Assembly (NCBI GenBank): GCA_050008795.1
Contig: JBEKLX010000001.1
Coordinates: forward strand, 3,455 to 67,454
Length of the DNA: 64,000 bases
Reading direction: 5' to 3'
DNA from: Verrucomicrobiia bacterium
Lineage (GTDB): Bacteria > Verrucomicrobiota > Verrucomicrobiia > Palsa-1439
A program made the position numbers and the translations under genes. Positions 1 through 64,000 of this stretch are shown piece by piece. Each line of letters starts with the position of its first letter. Positions within the stretch are counted from its first letter, which is position 1. Below the pieces are notes generated by a model. It was not told the origin of the DNA and did no database searches. It saw nothing but the letters and a program-made list of their open reading frames with translations.

Positions 1-443
1 AGGTTTCAGCAAGCCGACTTCATGGGAGAGCACCAGCCCTTCGACTTCACGCACGATGGGGAACCTGCCAAAAACGTAATCCATGTGGATCGCGTTGGTG
101 TTCGATAGAATTAGACGCGTCACCTGCCTTTTGAGCCGACGCGCCAGCACAATCATCGGCTCGATCGGCTCGAAAATGTCCGACCAGATATGTGCGAATT
201 CGGCAAAATCGCCATCGAACCCGGTGTCCTGCCGCACGATCTCGAAGAACCGTTGCGACGACAACTCGCCGCGCGCCAACTGGTTCACGGACGGCGTGAG
301 CATCACGTAATTCTCCAGCTCACGCCGGGTCTTGCCCGTGCGCGCCGCCATCCGGTCCAACGCGCGCGTCTCGTCCACCGCGATCAGCACGTTGCCCAAA
401 TCGAAGATGACCGTTTCGATCACCGGCTGTGGCACTGGCGTCA
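1..443 (-). CDS. HAD-family hydrolase (subfamily IA-like); C-terminus runs off the window start
   Basis: Manual translation of the reverse strand gives VTPVPQPVIETVIFDLGNVLIAVDETRA...LTPSVNQLARGELS...IVRQDTGFDGDFAEFA...VLARRLKRQVTRLILSNTNAIHMDYVFGRF. The DxG motif I of the HAD fold is present. A GTG start overlaps the mtnA stop (GTGA). Confidence 0.55.
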
Positions 444-1490
444 CCGCAATCTCCGCAACTCGCCGGGCTTCACAATCCCCTGCTCCGTTATGATGCCGGT
501 GATGAATTTGGCGGGCGTCACGTCGAAACCCGGGTTCGCCGCTCGCGCGCCGCGCGGCGCGAGGCGGATGCCGCTCATGAACCGCACTTCGTCCTCGTCC
601 CGTTCTTCGATGGGGATATTCGCGCCCATCGGGCATTTCCAGTCGATTGTTGAACTCGGCGCGGCCACGTAAAATGGAATCCCGTTCTCATGGGCGAGCA
701 CCGCTTTTTGGTACGTGCCAATCTTGTTCGCGGTGTCTCCGTTGGCTGCGATGCGGTCGGCGCCGACGATGCACAAATCCACCTCGCCGCGTTGCATGTA
801 GAACCCGCCGGCGTTATCGGTGATGATTTTGTGAGGCACGCCTTCGTTCAACAATTCCCAACTCGTGAGATTCGTCCCCTGATTGCGCGGGCGAGTCTCG
901 TCCACCCAAACAAACACCTTGCGGCCTTTGCGATGCGCCAGATAAATCGGCGCGGTCGCGCTTCCCCAGTCCACCAACGCCAGCCAGCCCGCGTTGCAAT
1001 GCGTAAGCACTCGCGTGCCGTTCCGGATCAGCGGCAACCCGACCTCGCCAATGCGCCGCGACCGTTCGACATACTCATCGGCAATGCGTTCGGCCTCGGC
1101 CACCGCCGCGTGCCGGTCCCGTTCCGTGGCGATACCATGGACACGGTCAATCGCATGTTTAAGATCAACCGCGGTGGGACGCGTGTGCAGCAAACGTCGA
1201 TAGGCCTGCTCTAAGTACCCGCTGAATCCGCGTGCCGGTGCTTCAATCACGGCCTGCGCCATGCCGTAAGCCGCCGTCGCGCCGATGGTGCCAGCACCGC
1301 GGACGATCATGGTCGCGATGGCGCGCGCCGTTTCACGATGGTTCTTCAAGCGAAGCAACTTGAACCGGTGCGGCAGCAGCGTCTGATTAATGACCACGAC
1401 ATCGCGGTGACCTGCGTGGCCATAGCCAGTTTTGCGGGGCGACGGCCCGTTCATCCATACTGCGCGATAATCTTTGCCGTGAACTTTCAT
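441..1490 (-). CDS. mtnA: S-methyl-5-thioribose-1-phosphate isomerase (eIF-2B alpha/beta/delta family)
   Basis: 349-aa ORF with MtnA/eIF2B family hallmarks (TRPT...AVDL, GADRIAANGDTANKIGTY, PFYVAAP). Confidence 0.85.
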   Translation of the reverse strand: MKVHGKDYRAVWMNGPSPRKTGYGHAGHRDVVVINQTLLPHRFKLLRLKNHRETARAIATMIVRGAGTIGATAAYGMAQAVIEAPARGFSGYLEQAYRRLLHTRPTAVDLKHAIDRVHGIATERDRHAAVAEAERIADEYVERSRRIGEVGLPLIRNGTRVLTHCNAGWLALVDWGSATAPIYLAHRKGRKVFVWVDETRPRNQGTNLTSWELLNEGVPHKIITDNAGGFYMQRGEVDLCIVGADRIAANGDTANKIGTYQKAVLAHENGIPFYVAAPSSTIDWKCPMGANIPIEERDEDEVRFMSGIRLAPRGARAANPGFDVTPAKFITGIITEQGIVKPGELRRLR

Positions 1491-2086
1491 CAGAGTTTGC
1501 GCCGCCCTTCGAGGGCGCGGGACAACGTGACTACGTCAGCCGACTCCAAAGCGCTGCCGGCGGGCAATCCGAGTCCGATCCGGCTGACGTTCACACCAAG
1601 CGGCTTGAGTTGCTCTGACAGATAATGCGCCGTGGCTTCGCTCTCCACGTCGGCGCCCATCGCGAGAATTACTTCGGTCGGCTTCTCGCGTCGGACACGT
1701 TCCAGCAGCGCGGCGATGCGCAGTTTTTCCGGGCCGATATCGTTCAGTGGCGAGATGCGCCCCATCAATGCGTGATAGACGCCGCAGAACGAGCCGGTGC
1801 GTTCCACTGAGAGAATGTCGTTTGGACCTTCCACTACACAGATTACTTTCGGGTCGCGTCGGGCGCCGGCACAGATTTCACATGGATCCTGCTCGGTATA
1901 ATTGCCGCACCGTGAGCAGTTGTGAATCTTCGATTTGGTTTCCAGAATCGACTGCGCCAACTGTTTGCTGGCGTCAGCCTCGGTCTTCAATAGATGCAGC
2001 GCGATGCGCTCGGCCCCGCGTTTGCCGATTCCGGGCAGCCGCGAGAGTTGCGTGATGAGATTCTGGACTGGTTTCGGATACTCCAT
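1490..2086 (-). CDS. recR: Recombination protein RecR
   Basis: 198 aa with the helix-hairpin-helix motif LPGIGKRGAERIALHLL, a C4 zinc finger (CSRCGNYTEQDPCEIC) and a Toprim domain. Lies in the canonical dnaX-ybaB-recR cluster. Confidence 0.95.
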   Translation of the reverse strand: MEYPKPVQNLITQLSRLPGIGKRGAERIALHLLKTEADASKQLAQSILETKSKIHNCSRCGNYTEQDPCEICAGARRDPKVICVVEGPNDILSVERTGSFCGVYHALMGRISPLNDIGPEKLRIAALLERVRREKPTEVILAMGADVESEATAHYLSEQLKPLGVNVSRIGLGLPAGSALESADVVTLSRALEGRRKL

Positions 2087-2158
2087 AACAGTTTACACCG
2101 ACACATTCACCCCGAAAGCCTCGTAAGATAAGGCAGGCTTCCGGTACAAGAAGCCGGC

Positions 2159-2485
2159 TTACATTCCGAGGCCGGGGATGTTCATGCCAGCCGTGATTTT
2201 GCCCATTTCCGTTTCCTGCGTCTTCTTGGCGGTATGAAGAGCGTTGGTCACGGCGCCGAGCACCAGGTCCTCCAACATTTCCACGTCTTTCGGATCGACC
2301 ACCTTGGGATCGATCTTGATCGAGACGACAGAGCCATCGCACTTAGCGACGGCCTTGACCGCGCCGCCACCGGCGCTGCCTTCGACTTCACGCCGTGTCA
2401 ACTCCTCCTGAATGCGCTGCATATCTTCCTGCATCTTCTGCGCTTGCTTTAGTAATTTGCCCAAACCTGCCATGTAATCCTTCAC
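2159..2485 (-). CDS. ybaB: Nucleoid-associated protein YbaB/EbfC
   Basis: 108-aa ORF with YbaB/EbfC family similarity (MQEDMQRIQEEL...GGGAVKA), located between dnaX and recR. Confidence 0.9.
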   Translation of the reverse strand: MKDYMAGLGKLLKQAQKMQEDMQRIQEELTRREVEGSAGGGAVKAVAKCDGSVVSIKIDPKVVDPKDVEMLEDLVLGAVTNALHTAKKTQETEMGKITAGMNIPGLGM

Positions 2486-2543
2486 GCAATGGACAGGCGG
2501 CCTGCCTTCGCCAAGGCTTCGGCGGGCGGGGACGCCTATCCTA

Positions 2544-4223
2544 CTATCTTCTTACTTCGACGATTGTGCCTTTGAAAATCTCCAGCGCTTTCTTGATCAA
2601 CGGATCATTGCGAAACTCGTCGAGGTTTTTGCCTGCTCCCGCAGTCGCGGGGTTATCTACCGCAGGCGCACCGTGCGCTTTTGGCACCGGCGCGGGTGGC
2701 GTGGATGATGGTTCGGTCGCCTCATCGGTCACATCGAACCTCAACGACACGTTCATGCGTAATTTCTCACCGAGCTTGCCTTGGAGCAGTTCGCGATTGC
2801 GCACGGTGTCCACGAACTCGCGCCGTTCGGCAAATTCAGGATCGAATCCGATCACGACCACGTTACCTTGCAGACGCAACGGTCTGGTACCGACAAGATA
2901 GCTCTTTGCCAACGGCGTAACCTTGCCGAGATGTTCCACCGCATATTCCCAGGCTTCGGAGAGTGAAACCGACGTTGTAGAGGCCGTCGTCTCGGCGGCA
3001 GGGATTGGCCGGGCTCGCGACAGCGCAGGGCTAGGCGCCCCGACACCCGTGTCGGGGCTCCCACGAGACGAAAAAAGTTCGCTTTTCAACTCGTTTAATT
3101 TCCTCAGCAATGCGTCGAGGCTGACCGTTTCGCGCGCTTTGATGGCTGTAACGACCGCAATCTCGAACAGGATCCGTTTCGAGAGCGCATACCGCAGTTT
3201 ACCTTCCGCCGCGGCCAGCGCGTCAATGATCCGCAACACGATATCGGAATCAATCCGCTGCGCTTGTGCCTTGAGCAAATCCAGCTCGGTTTCGGGGAGT
3301 TCGACGCATATGTCTGTCGGGGCGAGCGTGACCACGAGCAGATTGCGAAAATGATCGAGCAGTTCGGCCAACAGCCGCTGCAAATCTTTGCCGGCCTCGT
3401 CGAGTTCCTTGAGCACTTTAAGCGCCACATTTATTTCCCCGTTGATAATCGCATCGGTCAGCGTCGCCAGTTGTTTGTGGGCGACGAGACCAAACACGCC
3501 GAGCACGTCTTTTTCGGCAATCTCGTCACCGCAAAAAGCGATCAATTGATCGAGCGCGCTTTCAGCGTCGCGAAGTCCGCCTTCGGCGCCGCGGGCAATA
3601 GCCAACAGCGCCGCGTCGTCGATCTTCACCTTCTCGTCCCTGGCAATTTCCTGAAGCCGTTTGACAATGAGATTCGCAGGTATGCGGCGCAGATCAAACC
3701 GTTGACAACGAGAGAGAATTGTCGGCAGCACCTTCTGCGGCTCGGTCGTGGCGAACAGGAACTTCACGTGCGCCGGCGGTTCTTCCAATGTTTTCAGGAG
3801 GGCATTGAACGCTGCCGCGCTCAGCATGTGGACTTCGTCGATGATGTAGATTTTGAACTTACCGCGCGCGGGGGCGTACCGCACCGTGTCGCGCAATTCG
3901 CGCACTTGTTCGACGCCGTTGTTGCTCGCGCCATCGATCTCCAACACATCAAGGGAGCGGCCTTCGGCGATTTCCTTGCAGTTGTCACACTTGTCGCACG
4001 GCGTGGCGGTCGGGCCTTTCACGCAGTTCAATGCCTTGGCGAAAATACGCGCAATTGACGTCTTGCCAGTACCGCGCGGGCCGACAAACAGATAGGCGTG
4101 GGCGAGCCGCTGTTGGTCGATGGCGTTCTTCAGGGTCGTCGCCACGTGTTCCTGGCCCACGACTTCATCGAACTGCTGTGGCCGCCATTTGCGCGCCAGA
4201 ACTTGATATTGTTGCTGTGCCAT
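2544..4223 (-). CDS. dnaX: DNA polymerase III subunit gamma/tau
   Basis: 559 aa with an AAA+ Walker A motif (GPRGTGKTS), Walker B (IYIIDEVHMLS), sensor motifs and a zinc module (CDKCDNC). No AAAAAAG frameshift heptamer was seen. Confidence 0.95.
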   Translation of the reverse strand: MAQQQYQVLARKWRPQQFDEVVGQEHVATTLKNAIDQQRLAHAYLFVGPRGTGKTSIARIFAKALNCVKGPTATPCDKCDNCKEIAEGRSLDVLEIDGASNNGVEQVRELRDTVRYAPARGKFKIYIIDEVHMLSAAAFNALLKTLEEPPAHVKFLFATTEPQKVLPTILSRCQRFDLRRIPANLIVKRLQEIARDEKVKIDDAALLAIARGAEGGLRDAESALDQLIAFCGDEIAEKDVLGVFGLVAHKQLATLTDAIINGEINVALKVLKELDEAGKDLQRLLAELLDHFRNLLVVTLAPTDICVELPETELDLLKAQAQRIDSDIVLRIIDALAAAEGKLRYALSKRILFEIAVVTAIKARETVSLDALLRKLNELKSELFSSRGSPDTGVGAPSPALSRARPIPAAETTASTTSVSLSEAWEYAVEHLGKVTPLAKSYLVGTRPLRLQGNVVVIGFDPEFAERREFVDTVRNRELLQGKLGEKLRMNVSLRFDVTDEATEPSSTPPAPVPKAHGAPAVDNPATAGAGKNLDEFRNDPLIKKALEIFKGTIVEVRR

Positions 4224-4337
4224 AAGTCTGCAACTGTGACCGGTGACTGGTTGATTTGATCTCCAATCACCAATTACCGATCACCGAAAAAACGGTCGTG
4301 CACCCCGCTTCGACCAACTACGTCGGTTTACCCATCG

Positions 4338-4455
4338 CGGTTGAAGCTCCAGTCAGGCGACCCGACGGCACATGGAACATCGAGCTTACCGTTGCTGTCT
4401 TCCGACTCTGGCGGGGTTCACAGGCAACCATTGCATCGGACCCGGCCTTCAACGC
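4338..4455 (-). ncRNA. ffs: Candidate small (4.5S-type) SRP RNA
   Basis: Minus-strand RNA ...CCCCGCC-AGA-GUC[GGAA]GAC-AGCAAC-GGU... has a GGAA tetraloop on a 3-bp stem and a 3/6 asymmetric loop (AGA / AGCAAC), resembling SRP domain IV (E. coli UCC[GGAA]GGA with AGG / AGCAGC). The termini pair (GCGUUGAAGG with CUUCAACCGC) to give a ~118-nt hairpin. Position upstream of dnaX matches known scr-dnaX synteny, and ffh is present in the window. Not verified with a covariance model. Confidence 0.45.
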
Positions 4456-4635
4456 CGCGCCGCGAAGTGCGCCCCCACGTCGCCGCCTGCACGGGGAATT
4501 CAGCCCAGCTGGAGCGGGTTGCTGGCCTGCCCCGAATCGCTTCGGGGCAGAGGGAACCGCTACCTCCCCGCCTAGCACGACCAAATTGGACTCGACCCGC
4601 CGTTGCGGCGGCGGCCCGAATCATATTCAAAAAAC

Positions 4636-4711
4636 TGGAGCCAACGGTCGGAATCGAACCGACGACCTGCGGTTTACGAAACCGCTGCTCTACCAGCTGA
4701 GCTACGTTGGC
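4636..4711 (-). tRNA. tRNA-Thr (anticodon CGU)
   Basis: Cloverleaf GCCAACG-TA-GCTCAGCTGGTAGAGC-A-GCGGT-TTCGTAA-ACCGC-AGGTC-GTCGG-TTCGATT-CCGAC-CGTTGGC-T-CCA, 76 nt with encoded CCA. A GTTTTTTG run follows the 3' end. Confidence 0.9.
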
Positions 4712-4873
4712 CGCAAAACAACTCGCGATACACCTTATAAGCGAACGCCTCACGCCGGTCAAGGTTCGCGTCAAACACCCGCAGAGATGGAACGGTCGAA
4801 CGAGGTTCTTTCCCCTGCGCGGATGGAAGTTGCAAAGTTCCTGCGGTCTTGGCAAGTTTGACGCGAAGTTTCC

Positions 4874-5668
4874 ATGAAGATCGACAATGTTGATTTGCGG
4901 TCGCTGCTTGTCAGTTGGCCATACGATCCGGATAACGCCGTGCGCGTCGCGCGCGGCGCGGATGGCCGGCCGATCATGCAGGTCCGCACGCCGCTCGGCA
5001 TTGAGCAGTATGAATTGGATGGTCGGCCCGATGGCCGGCATCCGCACGATATGGAATCGGTGCTGGATTTCCAGTATGCCCGTCTTGCCGCGATGCGAGC
5101 CCCGAAAAGCGTTTCGGGGCAGGACGGAGACCTGAAGACATCCTTTCGGCTCAGCGCCGATGATTGCGCCGAACTGTTCGAGGAAAGCGTGCTGTATTAC
5201 TACCGTTACCTGCACCTATTCCAAATTCAGGACTGGGCGCGCACAGTCCGCGACACGAAGCGCAATCTGGAACTGTTCGAGTTCGTTCGCCGGTATGCGC
5301 GGCGGAAGGAAGACCGTCTGCACCTAGAACAATGGCGCCCATACGTCCTTCGTATGAACGCCGTGGCGCGCGCCATGTTGGAACTGGAAGCTCGCGCCCA
5401 CAACCGCGCCCTGGCGATCCTCCGCGAGACCATAGCGCAGATCGAGGCATTGCCGGAACTGGACAATCAAACGCACGAAATCGAGCGCGAACGGTCACTG
5501 GAAGCGCTCCGTGAGACGGCGGCGAATATCGAGAAGAACCGGCCGTTGAGCGAGCGGGAACAACTCGAACGCGAGTTGAGCAAGGCGGTTGAAACGGAAA
5601 AGTTCGAGCGCGCAGCCGAGTTGCGCGACCGCATCCGGGTCATGGACGACCACGGGAAGTTGTCATAA
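4874..5668 (+). CDS. Hypothetical protein with a C-terminal UvrB/UvrC (UVR) motif
   Basis: 264-aa ORF with an acidic coiled-coil C-terminus ending KFERAAELRDRIRVMD (UVR motif). No other recognisable domain. Confidence 0.6.
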   Translation: MKIDNVDLRSLLVSWPYDPDNAVRVARGADGRPIMQVRTPLGIEQYELDGRPDGRHPHDMESVLDFQYARLAAMRAPKSVSGQDGDLKTSFRLSADDCAELFEESVLYYYRYLHLFQIQDWARTVRDTKRNLELFEFVRRYARRKEDRLHLEQWRPYVLRMNAVARAMLELEARAHNRALAILRETIAQIEALPELDNQTHEIERERSLEALRETAANIEKNRPLSEREQLERELSKAVETEKFERAAELRDRIRVMDDHGKLS

Positions 5669-5696
5669 GAACCGCAAGTCACAGAAAGGAAAACCG

Positions 5697-6191
5697 ATGG
5701 ACGCTCTGGAAGCCTTGAAAACGCGCCGTAGTGTGCGCGCGTACAAATCGGAACCTGTCCCTGCGGCCATCGTGGAAGACATCGTGGACTGCGCGCGGCT
5801 TGCCACCACGGCGCGCAACGTCCAGCCGTGGGAATTCGTCGTTATCACGAAGGCGGAGATACGACGCGCGATTGCAGATATCATCGACACCGGACGATTC
5901 ATAGCCAACGCGCCGGTGTGCGTCGTTGTATTCTGCCGCGACACCAAGTACTACCTCGAGGACGGCAGCGCGGCGATCGAGAATATATTACTGGCCGCGC
6001 GAGCGCACGAACTCGGTTCCTGCTGGGTCGCGGGCGACAAGAAACCATACGCGCCACAAATCGCCAGCCTGCTCGGCGTGCCGGCCGAGTTCAAGCTCAT
6101 CGGTCTGGTCGCCATCGGGCACGCGGCAGAGTCCCCATCGATGCCGCCCAAGCGTTCCCTGGCCGAAGTTCTTCACCGCGAGAAGTTCTAG
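5697..6191 (+). CDS. Nitroreductase-family protein
   Basis: MDALEALKTRRSVRAY... matches the nitroreductase fold signature (RRS.R.Y, NVQPWEFVVI). An ATG at 5697 has the RBS AAAGGAAAA; the ORF-track N-terminal extension (from 5589) overlaps the upstream gene and is probably not translated. Confidence 0.8.
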   Translation: MDALEALKTRRSVRAYKSEPVPAAIVEDIVDCARLATTARNVQPWEFVVITKAEIRRAIADIIDTGRFIANAPVCVVVFCRDTKYYLEDGSAAIENILLAARAHELGSCWVAGDKKPYAPQIASLLGVPAEFKLIGLVAIGHAAESPSMPPKRSLAEVLHREKF

Positions 6192-6194
6192 CCT

Positions 6195-6388
6195 GGATAT
6201 TTCACGCCTGTCAGAAGGTAGTCGTGAAATATCCACCTCGGGAGCGCCGTGCGTGGGGGCACGGCGCTCCCGATGCCGACACACTCCGTGTGTCGGGGCT
6301 GCCCCGACAATTCGGTAGCTTCTGCCGAATTGTCGGTCCTGCGGACACATATTTCACACGGGCGTGTGAAATATGCGGGCTAGCCCGC
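6195..6388. repeat. Cluster of seven consecutive GC-rich hairpins/palindromes
   Basis: Perfect inverted repeats: 6195-6206/6223-6234 (GGATATTTCACG...CGTGAAATATCC); 6240-6252/6259-6271 (13 bp); 6276-6284/6288-6296; 6291-6298/6302-6309; 6304-6315/6325-6336 (12 bp); 6348-6360/6363-6375 (13 bp); 6375-6388 (GCGGGCTAGCCCGC). The half-site ATATTTCAC / GTGAAATAT is reused in hairpins 1 and 6. Confidence 0.8.
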
Positions 6389-6441
6389 ATGTCATAGCGC
6401 AAGATTTGCGTTGATTTTGCCGGTCGTTTTCAGCAGAGGTA

Positions 6442-7488
6442 TTGCCCGTGAAGCGAGCGATATTTTGGTTGGGCGTCGCGTGGTGCGGTATCGTGGGTCC
6501 CACGACGTATCCACAAGGGTCCGGTCCATTGGAGAGTTTGAAGCGGTTCAGCAGTTTTTCGCAAGTGGATCTCCGGCGGATGCTCGATGGCGAGATTCTT
6601 GCCGAACGCGGTCCGTTGATGGAGTTCCCCAATGGAATCACCGCTGAGACTTGTTTTGTCGTGCCGATTTCAGCGGAAGAAACCGCCAAACAACTGAAGA
6701 CCTGGGATGCAACGCCGCACGAGGCCTTGAAGGTTCACGCTTTCCAGATGCTGCATAACCCATGCGAACCCGGCGACTTCCAGCGGCTGAGTTTCAAGTC
6801 CAACCAACATTCAATCCGATGGCTGCTGGAGAGGACAAAGGAGAGCACCCCCGACAAGTCGGAACTCAATCTCTCGCGCAGCGAGGCGCGGGAACTGGCG
6901 GGTTGCGTCGATAAGAACTTCGATCCGACCAGGATTGCCTCCTGCTGGTCCAAATTACTGTTTGCACGCGCGGCCTCCTTTCAGCGCCGGAGGCTCGCGG
7001 GCATTCTGCCATACGAAACCACAGGGGAAACTATACTACCCGTGATGCAACTGCGCGCGATGTTGGGGGAGCAGCTTCAGGTCGCTCATGAATTCCAGCC
7101 GATTCTGCAGCGGATCGGTCTGTTCGGCAGCACTAATGGCGCCGTGGCGCCTGTGCCATGCTATTATTGGACCATGTTCGATGCCGATCACCATGCCACA
7201 ATCAGCCTCGGCGCTTTCTATGAACTCGCGGTGGACGATCATTTCCAGATGGTGGACGTGGAATATTACGTCAGCGGCAATTATTACACATCGGCGACGC
7301 TCTACGAAATCTGGCCGATCCGCATCGGCAACAAATCGGGATCGTTGGTGTGGCGCGACGATTTCTTTGCGGCACCCATGCTGAGGTTCACCAAAGGGAC
7401 CGAACGTCTGGCGTATGGCGCAATCATGCTGCAGGAGATCAAGAAAGAGATTCGCTATTTCCAGGATGACATGAAGATTAAGCAATGA
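6442..7488 (+). CDS. Hypothetical secreted protein (N-terminal signal peptide)
   Basis: 348 aa with a TTG start after a GAGG RBS. The hydrophobic N-terminus (AIFWLGVAWCGIVG) fits a signal peptide. No recognised domain. It overlaps the next gene by ATGA, which suggests translational coupling. Confidence 0.6.
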   Translation: MPVKRAIFWLGVAWCGIVGPTTYPQGSGPLESLKRFSSFSQVDLRRMLDGEILAERGPLMEFPNGITAETCFVVPISAEETAKQLKTWDATPHEALKVHAFQMLHNPCEPGDFQRLSFKSNQHSIRWLLERTKESTPDKSELNLSRSEARELAGCVDKNFDPTRIASCWSKLLFARAASFQRRRLAGILPYETTGETILPVMQLRAMLGEQLQVAHEFQPILQRIGLFGSTNGAVAPVPCYYWTMFDADHHATISLGAFYELAVDDHFQMVDVEYYVSGNYYTSATLYEIWPIRIGNKSGSLVWRDDFFAAPMLRFTKGTERLAYGAIMLQEIKKEIRYFQDDMKIKQ

Positions 7489-8402
7489 GCACATTCCAGC
7501 ATGCTGTGAGGTTTTTGATGAAAAGTAACATTGGTTTGGTGTTGGCCATCGCGGGATTGTTGGCGCCGCTCACAGCGGTGGCAGCAGACAACCCGATGGC
7601 CATCTCGGAGGAACTTGACGCACAGTACATATACAGCGGCGGCGGCAGTACGCACGGCGCTGGGCCGCACGCCGGTTCCATAAGTGAACATAGTGCGGAC
7701 GTCAAATATGTCTTCTCACCCCAAGTCACGAAGGACTTATTGTTGCGGTTTGGTTTTGAATGGCAGCGGTTTTCGTTCGACGTGCCTGGTCATATACCCG
7801 TGCCCGATACGCTACAGCAGGTCAGCGCGGTGATCGGTCTCGACTACCAGCTTGGCGATCAATGGCTCGTGCGCACCGAACTGGAGCCGGGGATGTACAG
7901 CGATTTCGAGGACTCGAACTTCCGTGGTTTCAACGCGCCACTCGTTTTGGGCGTCGCTTATCTGGCCAATGCCGATCTCCAATGGTTCTTTGGCTTGCGC
8001 GTGGATTTGCGGAGCCATAACCCGGTTCTCCCATCGCCGGGCGTCCGCTGGAAATTCGCCGATGAGTGGACGCTGAATCTGGTGTTCCCCAACCCACGGC
8101 TGGAATACGACGTGAACGACCGCTTCCAGGTTTATCTGGGGGCGAACGTCGAGTCGGGAACCTTCGTGGTAGGCGATCGTTTTGGCACCGACCATGGCGT
8201 GCCAAAGTTGGATCATGCCACTGTAGATTATATGGCCGTTCGTGTCGGCCCGGGCTGTTTGTGGAAAGTTCGGCCCAACCTGACCATGGAAGCTGGCGCC
8301 GGGTTTATGCTTCAACGGCGGTTCGATTTCTTTGACCAGGACATGACGATCCGCAATCACGATGCGCCCTATCTGCAAATCGCCTGTCACGCCCGGTTCT
8401 GA
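7485..8402 (+). CDS. Hypothetical outer-membrane beta-barrel protein
   Basis: 305 aa with a signal peptide (MKSNIGLVLAIAGLLAPLTAVAA), alternating amphipathic beta-strand pattern and a C-terminal aromatic residue (…HARF). Confidence 0.55.
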   Translation: MSTFQHAVRFLMKSNIGLVLAIAGLLAPLTAVAADNPMAISEELDAQYIYSGGGSTHGAGPHAGSISEHSADVKYVFSPQVTKDLLLRFGFEWQRFSFDVPGHIPVPDTLQQVSAVIGLDYQLGDQWLVRTELEPGMYSDFEDSNFRGFNAPLVLGVAYLANADLQWFFGLRVDLRSHNPVLPSPGVRWKFADEWTLNLVFPNPRLEYDVNDRFQVYLGANVESGTFVVGDRFGTDHGVPKLDHATVDYMAVRVGPGCLWKVRPNLTMEAGAGFMLQRRFDFFDQDMTIRNHDAPYLQIACHARF

Positions 8403-8518
8403 AAGCGCCCGCGCGTGAGCAAAGGCTGGACGCCGCCCGCCATGCTCGTTATAGTTTCCCGTGGACAGTAGCGCGGGTCAGGCATGCGAGGCCTGACCCG
8501 CGTTGCGCCTGTGGCTTT

Positions 8519-9970
8519 ATGAGTAATTCTGGACACAACATCCTGGCGATCGTCGGACGGCCAAACGTCGGTAAAAGCACGCTGTTTAACCGCATTGTTG
8601 GCCGCCGCATTGCCATTGTGCACCACGAGGCCGGTGTCACACGCGACCGCATCAGCGCGACGGCCCACTGGCGCGACAAAACTTTCGAGGCGGTGGATAC
8701 CGGCGGCATCGCGTTCATGGATGACGAAAAGACTGTTGACGCGCTGGCTGCGGCGACACAGCGTCAGGCCGAGGTGGCCATCGAAATGGCCAGCGCCATT
8801 GTATTGGTCGTGGACGTGGCCGAGGGTTTGACGCCTCTGGATCGGGAGATCGCGCGGAAGTTGCGCGTAAGTGGCAAACCCGTTTTTCTTGCAGTCAACA
8901 AGACCGACAACGCAGCTCGTATCGCCGGCGGCGCCGAGTTCTCGGCGCTGGGATTCGAACAAATGTTTTCAATCTCCGCTGCTCACGGTGGCGGCGTGCC
9001 GGAGTTGCTTGACGCTGTCGCCACCGGCTTCGTCGCATCAACGGCCATCGAGACCGCTCCGGCCCCGCGGATCGTCGTGGTCGGCCGCCCCAACGCAGGA
9101 AAATCCGCGCTCATCAACGCGATTATGAAGTCCGACCGCACGATCGTCAGCGAGATTCCGGGCACGACGCGTGATTCGGTGGATGTGCCTTTCATGTTGC
9201 GACAAGGCGATGCGGTGAAGCCGTACACGTTGGTGGACACGGCTGGGTTGCGGCACCGGAGCAAGATCCGATCGTCGGTGGACCAGTTCGGTCTGATGCG
9301 CGCCGAGCGCAGCATTCGCGAGTGTGATATCGCCGTGCTGGTGCTCGATGCTGTGGCTGGTGTGACGACACAAGATAAACGCATCGCGGGCCAGATCGCC
9401 GAGGCGAGACGCGGTTGCGTGATTCTCGTAAACAAATGGGATCTTGCCGCCGAACAGGAGCAGGCGACAACGGGTGAGAACGCGAAGGCCGCCAAGGACC
9501 GGCGAAGCAAACCAAAGTCGTTCCGCGAAGAATATCTGGAGGCATTGCGGCGCACGTTGTTTTTTGCGGACTGGGCGCCGGTATTGTTTGCGTCGGCCAA
9601 GACTGGTGCCGGGTTGAGCGAGTTGTTTGACCTGGTGGCCCGGGTCGAACAGGAGATGGCGCGGCGCATCGATACGCCGCAACTGAACAAGTTGCTCGAG
9701 CGAACGCTGGAAACGCATTCGCCCTCAATCGTGAACGGGAAACGGTTCAAGATTTATTATGCGTTTCAAAAAGCCACGCATCCGCCAACATTCACCCTGT
9801 TCGTCAACGACGCGAAGTGTCTGACGCAGCACTATGAGCGGTACCTGATTGCCCGAATCCGAGGGGCATGGGGCTTTGATGGCTGCCCTGTGGTCTTGGA
9901 ATGTCGGCAACATCACAAAAATAATGTTACGGAAACGCAACAAAATCGAGTCAATCAGAAGAGACGATGA
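8519..9970 (+). CDS. der: Ribosome-biogenesis GTPase Der (EngA)
   Basis: Two tandem GTPase domains (GRPNVGKST; GRPNAGKSA; DTAG; NKxD) followed by a KH-like C-terminal domain. Confidence 0.95.
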   Translation: MSNSGHNILAIVGRPNVGKSTLFNRIVGRRIAIVHHEAGVTRDRISATAHWRDKTFEAVDTGGIAFMDDEKTVDALAAATQRQAEVAIEMASAIVLVVDVAEGLTPLDREIARKLRVSGKPVFLAVNKTDNAARIAGGAEFSALGFEQMFSISAAHGGGVPELLDAVATGFVASTAIETAPAPRIVVVGRPNAGKSALINAIMKSDRTIVSEIPGTTRDSVDVPFMLRQGDAVKPYTLVDTAGLRHRSKIRSSVDQFGLMRAERSIRECDIAVLVLDAVAGVTTQDKRIAGQIAEARRGCVILVNKWDLAAEQEQATTGENAKAAKDRRSKPKSFREEYLEALRRTLFFADWAPVLFASAKTGAGLSELFDLVARVEQEMARRIDTPQLNKLLERTLETHSPSIVNGKRFKIYYAFQKATHPPTFTLFVNDAKCLTQHYERYLIARIRGAWGFDGCPVVLECRQHHKNNVTETQQNRVNQKRR

Positions 9971-9983
9971 TTTTTTGCTTGAA

Positions 9984-10032
9984 ACACAACATATGGGGTC
10001 TTAGTCTCCACGCAGCACAATACAATGGGGGT
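9984..10032 (+). promoter_or_regulatory. Two putative NrdR boxes upstream of nrdJ
   Basis: ACACAACATATGGGGT (9984-9999) and GCACAATACAATGGGGGT (10015-10032) lie ~31 bp centre-to-centre. This resembles the NrdR consensus acaCwAtATaTwGtgt and its two-box architecture. Confidence 0.5.
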
Positions 10033-10108
10033 TGGGGAATGCCGTTGAGCATGCGCAGCCTCCGTATTTACACAATTTTTTTTCGTACAACTTCGCTAGG
10101 AGGACAAG

Positions 10109-13100
10109 ATGATCGGTTTGAAGCAGGGGGCGGGGGCAGTGTCGTCGGCCAAATCCAAAGTTACCCACCAAGGAGTCGCGTCTGAGATGCAGTCCGCTGG
10201 GAATCACGGGAAGACCTCGAAGCGCAATCCCTCTGTCGCGGGACATCATGCGCCCAACGGGTCGGCACGAAAAACCGGGCTGGTCGTATCGCGGGTCTTC
10301 AGCAAGGCGGGCGTCAGTCCGTTCGACGAGATCGAGTGGGGACGGCGGACAGCGGAGATCACCGATGACACAGGCAAAATAATTTTCCGACAGGAAGATG
10401 TGGAGGTCCCGAAAAGCTGGTCGGTTCTGGCCACCAACGTCGTCGTCTCGAAATATTTCTACGGTGAGATCGGCACGCCGGAGCGGGAGCAGAGCGCGCG
10501 GCAACTGATCCACCGTGTTACGCGCACGATTGCCGACTGGGGGAAATCGCAGGGTTATTTCGCCGGCAACAAGGATGCCGAGACCTTTTATAACGAGCTT
10601 ACATGGCTCTGCATCAACCAGTATGGTTCGTTCAACTCGCCCGTATGGTTCAATTGCGGATTGCACCACCTGTACAACGTCGGCAATCACAGCGCTGCGG
10701 GCAACTATCATTTCGACCGCGTTTCCGGGACGATCAAACCTTCGAAGTCACAGTACGAATATCCGCAGTGCTCGGCCTGCTTCATCCAGTCGGTGGGCGA
10801 CACCATGGAAGACATCATGGAACTGGCCCGTAGCGAGGCCATGTTGTTCAAGTACGGCAGCGGGACCGGCACAGATCTTTCCACGCTCCGCAGTTCGTGT
10901 GAAAAACTCAGCGGCGGCGGTCGGCCCAGCGGCCCGATGTCGTTCCTGAAGGTGTACGACGCGATCGCCAGCGTCGTCAAATCCGGCGGCAAAACACGCC
11001 GCGCAGCGAAGATGAACACCTTGAAAGTCTGGCATCCAGACATCAAGGAATTCATCGAAGCCAAAATCAACGAAGAGAAAAAGGCGTGGGCGCTGATCGA
11101 GCGGGGTTACTCCGGAAATTTCAACGGCAACGCGTATGGATCGGTGTTGTTCCAGAATGAGAACCTCAGCGTCCGCGTAACTGACGATTTCATGCGGGCG
11201 GTGCTCGACGACCGCGACTGGCAGACGCACTATGTAACCAACCCGAACAAGCCCGGCCCTACGTATAAGGCGCGTGCCCTGATGCGCAGCATCGCCGAGG
11301 GTACTTGGACGTGCGGCGACCCCGGCGTCCAGTACGAGGACACGATTCAACGCTGGCACACGTGTAAGAACACGGCGCCGATCAACTCCAGCAATCCGTG
11401 CAGCGAGTACATGTTCCTCGACAATAGCGCCTGCAATCTCGCATCGCTGAATCTGATGAAGTTTCTCCGCGACGATGGCACGCTCGACGTGGAACGTCTC
11501 AAGTCGGCTGTGGAGATTTTCGTGACGGCGCAGGAAATTCTCGTGGACAACTCCAGTTATCCGACGGAAACCATCGCGGCCAACAGCCACAAGTTCCGTC
11601 CGCTGGGACTTGGGTACGCCAACCTGGGTTCGCTCATAATGGCGCTGGGGTTGCCCTACGATGGCAATGAAGGTCGCGCGCTTGCGGGCGCTCTCACGGC
11701 GATCCTGCATCTGCACGCCTACACGCAATCGGCGCGCATGGCCGAGCGGCTCGGCACATTCGTTGGATTCGCGGCGAACCGCGAGCCGATGTTGCAAGTG
11801 GTCGAGATGCACCGTGACGCGGTCAAACGGATTGACCCGAGTTGCCCAGTCTATCTGCGCGAAGCGGCGCAACGCTGCGGGGATGCAGCGGTTGAACTGG
11901 GGCGGCGCTCCGGGTACCGCAACGCGCAAGTCACGGTCCTGGCGCCCACGGGCACCATTGCGTTCATGATGGATTGCGATACCACGGGTGTCGAACCAGA
12001 CATCGCGCTGGTAAAATACAAACTGCTTGCCGGCGGCGGGATGTTGAAAATCGTTAATCGCACCGTTCCGATGGCCCTGAAGAAACTTGGCTACAATGAA
12101 AGTCAGATCACGGACATTGTGCGGTATATTGATAAGAACGACACCATCGAAGGCGCCCCGCACCTTAAGAACGAGCATTTGCCCGTGTTCGACTGTGCTT
12201 TTCGTCCCGCAAAAGGACAACGCAGCATTCATTACATGGCGCATCTGCGCATGATGGCCGCCACGCAACCATTACTCAGCGGCGCCATCTCGAAAACAGT
12301 GAATTTGCCGCAAGAGTCCACCGTCGAGGACGTGATGAACGTCTACATCGAGGGCTGGAAGCTGGGTTTGAAAGCCGTGGCCATCTATCGCGACGGTTCC
12401 AAACGGTCGCAGCCGCTTTCGACCTCCAAGAACAACGGCGAGTCGGCCGCCATGATCAGCGGCGCGGAGGCCGGGACATTGAAGGCGCGGCTGGCCGAAC
12501 TGGAAGCCGAATTGGAAATCTTGCGCACGCGACTGGGCACGCCTAAGCGGCACCGATTACCCGACACACGCCATGCCGTGACGCACAAGTTCGACATCGC
12601 GGGCCACGAAGGTTACATCACCGTCGGTCTGTTCGAGAACGACCAACCCGGCGAACTGTTCATCACGATGGCAAAGGAAGGTTCGACCATAGGCGGCTTG
12701 ATGGACACCATCGGCACGCTGGTCAGTCTTGCGCTGCAATACGGCGTACCGCTGGAAACGCTGGTCAACAAGTTCGCGCACCAGCGGTTTGAGCCGAGCG
12801 GGTTTACAAAGAATCCGGATATTCCGATCGCCAAGTCCATCTCCGACTACTTGTTCCGCTGGCTTGGTCATAGGTTCATCCCCGGTTACCGCGAGGCCAA
12901 CACGTCGAACGTCGGTCAAACCGAACTGCCATTGAAGGAAGTGGCGGAACAGGAACGTAAAGCGGTCAATCGCCCTGTAAAAGAGCTGGAGCAAACGGGC
13001 GACCAGCCGCCGCACCCCCGCGAAGGCGGGGTTGCGGGCAATCCAGTTGATGAAGCTGCGACGCCGGTCCAAAAACTCAACCGGACCGTGCAGCATTTCA

Positions 13101-13201
13101 TGCAGGACGCGCCCGCCTGCGACATCTGTGGCGCAATCACCGTCCGAAACGGCGCCTGCTACAAGTGCCTCAACTGCGGTAATTCTATGGGTTGCTCGTA
13201 G
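10109..13201 (+). CDS. nrdJ: Ribonucleoside-diphosphate reductase, class II (adenosylcobalamin-dependent)
   Basis: 1030 aa. Carries class II RNR signatures (NSPVWFNCG, CSACF, NPCSEYMFLDNSACNLASLNL, TVLAPTGTIAF) and a C-terminal zinc ribbon (CDICG...CYKCLNCG). An AGGAGG RBS precedes the ATG. Confidence 0.9.
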   Translation: MIGLKQGAGAVSSAKSKVTHQGVASEMQSAGNHGKTSKRNPSVAGHHAPNGSARKTGLVVSRVFSKAGVSPFDEIEWGRRTAEITDDTGKIIFRQEDVEVPKSWSVLATNVVVSKYFYGEIGTPEREQSARQLIHRVTRTIADWGKSQGYFAGNKDAETFYNELTWLCINQYGSFNSPVWFNCGLHHLYNVGNHSAAGNYHFDRVSGTIKPSKSQYEYPQCSACFIQSVGDTMEDIMELARSEAMLFKYGSGTGTDLSTLRSSCEKLSGGGRPSGPMSFLKVYDAIASVVKSGGKTRRAAKMNTLKVWHPDIKEFIEAKINEEKKAWALIERGYSGNFNGNAYGSVLFQNENLSVRVTDDFMRAVLDDRDWQTHYVTNPNKPGPTYKARALMRSIAEGTWTCGDPGVQYEDTIQRWHTCKNTAPINSSNPCSEYMFLDNSACNLASLNLMKFLRDDGTLDVERLKSAVEIFVTAQEILVDNSSYPTETIAANSHKFRPLGLGYANLGSLIMALGLPYDGNEGRALAGALTAILHLHAYTQSARMAERLGTFVGFAANREPMLQVVEMHRDAVKRIDPSCPVYLREAAQRCGDAAVELGRRSGYRNAQVTVLAPTGTIAFMMDCDTTGVEPDIALVKYKLLAGGGMLKIVNRTVPMALKKLGYNESQITDIVRYIDKNDTIEGAPHLKNEHLPVFDCAFRPAKGQRSIHYMAHLRMMAATQPLLSGAISKTVNLPQESTVEDVMNVYIEGWKLGLKAVAIYRDGSKRSQPLSTSKNNGESAAMISGAEAGTLKARLAELEAELEILRTRLGTPKRHRLPDTRHAVTHKFDIAGHEGYITVGLFENDQPGELFITMAKEGSTIGGLMDTIGTLVSLALQYGVPLETLVNKFAHQRFEPSGFTKNPDIPIAKSISDYLFRWLGHRFIPGYREANTSNVGQTELPLKEVAEQERKAVNRPVKELEQTGDQPPHPREGGVAGNPVDEAATPVQKLNRTVQHFMQDAPACDICGAITVRNGACYKCLNCGNSMGCS

Positions 13202-14177
13202 CCGGTGGACGGAAGTACTTCTTCACCCAGAGTAGGTAGCCGAACAGCGGCAGTGGACAGATCAACATCAACAGGAATAAGTTGCCGCCTTTGAAAAAAC
13301 TGTACTGTTCGATCTGCGCGATCTGCTGTTCCGGATAGCCCATCAGCCGGTACATCTCGATCGGGTCCACCCGCGCAAATGTTATCAGCGAGGACGCCAT
13401 CATCACCCCAACACCAATCAGGATGATCCACCAGCCGGCGGACTTGAGCCGGTACGCGGCCCACGCACAGTAACCCCACAGCGCAATCATCACCAGAATC
13501 AGCAAAGTCCCCGGTGCGCCGGTTAATAAGCGTCCGAAGAATGGCATCACGCTGTGGTACACCACCAGCATTGGCAGCATCGACACCGCGCTAAACCCGA
13601 GCAAGAGGCTCAGCGCGAGCACGGGCAACGGACAAGCATCGGTCCAGCGCACCACCGGGTCGCGCGCCTCGCATGTAGCCTTCACGTGCGGGCTACGGTA
13701 AAACAGCACCAGCATGCCCGGCAGCACCAAAAAGATCACGCTTATGAACCCCAGCGCAACGATCATCACCACGACCAGCGTCGTCTCCGGCAATTGGTGA
13801 CCACCGGACGGCTGGTTGGCAAAAACCGACGGCAGGAAAAATGCCATGAAACCGATCATGAAAATGCCCGTCACCAGCCAGATCCACGCCAGAATCAGCA
13901 ACAGCGCGCGCGCCCAACGACGGGCCATGATCGAGCCGATGCCGAGCCAGACGAACGCCACCGCCAGCAAGGCATATATCAGGGCCGCGGGAGCCATCAT
14001 GCTGTAATTCGGCGCACCACCTGTCGCCTTCGTGGACATCATTTGGCCCAGGAACATCAGCGGCACGAACAAAGCGCAGACACACCCGATGACAATCATT
14101 ATGATGCCAAAACAGATGAGGCCGCCACGGCGATCCTTGAATCCGGAGCCGGATGAAACAGACATTGTTTGGTTCAT
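13185..14177 (-). CDS. Hypothetical polytopic membrane protein
   Basis: 330 aa with about eight predicted TM helices and no recognisable motif. Its 3' end overlaps the nrdJ end by 17 bp (convergent). Confidence 0.55.
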   Translation of the reverse strand: MNQTMSVSSGSGFKDRRGGLICFGIIMIVIGCVCALFVPLMFLGQMMSTKATGGAPNYSMMAPAALIYALLAVAFVWLGIGSIMARRWARALLLILAWIWLVTGIFMIGFMAFFLPSVFANQPSGGHQLPETTLVVVMIVALGFISVIFLVLPGMLVLFYRSPHVKATCEARDPVVRWTDACPLPVLALSLLLGFSAVSMLPMLVVYHSVMPFFGRLLTGAPGTLLILVMIALWGYCAWAAYRLKSAGWWIILIGVGVMMASSLITFARVDPIEMYRLMGYPEQQIAQIEQYSFFKGGNLFLLMLICPLPLFGYLLWVKKYFRPPATSNP

Positions 14178-14374
14178 GGCAAGTATCTCCTTATTCCTTA
14201 TTCGCCTAGACTCGTGCGCATGATACCACCGAACAACGCAGGCTGGTCAAACCCATTCGCCTCGGGGTTTTCTGAGATGATCGAAATAGCACGCATGGAG
14301 AAAAATGTTGCAGCAGCAAGAGGAATGCTGCAAAAGAAGCGCGTGAGTGATGGATCATCTGAGGAACTAGCGCG

Positions 14375-15190
14375 ATGATACCGAATGTCAAGGAGGCCAA
14401 GGAGTTTCTGGAGTCGAAACTGGCCGGGTTCAAACCGGATCTGGCGCTCATGACCGGTTCAGGTCTGGGCGACGTCGCCAAAGCGGTGGCCAATCCGGTC
14501 GTGATTTCGTACGGGGATATTCCCGGCTTCCCAAAATCGTCTGTGCCGGGTCATGCGGCCCAAATGTTGTTCGGGGAGTTGGCTGGGAAAAAAGTGGCAG
14601 TCCTGATGGGGCGCTTTCACCTGTACGAGGGGCGCACGTTGCTCGAGGTCACCTACCCGATCCACGTCGTGGATGCTCTCGGCATCAAAATACTGATCAC
14701 CACCAATGCCGCGGGCGGAATCAACCCGCAGTACAAGCCCGGCGATCTGATGATCATCGAAGACCACATTAATTTCATGGGCGTCAACCCGTTGCTCGGC
14801 GGTCTCGGCGAGAATAGCGGCATTAAGTTTCTCGATTTGTCACAAGTCTACTCGACCCGGTTGCGGGAAAAACTGGACGACGCCGCTGAGAAACTGCATC
14901 TGCCCATTTGGCGCGGTGTTTATCTAGCTACGACCGGCCCGGTCTACGAAACGCCGGCGGAGGTCAAGGCGTTCGCATGGATCGGCGCCGACGCCGTCGG
15001 CATGAGCACCGTACCCGAAGTCATCATCGCGCGATACCACAATATTGAAGTTGCGGGCATTTCCTGCATCACCAATCTTGCCGCTGGTATCGGCAGCAAA
15101 AAACTGTCGCACGACGAAGTTCTGCAAGTAGCCGCCGCTGCTCAGGGGAACCTGACCAAACTGCTGACAGAATTTATCGGCACGCTGTGA
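14375..15190 (+). CDS. punA: Purine nucleoside phosphorylase (PNP/MTAP family I)
   Basis: 271 aa with PNP family I motifs (MTGSGLG, HVVDALGIKILITTNAAGG, VGMSTVPE). Confidence 0.85.
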   Translation: MIPNVKEAKEFLESKLAGFKPDLALMTGSGLGDVAKAVANPVVISYGDIPGFPKSSVPGHAAQMLFGELAGKKVAVLMGRFHLYEGRTLLEVTYPIHVVDALGIKILITTNAAGGINPQYKPGDLMIIEDHINFMGVNPLLGGLGENSGIKFLDLSQVYSTRLREKLDDAAEKLHLPIWRGVYLATTGPVYETPAEVKAFAWIGADAVGMSTVPEVIIARYHNIEVAGISCITNLAAGIGSKKLSHDEVLQVAAAAQGNLTKLLTEFIGTL

Positions 15191-15606
15191 ACCTCGCGCC
15201 ATCCACCCTGCGCCGCTTGATTATCGCTGCCCTAGCTGCACGCCGCAATGCTCATGCCCCCTACTCCCGGTTTCGGGTTGGAGCTGCGCTACTTACCGCC
15301 AACGGCAGGATTTATACGGGCGTCAACGTCGAGAACGCCAGTTACGGCCTTACGATTTGCGCCGAACGCGTAGCCATCGGCAAGGCAGTCAGTGACGGTC
15401 ATCGCCGGTTTCGTGCCATTGCCATTGCCGCGCCGAGCGCGAATCCGGCTCCATGTGGCGCATGCCGGCAAGTGTTGGCTGAGTTTGGCGATTGCATTGT
15501 CATTTGCGTTGATTCACGTCATCCGCGCCGCCAGGCGTCGACGCAGGCGCGCCGCGTCCGGGTCCACCAATTAGCAGATCTGCTCCCACACGCTTTCCGC
15601 AAATGA
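15187..15606 (+). CDS. cdd: Cytidine deaminase
   Basis: Zinc-binding CMP/dCMP deaminase motifs (CAER...PCGACRQ). The GTG start overlaps the punA stop (GTGA). Confidence 0.85.
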   Translation: MNLAPSTLRRLIIAALAARRNAHAPYSRFRVGAALLTANGRIYTGVNVENASYGLTICAERVAIGKAVSDGHRRFRAIAIAAPSANPAPCGACRQVLAEFGDCIVICVDSRHPRRQASTQARRVRVHQLADLLPHAFRK

Positions 15607-15624
15607 ACCCCGTGGGACGATCCA

Positions 15625-15664
15625 CTGTCACAAAATCGTAACGTTGCCGTTGTGAAACCGTCAC
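15625..15664 (+). promoter_or_regulatory. Extended Pho box (PhoB-binding site) upstream of phoB
   Basis: Four direct 7-mers at 11-bp periodicity: CTGTCAC(15625) AAAA TCGTAAC(15636) GTTG CCGTTGT(15647) GAAA CCGTCAC(15658). The Pho-box consensus is CTGTCAT-N4-CTGTCAT. Confidence 0.7.
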
Positions 15665-15686
15665 GCGTCTGATACAAGCTGACATC

Positions 15687-16367
15687 ATGAGCGAAACGAT
15701 TCTGATCGTGGACGACGAACAGGACGTGCTTGACCTGTTGGCGTTCAACCTGCAGAAGGCGGGTTTCAAGACAATCGCGGCGCGTGACGGCGCAACGGCG
15801 CTGCAGAAGGCGCGCGACGCCATGCCCGCGTTGATCGTCCTCGATCTGATGCTGCCGCAGATCGAAGGCACCGAGGTCTGCCGTCAACTCAAGGTTGACC
15901 CGAAAACGGCGCATATCCCCATCATAATGCTCACGGCGAAGGCGGAAGAGGTCGATCGAGTTGTCGGGCTGGAACTCGGCGCCGATGATTACGTCACCAA
16001 GCCGTTCAGTCCGCGCGAGCTGGCGTTGCGAGTCAAAACAATCCTGCGCCGCGCTTCGGGGCGGAGCGCGCCGACGGAGGTATTCAAGGTCGGTGATATG
16101 GTGCTGGACTTGGCCAAGCATGAAGTCACGGTCAAAGGCAAGCCGGTCGAACTGACAGCCACGGAGTTCAAGTTGCTGACGACGTTGCTGGAACGCCGCG
16201 GGCGAGTCCAAACCCGTGATCGGTTATTGATGGACGTATGGGGCTACGAAGGTGAAATGGATACACGGACTGTGGACACGCATGTGCGGCGCCTCCGGGA
16301 GAAGCTCGGTAAAACCGCCGATCTGATTGAAACCGTGCGCGGAGTTGGTTATCGTCTAGCCGAGTAA
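15687..16367 (+). CDS. phoB: Phosphate-regulon response regulator (OmpR/PhoB family)
   Basis: Receiver domain (DDE...D...K) plus a winged-helix domain. Pho box upstream, and adjacent to a PhoR-like kinase. Confidence 0.85.
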   Translation: MSETILIVDDEQDVLDLLAFNLQKAGFKTIAARDGATALQKARDAMPALIVLDLMLPQIEGTEVCRQLKVDPKTAHIPIIMLTAKAEEVDRVVGLELGADDYVTKPFSPRELALRVKTILRRASGRSAPTEVFKVGDMVLDLAKHEVTVKGKPVELTATEFKLLTTLLERRGRVQTRDRLLMDVWGYEGEMDTRTVDTHVRRLREKLGKTADLIETVRGVGYRLAE

Positions 16368-16370
16368 CCC

Positions 16371-18167
16371 TTGAAGCTGACCCTGCCATGGCGGTGGTTT
16401 TTCGGGGTTGCGGTGTTGCTGACCGCGCTCCTGTTCAGCGTCAACGTCTGTTTGGATCTCACCCTGCCACCGTTTCTGGTCCGAAAGATCCGGACGGATC
16501 TCGAACGCGATGCGATCATCACCCGTGAATTGTTCGTTTCCCAACTATCAGTAACCCAGCCCGACTCGGAGGAAATCAATCGTCTCGCCCATGCTTTGGC
16601 AGCAAAAACGGGGTTGCGCATCACGGTGATTGCCGCCGACGGCACAGTGCTTGGCGAATCCGATAAGCCAGCGACCGAGTTGCACGCCATCGAGAATCAC
16701 CTGAGTCGACCCGAGGTGCAACAGGCTCTCGAAACGGGCGTCGGTGTCGCCACGCGTCATAGCGACACCATCGGAGTGGATCTCATGTACGTGGCTGTCC
16801 CCGTAAGGAATGAGCATGTGGCAGGTTTTGTGCGCGTGGCGTTGCCGCTGCACGAAATTGCGCAGACAAGTGCTCACGTCCGCCGCATCGTCGCTTGGGC
16901 CAGCATTGCGGTCGGCTGCGTTTGTATTCCATTTGTATTTTGGCTGGCCGGGCGAACGAGCCGTCCGATTCTGCAGATGTGCCGCGTTGCGGAACGTGTC
17001 GCGCGCGGCGATTTTTCCAGAAGCGTCAGCATGCGTGTCGGCGGCGAGCTGGGCGAGTTGGCGTCGGCGTTGAACGATATGTCCACCCAGTTGGAAGCGC
17101 ACCTGCGGGACTTGAATCGCGAGCGGTCTGACTTGGGCGCGATTCTGGCCAATATGACCGAGGGGGTGCTCGTTACCGACCCCGCTGGCCGAATTCGTCT
17201 CATCAACAATGCGTTGCGCCGCCAGCATGGAGTCGGGGACGAGGTTGTGGGAAAGACGGTGATTGAAGCCTTTCGCAACGCCGTGTTGCAGGACGTGGTA
17301 GCCAGTGCCGCGCACCAGAACGACGTGCCTCCGCAGGAGTTAATTCTCCTTAGCCCCGCCGAACGCATCTTTGAGGTGAACGCCGCCGCATTGCGCGCCC
17401 CGGATGGTAACTGCGCAGGCGTGGTGCTTGTCTTCCACGATATCACGCGGCTGAAACGACTGGAAAACGTCCGCAAGGAATTCGTTGCCAACGTCAGCCA
17501 CGAATTGCGTACGCCGTTGTCAGCGATCAAAGGTTATGTCGAGGCGTTGTTGGACGAACAGCCGCCGACGCCTGAGACCGCCAGACAATTTTTGGAGACA
17601 ATTGAGAAGAACTCGCGTCGGCTGGAGGCGCTCATCAACGATTTGCTGACTATTTCGGCGTTGGAATCGCAGCAGGCGTCGCTTGACCTCAAGCGGGTCA
17701 ATCCGCGCGCTGCTGCCGAAACTGCCGTGGAGGAACTGGCGGCGCAAGCGGCACGCAAATCCGTCACTCTGACGGTGGAAATTCCTACGGAGGTTCCTTT
17801 CGTGTCCGCCGACGCGGAGCGATTACACCAGGTTTTTCTCAACCTGCTGGACAACGCCATCAAGTACACCCAGGACGGCGGCCGCGTTGTCATCTCGGCA
17901 CGGGAAAACGCGGGCGAGATAGAGGTATGCGTGGCCGATAACGGTCCCGGCATTGGCGCTGAGCATCTGCCGCGCATTTTCGAGCGGTTCTACCGCGTGG
18001 ACAAGGCCCGCAGCCGTGAACTGGGCGGAACGGGACTCGGACTATCCATCGTCAAGCACATCGTCCAAGCCCACGGCGGTCGCGTCTGGGTCGAAAGTTC
18101 ACCCCGCTCCGGGCGGGGCGAACTCGGCCATGGCAGCCGTTTCTTCTTCACCCTGCCCCGCGCCTGA
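16371..18167 (+). CDS. phoR: Sensor histidine kinase (PhoR-like; TM-HAMP-PAS-HisKA-HATPase)
   Basis: 598 aa with TM helices, the H-box SHELRTPL and ATPase N/G boxes (DNGPGI, GGTGLGL). TTG start 4 nt after the phoB stop. Confidence 0.8.
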   Translation: MKLTLPWRWFFGVAVLLTALLFSVNVCLDLTLPPFLVRKIRTDLERDAIITRELFVSQLSVTQPDSEEINRLAHALAAKTGLRITVIAADGTVLGESDKPATELHAIENHLSRPEVQQALETGVGVATRHSDTIGVDLMYVAVPVRNEHVAGFVRVALPLHEIAQTSAHVRRIVAWASIAVGCVCIPFVFWLAGRTSRPILQMCRVAERVARGDFSRSVSMRVGGELGELASALNDMSTQLEAHLRDLNRERSDLGAILANMTEGVLVTDPAGRIRLINNALRRQHGVGDEVVGKTVIEAFRNAVLQDVVASAAHQNDVPPQELILLSPAERIFEVNAAALRAPDGNCAGVVLVFHDITRLKRLENVRKEFVANVSHELRTPLSAIKGYVEALLDEQPPTPETARQFLETIEKNSRRLEALINDLLTISALESQQASLDLKRVNPRAAAETAVEELAAQAARKSVTLTVEIPTEVPFVSADAERLHQVFLNLLDNAIKYTQDGGRVVISARENAGEIEVCVADNGPGIGAEHLPRIFERFYRVDKARSRELGGTGLGLSIVKHIVQAHGGRVWVESSPRSGRGELGHGSRFFFTLPRA

Positions 18168-18250
18168 GCGTAAGTTGTGCGGCTTTCCCAATCCGTAACA
18201 TTCACGTCACTCGACCGCCATATTTGTCCCGTAGTGTTCCTCCAAAAGCT

Positions 18251-19219
18251 ATGGAACACTACCGCACAGTTTGGATCTCGGATTTGCACTTGGGAACGCG
18301 CGATTGCGACGCGGCGGGCCTGCTCGATTTCCTGAAACATCACGAGTTTGAGAAGTTGTATCTGGTCGGCGATGTAATCGACATCTGGCGCCTGAAGCGG
18401 GACCATTACTGGCCGCAATCGCACAACGACGTGGTGCAAAAAATCCTGCGCAAGGCGCGCCGGGGTGCGCGCGTCGTTTTCATCCCTGGCAACCATGACG
18501 AGTTCTGCCGCAACTTTTTGGGGTTCTATGGCAATATCGCCGTAAAACTCGAAGACGTGCACACCACCCAGCGTGGCCAGCGCCTGCTCGTCCTGCACGG
18601 CCACGAGTTTGACGCTGTCATCATGCACGCCAAGTGGCTCGCTTACCTCGGTGACGCGGGCTATTACCTGCTGTTGCGCCTCAATCGCCCACTCAACTTC
18701 CTGCGCCGCCAGTTCGGTTTTGGCTCCTGGTCGCTGAGCGCATATGTGAAACGTAACATGAAGAAAGTGATCAACACCATCAGCCAGTTCGAGGAGGCCG
18801 TGACACACTACACGAAGGATCGCGCCTTGGACGGCGTGGTGTGCGGCCACATTCACACGCCGGAAATCCGCCGCCGCCGGGATTTCGCCTACTACAACGC
18901 CGGTGATTGGGTGGAAAGCAGCTCGGCTTTGGTGGAACATCTGAATGGTCTGCTGGAATTGATCCACTGGCGCGCCAAGACCGCTGTGGAGGAAAACCGG
19001 CTTCCTGAGATGTCACGACCGATCGAGGTTGCCAATGATTTGATGGCTGCGTCGCTTTCACTTCACCCTGCCACGCGCCTGAAGTCTGTTTCGAATGCCT
19101 GGCGGCTTTCACCGTCCCGTAACCAACCTGCGGCACAGCCGACGCAAACCGGTGTCAGATTGCGCCATCATGATACCGGAGACACTGCGCAAACCGCTTA
19201 TTTTGATCGCGGAAGATGA
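18251..19219 (+). CDS. Calcineurin-like metallophosphoesterase, LpxH-like family
   Basis: Metallophosphoesterase motifs VWISDLHLG, LVGDVIDIW, GNHD and GHIH. An ATG at 18251 gives an N-terminus comparable to LpxH; the ORF track starts at a TTG at 18224. Confidence 0.65.
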   Translation: MEHYRTVWISDLHLGTRDCDAAGLLDFLKHHEFEKLYLVGDVIDIWRLKRDHYWPQSHNDVVQKILRKARRGARVVFIPGNHDEFCRNFLGFYGNIAVKLEDVHTTQRGQRLLVLHGHEFDAVIMHAKWLAYLGDAGYYLLLRLNRPLNFLRRQFGFGSWSLSAYVKRNMKKVINTISQFEEAVTHYTKDRALDGVVCGHIHTPEIRRRRDFAYYNAGDWVESSSALVEHLNGLLELIHWRAKTAVEENRLPEMSRPIEVANDLMAASLSLHPATRLKSVSNAWRLSPSRNQPAAQPTQTGVRLRHHDTGDTAQTAYFDRGR

Positions 19220-19595
19220 CTGCGATCTCGGCGAGTTGTTGGTTTTTAGTCTGCGGCGGCGCGGATACCGCGCGTTGGTGGCAACAGATGGCCGGGCGGC
19301 GCTTAATGCGGCGTTCGAACACAAACCCGATTTGATCCTCCTGGATTTGATGTTGCCAATCCTGCACGGGTACGAGGTGTGCCGCTTGTTGAAATCCAGC
19401 CCGGCGCTTGCCCATATCCCCGTGATCATCATGACGGCCCTTGTCACGACGGAGAACAAGGTCAAGGGATTCAAGCTCGGCGCCGACGATTATCTGACCA
19501 AGCCGTTCGCGATGCCGGAACTAATCGCGCGGATGAACGCGCTCCTGACCCGCCACAAACGCCGGAACGCCCCGGTCGAATTCGCCGATCTGTAA
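19170..19595 (+). CDS. Single-domain response regulator (CheY-like receiver)
   Basis: LILIAEDD...LILLDLMLP...ADDYLTKPF. Starts at an ATG inside the ORF-track extension and overlaps the 3' end of the upstream gene by ~50 nt. Confidence 0.7.
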   Translation: MIPETLRKPLILIAEDDCDLGELLVFSLRRRGYRALVATDGRAALNAAFEHKPDLILLDLMLPILHGYEVCRLLKSSPALAHIPVIIMTALVTTENKVKGFKLGADDYLTKPFAMPELIARMNALLTRHKRRNAPVEFADL

Positions 19596-19685
19596 CAAAC
19601 CCGACCTTGGTTTGTCACACGCGCATTCTAGTTTGCCGCTCGTTTAATGCAACGAAACACAAAACCAAAACGGAGGAGAGATCGA

Positions 19686-21167
19686 ATGAACCTGAGGCAT
19701 ATCAAGAACGGGGTATTGATCCTCGGCATCAGCGCCGCCCTGACTTGGAGCGGGGCCGCGCGCGCGCAGTCGGGCGACGCGTTGCTGAACAAGCTCGTCG
19801 AGAAAGGCGTGCTGTCGCAACGCGAGGCCAACCAATTGCGCGAGAATATGGACAAGGAAGCCGCTGAGACGGTGGAGAAGTACAACAAGACGAAGGTGTC
19901 GAGTTGGATCGACCAGATGAAGTGGTCGGGCGATCTGCGGTTGCGCGCCGAAGACATCTACTACGAAGACAAGTTGCCCCTGGGCTCGAATGGCAAGGCG
20001 CAGGTGCCCAACCCTGATCGGCTGCGTTACCGCGTGCGCGCGCGTTTGGGTGTGGAGACCGCCTTGGAGGATTGGGCAGATGTGGGATTGAGGATTGGCA
20101 CCGGTGATGCCGCCGACCCGTATAACGGACTGAGCCAGAACGCCACCTTAACGGATACTTTCCGCAAGAAACCCATCAACCTCGACTTGGCCTATGTGAC
20201 CGTCCATCCTCCGTCATTAGACTGGCTGAAGATCACAGGCGGCAAAATGCTCATGCCGATGTGGCATCCGGTGTCGTTGTCGCCAATGATCTACGATCCC
20301 GATTTGACGCCTGAAGGTTTGGCCGAGCAAGTGTCGTTCAAGTTTGGTGACAAGAATCAATACAGGTTGTTTGGCAACTTCGGCCAGTTCGCCGTAAAGG
20401 AATTAAGCGCGGACGAGAACGACGCCTACATGTTCGATCTGCAGGGCGGAGTCGAAGCGAAGTTCGACCCGGTGAAAATCACGGTGGCCGGCGGTTATTA
20501 CCTGACGGAGAACCTGCAAAATGTTGCGGCGGAGCCGTCACCGGGCAAGAACCTGCTGCAAGGCGGTTTTCCTGGCAACACGTTCGCCGGCGATTCGTCC
20601 AACAAGGGCAACAGCGTGGGACCGAAGCAGATCAAAACCGTTACCCTTGGCGGCCTGGTAATAACCAATACCGTCAACAATTACCGCGGCAACTTCGGCG
20701 TTCTGTATGGGATGGGCGAAGTCGCTTACACGGTCAGCCAAAAGCCATTTCTCGGTACTCCCTGCGTTCTAACGCTCGGCGGCGAGTACATGAAGAACCT
20801 ATCCAGCGTGTACATCCATGACCCAATCGATAACCAGACCGAAGCGTACGGTCTTCAAGTCGTTTTTGGCAGCGCCCAAAAGAAAGGTCAGTGGATGGTT
20901 GGCTATGAATACAAGTACCTAGAAGCCAACGCGACGCTGGACTCGATCACGGATGACGACTTTGGACCCTACGGCGGCACGGATCGCAAAGGTCATGTCT
21001 TCAAAGTGCAGTACTGCCCCAAAGACTGGTGGGTATTGGCGATCACGGCCTTCGACACGGAGAAGATTGATGGCAAACGGCTCGTAGGCGCAACGACTCA
21101 CGGACAACCGGGGTTGCCAGGTCATGACACGCTCCGCCTGCAATTCGACACAACTTTCAAGTTCTAA
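19686..21167 (+). CDS. Putative phosphate-selective porin (OprO/OprP-like) of the outer membrane
   Basis: Signal peptide (MNLRHIKNGVLILGISAALTWSGAARA), beta-barrel character and C-terminal ...FDTTFKF. Sits between phoBR and pstS; GGAGGAG RBS. Confidence 0.55.
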   Translation: MNLRHIKNGVLILGISAALTWSGAARAQSGDALLNKLVEKGVLSQREANQLRENMDKEAAETVEKYNKTKVSSWIDQMKWSGDLRLRAEDIYYEDKLPLGSNGKAQVPNPDRLRYRVRARLGVETALEDWADVGLRIGTGDAADPYNGLSQNATLTDTFRKKPINLDLAYVTVHPPSLDWLKITGGKMLMPMWHPVSLSPMIYDPDLTPEGLAEQVSFKFGDKNQYRLFGNFGQFAVKELSADENDAYMFDLQGGVEAKFDPVKITVAGGYYLTENLQNVAAEPSPGKNLLQGGFPGNTFAGDSSNKGNSVGPKQIKTVTLGGLVITNTVNNYRGNFGVLYGMGEVAYTVSQKPFLGTPCVLTLGGEYMKNLSSVYIHDPIDNQTEAYGLQVVFGSAQKKGQWMVGYEYKYLEANATLDSITDDDFGPYGGTDRKGHVFKVQYCPKDWWVLAITAFDTEKIDGKRLVGATTHGQPGLPGHDTLRLQFDTTFKF

Positions 21168-21281
21168 CGATTCCCATCGGTCGCCGTGGGGGCAAGCCGT
21201 TTCCTCCACCTCCGCGGCGACCGCCCCCCATCCGTCTCATGTGACGCATGCGGGGCGGGAAGTCACAGCGACGAAACTTGT

Positions 21282-21299
21282 CTGTAACATAACTGTAAC
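21282..21299 (+). promoter_or_regulatory. Pho box upstream of pstS
   Basis: CTGTAAC-ATAA-CTGTAAC, a perfect direct repeat at 11-bp spacing, ~35 bp upstream of the pstS ATG. Confidence 0.75.
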
Positions 21300-21332
21300 A
21301 TTCAAAGACTAGATAGAAAGAGAGGCAGAATA

Positions 21333-22181
21333 ATGAAAATGGACATCATCAAAACAGCAGCGGCAGTAGCCGCGGCAGTAGTTGTCACTGGCGCCGCTCA
21401 CGCGGCGAACGTCACCGTCAAAGGTTCGGACACGATGGTGATTCTCGGCCAGAAATGGGCCGAAGTGTACATGCAAAAGAACGCCGGCACGACCGTGCAG
21501 GTCACGGGTGGCGGCTCGGGCACGGGTATCGCAGCCTTGCTCAACGGCAGCACCGATATCTGCGACGCTTCGCGGCCAATGAAGACGGCCGAGATTGCCG
21601 ATTTCGTGAAGAAGTACAAGGTTCGTCCGCACGAGTACAAGATGTGCCTGGATGCCCTGTCGGTGTACGTGAACAAAGATAACTCCATCGATAAGCTGAG
21701 CTTCCCGCAGTTGGAAGCCATCTTCACCGGTAAAATCACCAACTGGAAGGAAGTTGGTGGCCCCGATGCGCCGATCTCTCTTTACGGTCGTGAAAACTCC
21801 TCAGGCACGTACGAGTTTTTCAAGGAGCATGTGCTCAACAAGAAGGACTTCGCTGCTGCCACCAAGACAATGCCTGGCACCGCCGCGGTGATTCAGGGCG
21901 TGGCCAAGGATGCGGGTAGCATCGGCTACGGCGGCATCGCCTATGGCGAGGGCGTCAAGGCCCTGAAAATCAGCAAAACGAACGACAGCGAAGCGATTGA
22001 ACCGACCGAAACGAACGTGCTTTCTGGCAAGTACCCCATCAGTCGCTACTTGTTCAACTATGTCAGCCCAATGGTGGACAAAGGCGCGGTGGCGGACTAC
22101 ATCACTTGGTGTCTCAGCGATGAGGGCCAGGCCGTCGTAAAAGATGTCGGCTACTTCCCGCTGCCTAAAAACTTACGGTGA
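21333..22181 (+). CDS. pstS: Phosphate ABC transporter substrate-binding protein
   Basis: 282 aa with a signal peptide and the PstS motifs GSDT and GGGSGTG. Confidence 0.9.
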   Translation: MKMDIIKTAAAVAAAVVVTGAAHAANVTVKGSDTMVILGQKWAEVYMQKNAGTTVQVTGGGSGTGIAALLNGSTDICDASRPMKTAEIADFVKKYKVRPHEYKMCLDALSVYVNKDNSIDKLSFPQLEAIFTGKITNWKEVGGPDAPISLYGRENSSGTYEFFKEHVLNKKDFAAATKTMPGTAAVIQGVAKDAGSIGYGGIAYGEGVKALKISKTNDSEAIEPTETNVLSGKYPISRYLFNYVSPMVDKGAVADYITWCLSDEGQAVVKDVGYFPLPKNLR

Positions 22182-23416
22182 ACGATACGACCCAAATTCC
22201 AGCGCGTAGCGTCGGGGCTGACAGCTCCGGCGCTACGGTTGTTTTGGGGGCGCCTCCTATTGGGGTCGCCCCGGATCGTTTCTCCACCTCTTTAGCGCGC
22301 CGTCATCCGCGCCGTTTTGAATCGCTGATCGAAAAGCTCATTTTCCTTGTATCTCTTTCGGCCATTTTGCTCATCTTCCTGATTTTCGCCTTTGTCGGTC
22401 GAGAATCGCTGCCGGTAATTTTCGGTCGGACCAACAACGCGCGAGCGAGAAAGCCAATTGCCGTCGCCGATATCTCCCACACTCCCCGGGTTGAACTTGC
22501 ACGGTATCTTGGCCTGAGCGAAGCCGAGTTGGCGACCTACGATGCCGCAACCGTGCAAACATTGGTCGAATTGAAAGCGCAGGAACTGGCGCAGAACAGC
22601 AATCCGGATTCGCGGATGAACACCACCAGTTGGCGGATGATGTTCCAACCGTACCGCTGGTTTGGATACAATAAGCCGGAGTTCATCTGGCAACCCGTCA
22701 GCGAGGTGCCGAAGTACAACATCGTTCCCCTAATCATAGGCAGCCTGAAAGCCACGCTGGTGGCGTTGCTGGTGTCGGTGCCGCTCGGCGTCGGCGCGGC
22801 GATTTATGTTTCGCAACTGGCCAACCCGCGCTGGCGCGAGTGGATCAAGCCGGCGATCGAACTGCTGTCGGGTATTCCGTCGGTAGTGCTGGGGTTTTTC
22901 GCACTGATTGTCATGGCGAGCGTCCTGCAAGGTGTACTGGGTTATACTTCACGCCTGAACGCTTTAGTCGCCGGGTTGGCGCTGGGCCTGGCAGTCATAC
23001 CGGTCATATTCACAATTTCCGAGGACGCATTGTCCAGCGTGCCGCAATCCTACCTGCATGCGGCGCTGGCGCTCGGGGCGTCCCGCCAACAGGCAGCGTG
23101 GCAGGTCGTGCTTCCTGCGGCATTGCCGGGCGTGTTCGCAGCGTGCGTGCTGGGGTTCGGACGCGCGATCGGCGAAACGATGATTGTCCTGATGGCTTCG
23201 GGCAACGCGACTATTGTTTCGGGGTCCATTTTCGATTCCTGCCGGACATTGACCGCCACCATTGCCGCCGAACTGGCGGAAGTGGTTTTTGGCGGCGATC
23301 ACTACCGGATCCTGTTTTTGCTTGGAACGCTGTTGTTTGCCGTGACGTTTGTGAGCAACCTGATTGGTGACGTCGTTGTACACCGGCTGAAAACACGATT
23401 GGAAGGGACAGGCTGA
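22178..23416 (+). CDS. pstC: Phosphate ABC transporter permease PstC (with an N-terminal extension)
   Basis: 412 aa with multiple TM helices and an EAA-like permease loop. Starts with an ATGA overlap on pstS. Confidence 0.85.
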   Translation: MNDTTQIPARSVGADSSGATVVLGAPPIGVAPDRFSTSLARRHPRRFESLIEKLIFLVSLSAILLIFLIFAFVGRESLPVIFGRTNNARARKPIAVADISHTPRVELARYLGLSEAELATYDAATVQTLVELKAQELAQNSNPDSRMNTTSWRMMFQPYRWFGYNKPEFIWQPVSEVPKYNIVPLIIGSLKATLVALLVSVPLGVGAAIYVSQLANPRWREWIKPAIELLSGIPSVVLGFFALIVMASVLQGVLGYTSRLNALVAGLALGLAVIPVIFTISEDALSSVPQSYLHAALALGASRQQAAWQVVLPAALPGVFAACVLGFGRAIGETMIVLMASGNATIVSGSIFDSCRTLTATIAAELAEVVFGGDHYRILFLLGTLLFAVTFVSNLIGDVVVHRLKTRLEGTG

Positions 23417-23422
23417 GAAGTC

Positions 23423-24346
23423 ATGACGCTACGACGCAAAGCGCTCGATTGGTCAGGGCTGGCGTTCACTGTCAGCACTGGCGCCGCGACCTTTTTGATC
23501 CTGCTGATGCTCGCGATCATTCTCGGGAACATCATTTGGAATGGCGCCGCGCAGATCTCGTTGCGGTTTATCTTCGGCGGAACAAGCGAAGGCATGTTCG
23601 ATCCGCAACGCGCGGGCATATTCCCGATGATTTTCGGCACGGCCGCACTGGTGTTTCTAATGACCATCGGCGTGGTGCCGGTCGGCGTGGCCACTGCTAT
23701 TTATCTGAATGAGTACGCGCGCAAGCAGTCCACGCTAACTCGCGTCATCCGTGCCGCGATCAACAATCTCGCCGGCGTTCCTAGCATCGTGTTTGGGTTG
23801 TTCGGGCTTGGGTTCTTCGTCCAGTTCGTCGGCGGTGGCATTGATCGGTTGTTCTTCAGCAGCCACCTGCACTACGCCAAACCTGCGCTGGTCTGGGCTG
23901 CTGCGACAATGGCGGCGTTGACCTTGCCCGTGATGATTGTCGCTACCGAAGAGGCGTTACGGGCGGTGCCGCAGGGACTGCGCGAAGCCAGCCTGGCACT
24001 GGGTGCGACGAAGTTGGAAACGGTTTTCAAGGTGGTTTTGCCGCAAGCGTTGCCCGGCATTCTGACAGGCGCGATCCTCGCCATCGGGCGTGGCGCGGGC
24101 GAAGTGGCGCCGATAATGTTCACTGGTGTGGCCTACTACCTTGCCCATCTGCCAAAGGGCGTGACGGACCAGTTCATGCACCTGGGTTACCATGTGTTTG
24201 TGTTGTCCACGCAGTCGCCGGATGTCGAGCGCACCGAACCGATTCTATTCGGCACTGTGCTGGTGTTGCTGGTGTTGACGTTCCTGTTGAACCTGTCGGC
24301 GGTGCTTGTGCGTGCGCGCTTGCGCGCCGGGCGGGTTGCCGGTTGA
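23423..24346 (+). CDS. pstA: Phosphate ABC transporter permease PstA
   Basis: 307 aa with TM helices and the permease signature ALGATKLETVFKVVLP. Confidence 0.85.
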   Translation: MTLRRKALDWSGLAFTVSTGAATFLILLMLAIILGNIIWNGAAQISLRFIFGGTSEGMFDPQRAGIFPMIFGTAALVFLMTIGVVPVGVATAIYLNEYARKQSTLTRVIRAAINNLAGVPSIVFGLFGLGFFVQFVGGGIDRLFFSSHLHYAKPALVWAAATMAALTLPVMIVATEEALRAVPQGLREASLALGATKLETVFKVVLPQALPGILTGAILAIGRGAGEVAPIMFTGVAYYLAHLPKGVTDQFMHLGYHVFVLSTQSPDVERTEPILFGTVLVLLVLTFLLNLSAVLVRARLRAGRVAG

Positions 24347-24361
24347 TTGGACGAGGGATTC

Positions 24362-25120
24362 ATGGACGAACCGATCTTCAAAATTAGAAACTTGGACTTC
24401 TGGTACGGCAAGGCGCAGGCGCTGTACAACGTCACGGTACCCATCGCGCCGAACCGCACAACGGCTTTCATCGGACCGAGCGGCTGCGGCAAAACCACAC
24501 TGCTCCGCTGCCTGAACCGGATGAACGATTTGATCGAACACGCGCACGCCGAAGGCGAAGTCAGGTTGCACGGGCAGGACATTTATGCGCCCATGGTGGA
24601 TGTCGTCGAACTGCGCAAGCGGGTCGGTATGGTGTTCCAGAAATCCAATCCGTTTCCAAAATCCGTTTTCGACAATGTCGCCTATGGATTGCGTACCCAA
24701 GGCATCACCAAGTTGGGCATGTTGGAAGATCATGTCGAGAGCAGCCTGCGCAGGGCGGCGTTGTGGGATGAAGTGAAAGACCGCCTCGACACCAACGCGC
24801 TTGGCCTGTCCGGCGGCCAGCAACAACGGCTTTGCATCGCACGCGCCATTGCCGTGGAACCGGAGGTACTGCTGATGGACGAGCCCTGCAGCGCGCTCGA
24901 TCCGATTGCGACAGCGAAGATCGAGGAACTCATCCAGGATCTCGAGCAATATTACACGATGGTCATCGTCACCCACAATATGCAGCAAGCGGCACGCGTC
25001 AGCGATTTCACTGCTTTCTTTTATCTGGGTAAGCTGATTGAATTCGACGACACGAAGAAAATCTTTACCAATCCCGCAATGAAACAAACGGAAGATTATA
25101 TTACCGGGAGGTTCGGCTAA
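24362..25120 (+). CDS. pstB: Phosphate ABC transporter ATP-binding protein
   Basis: Walker A (GPSGCGKTT), ABC signature (LSGGQQQR) and Walker B (LLMDEP). The ATG at 24362 is preferred over the ORF-track TTG at 24347. Confidence 0.9.
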
Positions 25121-25122
25121 AC

Positions 25123-25779
25123 ATGGAACTGCATTTCGATCAAGAACTCGTTCAAGTCCGGGAATCACTGCTTCGCTTGTCGGCGCTCGCCGAGCAGAGC
25201 GTCGCCAAGGGACTCAAAGCGCTGGTGCAGCGGGATGCATCCCTCGCCCACCAGGTGGATGCGGACGACACCACACTCGATCAATTGGAGATGGAGATTG
25301 ACGAACGCTGCATCGAGTTGATCGCGTTGCGCCAGCCGAAGGCTCGCGACCTGCGCCTTCTCGTCATGACGATGAGGATTGCCACCGAACTGGAGCGCAT
25401 CGGCGATCAGGCCGTAAACATCGCGCACAGCGCCGAGGAGTTAATCAAGGAGCCGCCGCTCAAGCCCTTGGTGGACATCCCGCGGATGGCGGAAATATCT
25501 CAAGGCATGATCCGGGATGCACTTGATGCGTTTGTGTACGAGAAGCCCGATCTTGCGCGCCAAATCATCCAGCGCGACGCGCAAGTGGACCAGTTAAACC
25601 GCCAACTCCATCGCGAGCTGACCAGTTTTATGGTCGAAGACCCCGGCACTATTACTCGGTCTCTTAATCTCATGGGGGTATCGCACAACCTGGAGCGGAT
25701 TGCCGACCATGTGACCAACATCGCGGAAGAGATCGTCTACCTCTACGAGGGGCGCGACATCCGTCATCACCACGATTAG
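25123..25779 (+). CDS. phoU: Phosphate signalling complex protein PhoU
   Basis: 218 aa with duplicated PhoU repeat motifs (E..ID, RIGD...NIAE). Confidence 0.9.
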   Translation: MELHFDQELVQVRESLLRLSALAEQSVAKGLKALVQRDASLAHQVDADDTTLDQLEMEIDERCIELIALRQPKARDLRLLVMTMRIATELERIGDQAVNIAHSAEELIKEPPLKPLVDIPRMAEISQGMIRDALDAFVYEKPDLARQIIQRDAQVDQLNRQLHRELTSFMVEDPGTITRSLNLMGVSHNLERIADHVTNIAEEIVYLYEGRDIRHHHD

Positions 25780-26837
25780 CCGCTCAGCGCACGAATTACG
25801 CTGATCACCCAGAACACGCCTACAGCAACAAGTCCGGAGCACGGAATCGTCAGCACCCAGGCCCATACGACGTTGCGCGCCACGCCCCAGCGCACCGCAG
25901 ACATCCGTTGCACGGAGCCGACGCCGACTATCGCGCCGGTGATTACGTGTGTGGTGCTGACGGGAATGCCCAGTGCGGATGACGTGAAGAGCGATACAGC
26001 TGCCGCAGTTTCCGCGCACACCCCGCTGTGGGGATGCAGCTTGGTGATCTTTAAGCCCATCGTCTTCACGATGCGCCAGCCACCCGCCATCGTGCCCAAC
26101 GCTATGGCCAAGTGACACACCAAAACAATCCAGAATGGGAATTGCATCTTACCCGCCGCGAAAGCCGCCTGATCTTTTTGCCAAATACTGGCGTACAGTA
26201 ACGCGGCGATGATACCCATGGTCTTCTGCGCATCGTTGGTTCCATGCCCCAAGCTATAGGCCGCAGCGGAACCTAACTGAATAATACGAAAGTTGCGATC
26301 CACTTTGATGGGCGCGACCTTCCGCAACGCCCACAAAAGCAGAGTCATAAAAAGCAGCCCAAGCGCCAGACCGATCAGCGGCGCGAGAACGATAAACTGT
26401 ACAGTGACAACAACCTTCGCCGTGTGCAGGACGCCACTCCATTTCCCCGCGTAGGCGATGGCTGCGCCGCCGAATCCGCCCAGCAGCGCGTGGGACGAAC
26501 TCGTCGGTAACCCAACAAACCATGTGATCAAGTCCCAAATGATCGCACCGATTAGGCCGGCGAGAATCACGTCCACGGTCACGAACTCGGGATGCACCCA
26601 AGTGGCAACCGTGTTGGCCACAAATACGCCGAAGAACCACGCGGCGGCAAAGTTCCACCATGCTGCCCAGCAGACCGCCTGCAACGGGCGCAATACGCGC
26701 GTGCTCACTACAGTGGCGATGGAATTGGCCGCATCGTGGAAGCCGTTGACGTAGTCGAAGGCCAGCGCCGCCAAAAAAATCACCGCGATATATGGGTGCT
26801 GAAAGATCTGCGCTAGATCATGGAGAAACGCAGCCAT
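25776..26837 (-). CDS. pitA: Inorganic phosphate transporter, PiT family
   Basis: 353 aa with PiT signatures (GFHDAANSIATVVST, GHGTNDAQKTMGII). Convergent with phoU, overlapping by 4 bp. Confidence 0.85.
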   Translation of the reverse strand: MAAFLHDLAQIFQHPYIAVIFLAALAFDYVNGFHDAANSIATVVSTRVLRPLQAVCWAAWWNFAAAWFFGVFVANTVATWVHPEFVTVDVILAGLIGAIIWDLITWFVGLPTSSSHALLGGFGGAAIAYAGKWSGVLHTAKVVVTVQFIVLAPLIGLALGLLFMTLLLWALRKVAPIKVDRNFRIIQLGSAAAYSLGHGTNDAQKTMGIIAALLYASIWQKDQAAFAAGKMQFPFWIVLVCHLAIALGTMAGGWRIVKTMGLKITKLHPHSGVCAETAAAVSLFTSSALGIPVSTTHVITGAIVGVGSVQRMSAVRWGVARNVVWAWVLTIPCSGLVAVGVFWVISVIRALSG

Positions 26838-26838
26838 G

Positions 26839-27465
26839 TCAGGTCATCTTGACGATGATGTCTTGCATGACGTTGGCCACGTCCTCGCAACTGTCGGTGA
26901 CCCGTTCGAGCGTCTCATAGATGTCTTTCCACTTGATGACCTTGATCGGGTCTTTCTCGGTCGCGAACAACTCCGCCAGCGCATCGCGCAGAAGATCGTC
27001 GGCAGCATTTTCAACCTCGTTGATGGCGATGCAGTCGCGCAGAACCGTTTCGTAGTGCTCGGAGCTGTGCATCCCTTGCACGGCATCCTTCAACTTTTCG
27101 CAACCGCGCAAAACTTGTTTGGCGAGATTGATGGCGTATGGCGTCGGTTTGTCGATCTTGAAGAACGCAAGGCGGTTCGCTGTCGCCTGAATTAAATCAA
27201 CAACATCGTCCAACTGGACGCTGAACGCATGAATATCTTCACGATCAATAGGCGTGATGAACGATTTATTGAGCCGATCCATCGTCTTGTGCGTCACCTC
27301 GTCGCAGGCGTGTTCCACCGCCTCGATTTCGCGTGCCAACAAGTCGGCATCGGCATAGTTCTCTGTCATCCGTAACAGCAGTTTGGCTGCTTCCACGGAG
27401 TAATCGGCCGCCTGCTCGAAAAGCTCAAAGAAAAGGTGTTCCTGCGGTAATAATTTCTTCCACAT
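26839..27465 (-). CDS. DUF47 (PhoU-like, YkaA/TIGR00153) protein partnered with the Pit transporter
   Basis: Start taken at MWKKLLPQEHLFFELFEQAADYS... (ATG at 27465 with a GGAGA RBS). The ORF-track N-terminal extension is unlikely. Confidence 0.75.
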   Translation of the reverse strand: MWKKLLPQEHLFFELFEQAADYSVEAAKLLLRMTENYADADLLAREIEAVEHACDEVTHKTMDRLNKSFITPIDREDIHAFSVQLDDVVDLIQATANRLAFFKIDKPTPYAINLAKQVLRGCEKLKDAVQGMHSSEHYETVLRDCIAINEVENAADDLLRDALAELFATEKDPIKVIKWKDIYETLERVTDSCEDVANVMQDIIVKMT

Positions 27466-27589
27466 AGCGTTTCTCCAAACGGTTTTGTATCGGATTCCCC
27501 CGCCCTTGGCAACACCTCCTTGCGCCTCCGCGAAACGTCGTCGCCATGGTCGTCTTGCGCGCACGGCTTGAGCCGATTAGATTGTTGTT

Positions 27590-29035
27590 GTGAACCCGCT
27601 GAAAAGGATTGCCGACACACTTTGGGAACTGCCTGTCAGCTACATGTCTGGCATGCGCGTACCGGGCCGTATTTACGCCTCGGAAGCAATGGTTGAGCAC
27701 ATCGTTGGCGATAATGCACTAGATCAGGTCGCCAATGTCGCCACCTTGCCGGGCATCCAGGGTTTCTCGCTGGCCATGCCGGACATCCACTGGGGTTACG
27801 GTTTCCCCATCGGCGGTTGCGCGGCCACTGATCCAGACGAAGGCGGCGTGATCTCTCCCGGCGGCGTTGGGTACGATATCAACTGCGGCATGCGGTTGAT
27901 GCGTACAAGCCTGAAACAGGAGGAAGTTGCCCCGCACATTCACGACCTCGTCGCCCAGCTATTTCGCGACGTGCCATGTGGTCTTGGCCATGGCAGCGAT
28001 CTGCGTTTGTCGCTCGACGACGAACGTCGTTGCGCGCAGGAAGGCGCGCCGTGGGCCGTTGCCCACGGCTTTGGCAGGTCAGAAGACCTCGACTACATCG
28101 AAGAACGCGGGCAGATGGCCGAGGCTGAGTCGTCGAACATCACCACGCGGGCGCTCGAACGAGGCAAGGGCCAACTCGGCTCGTTGGGCGGCGGAAATCA
28201 TTTCCTTGAAGTGCAGGTCGTGGACGAAATATTCGACGAACAGGCTGCCGCGACGATGGGTTTGTGCAAGGGATTAATCACCGTCATGATTCACTGCGGT
28301 TCGCGCGGGTTCGGTTACCAGATTTGCGACGATTATATCAAGGCGCTGCGGAATGCGCCGGCTAAGTACGGCATCCAACTGCCTGACCGCCAGCTTGTCT
28401 GCGCGCCGGTGCGTTCACCCGAAGGCCAGGAGTACCTGGCTGCGATGCGTTGTGCCGCGAACTACGCGTTCGCCAATCGCCAGGTTCTCATGATCAAGAC
28501 GGAACAGGCGTTTCTCAATGCGCTCAGCATCTCGCCACGCGCCCTTGGCATGGAATTGGTTTATGACGTGCCGCATAACATCGCCAAGCTCGAACGACAC
28601 AAGATCGGTGGCCGCGAAAAACTGCTTTGCGTCCACCGCAAAGGCGCGACACGGGCGTTCCCGCCGTGGCATCCGTCGTTGCCGGAACGTTACCGGTCAA
28701 TCGGCCAGCCTGTGCTGGTGCCCGGCGACATGGGACGTTATTCGTTTGTGCTCGTCGGTACCGAGATTGCCATGCAGCAGACGTGGGGCACTGTCTGCCA
28801 CGGCGCGGGCCGGATGATGAGTCGTGCCCGGGCCAGAAAAGAGCACAGTTTCCAGGATCTTCAGCGCCTGATGCACGAACGCGGCGTGGTGATGATGTCG
28901 CAGGGGCATGGCGCCGCATTGGAGGAAGCGCCGTGGGCCTACAAGGACGTGGAGGATGTAGTGGACGTCTGCCACAATGCCGGCATTGCGCGAAAAGTTG
29001 CGCGTCTGCGACCCATTGGCGTCATCAAAGGTTGA
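27590..29035 (+). CDS. rtcB: RNA-splicing ligase RtcB
   Basis: 481 aa with RtcB metal-binding and GMP-histidine motifs (GYDINCGMRL, GGGNHF, HCGSRGFG, HNAG). Confidence 0.9.
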   Translation: MNPLKRIADTLWELPVSYMSGMRVPGRIYASEAMVEHIVGDNALDQVANVATLPGIQGFSLAMPDIHWGYGFPIGGCAATDPDEGGVISPGGVGYDINCGMRLMRTSLKQEEVAPHIHDLVAQLFRDVPCGLGHGSDLRLSLDDERRCAQEGAPWAVAHGFGRSEDLDYIEERGQMAEAESSNITTRALERGKGQLGSLGGGNHFLEVQVVDEIFDEQAAATMGLCKGLITVMIHCGSRGFGYQICDDYIKALRNAPAKYGIQLPDRQLVCAPVRSPEGQEYLAAMRCAANYAFANRQVLMIKTEQAFLNALSISPRALGMELVYDVPHNIAKLERHKIGGREKLLCVHRKGATRAFPPWHPSLPERYRSIGQPVLVPGDMGRYSFVLVGTEIAMQQTWGTVCHGAGRMMSRARARKEHSFQDLQRLMHERGVVMMSQGHGAALEEAPWAYKDVEDVVDVCHNAGIARKVARLRPIGVIKG

Positions 29036-29124
29036 AGATTTAGGGCGTTGCTACCGAAACGCGCCAAACCTGATTTGAGCAACACGCCCTTGACACCCTG
29101 CCTTCTTCTGCCTACCGTGCCGTC

Positions 29125-29568
29125 ATGCTCGCCACAAAGATCGATGCAGACATGAAGGATGCAATGCGCGCCAAGGATGCGATAAAGCTTTCGACGTTGC
29201 GCATGCTCAAATCGGCTCTTGGGTACGCCAAGATGGAGAAGAAGCAGGAGACGCTCACTGATGCCGATGTGATCGCCGTCATCAAAAAACAGATCAAACA
29301 ACGGCAGGACTCCATCGAAGGATTCCAGAAAGGCGGCCGCAACGATCTCGTGGTGAAGGAAACCGCCGAATTGACCGTGCTCAAAGCGTACCTGCCACCC
29401 GAGCTTTCGCCCGCTGAACTCGAACAGATCGTTAACACGACCATTACCGAACTCGGCGCCACCACGAAAGCCGACATGGGCAAGGTGATGAAGGCCGTCC
29501 AGGAAAAGGCGGCCGGCCGGGCCGACAACCGCGCCGTTAGCCAACTCGTTTCTGCCAAGCTTGCCTGA
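29125..29568 (+). CDS. yqeY: GatB/YqeY domain protein
   Basis: 147-aa ORF with YqeY family similarity (DMKDAMRAKD...STLRMLKSAL...). Confidence 0.8.
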   Translation: MLATKIDADMKDAMRAKDAIKLSTLRMLKSALGYAKMEKKQETLTDADVIAVIKKQIKQRQDSIEGFQKGGRNDLVVKETAELTVLKAYLPPELSPAELEQIVNTTITELGATTKADMGKVMKAVQEKAAGRADNRAVSQLVSAKLA

Positions 29569-29673
29569 AGGTGCGCCTCATTTTTCTCCCGCGACTGCGG
29601 GACGGACTCAGGCGATGATTCCGTAGCGCCCTTTCGCCTTTCCCGTGTTATCCGCCGGTGTTACTCTCGCAAC

Positions 29674-30537
29674 GTGCGCATCTTGGATATCATCAATCGG
29701 ACAACGCCATTCTTGGAGAATCATGGCGTGGGAAGTCCGCGGCTGAATATCGAGCTGATGCTGGCGCACATGCTGGGGAAACGGCGGCTAGATTTGTATA
29801 TGGAGTTCGAACGGGAACTGGACGAGCCGGCCCTTGAAAAGTTGCGAGAGATGGTTAAGCGGCGCGCCGCGGGTGAGCCGCTTCAGTACATCACCGGCGA
29901 GGCGGAATTCTGCGGACTAAAGTTTGCGGTAGATCGACAGGTGTTGATTCCACGGCCGGAGACGGAGTTGCTGGTCGAAACAGTGCTGGAACAACTGAAG
30001 GAAGGAGTCAGAAGTCAGAAGTCAGAAGTCAGAATCATTGATTTGTGTACGGGTAGCGGTTGTGTCGCCGTCGCGCTAGCGAAAAACCTAGAAAATACAA
30101 CGATTTTCTCCACTGACATCTCCACCGACGCCTTGGCGGTGGCGCGGAGGAACGCTGCGCGGCACGGGGTTGAAAAAAAGATTCGCTTTCTGCAGGGCGA
30201 TCTGCTATCAGTAATACCTGACAGCTTACGGGCGGATGTGTTGGTGTCGAATCCACCGTATATCGCCAGTGGGGAATTGGTGGGGCTGCCAAAGGAGGTA
30301 AGAGATTTTGAGCCAGTGCAAGCATTGGTTGCGGGTGAGGATGGGCTCAAAGTCATACGGCGGATTGTGGCGAACGCCAGCCGCTTCCTGCTTCCTGACG
30401 GCATTCTTGCCTTGGAACTCGGTGCTGGCCAGCGCGTGGCTGTCGAGCAGTTATGCGCGCAACACGGTTTGCAGATGGTGAAGGTTGTGAAAGATTTGCA
30501 GGGCCATGAGCGCGTGATCGTGGCGCGGGCCCGGTAG
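29674..30537 (+). CDS. prmC: Release-factor glutamine N5-methyltransferase
   Basis: NPPY motif (LVSNPPYI) and SAM motif I (DLCTGSGCVAVALA). Contains a GTCAGAA x4 tandem repeat at 30007-30034. Confidence 0.85.
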   Translation: MRILDIINRTTPFLENHGVGSPRLNIELMLAHMLGKRRLDLYMEFERELDEPALEKLREMVKRRAAGEPLQYITGEAEFCGLKFAVDRQVLIPRPETELLVETVLEQLKEGVRSQKSEVRIIDLCTGSGCVAVALAKNLENTTIFSTDISTDALAVARRNAARHGVEKKIRFLQGDLLSVIPDSLRADVLVSNPPYIASGELVGLPKEVRDFEPVQALVAGEDGLKVIRRIVANASRFLLPDGILALELGAGQRVAVEQLCAQHGLQMVKVVKDLQGHERVIVARAR

Positions 30538-30632
30538 CAGGACGCGTTCGTTAACAATCAGGTTGCAGTTTCCGCGTCGGGAGTCGTGGGGAAAACCCGG
30601 CGCGTGGAATAGCTCTGACCAAGGAGGGAGCT

Positions 30633-31898
30633 ATGGAAAAACTTATCATCAGTGGGGGAACACCGCTGAAAGGCACGGTGCATATCAGCGGTTCGAAGAA
30701 TTCTGCTTTACCCATCATCGCCGCAACGCTGCTTACGGCTGAGCCATGCGTTATTCGCGGCGTGCCGAATCTGTCGGACATCGACACGATGGTTCGGATC
30801 CTGAAGTTCCTCGGGGTCGAAGCATCGTTTGACGCCAAGCACGGCATCCTGCACATCTGCGCAGAACATCCGCTCGGCGTGGCGCCCTACGAATGGGTGC
30901 GCAAAATGCGCGCGAGCGTCTGCCTGCTCGGGCCACTGCTCGCGCGCCTCAAAAAGACCAAGGTCTCGCTGCCCGGCGGATGTGTCATCGGCGACCGCCC
31001 GATTGATCTGCATATCAAAGGATTGCGCCGGCTCGGCGCGCAGATCTCCGTTGAGAATGGTTACGTTTACGCGCAGTGCAAGGAGTTGGTCGGCACCGAC
31101 GTGTTCCTTTGCGGGCGATTCGGCTCGACGGTGCTCGGCACGGCGAACATCCTGATGGCTGCCTCGCTCGCCAAAGGCACAACCACAATCGAGAGCGCAG
31201 CGTGCGAGCCGGAAGTCGAGGATCTGGCGAATTTCCTCAACAAAATGGGCGCCAAGATCAAAGGCGCCGGCAGCCACATCATCGAAGTCGAAGGCGTCAA
31301 GCAACTGCACGGCGCAGAGCACACGGTGATTTCCGATCGCATCGAAGCTGGCACGTTCATGGTTGCCGCAGCGATTACGGGCGGAGATATCGAGATTAAA
31401 GGCGCGCACGCGGAACATCTTTGCGCCATGCGCGACAAGCTGGAAGAGTCCGGTACGGAAATCCAGCGTACCAACGGCAGTATTCGCGTCCGCGGTCGTG
31501 GAAACCTGACTTCTACGGACGTCATCACGATGCCGTATCCAGGGTTCCCGACCGACATGCAGGCGCAGATGAGCGCCCTGATGACCTTGACGCCGGGTAT
31601 CAGCGTGATCACGGAGAAAGTTTTCCCGAATCGGTTCATGCACCTCAGCGAAATGGCGCGGCTCGGCGCGAACGTTGCCTTGGAAGGCAATAGCGCGATC
31701 ATCAAAGGCGTCAAACATCTCAGCGGCGCGCCCGTGATGGCCAGCGACCTGCGCGCCAGCGCCGGTTTGGTGCTGGCCGGACTGGCTGCGGGAGGCGAGA
31801 CAGAAGTGAACCGCATCTATCACGTCGACCGGGGATACGAGCGGATCGACGCCAAACTACGCGCGCTCGGCGCGAACATTGAGCGGATAGACGAATGA
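30633..31898 (+). CDS. murA: UDP-N-acetylglucosamine 1-carboxyvinyltransferase
   Basis: 421 aa with the EPSP-synthase fold and the catalytic-loop Cys region (KGTTTIESAACEPEVEDL). Confidence 0.95.
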   Translation: MEKLIISGGTPLKGTVHISGSKNSALPIIAATLLTAEPCVIRGVPNLSDIDTMVRILKFLGVEASFDAKHGILHICAEHPLGVAPYEWVRKMRASVCLLGPLLARLKKTKVSLPGGCVIGDRPIDLHIKGLRRLGAQISVENGYVYAQCKELVGTDVFLCGRFGSTVLGTANILMAASLAKGTTTIESAACEPEVEDLANFLNKMGAKIKGAGSHIIEVEGVKQLHGAEHTVISDRIEAGTFMVAAAITGGDIEIKGAHAEHLCAMRDKLEESGTEIQRTNGSIRVRGRGNLTSTDVITMPYPGFPTDMQAQMSALMTLTPGISVITEKVFPNRFMHLSEMARLGANVALEGNSAIIKGVKHLSGAPVMASDLRASAGLVLAGLAAGGETEVNRIYHVDRGYERIDAKLRALGANIERIDE

Positions 31899-32038
31899 AA
31901 AAACTATTCTTTCTTCTGGTACTGGCGGCGGTTGCCTACGGTGCGTGGAAATACATGGAAGGCCTTCAACAACGCACGCTGCAGCAGGAAAAGAGACTCA
32001 AGCCGAGCGAGAACGCCGCCAAAGAGCTGGAAAAGTAA
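31895..32038 (+). CDS. Small hydrophobic protein (47 aa, single TM helix)
   Basis: MKKLFFLLVLAAVAYGAWKYMEGLQQRTLQQEKRLKPSENAAKELEK. ATGA overlap with the murA stop suggests translational coupling. A perfect hairpin CCCCGAA-CACT-TTCGGGG follows. Below the ORF-track length cut-off. Confidence 0.5.
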   Translation: MKKLFFLLVLAAVAYGAWKYMEGLQQRTLQQEKRLKPSENAAKELEK

Positions 32039-32088
32039 GATAAGAAGTAACCCCGAACACTTTCGGGGCTAGACATTAACCGCATAGC

Positions 32089-32142
32089 GCACCTTGCGTG
32101 ATACATCGGATACCGATGTATCGACCCGATTCAACGCTGATA
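32089..32142. repeat. 54-bp direct repeat, copy 1 (two palindromes), flanking the TA module
   Basis: GTGATACATCGGATACCGATGTATCGACCCGATTCAACGCTGATATATCAGCCA. Contains the 10-3-10 palindrome GATACATCGG-ATA-CCGATGTATC and the palindrome CTGATATATCAG. 52/54 identical to the copy at 32738-32791. Confidence 0.9.
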
Positions 32143-32156
32143 TATCAGCCACTTCG

Positions 32157-32593
<437 letters not shown>

Positions 32594-32737
32594 TGTGATT
32601 TCCTGGACAGTGCTCACGCGCCGAATATAGGACAGATGTGCCTTCCCCGCAAGTCTTCAGTGATTCCAGTAGTTTTGACGGCCACAACTCGGGGGCGACT
32701 GGTGAATCGGGGTAGAGCGCGGGGGCGGCTATCTCCC

Positions 32738-32791
32738 GTGATACATCGGATACCGATGTATCGGCCCGATTCAACGTTGATATATCAGCCA
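32738..32791. repeat. 54-bp direct repeat, copy 2
   Basis: GTGATACATCGGATACCGATGTATCGGCCCGATTCAACGTTGATATATCAGCCA, located ~145 bp upstream of the antitoxin start. Confidence 0.9.
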
Positions 32792-33207
32792 GTTGCTTGT
32801 ATCGACGGTGTGAATACTTCCGGTCGGCACAGAGACATAGTCGCCACGGCAAATCGACCGGGGTGCGCAACCCCAACCTCTTTGTCAATAGGGATAGATG
32901 GGTAGAACATGCTCCCGATGCCTCCGCCCTGTCTTTCCTAATCTCGACCCGCCGAGGTGTGGTGTCCACGCTGCAGGCGTGTTCTTCACGCGCGCCGGCT
33001 TTGCGGCATGCAAGAAACCTAGGGAAATCATGCATAGGAACCGCGGTACAACTTGTGCTAATAGAGTGTGGCAACGCGTAATTGGTGGGGAGATTGTAGA
33101 TGTTCTTGGTGTATTTTGCCTGATCATGGTAGTTAGACAATAATCGGGGAATTCGGTTAGAGTGATCGGCCGCAACGTGACGCACCTTTTTTGAGGACGA
33201 ATAAGAA

Positions 33208-33966
33208 ATGAACGGCTTCAGAACACGCATGATAGGAATACTGGTCGTTCTTGCTGCACTACTGCTCCTTGCGGTGTTCTGGCGATTCGCGGAATCAGTG
33301 CGATCAAGCAAGATGTCGAAGAAAGCGGCAGTAAATGTCCCACGCATTTCTTCCACGATCGTTCCCCAAGCGACGACAACTTCGAGCACCACTGGTGATC
33401 ATGCCGGGGAGCGGATTTTTGCCCACGATTCTCAACCGGCTCGGTTCGCTCCACCAACTCAGGGCACCAGAGCTGCAGACCCCAGCATGGCTGGCCTGCT
33501 AACAAGCGCGACGCCGGCAGCGTTACCGACTGTTTCGCCTGGTCTGGTGGCGTCGGAAACCGAGATGGTTTATTTAATATTTCACTTGGAGGGCCAATCG
33601 CTCAGCGTGCTCACGCAATCGGTCACCAAGGGGAATATGCGCCTTCCACCTGCGATCAGCTCGATTGCCCCGATGAGAAGCATCTATCACCGCGTGCTGT
33701 CGGCCTCGGGCGCGATTCTGGCGCAGGACACCATGCCTGACCCGTCTGTCTTGCATTACGACTATCCGGGTCCCGTCGGGGCCGGGGAACTTCAGGGCGG
33801 CACGATCATCCAGACTCAGGTTGACTTCAATGTGCGTTATCCCTTGATCGAGGGCATGGATCGCATCGAACTATACCATACGGAAGCCACCACGGATTTA
33901 ACTCGACTCAGCCGCGAAAGCAAAGAGTACTATGGATCGTTCAAACTCGAGACGACATCGCACTGA
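33208..33966 (+). CDS. Hypothetical membrane-anchored protein
   Basis: 252 aa with an N-terminal TM helix (IGILVVLAALLLLAVFW), a Ser/Thr/Pro-rich linker and a C-terminal domain of unknown function. Local GC is lower than the flanking sequence. Overlaps the downstream M64 peptidase gene. Confidence 0.55.
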   Translation: MNGFRTRMIGILVVLAALLLLAVFWRFAESVRSSKMSKKAAVNVPRISSTIVPQATTTSSTTGDHAGERIFAHDSQPARFAPPTQGTRAADPSMAGLLTSATPAALPTVSPGLVASETEMVYLIFHLEGQSLSVLTQSVTKGNMRLPPAISSIAPMRSIYHRVLSASGAILAQDTMPDPSVLHYDYPGPVGAGELQGGTIIQTQVDFNVRYPLIEGMDRIELYHTEATTDLTRLSRESKEYYGSFKLETTSH

Positions 33967-36952
33967 CTGGCACTGGCGGCGAATCGCAACCGTCATTCTC
34001 GCAGGACTCGTCGGCGGGATGTCGCGGTCAGCCGTGGCCCAGACACTGGTGACGAATCCGGCCCCGTTTGTCACGACCAATCTGTACAACGGCCCCACCA
34101 GCGAAAGACTTAACATTGTGGTGCTGGGCGACGGCTATACCTCCAACCAACTGTATGCAGCCTACCAAGCGGACGTGACTAATATCGTCCTGAATTACCT
34201 TTTGACCGTTGAACCGTACCGATCCTACCAACCGTATTTCAATGTGTTTTCGATCTCGGCTGCATCACTCGAGTCTGGAGCAGATCATCCGGAAACTGGT
34301 ACATACAAAGACACCTATTTCAACTCCACATTTGACAGCTACGGCATTGTCCGTTTACTGACCGTCCAAGACAGCTCCAGAGTGTACAACCTCTGTAATC
34401 AATTTGTGCCTGATTACGATATTATCATCGTGATCGTCAACGATAGCACCTATGGCGGTTCAGGTGGCGCCTTCGCAGTGACGTCCGTCAACAGCACCTC
34501 GCCGCAGATCACCGTCCATGAGCTGGGGCATTCGTTTGGGAGTCTGGTCGATGAGTACGACTACGCCACGCCCGGTTATTATCCTTACGAAGCAGTCAAC
34601 TGCACCGCTCAGACCAATCGTCAGCTGATCAAATGGACAGTTTGGATTGACAGCGCCACGCCGGTGCCGACGCCCAATGATCCTAGTTACGACGGCCAGG
34701 TGGGGCTTTTCGAAGGCTGTATGTACACGACCACGGGTTGGTACCGCCCTCATTACAACTCCTGCATGCGCGCTCTCGGCCAGCCGTACGGCCAGGTGAA
34801 CATTGACCAACTCATTAAGCGAATCTATTACCACTCTCCCTACCACATTGCTCCGTTTCAAGACATCTCGCCCACGACCACGAACCTGACCATCAACGGG
34901 GTGCAGACGCTGTCGTTCAGTGTGCTGCCCATGCAACCGGTTTCTCCCAGTCCCAACCTGGGTGTCGGCTGGTTCCTCGATGGGACGAATCTGCCGGGGC
35001 AATCGGCCACCAACCTCGCGATTTCCTCCACCACGATCGGCCTTGGTCAGCACGCCATTTCCTGTGTCGTATCCGATCCCACTCCCCAAGTGCGCATCTA
35101 CACGAACGCCGAGTTCCTTGTTAACCCGTTAACGAAGACGGTGACATGGAACGTCAACATCCAGTGCTTGAACGCGCCGATTGTCAGCCCGGCCAGCTAC
35201 GACTTCGGGGAGCTGGGGATCGGCACGACGACGCAAACCAGCTTCGTGGTCACCAACACCTGTAGCACGACGCTGCATGGCACAGCGAGTGTGGCGGCGC
35301 CCTTTGCCATCGTATCAGGCAGTCCGTTCACCGTGCCCAGCTACGGCAGGGCCAACGTGGCCGTCAGCTTCACGCCACCGGCCATAGGCAGTTACGTCAC
35401 CAATGTGGTCTTTACCACCGACGACGGCAACTCAACCAATTGGGTAACGGGCGCCGGCGTCTGCAGTTACACGCTGTCGCCAACGAACGGGGCGTTTGGA
35501 GTACTGGGCGGCGATGGGAACTTCACGGTGAACACACCCGACTCTTCCTGTGCGTGGACGCCCAGCACGACAAACGGGTGGATTCATCTCACGGCGGGCA
35601 CTGGGCCGGGCACCGGGCCGGTGAACTACACGGTGGACGAGAATACCATTGCCCCTCCGCGTCAGGGTACGATCATTGTCCAAGACCAGACGTATACGGT
35701 GACACAAGCAGGGTGCAGCTACGCGCTCAGTAGCGGTATTGCAAGTCCCTCGGCAAAGGGCGGCACCAATACGGTCAATGTGATTACCACCAGTCCGTGC
35801 CCGTGGACTGCGACGCCGAATAACGCGTGGTTGACAATCCTGAACGCTACCAACGGTGTGAGTTCTGGCACTGTGACATATATTGTTGCTCCCAACGGTT
35901 CGAGTAACGCAAGAACCGGCACCGTCAGCATCGCTGATCAGACCTTCACAGTGATACAGGCGGGAAATACCGCACCGCAGGTCACCATCATGCCAATCAC
36001 ACCCGTTAATTTGCCTGTACTGACCGTGAATCTGCATGCGACGGTGACCGACGACGGCGCGCCCTCCGGAACAGTCAGCACTGCGTGGTCGAAGGTAAGC
36101 GGCGGTTCCGTCACGTTCGGCAACGTCAACGCCACCAACACGACCGCGACATTCACAACGAACGGAACGTACGTGCTGCGGTTAACGGCGTCGGATGGGG
36201 CATTGTCAACCAGCAAGGACGTGACGGCGATTGTCAATGCCCGACCTCAGATCACCTCGCCGCCGGCAGCAACGAACGAGCTGGCATGGGTGGATAACAT
36301 GTCGGTGGTGGCTGGATACGATCCGGCATGTTTCACAGTTGGGGCATTTGATCCGGATTTCAATCCGCTGTATTGCCGGTGGGATTTCGGGGACAGCGGA
36401 ATAAGCACCGATTGCGATCCATGCCATGTATTCACCAACTGCGGACAATATGCGGTGAGCGTGGAGGTCAGCGATGGGGTTGCCTCGACCAACGCGACAT
36501 CAACAGTGGTCGTTGCCTGTGAGCTGTACATAACCAAGCTGCAGGTGAAGTTGAATTTCGCCAAGACCAACTCCGACAGTTGTACTCTGGCTGGCGCGTT
36601 TGATCCCGGTACGGGCTTAGATCTTACCAATAAGGTTGTCACGATTAACGTTGGCGGGGCGCAGGTGCCGTTCACCATGGACGCGAAAGGTAAGGGCAAA
36701 GGCGTGAGTCGTTTTGGGAGCTGCAAACTTGCCTACAACCAGAAGATCGGCTTATGGAAGTTGACCGCCAATCTGGCGAAGGGTTCATGGCACGCGCAGT
36801 GGTCGGAACATGGGTTGAGCAATGCAACAATATCCAAACCCGGCGCATCAGTGGCCATGCCAGCCGTCGTGGTCATCGACACCAACGCCTTCGCCGACGA
36901 ACGTTCGATGGTCTACACCGCTACCAAGAACCAGTCCGGCACGGCGAAGTAG
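33932..36952 (+). CDS. Peptidase M64 (IgA-peptidase-like zinc metalloprotease) with C-terminal Ig-like/PKD repeats
   Basis: 1006 aa. N-terminal M64 catalytic region (LNIVVLGDGYTS..., NDSTYGGSGG, HExxH in VHELGHSFGSLVDEYDY), then several ~90-aa Thr/Ser/Asn-rich beta-sandwich repeats including a PKD-like motif (CRWDFGDSG...YAVSVEVSDG). Signal/TM at the N-terminus. Confidence 0.75.
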   Translation: MDRSNSRRHRTDWHWRRIATVILAGLVGGMSRSAVAQTLVTNPAPFVTTNLYNGPTSERLNIVVLGDGYTSNQLYAAYQADVTNIVLNYLLTVEPYRSYQPYFNVFSISAASLESGADHPETGTYKDTYFNSTFDSYGIVRLLTVQDSSRVYNLCNQFVPDYDIIIVIVNDSTYGGSGGAFAVTSVNSTSPQITVHELGHSFGSLVDEYDYATPGYYPYEAVNCTAQTNRQLIKWTVWIDSATPVPTPNDPSYDGQVGLFEGCMYTTTGWYRPHYNSCMRALGQPYGQVNIDQLIKRIYYHSPYHIAPFQDISPTTTNLTINGVQTLSFSVLPMQPVSPSPNLGVGWFLDGTNLPGQSATNLAISSTTIGLGQHAISCVVSDPTPQVRIYTNAEFLVNPLTKTVTWNVNIQCLNAPIVSPASYDFGELGIGTTTQTSFVVTNTCSTTLHGTASVAAPFAIVSGSPFTVPSYGRANVAVSFTPPAIGSYVTNVVFTTDDGNSTNWVTGAGVCSYTLSPTNGAFGVLGGDGNFTVNTPDSSCAWTPSTTNGWIHLTAGTGPGTGPVNYTVDENTIAPPRQGTIIVQDQTYTVTQAGCSYALSSGIASPSAKGGTNTVNVITTSPCPWTATPNNAWLTILNATNGVSSGTVTYIVAPNGSSNARTGTVSIADQTFTVIQAGNTAPQVTIMPITPVNLPVLTVNLHATVTDDGAPSGTVSTAWSKVSGGSVTFGNVNATNTTATFTTNGTYVLRLTASDGALSTSKDVTAIVNARPQITSPPAATNELAWVDNMSVVAGYDPACFTVGAFDPDFNPLYCRWDFGDSGISTDCDPCHVFTNCGQYAVSVEVSDGVASTNATSTVVVACELYITKLQVKLNFAKTNSDSCTLAGAFDPGTGLDLTNKVVTINVGGAQVPFTMDAKGKGKGVSRFGSCKLAYNQKIGLWKLTANLAKGSWHAQWSEHGLSNATISKPGASVAMPAVVVIDTNAFADERSMVYTATKNQSGTAK

Positions 36953-37081
36953 AGGTATCCACATAACGACCGGCGCAGTCAGACGTGCTGGCAATCGTGC
37001 TCGTCTTGGGTCGCACGGCCGGTTTGCGGCGGTCAAATATCCTTGCGCTGGATTCACGAAGGCTGATATTGCCCTGCCGCC

Positions 37082-38440
37082 ATGTTTGACGCGTTATCCA
37101 ACAAACTACAGGGCATCCTGAAGAACCTGCGCGGGTATGGCAAGTTGACGGAGAAAAACGTCACCGATGCCCTGCGCGAGGTGCGCGTTGCGCTGCTCGA
37201 GGCCGACGTCAACTACAAGGTTGCCAAGGATTTCATCGAACGCACAAAACAACGCGCACTCGGTCAGGAAGTTTTAACAAGCGTTACGCCGGGCCAACAG
37301 ATCGTCAAGATCGTGCACGATGAATTGGTTGCATTGATGGGCGGCGATTCTGAATCCGCAATTCGCCATCCGCAATTTTACCCCGACAGAGTCGGGGCCG
37401 CAATTCCCGGGAACTGGCTGATGGTTGGGTTGCACGGGTGCGGCAAGACAACGACCTGCGGAAAACTGGCGCGATTGATGGTGAAACAGGGGCGTAAACC
37501 GTTGCTCGTGGCTTGCGACGTGTATCGGCCGGCTGCGATTGATCAGTTGGAGACGCTTGGTAAACAATTGCAGCTTCCCGTGTTCTCGGTGCGCGACGAG
37601 AAGAACGTGGTTGAGATTTGCCGACGGGCGCAGGCGTTTGCGACCACGCAGGATCGGGACACCATCATCTTCGACACGGCAGGCCGGCTGCACATCGACG
37701 AAAAGCTGGTACAAGAACTGGTGCGGATGAAGGAAGCCGTGTCGCCGCAGGAAATCCTGCTGGTGGCAGACACCTCAACGGGACAAGAGGCCGTGAACAT
37801 AGCCGAGCACTTCGATAAGGCCTTGGGTCTGACAGGTATCGTGCTGACAAAGCTCGACGGAGACGTGCGTGGCGGCGCTGCGTTGTCCATGCGCGCGGTT
37901 ACGGGCAAGCCGATCCGGTTTGTCGGGGTTGGCGAGAAACTGGACGATTTGGAGCCGTTCCATCCCGAACGCATGGCGGGTCGTATCCTCGGTATGGGCG
38001 ACGTGGTCAGCCTTGTCGAGAAGGCGCGGGTAGCGTTCGACACGAAGCAGACCGATGAGATGCAGCGGAAAATCGAAGATCAGAGCCTTACGCTGGAGGA
38101 TTTTCTGTCGCAACTCCAGCAGTTCAAGCAACTTGGCCCATTGGAAAATCTGCTTGGCATGTTGCCCGGAATGGATAAGATGAGGGACTTGAGTGGCGGG
38201 GAAAAGCAACTCAAGCGCGTCGAGGCGATTATCCAGTCCATGACGCTGGACGAACGCCGCCGCCCGGAAATTCTGAACGCGAGCCGGCGCGCGCGGGTTG
38301 CCCGCGGCAGTGGTACGACGGTGTCCGATGTGAATGAGTTGTTAAAGCAGTTCGGAATGATGAAACAAATGATGAAGAAGATGGGCAAGATGCATAAGGC
38401 GTTCGCGCGCAAAGGCGTGATGCCGTGGCTTGCCCGGTGA
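37082..38440 (+). CDS. ffh: Signal recognition particle protein Ffh
   Basis: 452 aa with an N domain, a G domain ([25 protein letters not shown]) and a Met-rich M domain ([16 protein letters not shown]). Confidence 0.95.
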
Positions 38441-38471
38441 TGGAGAATTGCAGCGGAGAGGAGAACACGAA

Positions 38472-38735
38472 GTGGCGGTAAAAATCAGATTACGGCGGGT
38501 CGGAACGAAAAATGTTCCGTGTTATCGAATTGTGGTGGCCGATGGGCGCAGCCCCCGCGATGGGCGGTTCATCGAGAACATCGGCACGTACGATCCGAAG
38601 AACCAGAAGCGGGAATATACAATCAACATCGAGCGGGCGAAGCACTGGATTCAAAAAGGCGCCCAGCCAAGCGAGACCGTGCGCAGCTTGTTGAAGCGGG
38701 CCGTGAAGGCCGCGGCCCAAGCCCCGGTGTCGTGA
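38472..38735 (+). CDS. rpsP: 30S ribosomal protein S16
   Basis: [42 protein letters not shown]... Probable GTG start at 38472 after a GGAGAGGAG RBS; the ORF-track N-terminal extension is unlikely. Confidence 0.85.
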
Positions 38736-38801
38736 CGACGCGTTTGAGCCGGGTAAACAGGGCGATCAGGAAGCCCCAAGTGTGAACGGAGTGGGTGCAA
38801 T

Positions 38802-39137
38802 ATGAAAGCGTTCGTCGAGTTTGTGGTTAAGGCATTGGTTGATTATCCCGAACAGGTCGAGATCCGGGAAGTGGATGGCGATCAGGTGGTGGTGTTCGAG
38901 TTGCGGCTCAACCAGACCGATATCGGCAAGGTCATCGGCAAGAGCGGTCGCACGATCACGGCGATACGCACGCTGCTGACTGGCGCTGCCGCCAAACAGG
39001 GCAAACGCGCCATGATCGAGATTATCGAACCTGACGGTCCCCGCAGTCGTGGAAGCGGGCCCTGCAGTGAGCAACTACTGCAGGGCGGGCCGTCAACACC
39101 TGCTGCGGGTGAATCACCCGCGGAACCGGGGCAATAA
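38802..39137 (+). CDS. KH-domain RNA-binding protein (UPF0109/YlqC-like) with a low-complexity C-terminal tail
   Basis: KH motif [16 protein letters not shown]. Occupies the rpsP-trmD slot where rimM usually sits. Confidence 0.7.
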
Positions 39138-39157
39138 CCGCAGGACGCACAAGCGGG

Positions 39158-39838
39158 ATGGAGATCGATATCCTGACGTTGTTCCCGCGGATCTTTGAAG
39201 GGCCGCTGGACGAAAGCATCCTGAAACGGGCGCGCGAGCGTGGACTGGTTCAGGTGCGGATCCACAACTTGCGTGATTACACGCATGACAAGCATCACGT
39301 GGTGGATGACAAGCCGTACGGTGGCGGCCCGGGCATGTTGATGAAGCCCGAACCGATCTTTGAAGCCGTGGAGGCGTTGCGGCGCGCCGACACGCACATC
39401 GTGTTGATGACGCCGCAGGGCAAGCCGTTGACGCAACAACGGGCGCAGACGTTCGTGCAGAAACCGCATTTGCTCATACTCTGCGGACACTACGAGGGCG
39501 TTGATGAGCGGGTGCGTGAAGCGCTCGTCGATGAAGAAGTCAGCATCGGCGATTACGTGTTGACCAATGGCGCGCTGGCCGCAGCCGTGCTGGTGGACGC
39601 CGTGGTACGGCTTGTGCCGGGCGTACTCGGCGATGACGAGAGCGCCCAGCAGGATTCATTTGCCGGCGGATTGCTGGAGGGACCGCAGTACACGCGGCCA
39701 CCGGAGTTCCGCGGGATGCGAGTGCCCGAAGTGTTGTTGTCGGGCGACCACGGCGCGATTGCCGCGTGGCGCGCCGAACAGGCGCGTAAACGAACGCGGG
39801 AGCAGCGACCGGATTTATTAAAGGAAAAAGAGAACTAG
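39158..39838 (+). CDS. trmD: tRNA (guanine37-N1)-methyltransferase
   Basis: 226 aa with TrmD family similarity ([25 protein letters not shown]..., [14 protein letters not shown]). Confidence 0.95.
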
Positions 39839-39874
39839 AATGCGCCCATGATGGGGCGGCAAGGGATGTGAGTC

Positions 39875-40216
39875 ATGAATGTGATTGAGAAAATTCAGCA
39901 GCAGCAATTGCGCAAGGATATGCCGCCGTTCAAGGTGGGTGATGTGGTCCGCGTGTTTTCGCGGATCAAGGAGGCCGACCGCGAGCGCATCCAGCTGTTT
40001 TCAGGCATTGTAATCAATAAACAGGGACGGGGTATTCGAGAAACGTTCACAGTTCGCAAGGTCGTTGGCGGCTATGGCGTCGAGCGCATTTATCCGTTGC
40101 ATTCGCCTTTCATCCAGAAGGTCGAAGTCGAACGCGCCGGCAGGGTTCGTCGCGCCAAGCTCTACTACCTGCGCGACCGCGTCGGCAAGATCGCCACGAA
40201 AATCGAAGAAGCCTGA
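39875..40216 (+). CDS. rplS: 50S ribosomal protein L19
   Basis: 113 aa with L19 family similarity (FKVGDVVRV...[26 protein letters not shown]). Confidence 0.95.
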
Positions 40217-40294
40217 CGAAATTCAGGCACGCCGTGGGAACCCCGACAATAGTGTCGGGGCAGATGTTGGGTCGAGACGGGGGGATATCGAGCC

Positions 40295-40918
40295 ATGCTT
40301 CGCTATGAGCGAAGGGCGTACCAGAACGGGGCGAAACTCGTTGCCGGCATCGACGAGGCCGGGCGCGGCCCGTTGGCGGGACCGGTTATGGCCGCGGCGG
40401 TCGTTCTGCCGCGAGAATTCCATCACAACACGCTGACCGATTCGAAGCTGCTCACCGCGCGCCAGCGCGACTGCCTATTCGCCGAACTCACCGCAAATCC
40501 CGATGTCTTCTGGGCTGTTGGCGTCTCTTCCGTCGAGGTCATCGACCGCGACAATATCCTGCGCGCCACCGAACAGGCGATGCTGGCGGCATTCAACGCG
40601 TTGCCGTGCAGACCCGACCACGCGCTGATTGATGGATGGCCCGTGCGCGGGTTCCCGGTTGCGCAGACGGCGATAGTCGGCGGCGATGGGAAGAGTTTTT
40701 CCATCGCCGCGGCCAGTGTGATTGCCAAGGTCACACGCGACCGCCTGATGACCCAGTTGCACGAGCAATTCCCACAGTACAATTTCGCGCGGCACAAAGG
40801 ATACGGCACGCCCGAACACCTGGCCGCGTTGGAACAACACGGGCCGTCGCCCGTACACCGCCAAAGTTTCGCACCGGTGCGTCATGCCCTGGAACTGGTT
40901 CAGAAATCGAGCGAGTAA
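40295..40918 (+). CDS. rnhB: Ribonuclease HII
   Basis: 207-aa ORF with the RNase HII catalytic DE motif (GIDEAGRGPLAGPV...). Standard rplS-rnhB neighbourhood. Confidence 0.9.
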   Translation: MLRYERRAYQNGAKLVAGIDEAGRGPLAGPVMAAAVVLPREFHHNTLTDSKLLTARQRDCLFAELTANPDVFWAVGVSSVEVIDRDNILRATEQAMLAAFNALPCRPDHALIDGWPVRGFPVAQTAIVGGDGKSFSIAAASVIAKVTRDRLMTQLHEQFPQYNFARHKGYGTPEHLAALEQHGPSPVHRQSFAPVRHALELVQKSSE

Positions 40919-41306
40919 TCCCACGGCGCGGCTTGAACTGGGCGAGCGCGGTGAGGATGCTGCGGCGAAGTTTTTGCGCCAAAACGGTTACAAGATTCTC
41001 GTGCGCCGATTCAAGAGCCAGGCGGGAGAGATCGACATCATCGCCCGCCAGAAGGATTGGCTGGTCTTCGTAGAGGTCAAGACCCGCCAGTCGGAACAAT
41101 ACGGCGCGCCAGGCGAAGCTGTGGATAAGACAAAGCAGCGCCACATGATCCGCGTTGCCCTAGATTATCTGCGCCTGCTCAATAACCCGAAAATCAAGTT
41201 CCGATTCGACGTCGTCGAGGTGCTCCTTCGCGAGGATGCGCCGAAACCAGATGACATCCGCGTCATCCCAAATGCGTTCGACCTGAACAAGCCGTTTATC
41301 TATTAA
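40884..41306 (+). CDS. yraN: UPF0102 protein YraN (PD-(D/E)xK-like fold)
   Basis: GEIDIIARQKDWLVFVEVKTRQS is the family core. The true start is probably downstream of the ORF-track ATG (which overlaps rnhB), so the start is uncertain. Confidence 0.6.
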   Translation: MPWNWFRNRASNPTARLELGERGEDAAAKFLRQNGYKILVRRFKSQAGEIDIIARQKDWLVFVEVKTRQSEQYGAPGEAVDKTKQRHMIRVALDYLRLLNNPKIKFRFDVVEVLLREDAPKPDDIRVIPNAFDLNKPFIY

Positions 41307-42112
41307 GCGGTCCTGCAGGCTGCTTCGGCCAGCCGTTTTACGGCCAGTTCGCAATAACCACGGTGGATTTCGACGCCGATCCCCTTTCGCTTCAACCGAC
41401 GACATCCGAGCAACGTGGTGCCGCTGCCCATGAACGGATCGAGCACTGTATCGCCCACGAAACTGAACATTTTGATGCATCGTTTTGGAAGTTCGATCGG
41501 ATAAGGCGCTGGATGACCCACCCGCTTCTTCTTTTCGCCGCCAAATGTCCAAACACCGTTCGTCCACGCCATGAATTCGTCGCGTGTGATGTCCGACACC
41601 CTTGTGCCCGAGTTTTTCTTCCACGAATTCCTGTAAAGCACGACAATGATTTCCACTGGCGCGATCACGAATGGAGCCGATGCGGAACACCACGAGCCCC
41701 AGGCAGTACGACGCGAGATGTTCTGCTCGTTCCAGATGATCGTCGAGTGGTACTTCCAACCGACGCTCTTGGCGATGGTTGTTATGTCGGCGCAAATGCT
41801 CTGTTGTCCACCTTTGTTTTTGTCGAGCGGTATGTTCAGACAAAAACGTCCATCGTCTTTCACAAGCCGAAGGCATTTAGTCAACCAGGCGCGCGTGAAA
41901 TCCAGGTACTCACCGTAATTAAGCCGGTCGTTGTGTGTCGCGTAGGCGATGTCCACGTTATACGGCGGGGAGGTGATAATCAGATCAATGGAGCCGTCGG
42001 AGATCGCAGTCGTCGTAAGGATATCCTCATTGAGTATGGTGATTTTATCCTGTTCAAAGAATGGCGCGCGCCCCGTCCCGACTCGCTTTGTGATGCCGAC
42101 CTTGTTCTTCAT
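41303..42112 (-). CDS. Orphan DNA methyltransferase, beta-class (N4-C/N6-A; PF01555-like)
   Basis: SPPY catalytic motif (LIITSPPYNV) upstream of the SAM-binding motif (LDPFMGSGTT); this circular permutation is typical of the beta class. Start taken at the ATG at 42112 (MKNKVGITK...). GC is ~53% versus ~60% for flanking sequence. No adjacent restriction endonuclease. Convergent with yraN, with a 4-bp overlap. Confidence 0.75.
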   Translation of the reverse strand: MKNKVGITKRVGTGRAPFFEQDKITILNEDILTTTAISDGSIDLIITSPPYNVDIAYATHNDRLNYGEYLDFTRAWLTKCLRLVKDDGRFCLNIPLDKNKGGQQSICADITTIAKSVGWKYHSTIIWNEQNISRRTAWGSWCSASAPFVIAPVEIIVVLYRNSWKKNSGTRVSDITRDEFMAWTNGVWTFGGEKKKRVGHPAPYPIELPKRCIKMFSFVGDTVLDPFMGSGTTLLGCRRLKRKGIGVEIHRGYCELAVKRLAEAACRTA

Positions 42113-42236
42113 TGCCCCGCTGCTTATAGACCAGACAGACCATGATTCCAAGTTTCCGTTCCTGAGATTGTGATTGTGGGCTGGGGTGATACATTGACTC
42201 ACCACAGTTTTCGGGTATCATGCGCGCCGGACATTT

Positions 42237-43814
42237 ATGAAAACGACACACTTTTCTCGCTATTGCGCCGGGCTCATCGCGGTGACTGTTTTCGGCCTAT
42301 GCACCGCGCAATCAACCCGCGCTGATGGACCAACAAACGAGGTGGCCGTTGCGCCATCCAACATGGTGGCGGACGTGATGGCGGAAGGGCAGACCAATGT
42401 GTTGAAAGCCATCACGATCCGCGATTGCATCATGCGTGCGCTTCAGAACAACTTCGACATCAAGATACAGCGGATCAATCCGTCGATACAATCGTGGGGC
42501 GTAGTTTTTGCACAGGGGGTGTTCGACCCCACCCTGTCGGGGTCTAGCACTTTCCAAGACAACACGCAGCCGCTCGGTCCCGATGACGCCAAGGCCTTGG
42601 GGGTGCCTTCGGTCAAACAACGGACGTGGACGTCCCAACTGGGCCTGGCCGGAAAATTGCCCACCGGCGCGCAGTACGGGTTTAACGCCACCGATACGCG
42701 AACTTCGGGCACGCTGGCAACCAATTTCGTTTTCACGGGCTCGGTGTCCGCCTCGCTCACACAGCCTCTCCTCAAGAACTTCGGGCTGGGCGCGAACACG
42801 GCCTTTATCCGCATGGCGCGCAAGCAACGCGACATCAATGTACAGAATTTTATAAACCAGATGATTACCAGCATCAGTTCCGTGTATAACGCCTACTACG
42901 AGCTGATTTTCGCCATTGAAGACCACAAGGCCAAGAGCGAAGACCTTCAACTTGCAAAGCAGTTGCTCGATGAAAACCGCAAAAAGCTACAAATCGGCAC
43001 GATGTCGCCACTGGACGTGGTTCAGGCGGAATCCGGCGTGGCCTCACGCGAACAGGCAATCATTCTCGCTGCGCGCACGATCAAGGACAACGAAAACGCG
43101 CTCAAACTTCTGATTTCGCAAAACGTGGCAGAGTTTCAGGGTGAATCGTTCCTGCCTGTTGATTATCCCGTGGCTGAAATGGTCGAAACGGACGTCGCCA
43201 GCAGTACTCGCACCGCGTTGGAATCGCGTCCCGACTATGTCGCCGCCAGACACGCCCTTGATAAGCAAAATATCCAGGTCAAATACAATAGCAACCAGCT
43301 TTGGCCTGAAATCGATCTGAATGCCAGTTACGGTTGGAACGGGCGCGGCAGCAATTTTCAGGATTGGTCCGATAATGTGAACTCGCGCGATAACCCGGTC
43401 TGGGCTGCGGGCGTGACCGTCACATTTCCGATCGGCAACCGCCAGGCACGGGCCAGTTATCAGTCGGCACGTTTACAGTCTGAGCAGCTCCTGCTCCAAC
43501 TCAAACAACTAGAACAACAGATCGTTGTCGCGGTGGACAACGCCGTCGGACACGTCCGGACCAATCTGAAAAGCGTGGAAGCGGCGGTCGCCGCCAGCCA
43601 TCTGGCCAATGAGTCGCTGAAAGCCGAGAAAGCGAAACTCCTCGCTGGTACATCCACGACCTTTCTGGTCCTGCAGGCCCAATCCCAACTGGCTGCGGCA
43701 CGCTCGGCGGAAATTCGCGCGCGCGCCGATTACGCCGAATCACTGGTGACATTGACCCAACAAGAAGGTACGACGCTGCAAAAGAACAACATTGTGCTAG
43801 ACGAGCGTTTCTGA
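42237..43814 (+). CDS. TolC-family outer-membrane efflux protein
   Basis: 525 aa with a signal peptide and two TolC-like repeat halves with coiled-coil segments. Confidence 0.8.
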   Translation: MKTTHFSRYCAGLIAVTVFGLCTAQSTRADGPTNEVAVAPSNMVADVMAEGQTNVLKAITIRDCIMRALQNNFDIKIQRINPSIQSWGVVFAQGVFDPTLSGSSTFQDNTQPLGPDDAKALGVPSVKQRTWTSQLGLAGKLPTGAQYGFNATDTRTSGTLATNFVFTGSVSASLTQPLLKNFGLGANTAFIRMARKQRDINVQNFINQMITSISSVYNAYYELIFAIEDHKAKSEDLQLAKQLLDENRKKLQIGTMSPLDVVQAESGVASREQAIILAARTIKDNENALKLLISQNVAEFQGESFLPVDYPVAEMVETDVASSTRTALESRPDYVAARHALDKQNIQVKYNSNQLWPEIDLNASYGWNGRGSNFQDWSDNVNSRDNPVWAAGVTVTFPIGNRQARASYQSARLQSEQLLLQLKQLEQQIVVAVDNAVGHVRTNLKSVEAAVAASHLANESLKAEKAKLLAGTSTTFLVLQAQSQLAAARSAEIRARADYAESLVTLTQQEGTTLQKNNIVLDERF

Positions 43815-43818
43815 CCGG

Positions 43819-44577
43819 ATGTACCCAATACTCATTCACACGCGGTGGCTTGACATTTATACCTATGGTGTCCTGGTCACCGCCGGTTTCCTGATTGGCA
43901 TCGCCGTCGCGACTTATCGCGCCCGACGTGAAGGATTGCCGCCCGAAGATATTACCGATCTCGGCGTCTGGCTTGTTGTGGCAGGCATGGTCGGCGGGAA
44001 ACTTTTTCACATCATTTTTTTCTGGAACGACTTTATTGCGGCGTGGCGCGCGGAAGGGCTGCGTTCGCTGCGGGAAGGCTTTGTTTTCTACGGTGGCCTC
44101 GTTGTCGCGGCACTGACGGCTGTCATCTATTTGCGCGCAAAACGGCTTCCCGTGGCGAAGGTACTCGACCTGCTGGCGCCGTGCGTTGCGCTTGGCCATG
44201 CGCTGGGCCGGCTTGGCTGTTTCTTTACCGGCTGTTGCTACGGCAAAGCATGCTCATTGCCGTGGGCAGTCAAGTTCCCGCCACCACACGCTATGGCCGG
44301 CATCCCGGTGCACCCCACAGAACTGTACGAGGTCGTTGGAAACGTCGCGCTGTTTCTGGGTCTAAGCGCGTTCGCCAAGCACAAGCGGTTCGACGGCCAG
44401 GTCTGGTGGTTGTACGTGCTGGGCTACAGCATCCTGCGATTCGTCGTTGAGTTCTTCCGGGGCGACTATGACGTGCACTACCTCGGAATCTTCACGATTG
44501 GCCACGTGATCGCCGCGATCATGATCGTCGTTTCGCTTGTCGCGCTATGCACGGTCCGGAAAACCAAAACCCGTTGA
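43819..44577 (+). CDS. lgt: Prolipoprotein diacylglyceryl transferase
   Basis: 252-aa ORF with the Lgt signature region (HPTELYE, GRLGCFFTGCCYG). Confidence 0.9.
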   Translation: MYPILIHTRWLDIYTYGVLVTAGFLIGIAVATYRARREGLPPEDITDLGVWLVVAGMVGGKLFHIIFFWNDFIAAWRAEGLRSLREGFVFYGGLVVAALTAVIYLRAKRLPVAKVLDLLAPCVALGHALGRLGCFFTGCCYGKACSLPWAVKFPPPHAMAGIPVHPTELYEVVGNVALFLGLSAFAKHKRFDGQVWWLYVLGYSILRFVVEFFRGDYDVHYLGIFTIGHVIAAIMIVVSLVALCTVRKTKTR

Positions 44578-44638
44578 AGTGTTTCCACTTCAACGGGCCG
44601 GTTGATTTCAAACTGGTCGCCTGGTTTCCGGTGATGGC

Positions 44639-46027
44639 TTACAGATCGGTGATCGGCTTGTGCCGGGGCACCAGTGCTTTCATAACGCCCCAAGCCGTCA
44701 AATAGCTCAGGGCGCAGATGGTGAACATGATAAGGTAGGCGGTCTGCGGGTGGCTCTTAAAGGCATCTGTAAGCCGGCCTGCCAGCATCTGAATGATCAC
44801 GCCGCCAATGCCACCGGCCGTGGTCCCGATGCCGGTGACTGACCCGACGGCCTTCTTCGGAAACATGTCGGAAACCGTCGTAAAAAGATTCGCCGACCAC
44901 GCCTGATGCGCGGCTGCGCCGATGCAGATCGTTGCGACGGCCAGCACGGCGGCCATTTCCCCAAAACGATGGACATTGCCAAAGTATTGCGTGGCCAGTA
45001 CCGCCAGCGGGGCCACGGCAATGAGGAACATCGCCGTCATGCGCGCCTTGTAAACCTGCATGCCTCCCTTGATGAGAGTCATGGGAATGCTGCCGCCGTA
45101 AACGCTGCCGACGATGGCGACGCCATAGACGATGAACGTCGGCATTATGATTTGCGCCTTGGTCATGCCGAATTGTTTGGTCAAATAATCCGGCAGCCAG
45201 AACAAATAGAACCACCAGATGCCATCGGTCATAAACTTGGCAAAAAAGAACGCCCAAGCCTGGCGGTAGCTGAAGAGCTTACACCAGGAAACCTTCCCCC
45301 GGTCTCCGTTGGCGCCGCTGGCCACGGCTTCATCATCAATGCGAATGTAGTCGTGTTCAACCTTTGAAAGCCGCCTTTGTTTGTCGGGCGTGTCATAGAG
45401 CCAAAACCAGAAAATCAACCAGAGAAAACCGGCGGCGCCCGTGATAATAAACGCCAGCTTCCATCCGAGCTGGTCGCCGAAGTAGATCATGCACCACGGA
45501 ACTAACAGCGCGGCAACCATCGCGCCGAAGTTTGAACCGCTGTTGAAGATGCCGGTAGCCAGGGCGCGTTCGCGCTTGGGAAACCACTCGGCGACCGTTT
45601 TGATGGACGCGGGGAAGTTGCCCGCTTCTCCCACCGCAAACCCGCTTCGAATGGCCACATGCATCACCAGCAACCGTCCGACAAAGGCATTGGCAACCCC
45701 GCACAGCGACCAGACGATGAGAGACAGGGCCAGACCCAGCTTGGTCCCGATTTTGTCAATGACCCAGCCAACAACGAGAGTCATGCCGGCGTAAAATCCC
45801 GTAAAGAAGGAGGTCAACACGGCAAAGTCGGTGTTGGTCCAGCCAAACCCGCCTTGTTCCACTGGTGTGCAGAAAAATCCCTTTAGATAGCTGATGACCT
45901 GCCGGTCCAGATAGTTGAAGGTAGTGGCAAAAAACAGCAGGCCGCAAATCACCCAACGATAACGCCCCATAGACTGTTCGCCGGGCGAATTGGGAATATT
46001 CTGCGTATTCGAGAGAGTATTGCTCAC
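44639..46027 (-). CDS. MFS transporter, anion:cation symporter (ACS) family; hexuronate/ExuT-like
   Basis: 462 aa with 12 TM helices and an N-terminal signature (FNYLDRQVISY...GWVIDKIGTK) typical of ExuT/GudP-type transporters. Confidence 0.7.
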   Translation of the reverse strand: MSNTLSNTQNIPNSPGEQSMGRYRWVICGLLFFATTFNYLDRQVISYLKGFFCTPVEQGGFGWTNTDFAVLTSFFTGFYAGMTLVVGWVIDKIGTKLGLALSLIVWSLCGVANAFVGRLLVMHVAIRSGFAVGEAGNFPASIKTVAEWFPKRERALATGIFNSGSNFGAMVAALLVPWCMIYFGDQLGWKLAFIITGAAGFLWLIFWFWLYDTPDKQRRLSKVEHDYIRIDDEAVASGANGDRGKVSWCKLFSYRQAWAFFFAKFMTDGIWWFYLFWLPDYLTKQFGMTKAQIIMPTFIVYGVAIVGSVYGGSIPMTLIKGGMQVYKARMTAMFLIAVAPLAVLATQYFGNVHRFGEMAAVLAVATICIGAAAHQAWSANLFTTVSDMFPKKAVGSVTGIGTTAGGIGGVIIQMLAGRLTDAFKSHPQTAYLIMFTICALSYLTAWGVMKALVPRHKPITDL

Positions 46028-46217
46028 AATGTTATCCTCCGATAGAGAATTCGGTTTACGATACTTCCAATCTCGCCACCCCGTCGTGAAACTCGCACAG
46101 CCGAACCGAGGAACGGAGAATAATCACATGCGCGGCACGCGGTCAAGGTTGGATTCCCTACGCCGACACAATCACTCCGCTCTCGCACAACGGCGCTCGG
46201 TTGCATAAAATCGGGGC

Positions 46218-47126
46218 ATGACAGTGCATGTCGCAACCGAAGATTTCCGTGGTAAACGGCTCGACCGATTTCTTCAGGCGGAATTACCGGGACATTCGCG
46301 CGTGTCTCTGCAAAAGCTGATCGAACAAGGCGACGTGCTCGTCAACGGCAAACCCGGTAAACCGAGCTACAAAGTGCATACCGGCGACAAGATCTCTGTT
46401 GAAATTCCGCCGCCGCGACCGCTCGAAGCCCGGCCTGAGGAAATACCACTCGATGTGCTGTATGAGGACAACGATCTCATTGTAGTCAATAAACCGGCCG
46501 GCATGGTCGTGCATCCCGCTGCGGGCAATACCGAGCACACGCTGGTCAACGCGCTCCTGCACCATTGCCGCGGCAAACTTGCCGGCATCGGCGGTGTCCA
46601 ACGACCCGGCATCGTTCATAGACTCGACAAAGGCACCACTGGCTGCCTCGTCGTTGCCAAAACCGACACGGCGCACCAATCTCTCGTAGCGCAATTCAAG
46701 GCGCGCGGCATAAAAAAGATTTACCGGGCCGTCTGCTGGGGAAATTTTACTAAGAACAGCGGTGCAATCGAGACGACCATTGGCCGTAGCGCGCATGACC
46801 GCAAAAAGATGTCGACCAATCCCGCAACAGCGGGACGCGGACGCACCGCACTGACCGATTATCGCGTCCTGAAACAGCTTGGCGAACTTGCGCTCGTCGA
46901 ACTTACGCTGCACACGGGCCGGACACACCAGATTCGCGTCCACATGGCGCACATCGGCCATCCTATCGTCGGCGATGCTGTTTATGGCCGTGCAGGATCT
47001 CCCTTTTCAGTTGCTCGCCCGTTGTTGCATGCTTATAGACTTGGTTTCACGCATCCGCGCACGGGAAAGTTCGTGGAATTCGAGGCACCGATTCCCAAGG
47101 ACATGTCAAAGATATGCCAAAGCTGA
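46218..47126 (+). CDS. rluD: 23S rRNA pseudouridine synthase, RluA/RluD family
   Basis: S4 domain plus the catalytic motif [16 protein letters not shown]. Confidence 0.85.
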
Positions 47127-47839
47127 ACGAAATTGTGGACGAAACCATCGCGGCGCTGGAAGAAATGAAACGCTCCGGCGTCACACACGTCGAGGTATCC
47201 CGCACGACGTTGGAAGAGTTGGGCAAAGTGCCCGTTACCCATCGCGGTCGGGAGACCGCTTCCGCACCAGAAAATACCGAGCTCGCTTCCGTAGAGGCGC
47301 GCGCCAAAGTCTGCGTAAAATGCCGCGAACTCGCGCAGAGCCGACACAACGTCGTGTTTGGCGTCGGCGATCCGCACGCGGAATTGATGTTCATTGGCGA
47401 GGCACCGGGACGCGACGAAGATTTGGAAGGCGAACCGTTCGTGGGCCGTGCTGGCGAACTGCTTACAAAGATCATACAGGCAATGGGCTTAAAACGGCAC
47501 GAGGTGTACATCGCCAACGTCCTGAAATGCCGGCCACCTGAAAACCGCGCACCGTTGCCCGAAGAAGCGGCGAACTGTCTGCCCTACCTGCTCTCGCAGA
47601 TTGAGTTGATCAAGCCGAAGGTCATAGTTGTGCTCGGTGCCACCGCGATGAAAGCGCTGTTGGACATCCAACTCGGCATCACCAAGATACGCGGCAACTG
47701 GTACACATTTCGCGATATACCGATCATGCCGACGTTCCACCCTGCCTATCTGTTGCGCAATCCCCCCGCCAAGAAAGAAGTCTGGCAGGACATGCAGGCC
47801 GTGCTCGCCAAGCTTGGCCGTGAAGCGCCGAAGCGATAA
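47114..47839 (+). CDS. Uracil-DNA glycosylase, family 4
   Basis: Family 4 motifs GEAPGRDED and [12 protein letters not shown], with a 4Fe-4S-type Cys pattern. The last 13 nt overlap repeat P1. Confidence 0.85.
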
Positions 47840-47869
47840 CGGCATCTATCTCTCGCAGAGTACGCAGAG
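47827..47869. repeat. Repeat family P1 (42 bp), copy 1
   Basis: GCCGAAGCGATAACGGCATCTATCTCTCGCAGAGTACGCAGAG. 41/42 identical to 48994-49035, with a partial copy at 50516-50539. Confidence 0.85.
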
Positions 47870-47897
47870 GCGCAAAGCGGACAGGAACGTATGGGCG

Positions 47898-48332
47898 CTA
47901 CGTTAACGGTGTTTTTGTGGACGAGGGTTGCTTACCAGTTAACTGGTTAACCTCATGTCGGAGCTTCTTCAATTGCAGTTGCGCCATTTCATCCTGAATG
48001 GGCTGCACTTCCTTGTGCCATTTGCCAAATCCGTAGATCATAAGAAATACCGACCCTACGATAATCACTACAAGCGCTATTTCAAAAAACTTCCTGTCAG
48101 AGACTGCGAGTTCCCGTCGCTTCTCTAAAACCAGTTTCTTCGCTGCATCTGCCGGCAAGGGATTGGCGACTTGCTTGATCGATTCGATTTCGACGACCGT
48201 CTGAAGTACGAGTTCGTTGGTTGAGTGGACAATATAGATATATGAACCAGTGCTAAAAACGAACAGAAGCAGTCCAAAAAACGCATAGAACTTGTAGATG
48301 TTGTCGGTCGGGAGTGGGATTCTGCTTTCCAT
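47898..48332 (-). CDS. Hypothetical two-TM membrane protein with a coiled-coil C-terminus
   Basis: 144 aa with low GC (~45%). TM helices at ~17-40 and ~95-115, then a C-terminal coiled coil (QDEMAQLQLKKLRHEVNQL). No recognised family. Confidence 0.5.
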   Translation of the reverse strand: MESRIPLPTDNIYKFYAFFGLLLFVFSTGSYIYIVHSTNELVLQTVVEIESIKQVANPLPADAAKKLVLEKRRELAVSDRKFFEIALVVIIVGSVFLMIYGFGKWHKEVQPIQDEMAQLQLKKLRHEVNQLTGKQPSSTKTPLT

Positions 48333-48489
48333 AACGTTGCAGTATCAAAGCAGAGTCGCGAATGACTATCAAGGATTACGATGTGCCGTTGGCGCGTGGA
48401 CGGCTGGGCGAGCCGTCCCTACCCCACGACCTTCGTGTCCCCCGAAAGGGATTCGGGGTAAACTTCGTGGTGAATCTGCCGCTTCTCCT

Positions 48490-48526
48490 CTTTGAGATTG
48501 ACACGCGGGTGGGCGGCGCGGATTAT
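48490..48526 (+). promoter_or_regulatory. Repeat R2 carrying a sigma70-like promoter (TTGACA-17-GATTAT), copy 1, upstream of the DUF4870 gene
   Basis: CTTTGAGATTGACACGCGGGTGGGCGG recurs at 49177-49207 (23/24 in the core). The -35 TTGACA is exact. Confidence 0.45.
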
Positions 48527-48597
48527 TTCCGGCAGCGTACTCACATTCGCGGTAAACTGGTGACCGACGAAAAACCCCAAAACCCAAGGAGGTTGTT

Positions 48598-48993
48598 ATG
48601 ACAGACGCGACGACGCCCACCCAACCGACCGCCCCTCAACTCTCGCAGCAGGAGATCGATAGCGGCAAAACCATGGCGATACTGAGCTATATCCCCATCG
48701 CTTTTCTTGGCCTGATTGTGGCCATTATCTCACTCTCGCAAAAGAACAACGCATTTTCGCTTTATCACGCGAAACAGGCGCTCACGCTGTATATCTGTTG
48801 GATTGTTGCCGCCCTGTGTTGTGTCCCGCTCTTTTTCATCTGCATCGGGTTTCCGCTGGTGATGGCCGTGAACGTGGCTGGACTGGTGTTGTGCGTTCTA
48901 GGGATTATCAATGCCAACTCGGGCCAATGCAAACCGCTGCCCCTGATCGACAAATTCGTCGACAAGTGGTTTGGGAAGATTCAGAAAGTCTAG
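48598..48993 (+). CDS. DUF4870-family small membrane protein
   Basis: 131 aa with a strong AAGGAGG RBS. Motif ILSYIPIAFLGLIVAII...YHAKQAL with 3-4 TM helices. Confidence 0.65.
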   Translation: MTDATTPTQPTAPQLSQQEIDSGKTMAILSYIPIAFLGLIVAIISLSQKNNAFSLYHAKQALTLYICWIVAALCCVPLFFICIGFPLVMAVNVAGLVLCVLGIINANSGQCKPLPLIDKFVDKWFGKIQKV

Positions 48994-49160
48994 CCGAAGC
49001 GATAACGGCATCTATCTCTCGCAGAGAACGCAGAGCTTTTCACCTCTTTGCGCCTTGGCGGCTTTGCGTGACCGCGGTTGCCGCGAAAACCACATCGCGG
49101 CGTTTGGCGCACTCAGCGGCGCCGTCTCCGCTACGCTTCGGCTCCGTCGGACTCGGCTTT
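48994..49160. repeat. Composite repeat: P1 copy 2 (48994-49035) followed by structured repeat P2 copy A (49077-49160)
   Basis: P2 core GTTGCCGCGAA..CGGCGGCGTTTGGCGCACTCGGCGGCGCCGTCTCCGCTACGCTTCGGCTCCGTCGGACTCGGCTT. Its ends pair (GCCG/CGGC, CGACGG/CCGTCG) around an internal GGCGC...GCGCC hairpin. Copy A is ~88% identical to copy B. Confidence 0.85.
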
Positions 49161-49405
49161 GCGGCCAACACTCCATCTTTGATTGAGATTGACACGCGTG
49201 TGGGCGGTGAAATGACCGGCAAGTTTGCTTGCCCGGTGGAATCCGGTCGGTTACAATGTCTCTGTGAAACTCGACCGACAGGCCGTTACCAAGTCCACGC
49301 TCCAACAGCACGAAGACGATAATTTCGTCCCCGGCACCATCGAGGAACGCGTGTTGATGGTCTGGCCTATTACCCGCGAAGTCGCCGCACTCAGTCCCAA
49401 GCACG

Positions 49406-49885
49406 ATGTGGAACGAAGATTACAGAGACATGTTGTGCGCGTTGAACGCCGAGGCCGTTGAGTACATCCTCGTCGGCGCGTACGCTTTAGCTGCGCACGG
49501 GTTTCCCCGCGCCACGCTCGACATGGACGTGTGGGTGCGACCGTCCCCAGCCAATGCCGACCGCGCTTTCAAAGCACTCTCACGCTTCGGCGCGCCGATG
49601 GCTAACCTTTCAGCGGCGGATTTTGCGAAAGAGGACGCCGTGGTGCAAATTGGCGTCGCACCGCGCAGGGTGGACATCATCACGAGCGTTTCCGGACTGA
49701 CTTTTGAGGAATCGCGTCGGAGCGCATTGTTGCGAGAGATTGAAGGGTTGACCGTACCGATTCTGGCGTTACCCGACTTGATCCGCAACAAGCTTGCCTC
49801 CGGGCGCCCCAAAGACCTCGAAGATGCCAAGCTATTGCAGAAACATCTGCGGCAATCGGCGGGGTCAACTGGCCCAACGCTCTGA
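49406..49885 (+). CDS. Minimal nucleotidyltransferase (MNT-fold) protein, possible TA/defence component
   Basis: G[AS]...D.D signature (ILVGAYALAAHGFPRATLDMDVWV) and a C-terminal LPDLIRNKLASGRPKDLEDAKLL motif typical of a widespread small NTase family. Preceded by the R2 promoter repeat, a TTGCCC-17-TACAAT promoter, and a short overlapping upstream ORF (49357-49461, 34 aa). Confidence 0.65.
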   Translation: MWNEDYRDMLCALNAEAVEYILVGAYALAAHGFPRATLDMDVWVRPSPANADRAFKALSRFGAPMANLSAADFAKEDAVVQIGVAPRRVDIITSVSGLTFEESRRSALLREIEGLTVPILALPDLIRNKLASGRPKDLEDAKLLQKHLRQSAGSTGPTL

Positions 49886-49937
49886 CGCTCCACCCTTCGC
49901 GGTTTTATTCCTTTTCCTTGGTCAGATGACTGAGCCG

Positions 49938-50141
49938 CTAGTCTTCCATGCCGGCCAGTTTCAGAATAGCGCGTTGCAGGCCGGACTTGAGTGACTGATT
50001 GCCATGAACAGGGACGACGATCAGGGCGCGCTCGCCGGGTTTGCCATAGATGTGGTGGCTGCCCTTGATGTGCTTGAGTTGCCAACTGTGTTGTTCCAAT
50101 AGACGACAAACTTCCTTGCCGCTATAGCTCTTTGTGCTCAT
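49938..50141 (-). CDS. hicA: HicA-family mRNA interferase toxin
   Basis: 67 aa: SGKEVCRLLEQHSWQLKHIKGSHHIYGKPGERALIVVPVHGNQSLKSGLQRAILKLAG matches the HicA/YcfA fold signature. Confidence 0.85.
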   Translation of the reverse strand: MSTKSYSGKEVCRLLEQHSWQLKHIKGSHHIYGKPGERALIVVPVHGNQSLKSGLQRAILKLAGMED

Positions 50142-50197
50142 TTACAAACAGGTGGTCATGTCAACCAATCTGCCTTTAGCTGGAGCGGAAGGAACTA

Positions 50198-50404
50198 TCA
50201 GACAGCCACTTCCAGGATTTGCACGTCAGGCTCTGGCTGCCGGCCCTCGCCGCGCAGGGTCTCCAAATAAAGCTCAATGGCCTCGTGGATGTTGCTCCTC
50301 AGTTCCGACAAAGTATTGGCTTGGGAAAAGCAGCCCGGTAAGGCAGGCACTTCAGCCCAGTATCCACCATCAGGTTCCGCGTGGACTGCGATCTTGTAGG
50401 TCAT
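50198..50404 (-). CDS. hicB: HicB-family antitoxin (UPF0150 N-terminal domain only)
   Basis: 68 aa: YKIAVHAEPDGGYWAEVPALPGCFSQANTLSELRSNIHEAIELYLE. Upstream of hicA on the same strand. Confidence 0.85.
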   Translation of the reverse strand: MTYKIAVHAEPDGGYWAEVPALPGCFSQANTLSELRSNIHEAIELYLETLRGEGRQPEPDVQILEVAV

Positions 50405-50413
50405 GGCAGGTAG

Positions 50414-50442
50414 AATATAGCCGACTCACAGCGAGATTGCAA
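50414..50442 (-). promoter_or_regulatory. Putative sigma70 promoter of hicB-hicA (TTGCAA-17-TATATT)
   Basis: On the minus strand: TTGCAA, a 17-bp spacer, TATATT, then the hicB ATG 12 nt later (near-leaderless). Confidence 0.5.
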
Positions 50443-50515
50443 CGGTCGTATTCCAGCGGCAGTGCGGGGCGTATAGGCGTTGGAAAAGTGAGGGCGGGAA
50501 GTACTGCCCGAAACC

Positions 50516-50661
50516 ACTATCTCTCGCTGAGTGCGCAGAGCTTGCCACGTTTCACGTGGACGCTGGGCTCTCTGTGTGTTGCCGCGAACGACGGCGGCGT
50601 TTGGCGCACTCGGCGGCGCCGTCTCCGCTACGCTTCGGCTCCGTCGGACTCGGCTTGTGAG
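50516..50661. repeat. Composite repeat: partial P1 (50516-50539), hairpin CCACGTTTCACGTGG, and P2 copy B (50568-50661)
   Basis: P2-B is ~96% identical (4 mismatches in 94 nt) to P2-C at 51622-51715. It directly abuts the 3' end of the peptidase gene. Confidence 0.9.
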
Positions 50662-50663
50662 AG

Positions 50664-50684
50664 ATTATTCCTTTTCCTTGGTCA
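50664..50684. repeat. 21-bp exact repeat R3 (TTATTCCTTTTCCTTGGTCAG); second copy at 49905-49925
   Basis: Here it encodes the last six codons and the stop (LTKEKE*) of the peptidase. The other copy lies just 3' of hicA in non-coding sequence. Confidence 0.85.
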
Positions 50685-51576
50685 GGAAGGCGATGAACTT
50701 GTCCTCGAACGCCTGCAGGTCTGGGTCGGTGCTGCCGTATACTTCACGCCAGGCGGAGTCGAATCGCGCGCCTTCGCTCTGTAGCTTGACCAGCTTCATC
50801 AGAGGCGTCATGCCGCCGTGCTTGTAGTACAGGAAACTCACCAGCCGCTGCGACTCGATGTAGAACGCCGCGACCTCGTCCTTGGATTGCGGATAATCGA
50901 CGGTGCTGGTCAAATCTTTCAGCGGGATGTATTTGTCCCGGCTCAGATTGTCCGAGATATTCTTGATGGTGTACTGGCGCGCCTTGAGGTAAGCACGGTA
51001 GATGCGGATGCCTTCAAATTCGGCGAGTCCTTCGTTGAGCCACAATGGGATGTCTCCCTTTACGAATCGGTGAAGCACGAGATGAGTCAGCTCGTGCGGC
51101 AGTGTCTGGCCCTGAAACTTGAAGTGCGGACGCGAACAGAAGAACAGTTCGCGTCCCGTACACCAGCCGCCCGTCCACGCGTCCATTTTGCCGTCGCCGA
51201 CGAATTTTCGCCAGGCCTCTTGGTTGAGGAACACGTAAAGGTGGCATTTGCGCTCGAATGAATCCTGCGTGATATCGAGATCTCTCTTGATCCCGGCATA
51301 GGACCACTCGGCCGCAGCGACCAATTGCGTCACCAAAAAGCCCGTTTCGGTGTGGAAGATGAAATGGTCGGATTCGCTGTGTTCCCACTTCACGGTCTCG
51401 AGATTCAGGGCCGTATCACCCTGACGCGACACGTAGCGCTCGCTCAATTCCGCAAACGGCACAACCTTGAGGTTGTACAGATTTTGCACCGGGAAATCTT
51501 CTTCGTCGCCCGTTGCTGCTTGACCGCAACAAATGGCTGCAATGGCCAGACCGACAAGCGCTCTGACGAGGTTCAT
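50665..51576 (-). CDS. Peptidase MA-family (zincin) protein, secreted
   Basis: HExxH...E zinc-binding arrangement (HELTHLVLHRF...NEGLAEFEG; Peptidase_MA_2-like). Signal peptide from the ATG at 51576 (MNLVRALVGLAIAAICCGQA). Flanked by P2 copies B and C. Confidence 0.7.
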   Translation of the reverse strand: MNLVRALVGLAIAAICCGQAATGDEEDFPVQNLYNLKVVPFAELSERYVSRQGDTALNLETVKWEHSESDHFIFHTETGFLVTQLVAAAEWSYAGIKRDLDITQDSFERKCHLYVFLNQEAWRKFVGDGKMDAWTGGWCTGRELFFCSRPHFKFQGQTLPHELTHLVLHRFVKGDIPLWLNEGLAEFEGIRIYRAYLKARQYTIKNISDNLSRDKYIPLKDLTSTVDYPQSKDEVAAFYIESQRLVSFLYYKHGGMTPLMKLVKLQSEGARFDSAWREVYGSTDPDLQAFEDKFIAFLTKEKE

Positions 51577-51621
51577 GACCGCTTGTATAGATTCCGTCCG
51601 CCGCAAGTTCCAGCGAAATCT

Positions 51622-51715
51622 TCTCTGTGTGTTGCCGCAAACGACAGCGGCGTTTGGCGCACTCGGCAGCGCCGTCTACGCTACGCTTCGGCTCCGTCGG
51701 ACTCGGCTTGTGAGA
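51622..51715. repeat. Structured repeat P2, copy C
   Basis: TCTCTGTGTGTTGCCGCAAACGACAGCGGCGTTTGGCGCACTCGGCAGCGCCGTCTACGCTACGCTTCGGCTCCGTCGGACTCGGCTTGTGAGA. Lies in the divergent region between the peptidase and epimerase genes. Confidence 0.9.
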
Positions 51716-51743
51716 AATAACCCCTCTTATTCCGGTTTCGAGC

Positions 51744-52772
51744 ATGGCAACTTTTCAGGATTGGTTTTTGCGAGGCGGCTCTTATACTCGCGTTGTGCAA
51801 AAGGTCCTCATCACTGGCGGGGCGGGGTTTATTGGGTCGCATCTGGCCGAGGCATTGGTGGCGGCGGGCAAGGAGGTCGCCGTCCTCGATGATCTCAGCA
51901 CCGGGTCGCTCGACAATCTCACGGCATTGCGCAAACACAAACAATTCCAGTTCACCGAAGGCTCGGTGCAGAATGAGGCGGTGGTGACGCGGTTGGTCGC
52001 AAAAGCGGATTTTGTGTATCACCTCGCTGCGGCGGTGGGCGTTGAGTTGGTGGTGCGCAGGCCGGTCCACACGCTGGAGGACAACGTCCGCGGCACGGAG
52101 AACGTGTTGGCGGCGGCCAGCCGACACGGCACAGGCGTGTTGCTAACGTCGACGTCGGAAGTGTACGGCAAGAGCGAGAAGGCGTCTTTCAGTGAGGACG
52201 ATGATTTACTGATTGGTCCACCGAAATTCGCGCGGTGGGGGTACGCCTGTTCAAAATTGTTGGATGAATTTCTGGCGCTCGCGTACCAGCATGAGAAGCA
52301 GTTGCCGGTTTATATCGTGCGATTGTTCAATACCGTTGGGCCGCGCCAGACTGGCCGGTACGGGATGGTGGTGCCTCGGTTCGTGCAGGCTGCAGTACGC
52401 GGGGAGCCGATTGTCATCCACGGCGATGGAAAGCAATCCCGCTGTTTCTGCCATGTGAGCGACGTGGTGCGGGCATTGGTGAATTTGCCGGGGTATCCGC
52501 AGGCGGTCGGACAGATCTATAACATCGGTAGCACGGAGGAAGTAACGATACAGGAACTGGCGGAACGGGTGAAACAGTTCACGAAGAGCCGGTCGGAGCT
52601 GCAGTTCGTCCCGTACGACGAAGTATACGCGAAGGATTTTGAGGATATGCGACGGCGCGTTCCGAGCATTGAGAAGATCCGGCTTCTGACGGGATGGCAG
52701 CCCACGAAATCACTGGATGAAATCATCCGTCGGACAGTGGAGTATGCCCGGTCTGAAGACGCTGGCCGGTGA
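51744..52772 (+). CDS. NAD-dependent epimerase/dehydratase (extended SDR; UDP-glucuronate decarboxylase / UDP-sugar epimerase-like)
   Basis: Rossmann motif ITGGAGFIGSH and catalytic Y..K (YACSK). Confidence 0.8.
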   Translation: MATFQDWFLRGGSYTRVVQKVLITGGAGFIGSHLAEALVAAGKEVAVLDDLSTGSLDNLTALRKHKQFQFTEGSVQNEAVVTRLVAKADFVYHLAAAVGVELVVRRPVHTLEDNVRGTENVLAAASRHGTGVLLTSTSEVYGKSEKASFSEDDDLLIGPPKFARWGYACSKLLDEFLALAYQHEKQLPVYIVRLFNTVGPRQTGRYGMVVPRFVQAAVRGEPIVIHGDGKQSRCFCHVSDVVRALVNLPGYPQAVGQIYNIGSTEEVTIQELAERVKQFTKSRSELQFVPYDEVYAKDFEDMRRRVPSIEKIRLLTGWQPTKSLDEIIRRTVEYARSEDAGR

Positions 52773-52805
52773 TGTGCGGCGGGTTTTTCTTAGTCGAACA
52801 CTGGA

Positions 52806-52881
52806 TGGAGCCGGCGATCGGACTTGAACCGATAACCTTCTGATTACAAATCAGATGCTCTGCCAATTGAGCTACGCCGGC
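52806..52881 (-). tRNA. tRNA-Thr (anticodon UGU)
   Basis: GCCGGCG-TA-GCTCAATTGGCAGAGC-A-TCTGA-TTTGTAA-TCAGA-AGGTT-ATCGG-TTCAAGT-CCGAT-CGCCGGC-T-CCA, 76 nt with encoded CCA. Confidence 0.9.
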
Positions 52882-52920
52882 AAATCCCTACAAGCGCTGA
52901 ATATGCCACGCGCTCCACGC

Positions 52921-54510
52921 TTAGTCCAGCGCGGCAAAGGCCGTTCCCAGGCTCATGATTAAATCGGTGGCCAATAACGCTTGTTCGCCATAACGTTTAC
53001 AAGCAATGTCTCCAGCTGATCCGTGCAGATACACGGCTGCTCGCGCCGCGCTCAATGGCGACAAGCCTTGCGCCAGTAACGCGCCGATCATTCCCGTTAG
53101 CGCATCCCCCATCCCGCCCTTGGCCATGCCGGGATTGCCCGTCATATTGACCCAGAGTTTGCCCGATGGGTCAGTGATCACCGTGCCCGCGCCTTTTAAT
53201 ACCGTGATGACACCGTGTTCGCGCGCAAATCCGCATGCCACCTTCCAGCGATTCGCCTGCACGTCTTGAATGCTCTTTTTCACAAGCCTGGCCATCTCAC
53301 CGGGATGCGGTGTCACCACCACGGGCACCCGGAGCCGCTTCAGCAGGAACGGGTACCGCACCAGCGCGTTCAACCCGTCGGCATCCAGCACAAGCGGCAC
53401 CGTGCTCCGGTTAATCAAATCGTGCACCATTTCCTGCGTCTCCACACCCTGCCCCAACCCGGGCCCGATCGCCACGGCGCCGAATCCCGTAGTGTCGGTG
53501 ACGCTGTCCAACGCTCGTGGCATGACTTCGGATGGACAATTCACAGCGACAATCGGCAGAATTGCGCGCGGTACCGCCAGAGTGACCAATCCGGCTCCCG
53601 ACCGCGCCGCCGCGTGGGCGCACAACACTGGAGCACCGGTGTAACCTTCCGCGCCCGCAACGATAAGTAGATGACCGAATTCACCCTTGTGCGCGCCACG
53701 CCGCCGCGCCGGGAGCACCGGTGCCACGTCATGGGCGGAAATCAGTTCCACGTCCGTTTCGATCGAGTCCACAAACTGCCGCGGGAACCCGATATCGGCA
53801 ACTTCGAGCCTGCCCACAAAATCCACGGCGCTAGGCCTCAATAAACCGATCTTCGGCAAACCCATTGTCACCGTCACCTCGGCACGGACGCAGACCCCGT
53901 GAACCTCGCCGGTATTGCTGTCCAGTCCCGATGGGATGTCAATCGCCACCACGGGCCGGTGCAGCTCGTTCACACAGTCGATTGCCGAGGCATACGGCTC
54001 GCGCACGGCGCCGGTCAGTCCCGTGCCCAGCAAGCCGTCCACGACAATAGCCGGTGTGGTCTCAGCAACAAGCTGTCGTAAACATTCACGCGGACCAATC
54101 TCTCTGGTCGCGGTTTTCAATGACCGTCCGTGGGACACATGCAGTCGCGGCGACTCGACGACTCGGACGCCGTCCGGCAACCGTTTAAAGTGAAGGAGCG
54201 GATCGCCTTTAAGGTCTGTGCGGTGACATAACAACACCAGTGTCGGCTGGCATCCTGCGTTCGCCAGATGACGTGCCGCGACGATGGCGTCGCCACCATT
54301 GTTGCCTTTGCCGGCAAGAAGAAGCATGGAACGCGTGTCGCGTGCGCGCAAAAGCCCGATGCACGTTTTGGCCACAGCCGTGCCGGCCCGTTCCATGAGT
54401 TCGGCGCTTGGCACGCCGGCAGCGATGGCTTGTTGGTCGAGCTGACGGATTAGCGCGGTGGTGACCGCTTTCATGAAGGTGACTTTAACAGAATAACGAT
54501 CCAAAAGCAA
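52921..54510 (-). CDS. nnr: Bifunctional NAD(P)H-hydrate repair enzyme (epimerase/dehydratase; YjeF N- and C-terminal domains)
   Basis: 529-aa ORF with similarity to both YjeF N- and C-terminal domains (e.g. GGMGDALTG). Confidence 0.85.
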   Translation of the reverse strand: MLLDRYSVKVTFMKAVTTALIRQLDQQAIAAGVPSAELMERAGTAVAKTCIGLLRARDTRSMLLLAGKGNNGGDAIVAARHLANAGCQPTLVLLCHRTDLKGDPLLHFKRLPDGVRVVESPRLHVSHGRSLKTATREIGPRECLRQLVAETTPAIVVDGLLGTGLTGAVREPYASAIDCVNELHRPVVAIDIPSGLDSNTGEVHGVCVRAEVTVTMGLPKIGLLRPSAVDFVGRLEVADIGFPRQFVDSIETDVELISAHDVAPVLPARRRGAHKGEFGHLLIVAGAEGYTGAPVLCAHAAARSGAGLVTLAVPRAILPIVAVNCPSEVMPRALDSVTDTTGFGAVAIGPGLGQGVETQEMVHDLINRSTVPLVLDADGLNALVRYPFLLKRLRVPVVVTPHPGEMARLVKKSIQDVQANRWKVACGFAREHGVITVLKGAGTVITDPSGKLWVNMTGNPGMAKGGMGDALTGMIGALLAQGLSPLSAARAAVYLHGSAGDIACKRYGEQALLATDLIMSLGTAFAALD

Positions 54511-54554
54511 CGCGTAGCGATTAACTTAGTCTATCCGCACGCCCGCGCCAGCTT

Positions 54555-54630
54555 TGGCGGCCCCAACGGGATTCGAACCCGTGTACCCAGATTGAGAATC
54601 TGGAGTCCTAGGCCTCTAGACGATGGGGCC
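54555..54630 (-). tRNA. tRNA-Glu (anticodon CUC)
   Basis: GGCCCCA-TC-GTCTAGAGGCCTAGGAC-T-CCAGA-TTCTCAA-TCTGG-GTACA-CGGGTTCGAATCCCG-TTGGGGCC-G-CCA, 76 nt. Confidence 0.85.
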
Positions 54631-54730
54631 ACACAAACTCAGTAATCGGTAACCAGTGCCCAGTGAACGTGACACAGAGTACAGGCCGGCAATGGAAAAT
54701 CAAGCGCTTTGGAGCGCACCGGCTTGTCCG

Positions 54731-56146
54731 TCACGATCCCGCAGCAGCGGGATGAAGAGCCGGCGGTTTGTCGTTATCTAAACCACGCAACCGCGCCAGC
54801 AGTTTGTCGTGAATCCCATCAAACTTTCCGTTGGAGAATACCGCCACCACATCGCCGCGGCGCAATTGCGGCGTCAGCGCATCGAGGATGGCCTCGGCGT
54901 TCGGCGCGTACCCGGCAATTTTGCCACGCTCGCGCAACACGGCCACGATCCGTTCGGGATTCAGCCGCTCTTTTTCAGCCAGCTCCTTTAGCCGGTCCAC
55001 CTTCGCGATGAACGCGCCGTCGGCTTCAGCGAGGGCGTCGGCAAGCTCGTTCTGAAAAATGTTGCGACGCGTCGTGTTGCTCCGCGGCTCGAACAACGCC
55101 CATACGCGGCGTTGCGGATACTTCCCGCGGATGGCACGGATGGTTTGTACCAGCGCCGTAGGGTGATGCGCGAAATCATCAAGTACCGTTATCCCGGCTG
55201 CTTCGCCGCGCACTTCCATGCGGCGTTTCACGCCTGTGAACGTTGTAAAGCCGCGCTGGATCTGATCGTGGGAGAGCCCCAATTCGGCGGCGCAAATGGC
55301 GACAGCAGCGGCATTGCGCTGGTTGTGTTCGCCGGCCAAGGGGATGTTGAAGCCGCTGAAGTCAGCGATGCTGAAAAAACGGACACGGCACTGCGCGCCC
55401 GTGACGACCTCGCGCACGTTGGCATCCTCGCCGTTTGCGACGATCAGCCCACGACGGGGCACCACGGCCACGAGTTGGCGGAATGCGCGTTTCACCGCGG
55501 CCAAATCGGGAAAGATGTCGGCGTGGTCAAACTCGACGTTGTTGAGGATTACCGTGCCGGGGAGGTAATGGACGAACTTGCTGCGTTTATCGAAAAACGC
55601 CGTGTCGTACTCGTCGCCCTCGACCACGAAGTAACGACCATAAGCCGGAACGCTTATATCGCCAGATGGAAGAAGGGTGAGTCGCGCGCCGCCGCTCGGA
55701 AAGTTGTTCGGGATGCCGCCGATAAGGAACGACGGCGACAGCCCCGCCGATTCCAGCACCCACGCGAGCAGCGACGTGGTGGTCGTCTTACCATGCGTGC
55801 CGGCGATCACCACTGAGTGACGTCCGCGAAGAAAAAACTCGCGCACTAATTCAGGCAATGAGCAGTAATTCCATTCCTCGTCCAGCACGCGTTCGACTTC
55901 GGGATTGCCCCGCCTGACCGCGTTGCCAATAACGACCAGCCCGGGGTGATGATCGAGATTTGTCTCGCGGTAGCCGGAGAACATGCTGATGCGCCGCGAT
56001 TCCAGAAAGGTGGACATCGGCGGATAGACGTTTTCGTCGCTGCCGGTGACAATATAGCCGAGGTCGCGGCACAGTACAGCGACCGAGGCCATCGCCGTGC
56101 CGCAAATCCCAACGAAGTGAACCGATTTGACCTCCTTATGCAACAT
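54731..56146 (-). CDS. mpl: UDP-N-acetylmuramate:L-alanyl-gamma-D-glutamyl-meso-diaminopimelate ligase (murein peptide ligase)
   Basis: Mur ligase motifs (VIAGTHGKTTTTSL, DEYD) and Mpl-type N-terminus. Confidence 0.8.
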   Translation of the reverse strand: MLHKEVKSVHFVGICGTAMASVAVLCRDLGYIVTGSDENVYPPMSTFLESRRISMFSGYRETNLDHHPGLVVIGNAVRRGNPEVERVLDEEWNYCSLPELVREFFLRGRHSVVIAGTHGKTTTTSLLAWVLESAGLSPSFLIGGIPNNFPSGGARLTLLPSGDISVPAYGRYFVVEGDEYDTAFFDKRSKFVHYLPGTVILNNVEFDHADIFPDLAAVKRAFRQLVAVVPRRGLIVANGEDANVREVVTGAQCRVRFFSIADFSGFNIPLAGEHNQRNAAAVAICAAELGLSHDQIQRGFTTFTGVKRRMEVRGEAAGITVLDDFAHHPTALVQTIRAIRGKYPQRRVWALFEPRSNTTRRNIFQNELADALAEADGAFIAKVDRLKELAEKERLNPERIVAVLRERGKIAGYAPNAEAILDALTPQLRRGDVVAVFSNGKFDGIHDKLLARLRGLDNDKPPALHPAAAGS

Positions 56147-56179
56147 CCGCTAGGGTTCCCCACAGGGCTTGTAGCAAAC

Positions 56180-57025
56180 ATGTACCAGAAAATCAATGTT
56201 TCTGATTTTGATCTGGCGAGCACGCTGGAATGCGGCCAGGCGTTCCGCTGGTCACGCGCTAATGGAGGTTGGTTTGTAGGCGTGGTGGGACGCGAGGCCT
56301 GGCGGCTACGGCAAGAGAACGATATCTTGCTCTGCCATTGTAGCCCCGAAATTGTTTCGGGGATACAACACTACCTTTCCCTTGACCGCTCGCTCCTCGA
56401 CATTGTAGCCACCTTTCCAGCTGACGACGCGGCGCTGCGTGACGCGGTACGGCGGCACTGGGGACTGCGGGTGTTGCGGCAGGAACCATGGGAAACGCTC
56501 GCGTCGTTCATCGCCAGCTCAACAAAGCAGATTGTCCAGATTCGACAGATCGTGGAGCTGCTCGCTCACCGCTTCGGTGAACCGATTGGAAATGATTTTC
56601 ATGCGTTTCCGACCGTCGAAGCGATTGCGCGGGCTTCGCATGAACAACTTTTGGAATGCAAGCTGGGTTTCCGCGCAAAGAATTTGCTGGCGACCGCGCA
56701 AATGATAGACAGCGGCGCCATCAAATTCGACGCGCTGCGGTCAATGGAATACGGGCACGCCTTGGAAGAGTTGGTGAAACTGCCCGGCGTAGGCGAAAAG
56801 ATCGCCAATTGCGTCCTGCTGTTCTCCTGCGGATTCGATCAGGCGTTTCCGATCGACGTGTGGATCGAACGCGCATTGTGTCGGCTGTATTTTCCACGAA
56901 AACGCAATGTGACACATCGGCAACTGCGCGAGTTTATCGGTTCACACTTTGGTCCTTGTGCCGGCTGGGCACAGCAATACTTGTTCTTCGCCGAGCGGAC
57001 CCGGAATAAAAAGACGCGGAAGTAG
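56180..57025 (+). CDS. ogg: 8-oxoguanine DNA glycosylase/AP lyase (Ogg family)
   Basis: HhH-GPD motif (LPGVGEKIANCVLLF) and conserved catalytic Lys/Asp region. Start at the ATG at 56180 (MYQKINVSDF...); the ORF-track upstream extension is antisense to mpl. Confidence 0.8.
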   Translation: MYQKINVSDFDLASTLECGQAFRWSRANGGWFVGVVGREAWRLRQENDILLCHCSPEIVSGIQHYLSLDRSLLDIVATFPADDAALRDAVRRHWGLRVLRQEPWETLASFIASSTKQIVQIRQIVELLAHRFGEPIGNDFHAFPTVEAIARASHEQLLECKLGFRAKNLLATAQMIDSGAIKFDALRSMEYGHALEELVKLPGVGEKIANCVLLFSCGFDQAFPIDVWIERALCRLYFPRKRNVTHRQLREFIGSHFGPCAGWAQQYLFFAERTRNKKTRK

Positions 57026-57060
57026 TGGCCAGGCCAACAATCCGGGTTTTCCCAAAACTT

Positions 57061-57528
57061 TCAGTACAACTTCCGGTCCGGTTTGTCGTTCCACTCGCGT
57101 AATGCAACCAAAGCGGCATCGCGGGCGAGTTGGTGCAGCGGAAGTCTGCGTTTGGGAATCGGCAGACTGAGTTCGGTGTATATGAGCGCGTCGTCAAATC
57201 CCATCGCGGCGGCGTCCTGACGCGTGAGAGCGTAATAAACGCGTTCCAACTGTGCCCAGTAAATGGCGGCCAGGCACATGGGACACGGCTCGCAACTGGT
57301 GTAGATCTCCGCGCCGCAGAGATGGCAACTGCCTAGGTTGCGGCAGGCGTCGCGGATGGCGATGATCTCGGCGTGCGCCGTCGGGTCATTTGTGGAAATC
57401 ACCTGATTGCTGCCGCGTCCCACGATCCGGTTATCCTTCACCACAACGGCTCCAAATGGGCCGTCTGTCCCGCCCCGGACGGATTCCAGTGAAAGACGGA
57501 CTGCTTCGTCCATGAATTCGCGCTTCAT
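57061..57528 (-). CDS. CMP/dCMP-type nucleoside deaminase (guanine deaminase/TadA-like)
   Basis: Zinc motifs HAEIIAI and SCEPCPMC. Start assigned to the ATG at 57528 with a GGTGAG RBS; earlier in-frame ATGs are possible. Confidence 0.75.
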   Translation of the reverse strand: MKREFMDEAVRLSLESVRGGTDGPFGAVVVKDNRIVGRGSNQVISTNDPTAHAEIIAIRDACRNLGSCHLCGAEIYTSCEPCPMCLAAIYWAQLERVYYALTRQDAAAMGFDDALIYTELSLPIPKRRLPLHQLARDAALVALREWNDKPDRKLY

Positions 57529-57541
57529 CGTCTCACCAACA

Positions 57542-58633
57542 TTATTCATTGCCTTGCCGCCCCGCAACGGCGCGCGTCGCCGCCAGACGCTGCTGGATAC
57601 CGGCGCGTAACGCTGTCTGGCGATCGGTGGTCGCCGCTAATGCCGATTTGAAGGCGGCAAGCGCATCGTCCACCTTCCCCTGTTTTAAAAGAACGCTGCC
57701 GAGTGTGTCGAAGTAGTAAGCGCGATGCGACGGGCGCAGCGCGATCGCGTGCTGGCAAAGCTGAACAGCTTGATCTAGGTCCGCGCCAAGTTCCGCGGAT
57801 ACAGAAGCGAGATTGTTAATGGCATCGGCATTTTCAGAATCGAGCTGCACAGCCCGTGCATAGGCGGCCGCCGCTTTTTTGAACAGCTTTTGTTCGAGCA
57901 ACGCATTGCCGAGATTCATTTGGAAGTAAGAGTTGCCGGGCCGCAACCGGACCGCGGCACGATAGTGCTCGGTTGCCGTAGGGATCTGACCGGTACGCTC
58001 GAAAAACACGCCGAGATCGTTCTGTTCATCTGCCGACAACGCCCAAGTCGCGCGCGCGGGCGGACAAATCAGCAGTGTCCAACGGTCGGCGTGATCCCAG
58101 AAACGGCGAAACTCATCCTGCGGGAATTGAACGTTCGCGCGGGTATCGGAATGCACCGTCAATGTTTGCTGAAAATCATCCACATCGAGCACGACAAAAT
58201 AGTGCCAGTGGTTGCCGAACCGCCCCAGGACGATCAGCGGCACACCCGCAGCCAGTTTCTCCCGCAGATCGTTTTCCGATCCGCGGTATTGCCGCGCCCA
58301 AAAGTTGAACTGGTGCGCGTAGTCGGCAAGTTCGGTCGTCAATGTCCCACGAACTTCCGGCAGGTAAATCGCTCCGGCAATGTCGTCCTGTGTCACGCGG
58401 TAGCCGTAGTAGTTGGCGATCATGGCCAGCGCCGCGGGACCACAGAAATTGGGTTTCTGCGCCACGAATGGAACGTCGAGCGTGACGCGGCGCGATGTTG
58501 TGGTAGCGCAACCGGAAAAGCCGATGACGATCACTAACAGAGACAGGAACCTGATGACGTATGCGGCATGGTGGCGGAGCGGTTTCACATCATCCGATGC
58601 GGAAAAAGATGTCACGAATGGCTTTTTTGCCAA
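57542..58633 (-). CDS. Peptidase C39-like domain lipoprotein fused to TPR repeats
   Basis: Lipobox LLVIVIGFSGC. C39-like cysteine region (FVAQKPNFCGPAALAMIANYYG) with a downstream His (GNHWHYFVV), then 4-5 TPR repeats. Confidence 0.65.
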   Translation of the reverse strand: MAKKPFVTSFSASDDVKPLRHHAAYVIRFLSLLVIVIGFSGCATTTSRRVTLDVPFVAQKPNFCGPAALAMIANYYGYRVTQDDIAGAIYLPEVRGTLTTELADYAHQFNFWARQYRGSENDLREKLAAGVPLIVLGRFGNHWHYFVVLDVDDFQQTLTVHSDTRANVQFPQDEFRRFWDHADRWTLLICPPARATWALSADEQNDLGVFFERTGQIPTATEHYRAAVRLRPGNSYFQMNLGNALLEQKLFKKAAAAYARAVQLDSENADAINNLASVSAELGADLDQAVQLCQHAIALRPSHRAYYFDTLGSVLLKQGKVDDALAAFKSALAATTDRQTALRAGIQQRLAATRAVAGRQGNE

Positions 58634-58955
58634 CGCATTCCTGAACCTTCTGGAGCAATAGGGCCTTGTGGAAGCGCTGAAGTTCCTGCAGCCAGATGGG
58701 ATGATCTACTGCGACAACGAGGATGCCGTTGCGCAAACTGACGGGATGGGCGTGGCTGGCGACGTCAGCGCCAACGATTTGCTGCCAAAGATGAAATACC
58801 TGCGATTCCTGCAGACGTTTCTCCAGGCCGAACCCCTTCATCACCGACGGCACGAGCGCGTTCATTGCCGTTGTTGCCTTGCCGGGAGAGAACGACTCGC
58901 GCGACGGGAATTGCCGCCATTCCTGCAGAACTTGATTGCGCAATGCGGGGGTCAC
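58590..58955 (-). CDS. DUF721/DciA-like protein
   Basis: LWQQIVGADVASHAHPVSLRNGILVVAVDHPIWLQELQ matches the DUF721 (DciA) family pattern. Confidence 0.6.
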   Translation of the reverse strand: MTPALRNQVLQEWRQFPSRESFSPGKATTAMNALVPSVMKGFGLEKRLQESQVFHLWQQIVGADVASHAHPVSLRNGILVVAVDHPIWLQELQRFHKALLLQKVQECVGKKAIRDIFFRIG

Positions 58956-58965
58956 TATTATGGCC

Positions 58966-59214
58966 TCACTTGGCTACTGCGCCATCGTCTCCGATGGCCT
59001 CCACGGGGCAACCTTCCTTGGCTTCCTTGCAGAGCGTCTCTTCCTCAGGCGTGGTCGGCTGCTTGAATACGTAGCTGAAGCTGCCGTCTTCATTGCGCGT
59101 GAAATTGTCCGGCGCGGTTTCCCGGCACAAATCGCAATCAATACACTGATCATCCACGTAATACTTGCCGGACACGTTCTCGGGATACCGATTTGCAAAC
59201 ACCGCCATCGTCAT
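58966..59214 (-). CDS. fdx: Ferredoxin (single cluster, CxxCxxC...CP)
   Basis: 82 aa: YYVDDQCIDCDLCRETAPDNF...EGCPVEAI. Confidence 0.85.
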   Translation of the reverse strand: MTMAVFANRYPENVSGKYYVDDQCIDCDLCRETAPDNFTRNEDGSFSYVFKQPTTPEEETLCKEAKEGCPVEAIGDDGAVAK

Positions 59215-59407
59215 TTTCCTCTACGCACACGATTATAGCAGAGTGTCATGCTGGTTCAATCCGATTCTCCCATGACGGCCTGCGCCAGTTCGTGTTGCGC
59301 GGATTGCAGACCGGATCCTTTCCCGTGCGCCTTGATTTCCCGTTGAACGCTGTTACCGTCTACGGTGTCAGACTTGGGCAGAACCACTAAAACTGGAGAT
59401 ATCAATC

Positions 59408-60928
59408 ATGAACCGTAGTAAAGCATTGCAGCGAATTGTCATTTTGTTCTGCGCGGCAACGATTCTGGCCGGCACAACCGCGTCAGTTGCCGCAAAACCT
59501 GTGTCCCCAGCCCCGCCAGCCGATGTTGCCGCGGCGCGCGCATTGAGCGGTGTTTTCAATGCAGCTGCGGAACGGGTGCAGCCCGCTGTAGTCAGTGTTT
59601 ACTCCGAAAAGGTGGTCAAGTTCCGCAACTTCGAATGGTCGTTACCATTCGATCAAGATTCCCCGTTCAGATGGTTTTTCGATCAACCGCAGGATGAGCA
59701 ACGCGCACCACGTCGACACGGTCTTCGCGAATACAAAGTTCCGCAACGCGGCCTAGGCTCAGGCATCATCGTGGACAAGGAAGGCCACATTCTGACTAAT
59801 AACCACGTCGTCCACGACGTGGATGAAATCAAAGTAACTCTTGCTGACAAACGTGTCTTTGACGCCGAAGTCGTGGGTGCCGATGCGAAGACCGATTTGG
59901 CCATCATCAAGATCAAAGGCAAAGTGCCGGACGATTTGCCCGTTGCCGAGCTCGGCGATTCCGATGTGATGCGGATTGGCGATTGGGTGTTGGCCATCGG
60001 CGCGCCGTTCGGTTACGCACAGACAGTGACTCTTGGCGTCGTCAGTGCCAAGGGCCGCGTGGTGGGCCTTATGCGCGATGATAAAGGCTCGCTCCAAAGC
60101 TACGAAGACTTCATCCAGACCGATGCCGCAATCAATCCCGGCAACTCCGGCGGCCCACTGGTGAATATCGACGGACAAGTCGTAGGCATCAACACTGTTA
60201 TAGCCACCAGCGTTGGACAGTATGCAGGAGTCGGGTTCGCCATTCCAAGTTCAATGGTCAAACAGGTCATGCCCGTGCTTCTCAAGGGCGGCAAAGTCAC
60301 CCGCGGCTTGCTCGGCGTCATGATTCAGGAGATCGATTCCGAACTCGCCAAACAGTTTGGTCTGTCCGACACCAAAGGCGCACTTGTCGCGCAGATAAAC
60401 AAGGATTCACCTGCCGAGAAAGCTGGCATCAAGGTCGGCGACGTTATCCTCCGGTTCGATGATAAAGTGGTTGAAGACACTTCTTACCTTCGCAACCTTG
60501 TTGCGGCCACTGCGCCCGGCACGAAGGCCGATATCGTTGTCCTCCGTGATGGCAAAGAGAAGACCATCCGCGTGACCGTCGGGACGCTCACTGCCGAAAC
60601 AGGCGACGCAGGCGCCGAGGCAGGCGGCGAAACGGAGTCCACCTCCGGCTTCGGCATTACAGTCGCGCCGTTGACTGCCGACAAGGCCAAGGAGCTTGGG
60701 TACGAAAAAGATGAGGGCGTGTTGATCACCGAAATCGAGGACAACAGTCCCGCTGCACGCGCTGAACTTCGTCCCGGCGACCTAATCACGGAGATCAACC
60801 GCGAGAAAGTCACCACCCTGGCTCAGTGCAAGGATGCCATAGCCAAGGCGAAAGACAAGGAAAGCATCCTCATTCTGATCAAACGTCAGGGCGCCAGCCG
60901 GTTTGTCATCGTGCGAGTGAAAGAATAG
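59408..60928 (+). CDS. htrA: Periplasmic serine endoprotease DegP/HtrA family (trypsin-like domain plus two PDZ domains)
   Basis: Catalytic triad context (HVVHD, D, GNSGGPL) followed by two PDZ domains. Confidence 0.9.
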   Translation: MNRSKALQRIVILFCAATILAGTTASVAAKPVSPAPPADVAAARALSGVFNAAAERVQPAVVSVYSEKVVKFRNFEWSLPFDQDSPFRWFFDQPQDEQRAPRRHGLREYKVPQRGLGSGIIVDKEGHILTNNHVVHDVDEIKVTLADKRVFDAEVVGADAKTDLAIIKIKGKVPDDLPVAELGDSDVMRIGDWVLAIGAPFGYAQTVTLGVVSAKGRVVGLMRDDKGSLQSYEDFIQTDAAINPGNSGGPLVNIDGQVVGINTVIATSVGQYAGVGFAIPSSMVKQVMPVLLKGGKVTRGLLGVMIQEIDSELAKQFGLSDTKGALVAQINKDSPAEKAGIKVGDVILRFDDKVVEDTSYLRNLVAATAPGTKADIVVLRDGKEKTIRVTVGTLTAETGDAGAEAGGETESTSGFGITVAPLTADKAKELGYEKDEGVLITEIEDNSPAARAELRPGDLITEINREKVTTLAQCKDAIAKAKDKESILILIKRQGASRFVIVRVKE

Positions 60929-60948
60929 AGCAGACCATAGATATGAAT

Positions 60949-60985
60949 ACGGGGGCACGGCGCGCCGTGTCCCCGTGTTGTTTAT
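60949..60985 (+). terminator. Intrinsic terminator after htrA
   Basis: ACGGGGGCACGGCG/CGCCGTGTCCCCGT (13-bp stem, 1 mismatch) followed by GTTGTTTAT. Confidence 0.6.
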
Positions 60986-61005
60986 CGGTAAATTTCTGCG
61001 TTCGC

Positions 61006-62340
61006 CTACGGCCTGATGGCCATGGTCATCAACTCCACTGTCCTGTCGGTTGCGCCGACATTGGCGGCGATGACGCGTTGGGCGGAAGCGGTAATCTTTC
61101 CGCGAAGGTGTTCATCCTGCAGCAAATCCTGTAACGCATGACGCAGTTCGTACACGTCCTGCACTTGCACGCAGGCATCTTCAGCGACGAACTGCCGCGA
61201 GATCTCCAAAAAATTCTCCATGTGCGGACCAAACACAACTGGATGACCACTCGCCGCGGCCTCGACGATGTTCTGGCCGCCCTGCCCCACCAAACTTTTG
61301 CCGACGAAGATTACCGTGGCGATTTGGTAGAAGCGCCTTAACTCGCCGGTCGTGTTCACCAGCAGGCAGTCCGGCTTGTCCACCACTGCTCCGACAGGAG
61401 TCGCGAGTCCTTCTCGGACCTGACCCACGGCACTGCGCAGTATCAAGCTCACCTGCTTGTGCTTCGCCAGTTCTACGATCTCTGGCGCGCGTTCGACATG
61501 CCGCGGCACCAGGACAAGAAACAGGTCGGGGAACTTTGCGCGGAGCTGCTGAAGCATGTCGAACAGGATTTCATCTTCACCGGGGTGCGTGCTACCGGCG
61601 ACGAGCACGGATCGCATCGGCGCGATGCCGATTTGACGTAGAATCTGCGCGGGATCGAACTTCGCGGCAGCGACGTTCTGCGGCAGCGCAGCGTCGTACT
61701 TCATATTGCCGGTCATGTGGACACGGTCGCGCGGCACGCCTGCGGCAAGGAAGTTCTCCATATCCTGCGGACTTTGCGCGCAGACAAGGCGCAACTCACC
61801 GAACACGCGGCGGAACAACCAGCCAACCTTCTGGTAGCCCAGCGCGGAACGAGGCGACATCCGGCCGTTGACGAGAAAAACCGGGATGCCTCTCCGTGCG
61901 GCCTCCCAGACGTGGTTCGGCCACAACTCCGATTCGATCAGGATGATAAAATCGGGTTGGATGAGGTTGTAGGCGCGCTTCACCGTCCACAAAAAATCCT
62001 GGGGGAAATACAGCAATTCGACCTCTTTCGGCAACCGTTCCCGAGCCAACGCGTAGCCAGTTGAAGTGGTCACGGTTAGAACCATCTGGTACTGCGGGAA
62101 CGCGTGGCGGAGCGACTGGAGGAGTCGCAGTGTGAGGTTGACTTCGCCGACGCTGACGGCCTGAATCCAGCAGCGTGGCTTCAGCTTTTTCTCCAACCGC
62201 TGCCGAACTTCAGGGGCGTAACTGCCAAATCGTTGGGAAAAATTTTCCCGGTACTTCCCGCGCTTCCACATCTTATAAAGAAACACTGGACTGAGCACGA
62301 CAAAGCCCAGCGCATGGAGAACCGTGTAAAGCAACCTCAT
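61006..62340 (-). CDS. waaA: 3-deoxy-D-manno-octulosonic acid (Kdo) transferase
   Basis: 444-aa ORF with similarity to glycosyltransferase family 30 (SVGEV...). Confidence 0.85.
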   Translation of the reverse strand: MRLLYTVLHALGFVVLSPVFLYKMWKRGKYRENFSQRFGSYAPEVRQRLEKKLKPRCWIQAVSVGEVNLTLRLLQSLRHAFPQYQMVLTVTTSTGYALARERLPKEVELLYFPQDFLWTVKRAYNLIQPDFIILIESELWPNHVWEAARRGIPVFLVNGRMSPRSALGYQKVGWLFRRVFGELRLVCAQSPQDMENFLAAGVPRDRVHMTGNMKYDAALPQNVAAAKFDPAQILRQIGIAPMRSVLVAGSTHPGEDEILFDMLQQLRAKFPDLFLVLVPRHVERAPEIVELAKHKQVSLILRSAVGQVREGLATPVGAVVDKPDCLLVNTTGELRRFYQIATVIFVGKSLVGQGGQNIVEAAASGHPVVFGPHMENFLEISRQFVAEDACVQVQDVYELRHALQDLLQDEHLRGKITASAQRVIAANVGATDRTVELMTMAIRP

Positions 62341-62909
62341 CGGGCTGTAACAATACCGAACTCAGCGGGTCGATGCGACGAGTTTTTTGCCCCAGTTGCC
62401 GCTTGCGGATCGCGCCTGACGGATTGCCGCAAACACGACATTGCGGGTTTGCGTGCCCGCATCTCGTCGGACTCGGTTCGTCCCGCAGTCGCAGGACTCG
62501 GCTTCCGGACCGGCAGTCCTGTTGTTGGTAGCAGTGTAAAGATGCGCCCCGACTTCACGGCATGGTAAGATTGTCGTGCAGGGATTCTCGGTTCTGCTAT
62601 AATTAGCTTGATTCTATTGCTACATCCGGCGTACTGGCTAAGTTGAGTCCGCACATGAACGGGCATGAAGGTAAAGGAGGTGCAGCAGCGATAACAGCAG
62701 GAGTATAGGGCCGGGTCTCTCTTTTCCCCAGTAATTGCGATTCACAACACCCGTAGCCGTCGTATCGAACGGTTCTTTAACATAACAGCAAAGGCAGAAT
62801 GGATACCATGCCGCGGCATAACCATTTGGAATCCGTCTGCTGGCCATTTCAGCAGCACCGGTTCTCCCTGCTATCTGATCGGGGACTCTCCTCGCCAGTC
62901 TTACCCCTG

Positions 62910-62950
62910 AGCACCCGATCGTGAAGCACGAGCCGGTGCTGCCTTTTTTT
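62910..62950 (+). terminator. Plus-strand intrinsic terminator closing an orphan transcription unit
   Basis: AGCACC-CGAT-CGTG-AAG-CACG-AGCC-GGTGCT followed by GCC and TTTTTTT (62944-62950). Oriented for the plus strand only. Confidence 0.65.
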
Positions 62951-62952
62951 GC

Positions 62953-64000
62953 TCAAGCGTAGTACTGGCAATTGAGATCAGGGAAAATATTATCGCGCCA
63001 CTCGACGCTGGCCAACCATGGCTCGTCGATGCGACCCGATTTGATCTGTTCGTACAGGCGGGTGAAACGGAGAAGGTGGTCTTTTGTGCGCTTGACCGCG
63101 TACTGCACAGTCGTTCCCGTCTTCATGATGAACGCCCAGTCGCTGGCTTGCGCCAGCAACAATTCCCGGGCTGCCTGGCGCAGCGCGCGCTGACAGAGTG
63201 GATCGTTGCGCTGGAAATGCCGGACCAACTCTGTCATCCGCCCCGCCGCAACGTGCAGGTGCGGGTAAATCCACGCATTGGATCCTTCGAGCCAGACCTC
63301 CCAGTAACCTTTGTTGCCCCAACTCGACGCGCTCGGGGTAACAATCTGCTGGGTCGGGAACATCCGCAGATATTCACTTGGCGTGATCAGTTTAAACACC
63401 TGCTGGTCGTAGGCGACTTTGCGCATGAAGTAGTCCAGAAATTCCGGCCCCTCGAACCACCAGTGCCCGTACAACTCCGCGTCGTATGGCGAAATGATGA
63501 GCGGCTCACGCCCCATCACGCCGTGAAGGTGTTCGATCTGCTTCTCGCGGTTGAACATGAAGTTGCCGGCATGGCTGGCGGCCTTCTCCAACGCGCGGTG
63601 CCGATTGTACGGTTGCTTGTGCGCCGTGCGACCGGTGATTTTATAGTACTTCACACCGGTGAAACACCGGATGCCGTCGGGATGGATGTACGGCTTGATA
63701 TACTCAAAATCGAGGTCGAACCCGACGTCGCGATAGAAATCGCGGTACTCGCAGTCGCCGGGGTAACCTTGCTCGGCGCTCCACACTTGCATGGATGATT
63801 CCGCGTCACGTCCGAATGCCGCCACACCTGCCGGCGTATACACGGGCGAGTAGATGCCGTAACGCGGACGCGGATTGCCGAACATGATCCCGTGGGTGTC
63901 CATGACAAACCAACGGATTTCCGCCTCCTGCAGGAAATCTTCGATGCCCGGCACATACGCGCACTCCGGCAGCCAGATGCCGCGCGGGTTGCACCCGAAA
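62953..64000 (-). CDS. Glycoside hydrolase family 57 protein (alpha-glucan branching enzyme-like); N-terminus beyond the window end
   Basis: C-terminal two-thirds of a GH57 fold (...HGVMGREPLIISPYDAELYGHWWFEGPEFL...). The reading frame is open to position 64000. Confidence 0.7.
   Translation of the reverse strand, partial: FGCNPRGIWLPECAYVPGIEDFLQEAEIRWFVMDTHGIMFGNPRPRYGIYSPVYTPAGVAAFGRDAESSMQVWSAEQGYPGDCEYRDFYRDVGFDLDFEYIKPYIHPDGIRCFTGVKYYKITGRTAHKQPYNRHRALEKAASHAGNFMFNREKQIEHLHGVMGREPLIISPYDAELYGHWWFEGPEFLDYFMRKVAYDQQVFKLITPSEYLRMFPTQQIVTPSASSWGNKGYWEVWLEGSNAWIYPHLHVAAGRMTELVRHFQRNDPLCQRALRQAARELLLAQASDWAFIMKTGTTVQYAVKRTKDHLLRFTRLYEQIKSGRIDEPWLASVEWRDNIFPDLNCQYYA

Follow-up and report, generated by a model that had tools for sequence, protein, structure and literature searches.

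Does a cluster of small genes separated by near-identical repeats form one system, or is it an ordinary set of accessory genes in which repeats have settled? The question was raised by an islet of about 4 kb (47.8-51.7 kb) in a 64-kb window, the whole stretch of DNA analysed, from an uncultured Verrucomicrobiia bacterium. A uracil-DNA glycosylase (UDG) gene lies to the left of the islet and a sugar-epimerase gene to the right. The islet was judged probably to be a small swap-in/swap-out accessory gene set between these two housekeeping genes.

Gene content of the UDG-epimerase interval

The following genes were identified in the window.
47114-47839, + strand: UDG, family-4 uracil-DNA glycosylase (PF03167, E = 6.6e-43), conserved left anchor
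47898-48332, - strand: unannotated ORF for a 144-aa predicted membrane protein (GC 45-48%)
48598-48993, + strand: DUF4870 small membrane protein (PF09685, E = 1.2e-12)
49227-49885, + strand: self-contained NTase module (own promoter-like site, small overlapping ORF, DUF6036 NTase)
49264-49461, + strand: small ORF of the NTase module (GTG start, about 65 aa), overlapping the NTase gene
49406-49885, + strand: NTase, DUF6036 nucleotidyltransferase (PF19502)
49938-50141, - strand: HicA (PF07927, E = 8e-18), type II toxin-antitoxin pair with HicB
50198-50404, - strand: HicB (PF15919, E = 2e-11)
50665-51576/51606, - strand: Peptidase_MA_2, MA-clan zinc peptidase (HExxH; PF13485, E = 3.4e-8)
51744-52772, + strand: NAD-dependent sugar epimerase/dehydratase (PF16363, PF01370), conserved right anchor
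61006-62340, - strand: waaA (Kdo-transferase; PF04413)

The peptidase start was placed at 51576 by the gene caller, with a signal-like N-terminus. The UDG gene adjoined RluD in all relatives, and peptidase orthologues adjoined the epimerase gene in L043, L047 and L048. Between the two anchors, the related metagenomic loci contained the following.
L045: empty, UDG directly abutting the epimerase
L050: DUF6348
L171: Peptidase_M50
L044: zinc-ribbon membrane protein
L172: DUF4870 directly after repeat P1
L048/L049: 145-aa secreted protein and MA peptidase
L043: methyltransferase and MutH-like endonuclease (restriction-modification pair), DUF4870, hicBA and peptidase, without the NTase
L047: DUF3303, NmeDI_C, NERD, DUF4258/DUF2283, cytochrome c, DUF4870 and peptidase
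P0005 contig: ars operon

The initial annotation had taken the block to be accessory, and this was borne out: the gene sets differed in L043, L044, L047, L048, L050, L171, L172 and P0005, L045 had none, and comparison of synteny found the block variable rather than conserved. Because interval content differs among eight related metagenomic loci, from empty to multi-gene and with toxin-antitoxin pairs other than hicBA among the contents, the interval is a true variable hotspot.

Repeat elements at the gene junctions

Repeats were present at most junctions, as had been claimed.
47827-47869, + strand: P1A, 43-mer, 42/43 identical to P1B; 18-nt local head CCGAAGCGATAACGGCAT and heptad-palindrome left arm (TCTCTCGCAGAG TA CGCAGAG), truncated, right arm missing
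48398-48422, - strand: canonical GTAG-tagged REP hairpin, GTAGGGACGGCT-CGCCC-AGCCGTCC
48492-48526, + strand: D3a, with a 25-nt TTGACA repeat (48492-48516), making the DUF4870 promoter-like site
48993-49035 within 48993-49076, + strand: P1B, head and left arm, then a degenerate right-arm-like tract of CTTTGCG/CTTGGCG heptads
49077-49159, + strand: P2A, three-hairpin dispersed element (nhmmer E = 9e-13); H1 GCCGCGA..TCGCGGC, H2 GGCGC..GCGCC, then GTCTC, linker and invariant 22-nt tail
49183-49207, + strand: D3b, partial duplicate of the DUF4870 -35 region, 24/25 identical to D3a, without a usable -10
49905-49925, + strand: R3a, exact 21-mer, duplicate of the peptidase 3' end, just past the hicA stop
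50498-50665, + strand: P1C, complete heptad palindrome with degenerate head, left arm, central hairpin CCACGTTTCACGTGG and right arm GCTCTCTGTG..TGAGAGAT
50578-50656, + strand: P2B, interrupting the right arm of P1C
50665-50685: R3b, exact 21-mer, last six codons and stop of the peptidase
51631-51709, + strand: P2C (nhmmer E = 4e-15), same subfamily as P2B including flanks (CTCTGTGTG ... TGTGAGA)
62422-62504, + strand: degenerate P2-family copy, weak member (nhmmer E = 0.027), upstream of waaA, outside the islet

These repeats are best regarded as three separate things (P2; P1; R3 with the TTGACA 25-mer), and the idea that they form one system was rejected with fair confidence.

The three P2 copies first claimed were recovered, at 49077, 50578 and 51631, together with the P2-like tract upstream of waaA, at the weak score given above. 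Matches to a P2 20-mer (at most 3 mismatches) numbered 3 against 0.01 expected from 100 dinucleotide shuffles of the window. The architecture was derived from 44 copies: a head hairpin (R-TTGCCGC..GCGGCG) comes first and 0-3 more hairpins follow, every one of them with TTGC...GCG as its frame; GTCTC, a linker and the 22-nt tail, which is invariant and itself a small hairpin, close the element. The exact tail was found at 40 loci in 14 Verrucomicrobiia species genomes, with at most 8 copies per MAG, and its neighbours included SmpB, MTHFR, a LysA-type decarboxylase, PMT_2/TPR proteins, an ABC permease and AbiEii. P2B and P2C, compared over 107 nt with their flanks, were 92% identical, and P2C, between the peptidase and epimerase genes, lay in what is left of the right arm of a P1-type palindrome, so that P2 is nested in P1 there as in P1C. 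Insertion was polymorphic: L043 was without P2B and P2C at the orthologous sites, the site split by P2B was uninterrupted in L048 (CTCTCTGTGAGAGG) and likewise in L043, and the P2C orthologue in L048 had one hairpin only. P2 is likely to be a locally amplified, lineage-specific subfamily of a clade-wide, non-coding, modular multi-hairpin element.

The stems of P2 covary, as the proposed folding check had asked. Among 60 distinct modules picked by flanks alone, stem positions 3-6 were paired in 80%, against 52% in partner-shuffled controls (maximum 61%, 500 shuffles), with GC, CG, AT and TA each found at the same positions; compensatory changes were found in hairpin 2 using RNAalifold. P2, and perhaps P1, could accordingly be a structured RNA (a 3'-UTR stabiliser, processing site or small RNA) rather than mobile DNA. 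In addition to the covariation, this reading is favoured by an excess of G.T over A/C mismatches (16 vs 8, strand shown, summed over stem positions 3-7), by the invariance of the 22-nt tail across 14 species, and by a P2 locus kept at the PMT_2/TPR stop codon in five species with differing hairpin numbers. ssDNA-recognised REP-type elements would, however, be equally expected to show hairpin covariation. Moreover, P2 orientation relative to flanking genes was inconsistent (window and 41 loci; crude ORF calls), folding energies were no better than those of shuffles (z = -0.3 to +0.8, + strand), no Rfam match was obtained even at E <= 5, the hairpins were not followed by a U-tract, and copies were present or absent at orthologous sites of close relatives. 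An RNA element was considered unlikely. Under the preferred reading of P2 as a dispersed DNA element, some copies form an objection: five species carry them at the orthologous 3' end of a PMT_2/TPR gene, which speaks for retention or function more than for purely selfish spread.

P1 had been described as three copies. Those at 47827 and 48993 stood (42/43), while the third, near 50516, was weaker, with 63% identity to the 43-mer over 43 nt (50498-50540) and a 24-nt core at 50517 with 1 mismatch to the search pattern. Core matches in the window numbered 3 against 0.00 expected (100 dinucleotide shuffles). P1 probably represents the left arm of an imperfect palindrome, 70-130 nt long, built of CRCAGAG / CTCTGYG heptads at a 9-nt pitch. 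P1A alone gave no significant fold (z = -0.03) and P1B a weak one (z = -0.28); P1C with P2B removed in silico gave z = -4.24 (0/200 shuffles as good), and full family copies elsewhere gave z = -4.9 to -6.9. Environmental bacteria carry this family widely: the core pattern occurs, with matching right arms and central hairpins, on at least 120 contigs from metagenomes (GC 37-72%), also beside KaiC, histidine-kinase and polysaccharide genes. The 18-nt head is a local duplicate of the UDG stop-codon region, seen only at the UDG-epimerase hotspot; the last 13 nt of the UDG gene (GCCGAAGCGATAA) are the start of P1A.

All P1 copies at the hotspot, in the window and in relatives, were on the UDG-sense strand, and most were at gene junctions. 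Such placement is also expected from a site-specific mechanism and so counts against a REP/MITE-like reading. P1 (head plus heptad palindrome) might then be an attC-analogous cassette-capture site served by a recombinase in trans, the islet being a CALIN-like array. P1-type elements resemble attC in size and are imperfect palindromes whose centre varies; their shared orientation at junctions holds in the window, L043, L047 and L048; the segment with the 144-aa ORF and DUF4870 lies between 42/43-identical P1 copies that include the UDG-stop-region duplicate; and in L160, an unrelated AT-rich contig, the same palindromes lie between small MNT-NTase cassettes. Nevertheless, a pattern search of the window found no RYYYAAC/GTTRRRY pair, and the gene calls available for the window and for relatives' loci contained no integrase, transposase or other recombinase within 10 kb; the integron/CALIN interpretation offered at first was accordingly not supported. 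Gene orientations are mixed, promoters come with the cassettes, the NTase module starts and ends (49227-49858) at points that do not match P1, P1-core elements elsewhere also flank the genes listed above, and P1A and P1B are truncated, non-folding arms. Cassette capture was rated slightly less probable than an RNA element.

The exact 21-mer R3 was confirmed at 49905, the second copy starting at 50665 rather than 50664, and it does encode the last peptidase codons. L043, with hicBA, likewise had both copies; L047 and L048, lacking hicBA, had one R3-like sequence each, at the peptidase 3' end. R3 and the TTGACA 25-mer are probably short local junction duplications.

Independence of the islet genes

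The 144-aa ORF occurred in the source genome only, among the relatives sampled, and had no Pfam, NCBIfam or PADLOC match. In L043 and L048 its place is taken by a 145-aa protein, which proved unrelated to it (E = 2.0 and 0.62). Low GC, ascribed to parts of the block, applied to this ORF only (45-48% vs about 57%) and not to the remaining genes. DUF4870 shared 87-88% nt identity with L043 and L047 and was absent from L045, L048, L050 and L171. The NTase module (49227-49858) was absent from L043 and had 84-85% nt identity to L173 and L175-L177, where it lies outside UDG contexts and the small ORF is conserved too.

A promoter-like site (TTGACA-17-GATTAT) is conserved upstream of DUF4870 in L043, L047 and L172. 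The TTGACA repeat had also been assigned to the NTase promoter, but no acceptable -10 was found there; the NTase has a site of its own (TTGCCC-17-TACAAT, 49229-49257). The TTGCAA-17-TATATT site predicted ahead of hicB was found by promoter scan (50442-50414, - strand).

The interval is thus variable and its genes independent of one another; they may be modules gained and lost singly (orphan membrane ORF, DUF4870, two-gene NTase module, hicBA, MA peptidase). DUF4870, NTase, HicBA and zincin had been suggested to form a single undescribed defence or addiction system, the genes being physically clustered and HicBA and the NTase fold common in defence and toxin-antitoxin contexts. The synteny data already contradict this: the genes are independently present or absent in L043, L047, L048 and L172, and close NTase homologues occur in unrelated neighbourhoods with the small partner ORF as only companion. 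With 0/7 proteins matched by PADLOC, separate promoters and mixed strands, such a system is very improbable. An artefact of repeat-induced chimeric joins is just as implausible, for although the contig is from a k141 short-read metagenome assembly with repeats of 40-107 nt, and several related contigs (L044, L172) end near repeats, independent assemblies from other samples reproduce DUF4870-P1-hicA-hicB-P1-peptidase-epimerase (L043) and DUF4870-P1-peptidase (L047), and each repeat either falls below the k-mer length or has copies that are only about 90% identical.

Proposed origin and comparison with known repeats

On balance, the islet was interpreted as an ordinary accessory set in a recombination/insertion hotspot, colonised by REP/MITE-like repeats, an alternative that the initial annotation had mentioned and that essentially fits P1 and P2. 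A genome-wide REP element beside core genes largely describes P2 (tail in 14 Verrucomicrobiia genomes) and the P1 core (at least 120 metagenome contigs), but within the 64-kb window both are concentrated in the islet. It holds all P1 and 3/4 P2 copies despite about 20 other intergenic gaps >120 nt, a closer association than would be expected if colonisation were simply random.

The palindromic and hairpin repeats may spread as non-autonomous REP/MITE-like DNA via single-stranded hairpin intermediates, with P1-type palindromes as a preferred landing place of P2, and could build up in the islet owing to spacers tolerant of insertions. Unequal and inter-strain recombination would then use the copies as portable homology or as fragile sites, and would shuffle modules and leave 20-45-nt direct repeats at junctions; R3 and the TTGACA 25-mer might be remnants of the arrival of hicBA and the NTase module. 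Mobility was deduced from insertion polymorphism and dispersal only, since neither a transposase nor a RAYT nor any other mobilising enzyme was encountered. Direct repeats of 3-4 nt at the flanks (GTG, GCG, GCGG) are suggestive; they may instead belong to the element itself.

No description of P1 or P2 was found in the literature searched. The GTAG-tagged hairpin, which had compensatory stem variants in L004, L031, L037, L043, L047, L175 and L176, was classified as a REP according to PMC3733652, and REPs nested within longer palindromes have been reported in other bacteria (PMC3733652).

Gene content of the UDG-epimerase interval

The block at 47.8-51.7 kb lies between genes for a uracil-DNA glycosylase (UDG) and an NAD-dependent epimerase. 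It is part of the ENA metagenome contig ERZ27250073 k141_102949 (86.7 kb), and the UDG protein is assigned by NCBI to a Verrucomicrobiia MAG. Its gene content agreed with the initial annotation, with refinements, and is listed below (position, strand, product).

47114-47839, +, UDG
47898-48332, -, membrane ORF of 144 aa, no family
48598-48993, +, DUF4870 protein
49264-49461, +, small ORF of ~65 aa with a GTG start, overlapping the start of the DUF6036 gene by 56 nt
49406-49885, +, DUF6036 nucleotidyltransferase (NTase)
49938-50404, -, hicA and hicB
50665-51576/51606, -, Peptidase_MA_2 zincin
51744-52772, +, NAD-dependent epimerase

The block genes follow the strand order -, +, +, -, -, -. HicA (PF07927, 64.7 bits) and HicB (PF15919, 44.4 bits) form a HicAB type II toxin-antitoxin pair, encoded on the same strand with a spacing of 56 nt. 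The final six codons and the stop of the peptidase gene are supplied by one copy of a 21-mer repeat (R3), as originally described. Low GC, noted earlier for several places, held for the 144-aa ORF and was confined to it among the block genes. A promoter scan placed the promoter-like sequences TTGACA-17-GATTAT before DUF4870 and TTGCAA-17-TATATT before hicB, as proposed. The second TTGACA copy, which had been assigned to the NTase gene, had no -10 in the scan, and that gene has a promoter-like site of its own (TTGCCC-17-TACAAT).

Relatives were found through the UDG protein (76-85% identity), and their contigs were then compared. The contents of the interval were as follows.

L045: empty, UDG and epimerase abut
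L044: zinc-ribbon membrane protein
L050: DUF6348
L171: Peptidase_M50
L172: DUF4870 directly after P1
L048/L049: 145-aa secreted protein and MA peptidase
P0005 contig: ars operon
L043: three small ORFs, methyltransferase and MutH-like endonuclease, DUF4870, hicBA and peptidase; NTase absent
L047: DUF3303, NmeDI-like gene, NERD, DUF4258/DUF2283 pair, cytochrome c, DUF4870 and peptidase

As the relatives' intervals are empty or hold different genes, the block is accessory, with modules that vary one by one, and the variability first suspected is confirmed. Since the modules vary singly, DUF4870, NTase, HicBA and zincin are not a unit. With no PADLOC match for any of the seven block proteins at E <= 0.01, and with the NTase module present in other contexts, the suggested multi-gene defence or addiction system was abandoned. 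The 145-aa ORF of L043 and L048, found at the corresponding position, was tried as an orthologue of the 144-aa ORF and rejected, BLASTP showing no relationship; the two 145-aa proteins are 66% identical to each other.

The NTase module (49227-49858) comprises the promoter-like site, the small overlapping ORF (GTG 49264) and the NTase. It was found again at 84-85% nucleotide identity in relatives (L173, L175-L177), in very different neighbourhoods. Because the small ORF, which matches no Pfam family, was kept together with the NTase in these contexts, the two genes probably make up a toxin-antitoxin-like module.

Rfam searches of the whole window at the gathering threshold returned only an SRP RNA and tRNAs. 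The SRP RNA is of the large bacterial type (4296-4580, -; 120.9 bits) and adjoins tRNA-Thr(CGT) (4636-4711, -). A tRNA-Thr(TGT) gene (52806-52881, -) lies 34 nt downstream of the epimerase gene, with tRNA-Glu(CTC) (54555-54630, -) beyond it; the islet is near a tRNA gene and not inserted in one.

P2 hairpin arrays

The repeats reported for the block (P1, P2, R3 and a TTGACA repeat) were all located in the window. They are listed with a REP hairpin of the same islet.

47827, 48993 and, weaker, 50498: P1 (P1A, P1B, P1C)
49077, 50578 and 51631: P2 (P2A, P2B, P2C)
49905 and 50665: exact 21-mer R3 (R3a, R3b)
48492 and 49183: TTGACA 25-mer (D3a, D3b)
48398-48422, -: canonical GTAG-tagged REP hairpin, GTAGGGACGGCT-CGCCC-AGCCGTCC, stem pair GGACGGCT/AGCCGTCC

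At most 0.01 matches are expected by chance for the P1 core and the P2 20-mer. The 22-nt tail of P2 (TCGGCTCCGTCGGACTCGGCTT) was matched exactly at 41 loci. Of these, 40 belong to 14 species-representative MAGs of Verrucomicrobiia from peat, palsa, lake and Danish soil, and a single MAG has as many as eight copies. The remaining match, inside a Desulfobulbaceae coding region, is probably due to chance. Aligned copies share one plan, in which a head hairpin (R-TTGCCGC..GCGGCG) is followed by 0-3 hairpins framed TTGC ... GCG, then by GTCTC with a short linker, and finally by the tail, which can itself form a small hairpin. Four copies are bordered by GTG, GTG, GCG and GCGG, candidate target-site duplications; at other loci, however, GCG is a frequent neighbour of the tail and might be part of the element itself.

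A permissive scan for TTGC hairpins was too noisy for counting, and a flank-defined module set and an nhmmer profile were used instead. Stem positions 3-6 paired in 80% of 60 distinct modules chosen by flanks alone, against 52% after partners were shuffled (maximum of 61% in 500 shuffles), and GC, CG, AT and TA pairs were all seen at the same positions. The compensatory changes between copies, proposed as a check, are thus present. Because the stems pair above shuffles and the pair types interchange, the P2 hairpins are, judged from these pairing patterns, under structural constraint. A stable fold of the single sequence was not borne out, as P2 folded no better than shuffles on either strand; the hairpins are apparent only from comparing copies. 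P2 matched no Rfam model, with none at E <= 5 over 47700-51900.

Genes beside P2 copies encode SmpB, MTHFR, a LysA-type decarboxylase, PMT_2/TPR proteins, an ABC permease, an AbiEii toxin and others, and the family is therefore not tied to accessory cassettes. TPR families dominate among the best 25 of 130 Pfam families found in 141 ORFs flanking P2 copies. The orientation of P2 relative to neighbouring genes showed no clear bias with a crude ORF caller that also called spurious ORFs through the repeats. In five different species (L024 at ~4176, L027, L033, L039 and L041) an orthologous PMT_2/TPR glycosyltransferase-like gene has its stop codon directly against a P2 tail. Each species has its own number and type of hairpin modules there, a pattern suggestive of an element long kept in place while its modules turned over. 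At L009, two P2 copies (4537 and 5989, -) lie 1452 nt apart with an AbiEii-type NTase gene between them; both are directly upstream of a gene start, and their leader sequences are near-identical. A one-hairpin P2-type element (TTTGCGCCAGACACATCATTGATGCGTCTCGTCTGACTCGGCTT) was found at 3060-3105 of L176, just downstream of the NTase module and in a different genomic context, so that P2 elements adjoin this module in two unrelated places.

Of the four P2 copies that the nhmmer profile detected in the 64-kb window, three lie in the islet; the fourth, a weak match, is upstream of waaA. The islet copies have in common their second hairpin (GGCGC..GCGCC) and their linker (CGCTACGCT). Since neither was seen in the P2 copies of other species, the three copies arose locally. 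P2B and P2C are missing from L043 at the orthologous positions. In L048 the P2B site is uninterrupted (CTCTCTGTG|AGAGG), and a one-hairpin version of P2C is kept.

P1 palindromes, junction duplications and the origin of the islet

The P1 core (TCTCTCRCAGAG-NN-CGCAGAG) was found on at least 120 metagenome loci, on contigs of 37 to 72% GC among the matches listed. With the P2 tail dispersed over MAGs of 14 species, this upholds the REP/MITE-like nature first proposed for the repeats; as dispersed non-autonomous repeats in the broad sense, P1 and P2 have copies at unrelated loci, and P2 is present or absent at orthologous sites. The P1 matches also share a third heptad (7-nt unit, CRCAGAG or CTCTGYG) and a variable centre, often with its own hairpin. 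The right arm (CTCTGYG NN CTCTGYG NN CTCTGYGAGAGA) clearly matched in a minority of copies, and its strict pattern lay within 300 nt of 12 of the 130 left arms among the matches listed. The P2-tail 10-mer GGACTCGGCT occurred on only 2 of 120 P1-core loci among the matches listed, and the two families are therefore independent. Full P1-type copies in relatives fold as long hairpins (z = -4.9 to -6.9), as does P1C after removal of P2B in silico (z = -4.2). P1A and P1B are bare left arms and do not fold. The folding of P1C once P2B is removed places P2B and P2C, on this predicted structure, inside P1-type palindromes, in the right arm of each.

The first 18 nt of P1 (the head, CCGAAGCGATAACGGCAT) are a copy of the UDG stop region and were seen only at this hotspot (window, L043, L044, L047, L048), always on the UDG-sense strand. 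The head was considered as part of the dispersed element and rejected, being absent beside the P1 cores in the 120 metagenome loci listed. In the 64-kb window, heptad tandems of this type are restricted to the islet, although there are ~20 other intergenic gaps of more than 120 nt. In IMG/VR the P1 core was present on nine viral-class contigs (L178-L186), and no P2 tail was found on the viral contigs. One AT-rich metagenome contig from an unrelated organism (L160) carries another repeat-punctuated array, with four P1-type palindromes (3510, 5621, 8299 and 10951, all +) separating polysaccharide-biosynthesis genes and two small MNT-type nucleotidyltransferase genes.

ORFs of 98-174 aa run through P1 and P2 copies, the longest at 48798-49322 (+, 174 aa, P1B and P2A) and shorter ones at 50531-50827 (+, P2B) and 51533-51892 (+, P2C). 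They give recurring peptide strings such as AAFGALGGAVSATLRLRRTRL, and in these MAGs they are likely to be wrongly annotated as hypothetical proteins. Besides producing such spurious ORFs, the two repeat types break metagenome assemblies, and a catalogue of them would help in annotating PVC-group MAGs.

The single short hairpin at 48398-48422 was the only one to carry a REP tag (GTAG or CGTC). Related GTAG REP copies were present in L004, L031, L037, L043, L047, L175 and L176, some with compensatory stems (GGACGCCT/AGGCGTCC), which implies a putative RAYT-type REP family in the lineage. A 58-nt direct repeat elsewhere in the window (32097-32154 and 32737-32794; 95% identical, 640 nt apart) contains internal palindromes GATACATCGGATACCGATGTATC and TGATATATCA and is unrelated to P1 or P2.

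The segment holding the 144-aa ORF and DUF4870 is bordered by P1 copies identical at 42 of 43 positions, and the NTase module has the second TTGACA 25-mer immediately to its left. The two loci with hicBA, the window and L043, have both copies of R3; L047 and L048, without hicBA, each have an R3-like sequence at the peptidase 3' end. The direct repeats of 20-45 nt are interleaved (P1A < D3a < P1B < D3b < R3a < P1C < R3b), an order that insertions simply nested in one another, each with its target-site duplication, do not produce. Rounds of unequal or Campbell-type recombination between similar spacers would yield it, and the short junction duplications may record recombinational turnover of modules.

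Heptad-armed P1-type palindromes might instead be the recombination sites of an unrecognised cassette-exchange system with its recombinase in trans, which we regard as improbable. The uniform orientation of P1 at islet junctions, the duplicated 18-nt head and the separation of MNT-NTase cassettes on the unrelated L160 contig would suit a site-specific process, and the 37-72% GC span of the contigs with P1-type palindromes (matches listed) would suit such sites; the ends of the NTase module do not coincide with P1. Small integrase-less cassette arrays such as this islet would then arise from that system, with the multi-hairpin P2 elements as parasites targeting its sites. The classical form, an integron (with an IntI-type tyrosine recombinase) or a CALIN (at least two attC sites within 4 kb) as the initial annotation proposed, is discounted: a crude regex scan for attC pairs (inverse core RYYYAAC and core GTTRRRY, complementary and 50-150 nt apart) gave 0 candidates on both strands of the whole window, the genes called within +/-10 kb, and those called in relatives' loci, included no Phage_integrase-type or other recombinase gene, and in place of mostly promoterless cassettes in one orientation the islet has modules on mixed strands with their own promoter-like sites.

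The reading preferred here is that of a hotspot islet in whose permissive spacers three or more families of dispersed repeats (GTAG REP, P1-type and P2-type) would have settled. The mode of repeat movement, and the repeats as a cause of turnover, are what we infer. The main value of the analysis is corrective, an integron-like or defence-like layout being recast as a small hotspot islet with independent module turnover and dispersed-repeat decoration. Its by-products are two repeats. One is a modular head-to-tail element of several hairpins, common to many Verrucomicrobiia species, in which the 22-nt tail is invariant. The other is a long palindrome with heptad arms, and its arm sequence is met again in environmental bacteria that differ widely in base composition. 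The nesting of P2 in P1 and the concentration of both in a variable islet offer a concrete case for asking whether repeats drive module shuffling.

Comparison with known systems

The P1-type and P2-type families are new, but of an already known sort. The literature searched held no description of either, and only a general REP classification paper surfaced. Chromosomal hotspots and defence islets are fixed core-gene intervals with differing restriction-modification, toxin-antitoxin, resistance and orphan genes, and are sometimes empty. The relatives' UDG-epimerase interval resembles them in its varied genes of these kinds and in being empty in some, but the islet is very small (0-8 kb), has no integrase or tRNA target here, and apparently turns over module by module.

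As in integron cassette arrays or CALINs (attC clusters without integrase), the islet's modules are small, mostly of a single gene, and separated by similarly sized imperfect palindromes that share an orientation, and no integrase lies near. The islet differs in that R''/R' cores are absent, the cassettes bring promoters of their own and point both ways, genes other than cassettes are also flanked by P1-type palindromes, and duplications of 20-45 nt, not a 7-nt core, mark the junctions. Among MITEs, of which the Correia elements of Neisseria are an example, P1-type repeats are matched as imperfect palindromes of 70-130 nt in which the arms are conserved and the centre varies, and which are inserted between genes, in some cases overlapping a gene end. 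Unlike MITEs, their arms are three 7-nt units at a 9-nt pitch and occur on contigs of 37-72% GC (matches listed), far wider than a typical MITE family, and neither a parent IS element nor a clear duplication of the target site was seen.

BOX elements of Streptococcus pneumoniae (boxA-boxB(n)-boxC) have fixed end modules and a variable internal number; they form hairpins, are intergenic, number tens of copies or more and have no transposase of their own. P2 shares all of these traits and is likewise modular and non-coding, but its sequence and host phylum are unrelated, and its internal modules differ in stem sequence and are not copies of one box.

REPs are defined as single short hairpins with one end tagged by an unpaired GTAG or CGTC (PMC3733652). 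P2 hairpins carry TTGC...GCG frames, and P2 is therefore not a REP by this definition; its stems of 5-7 bp, its loops of 8-12 nt and the invariant 22-nt tail that ends the array also set it apart. Unlike for REPINs, no RAYT gene was seen in the sequence covered (64 kb from the present genome, pieces of 8 kb from others). As in REP, BIME and REPIN sequences, the hairpins are short and intergenic, conserve an unpaired tag, have stems that vary with compensation, and cluster into mosaics. They are spread over many loci that include neighbours of housekeeping genes, and the islet itself contains a true GTAG REP. Occasional nesting is also shared, the position of P2 within P1 right arms echoing the REPs reported within longer palindromes (PMC3733652).
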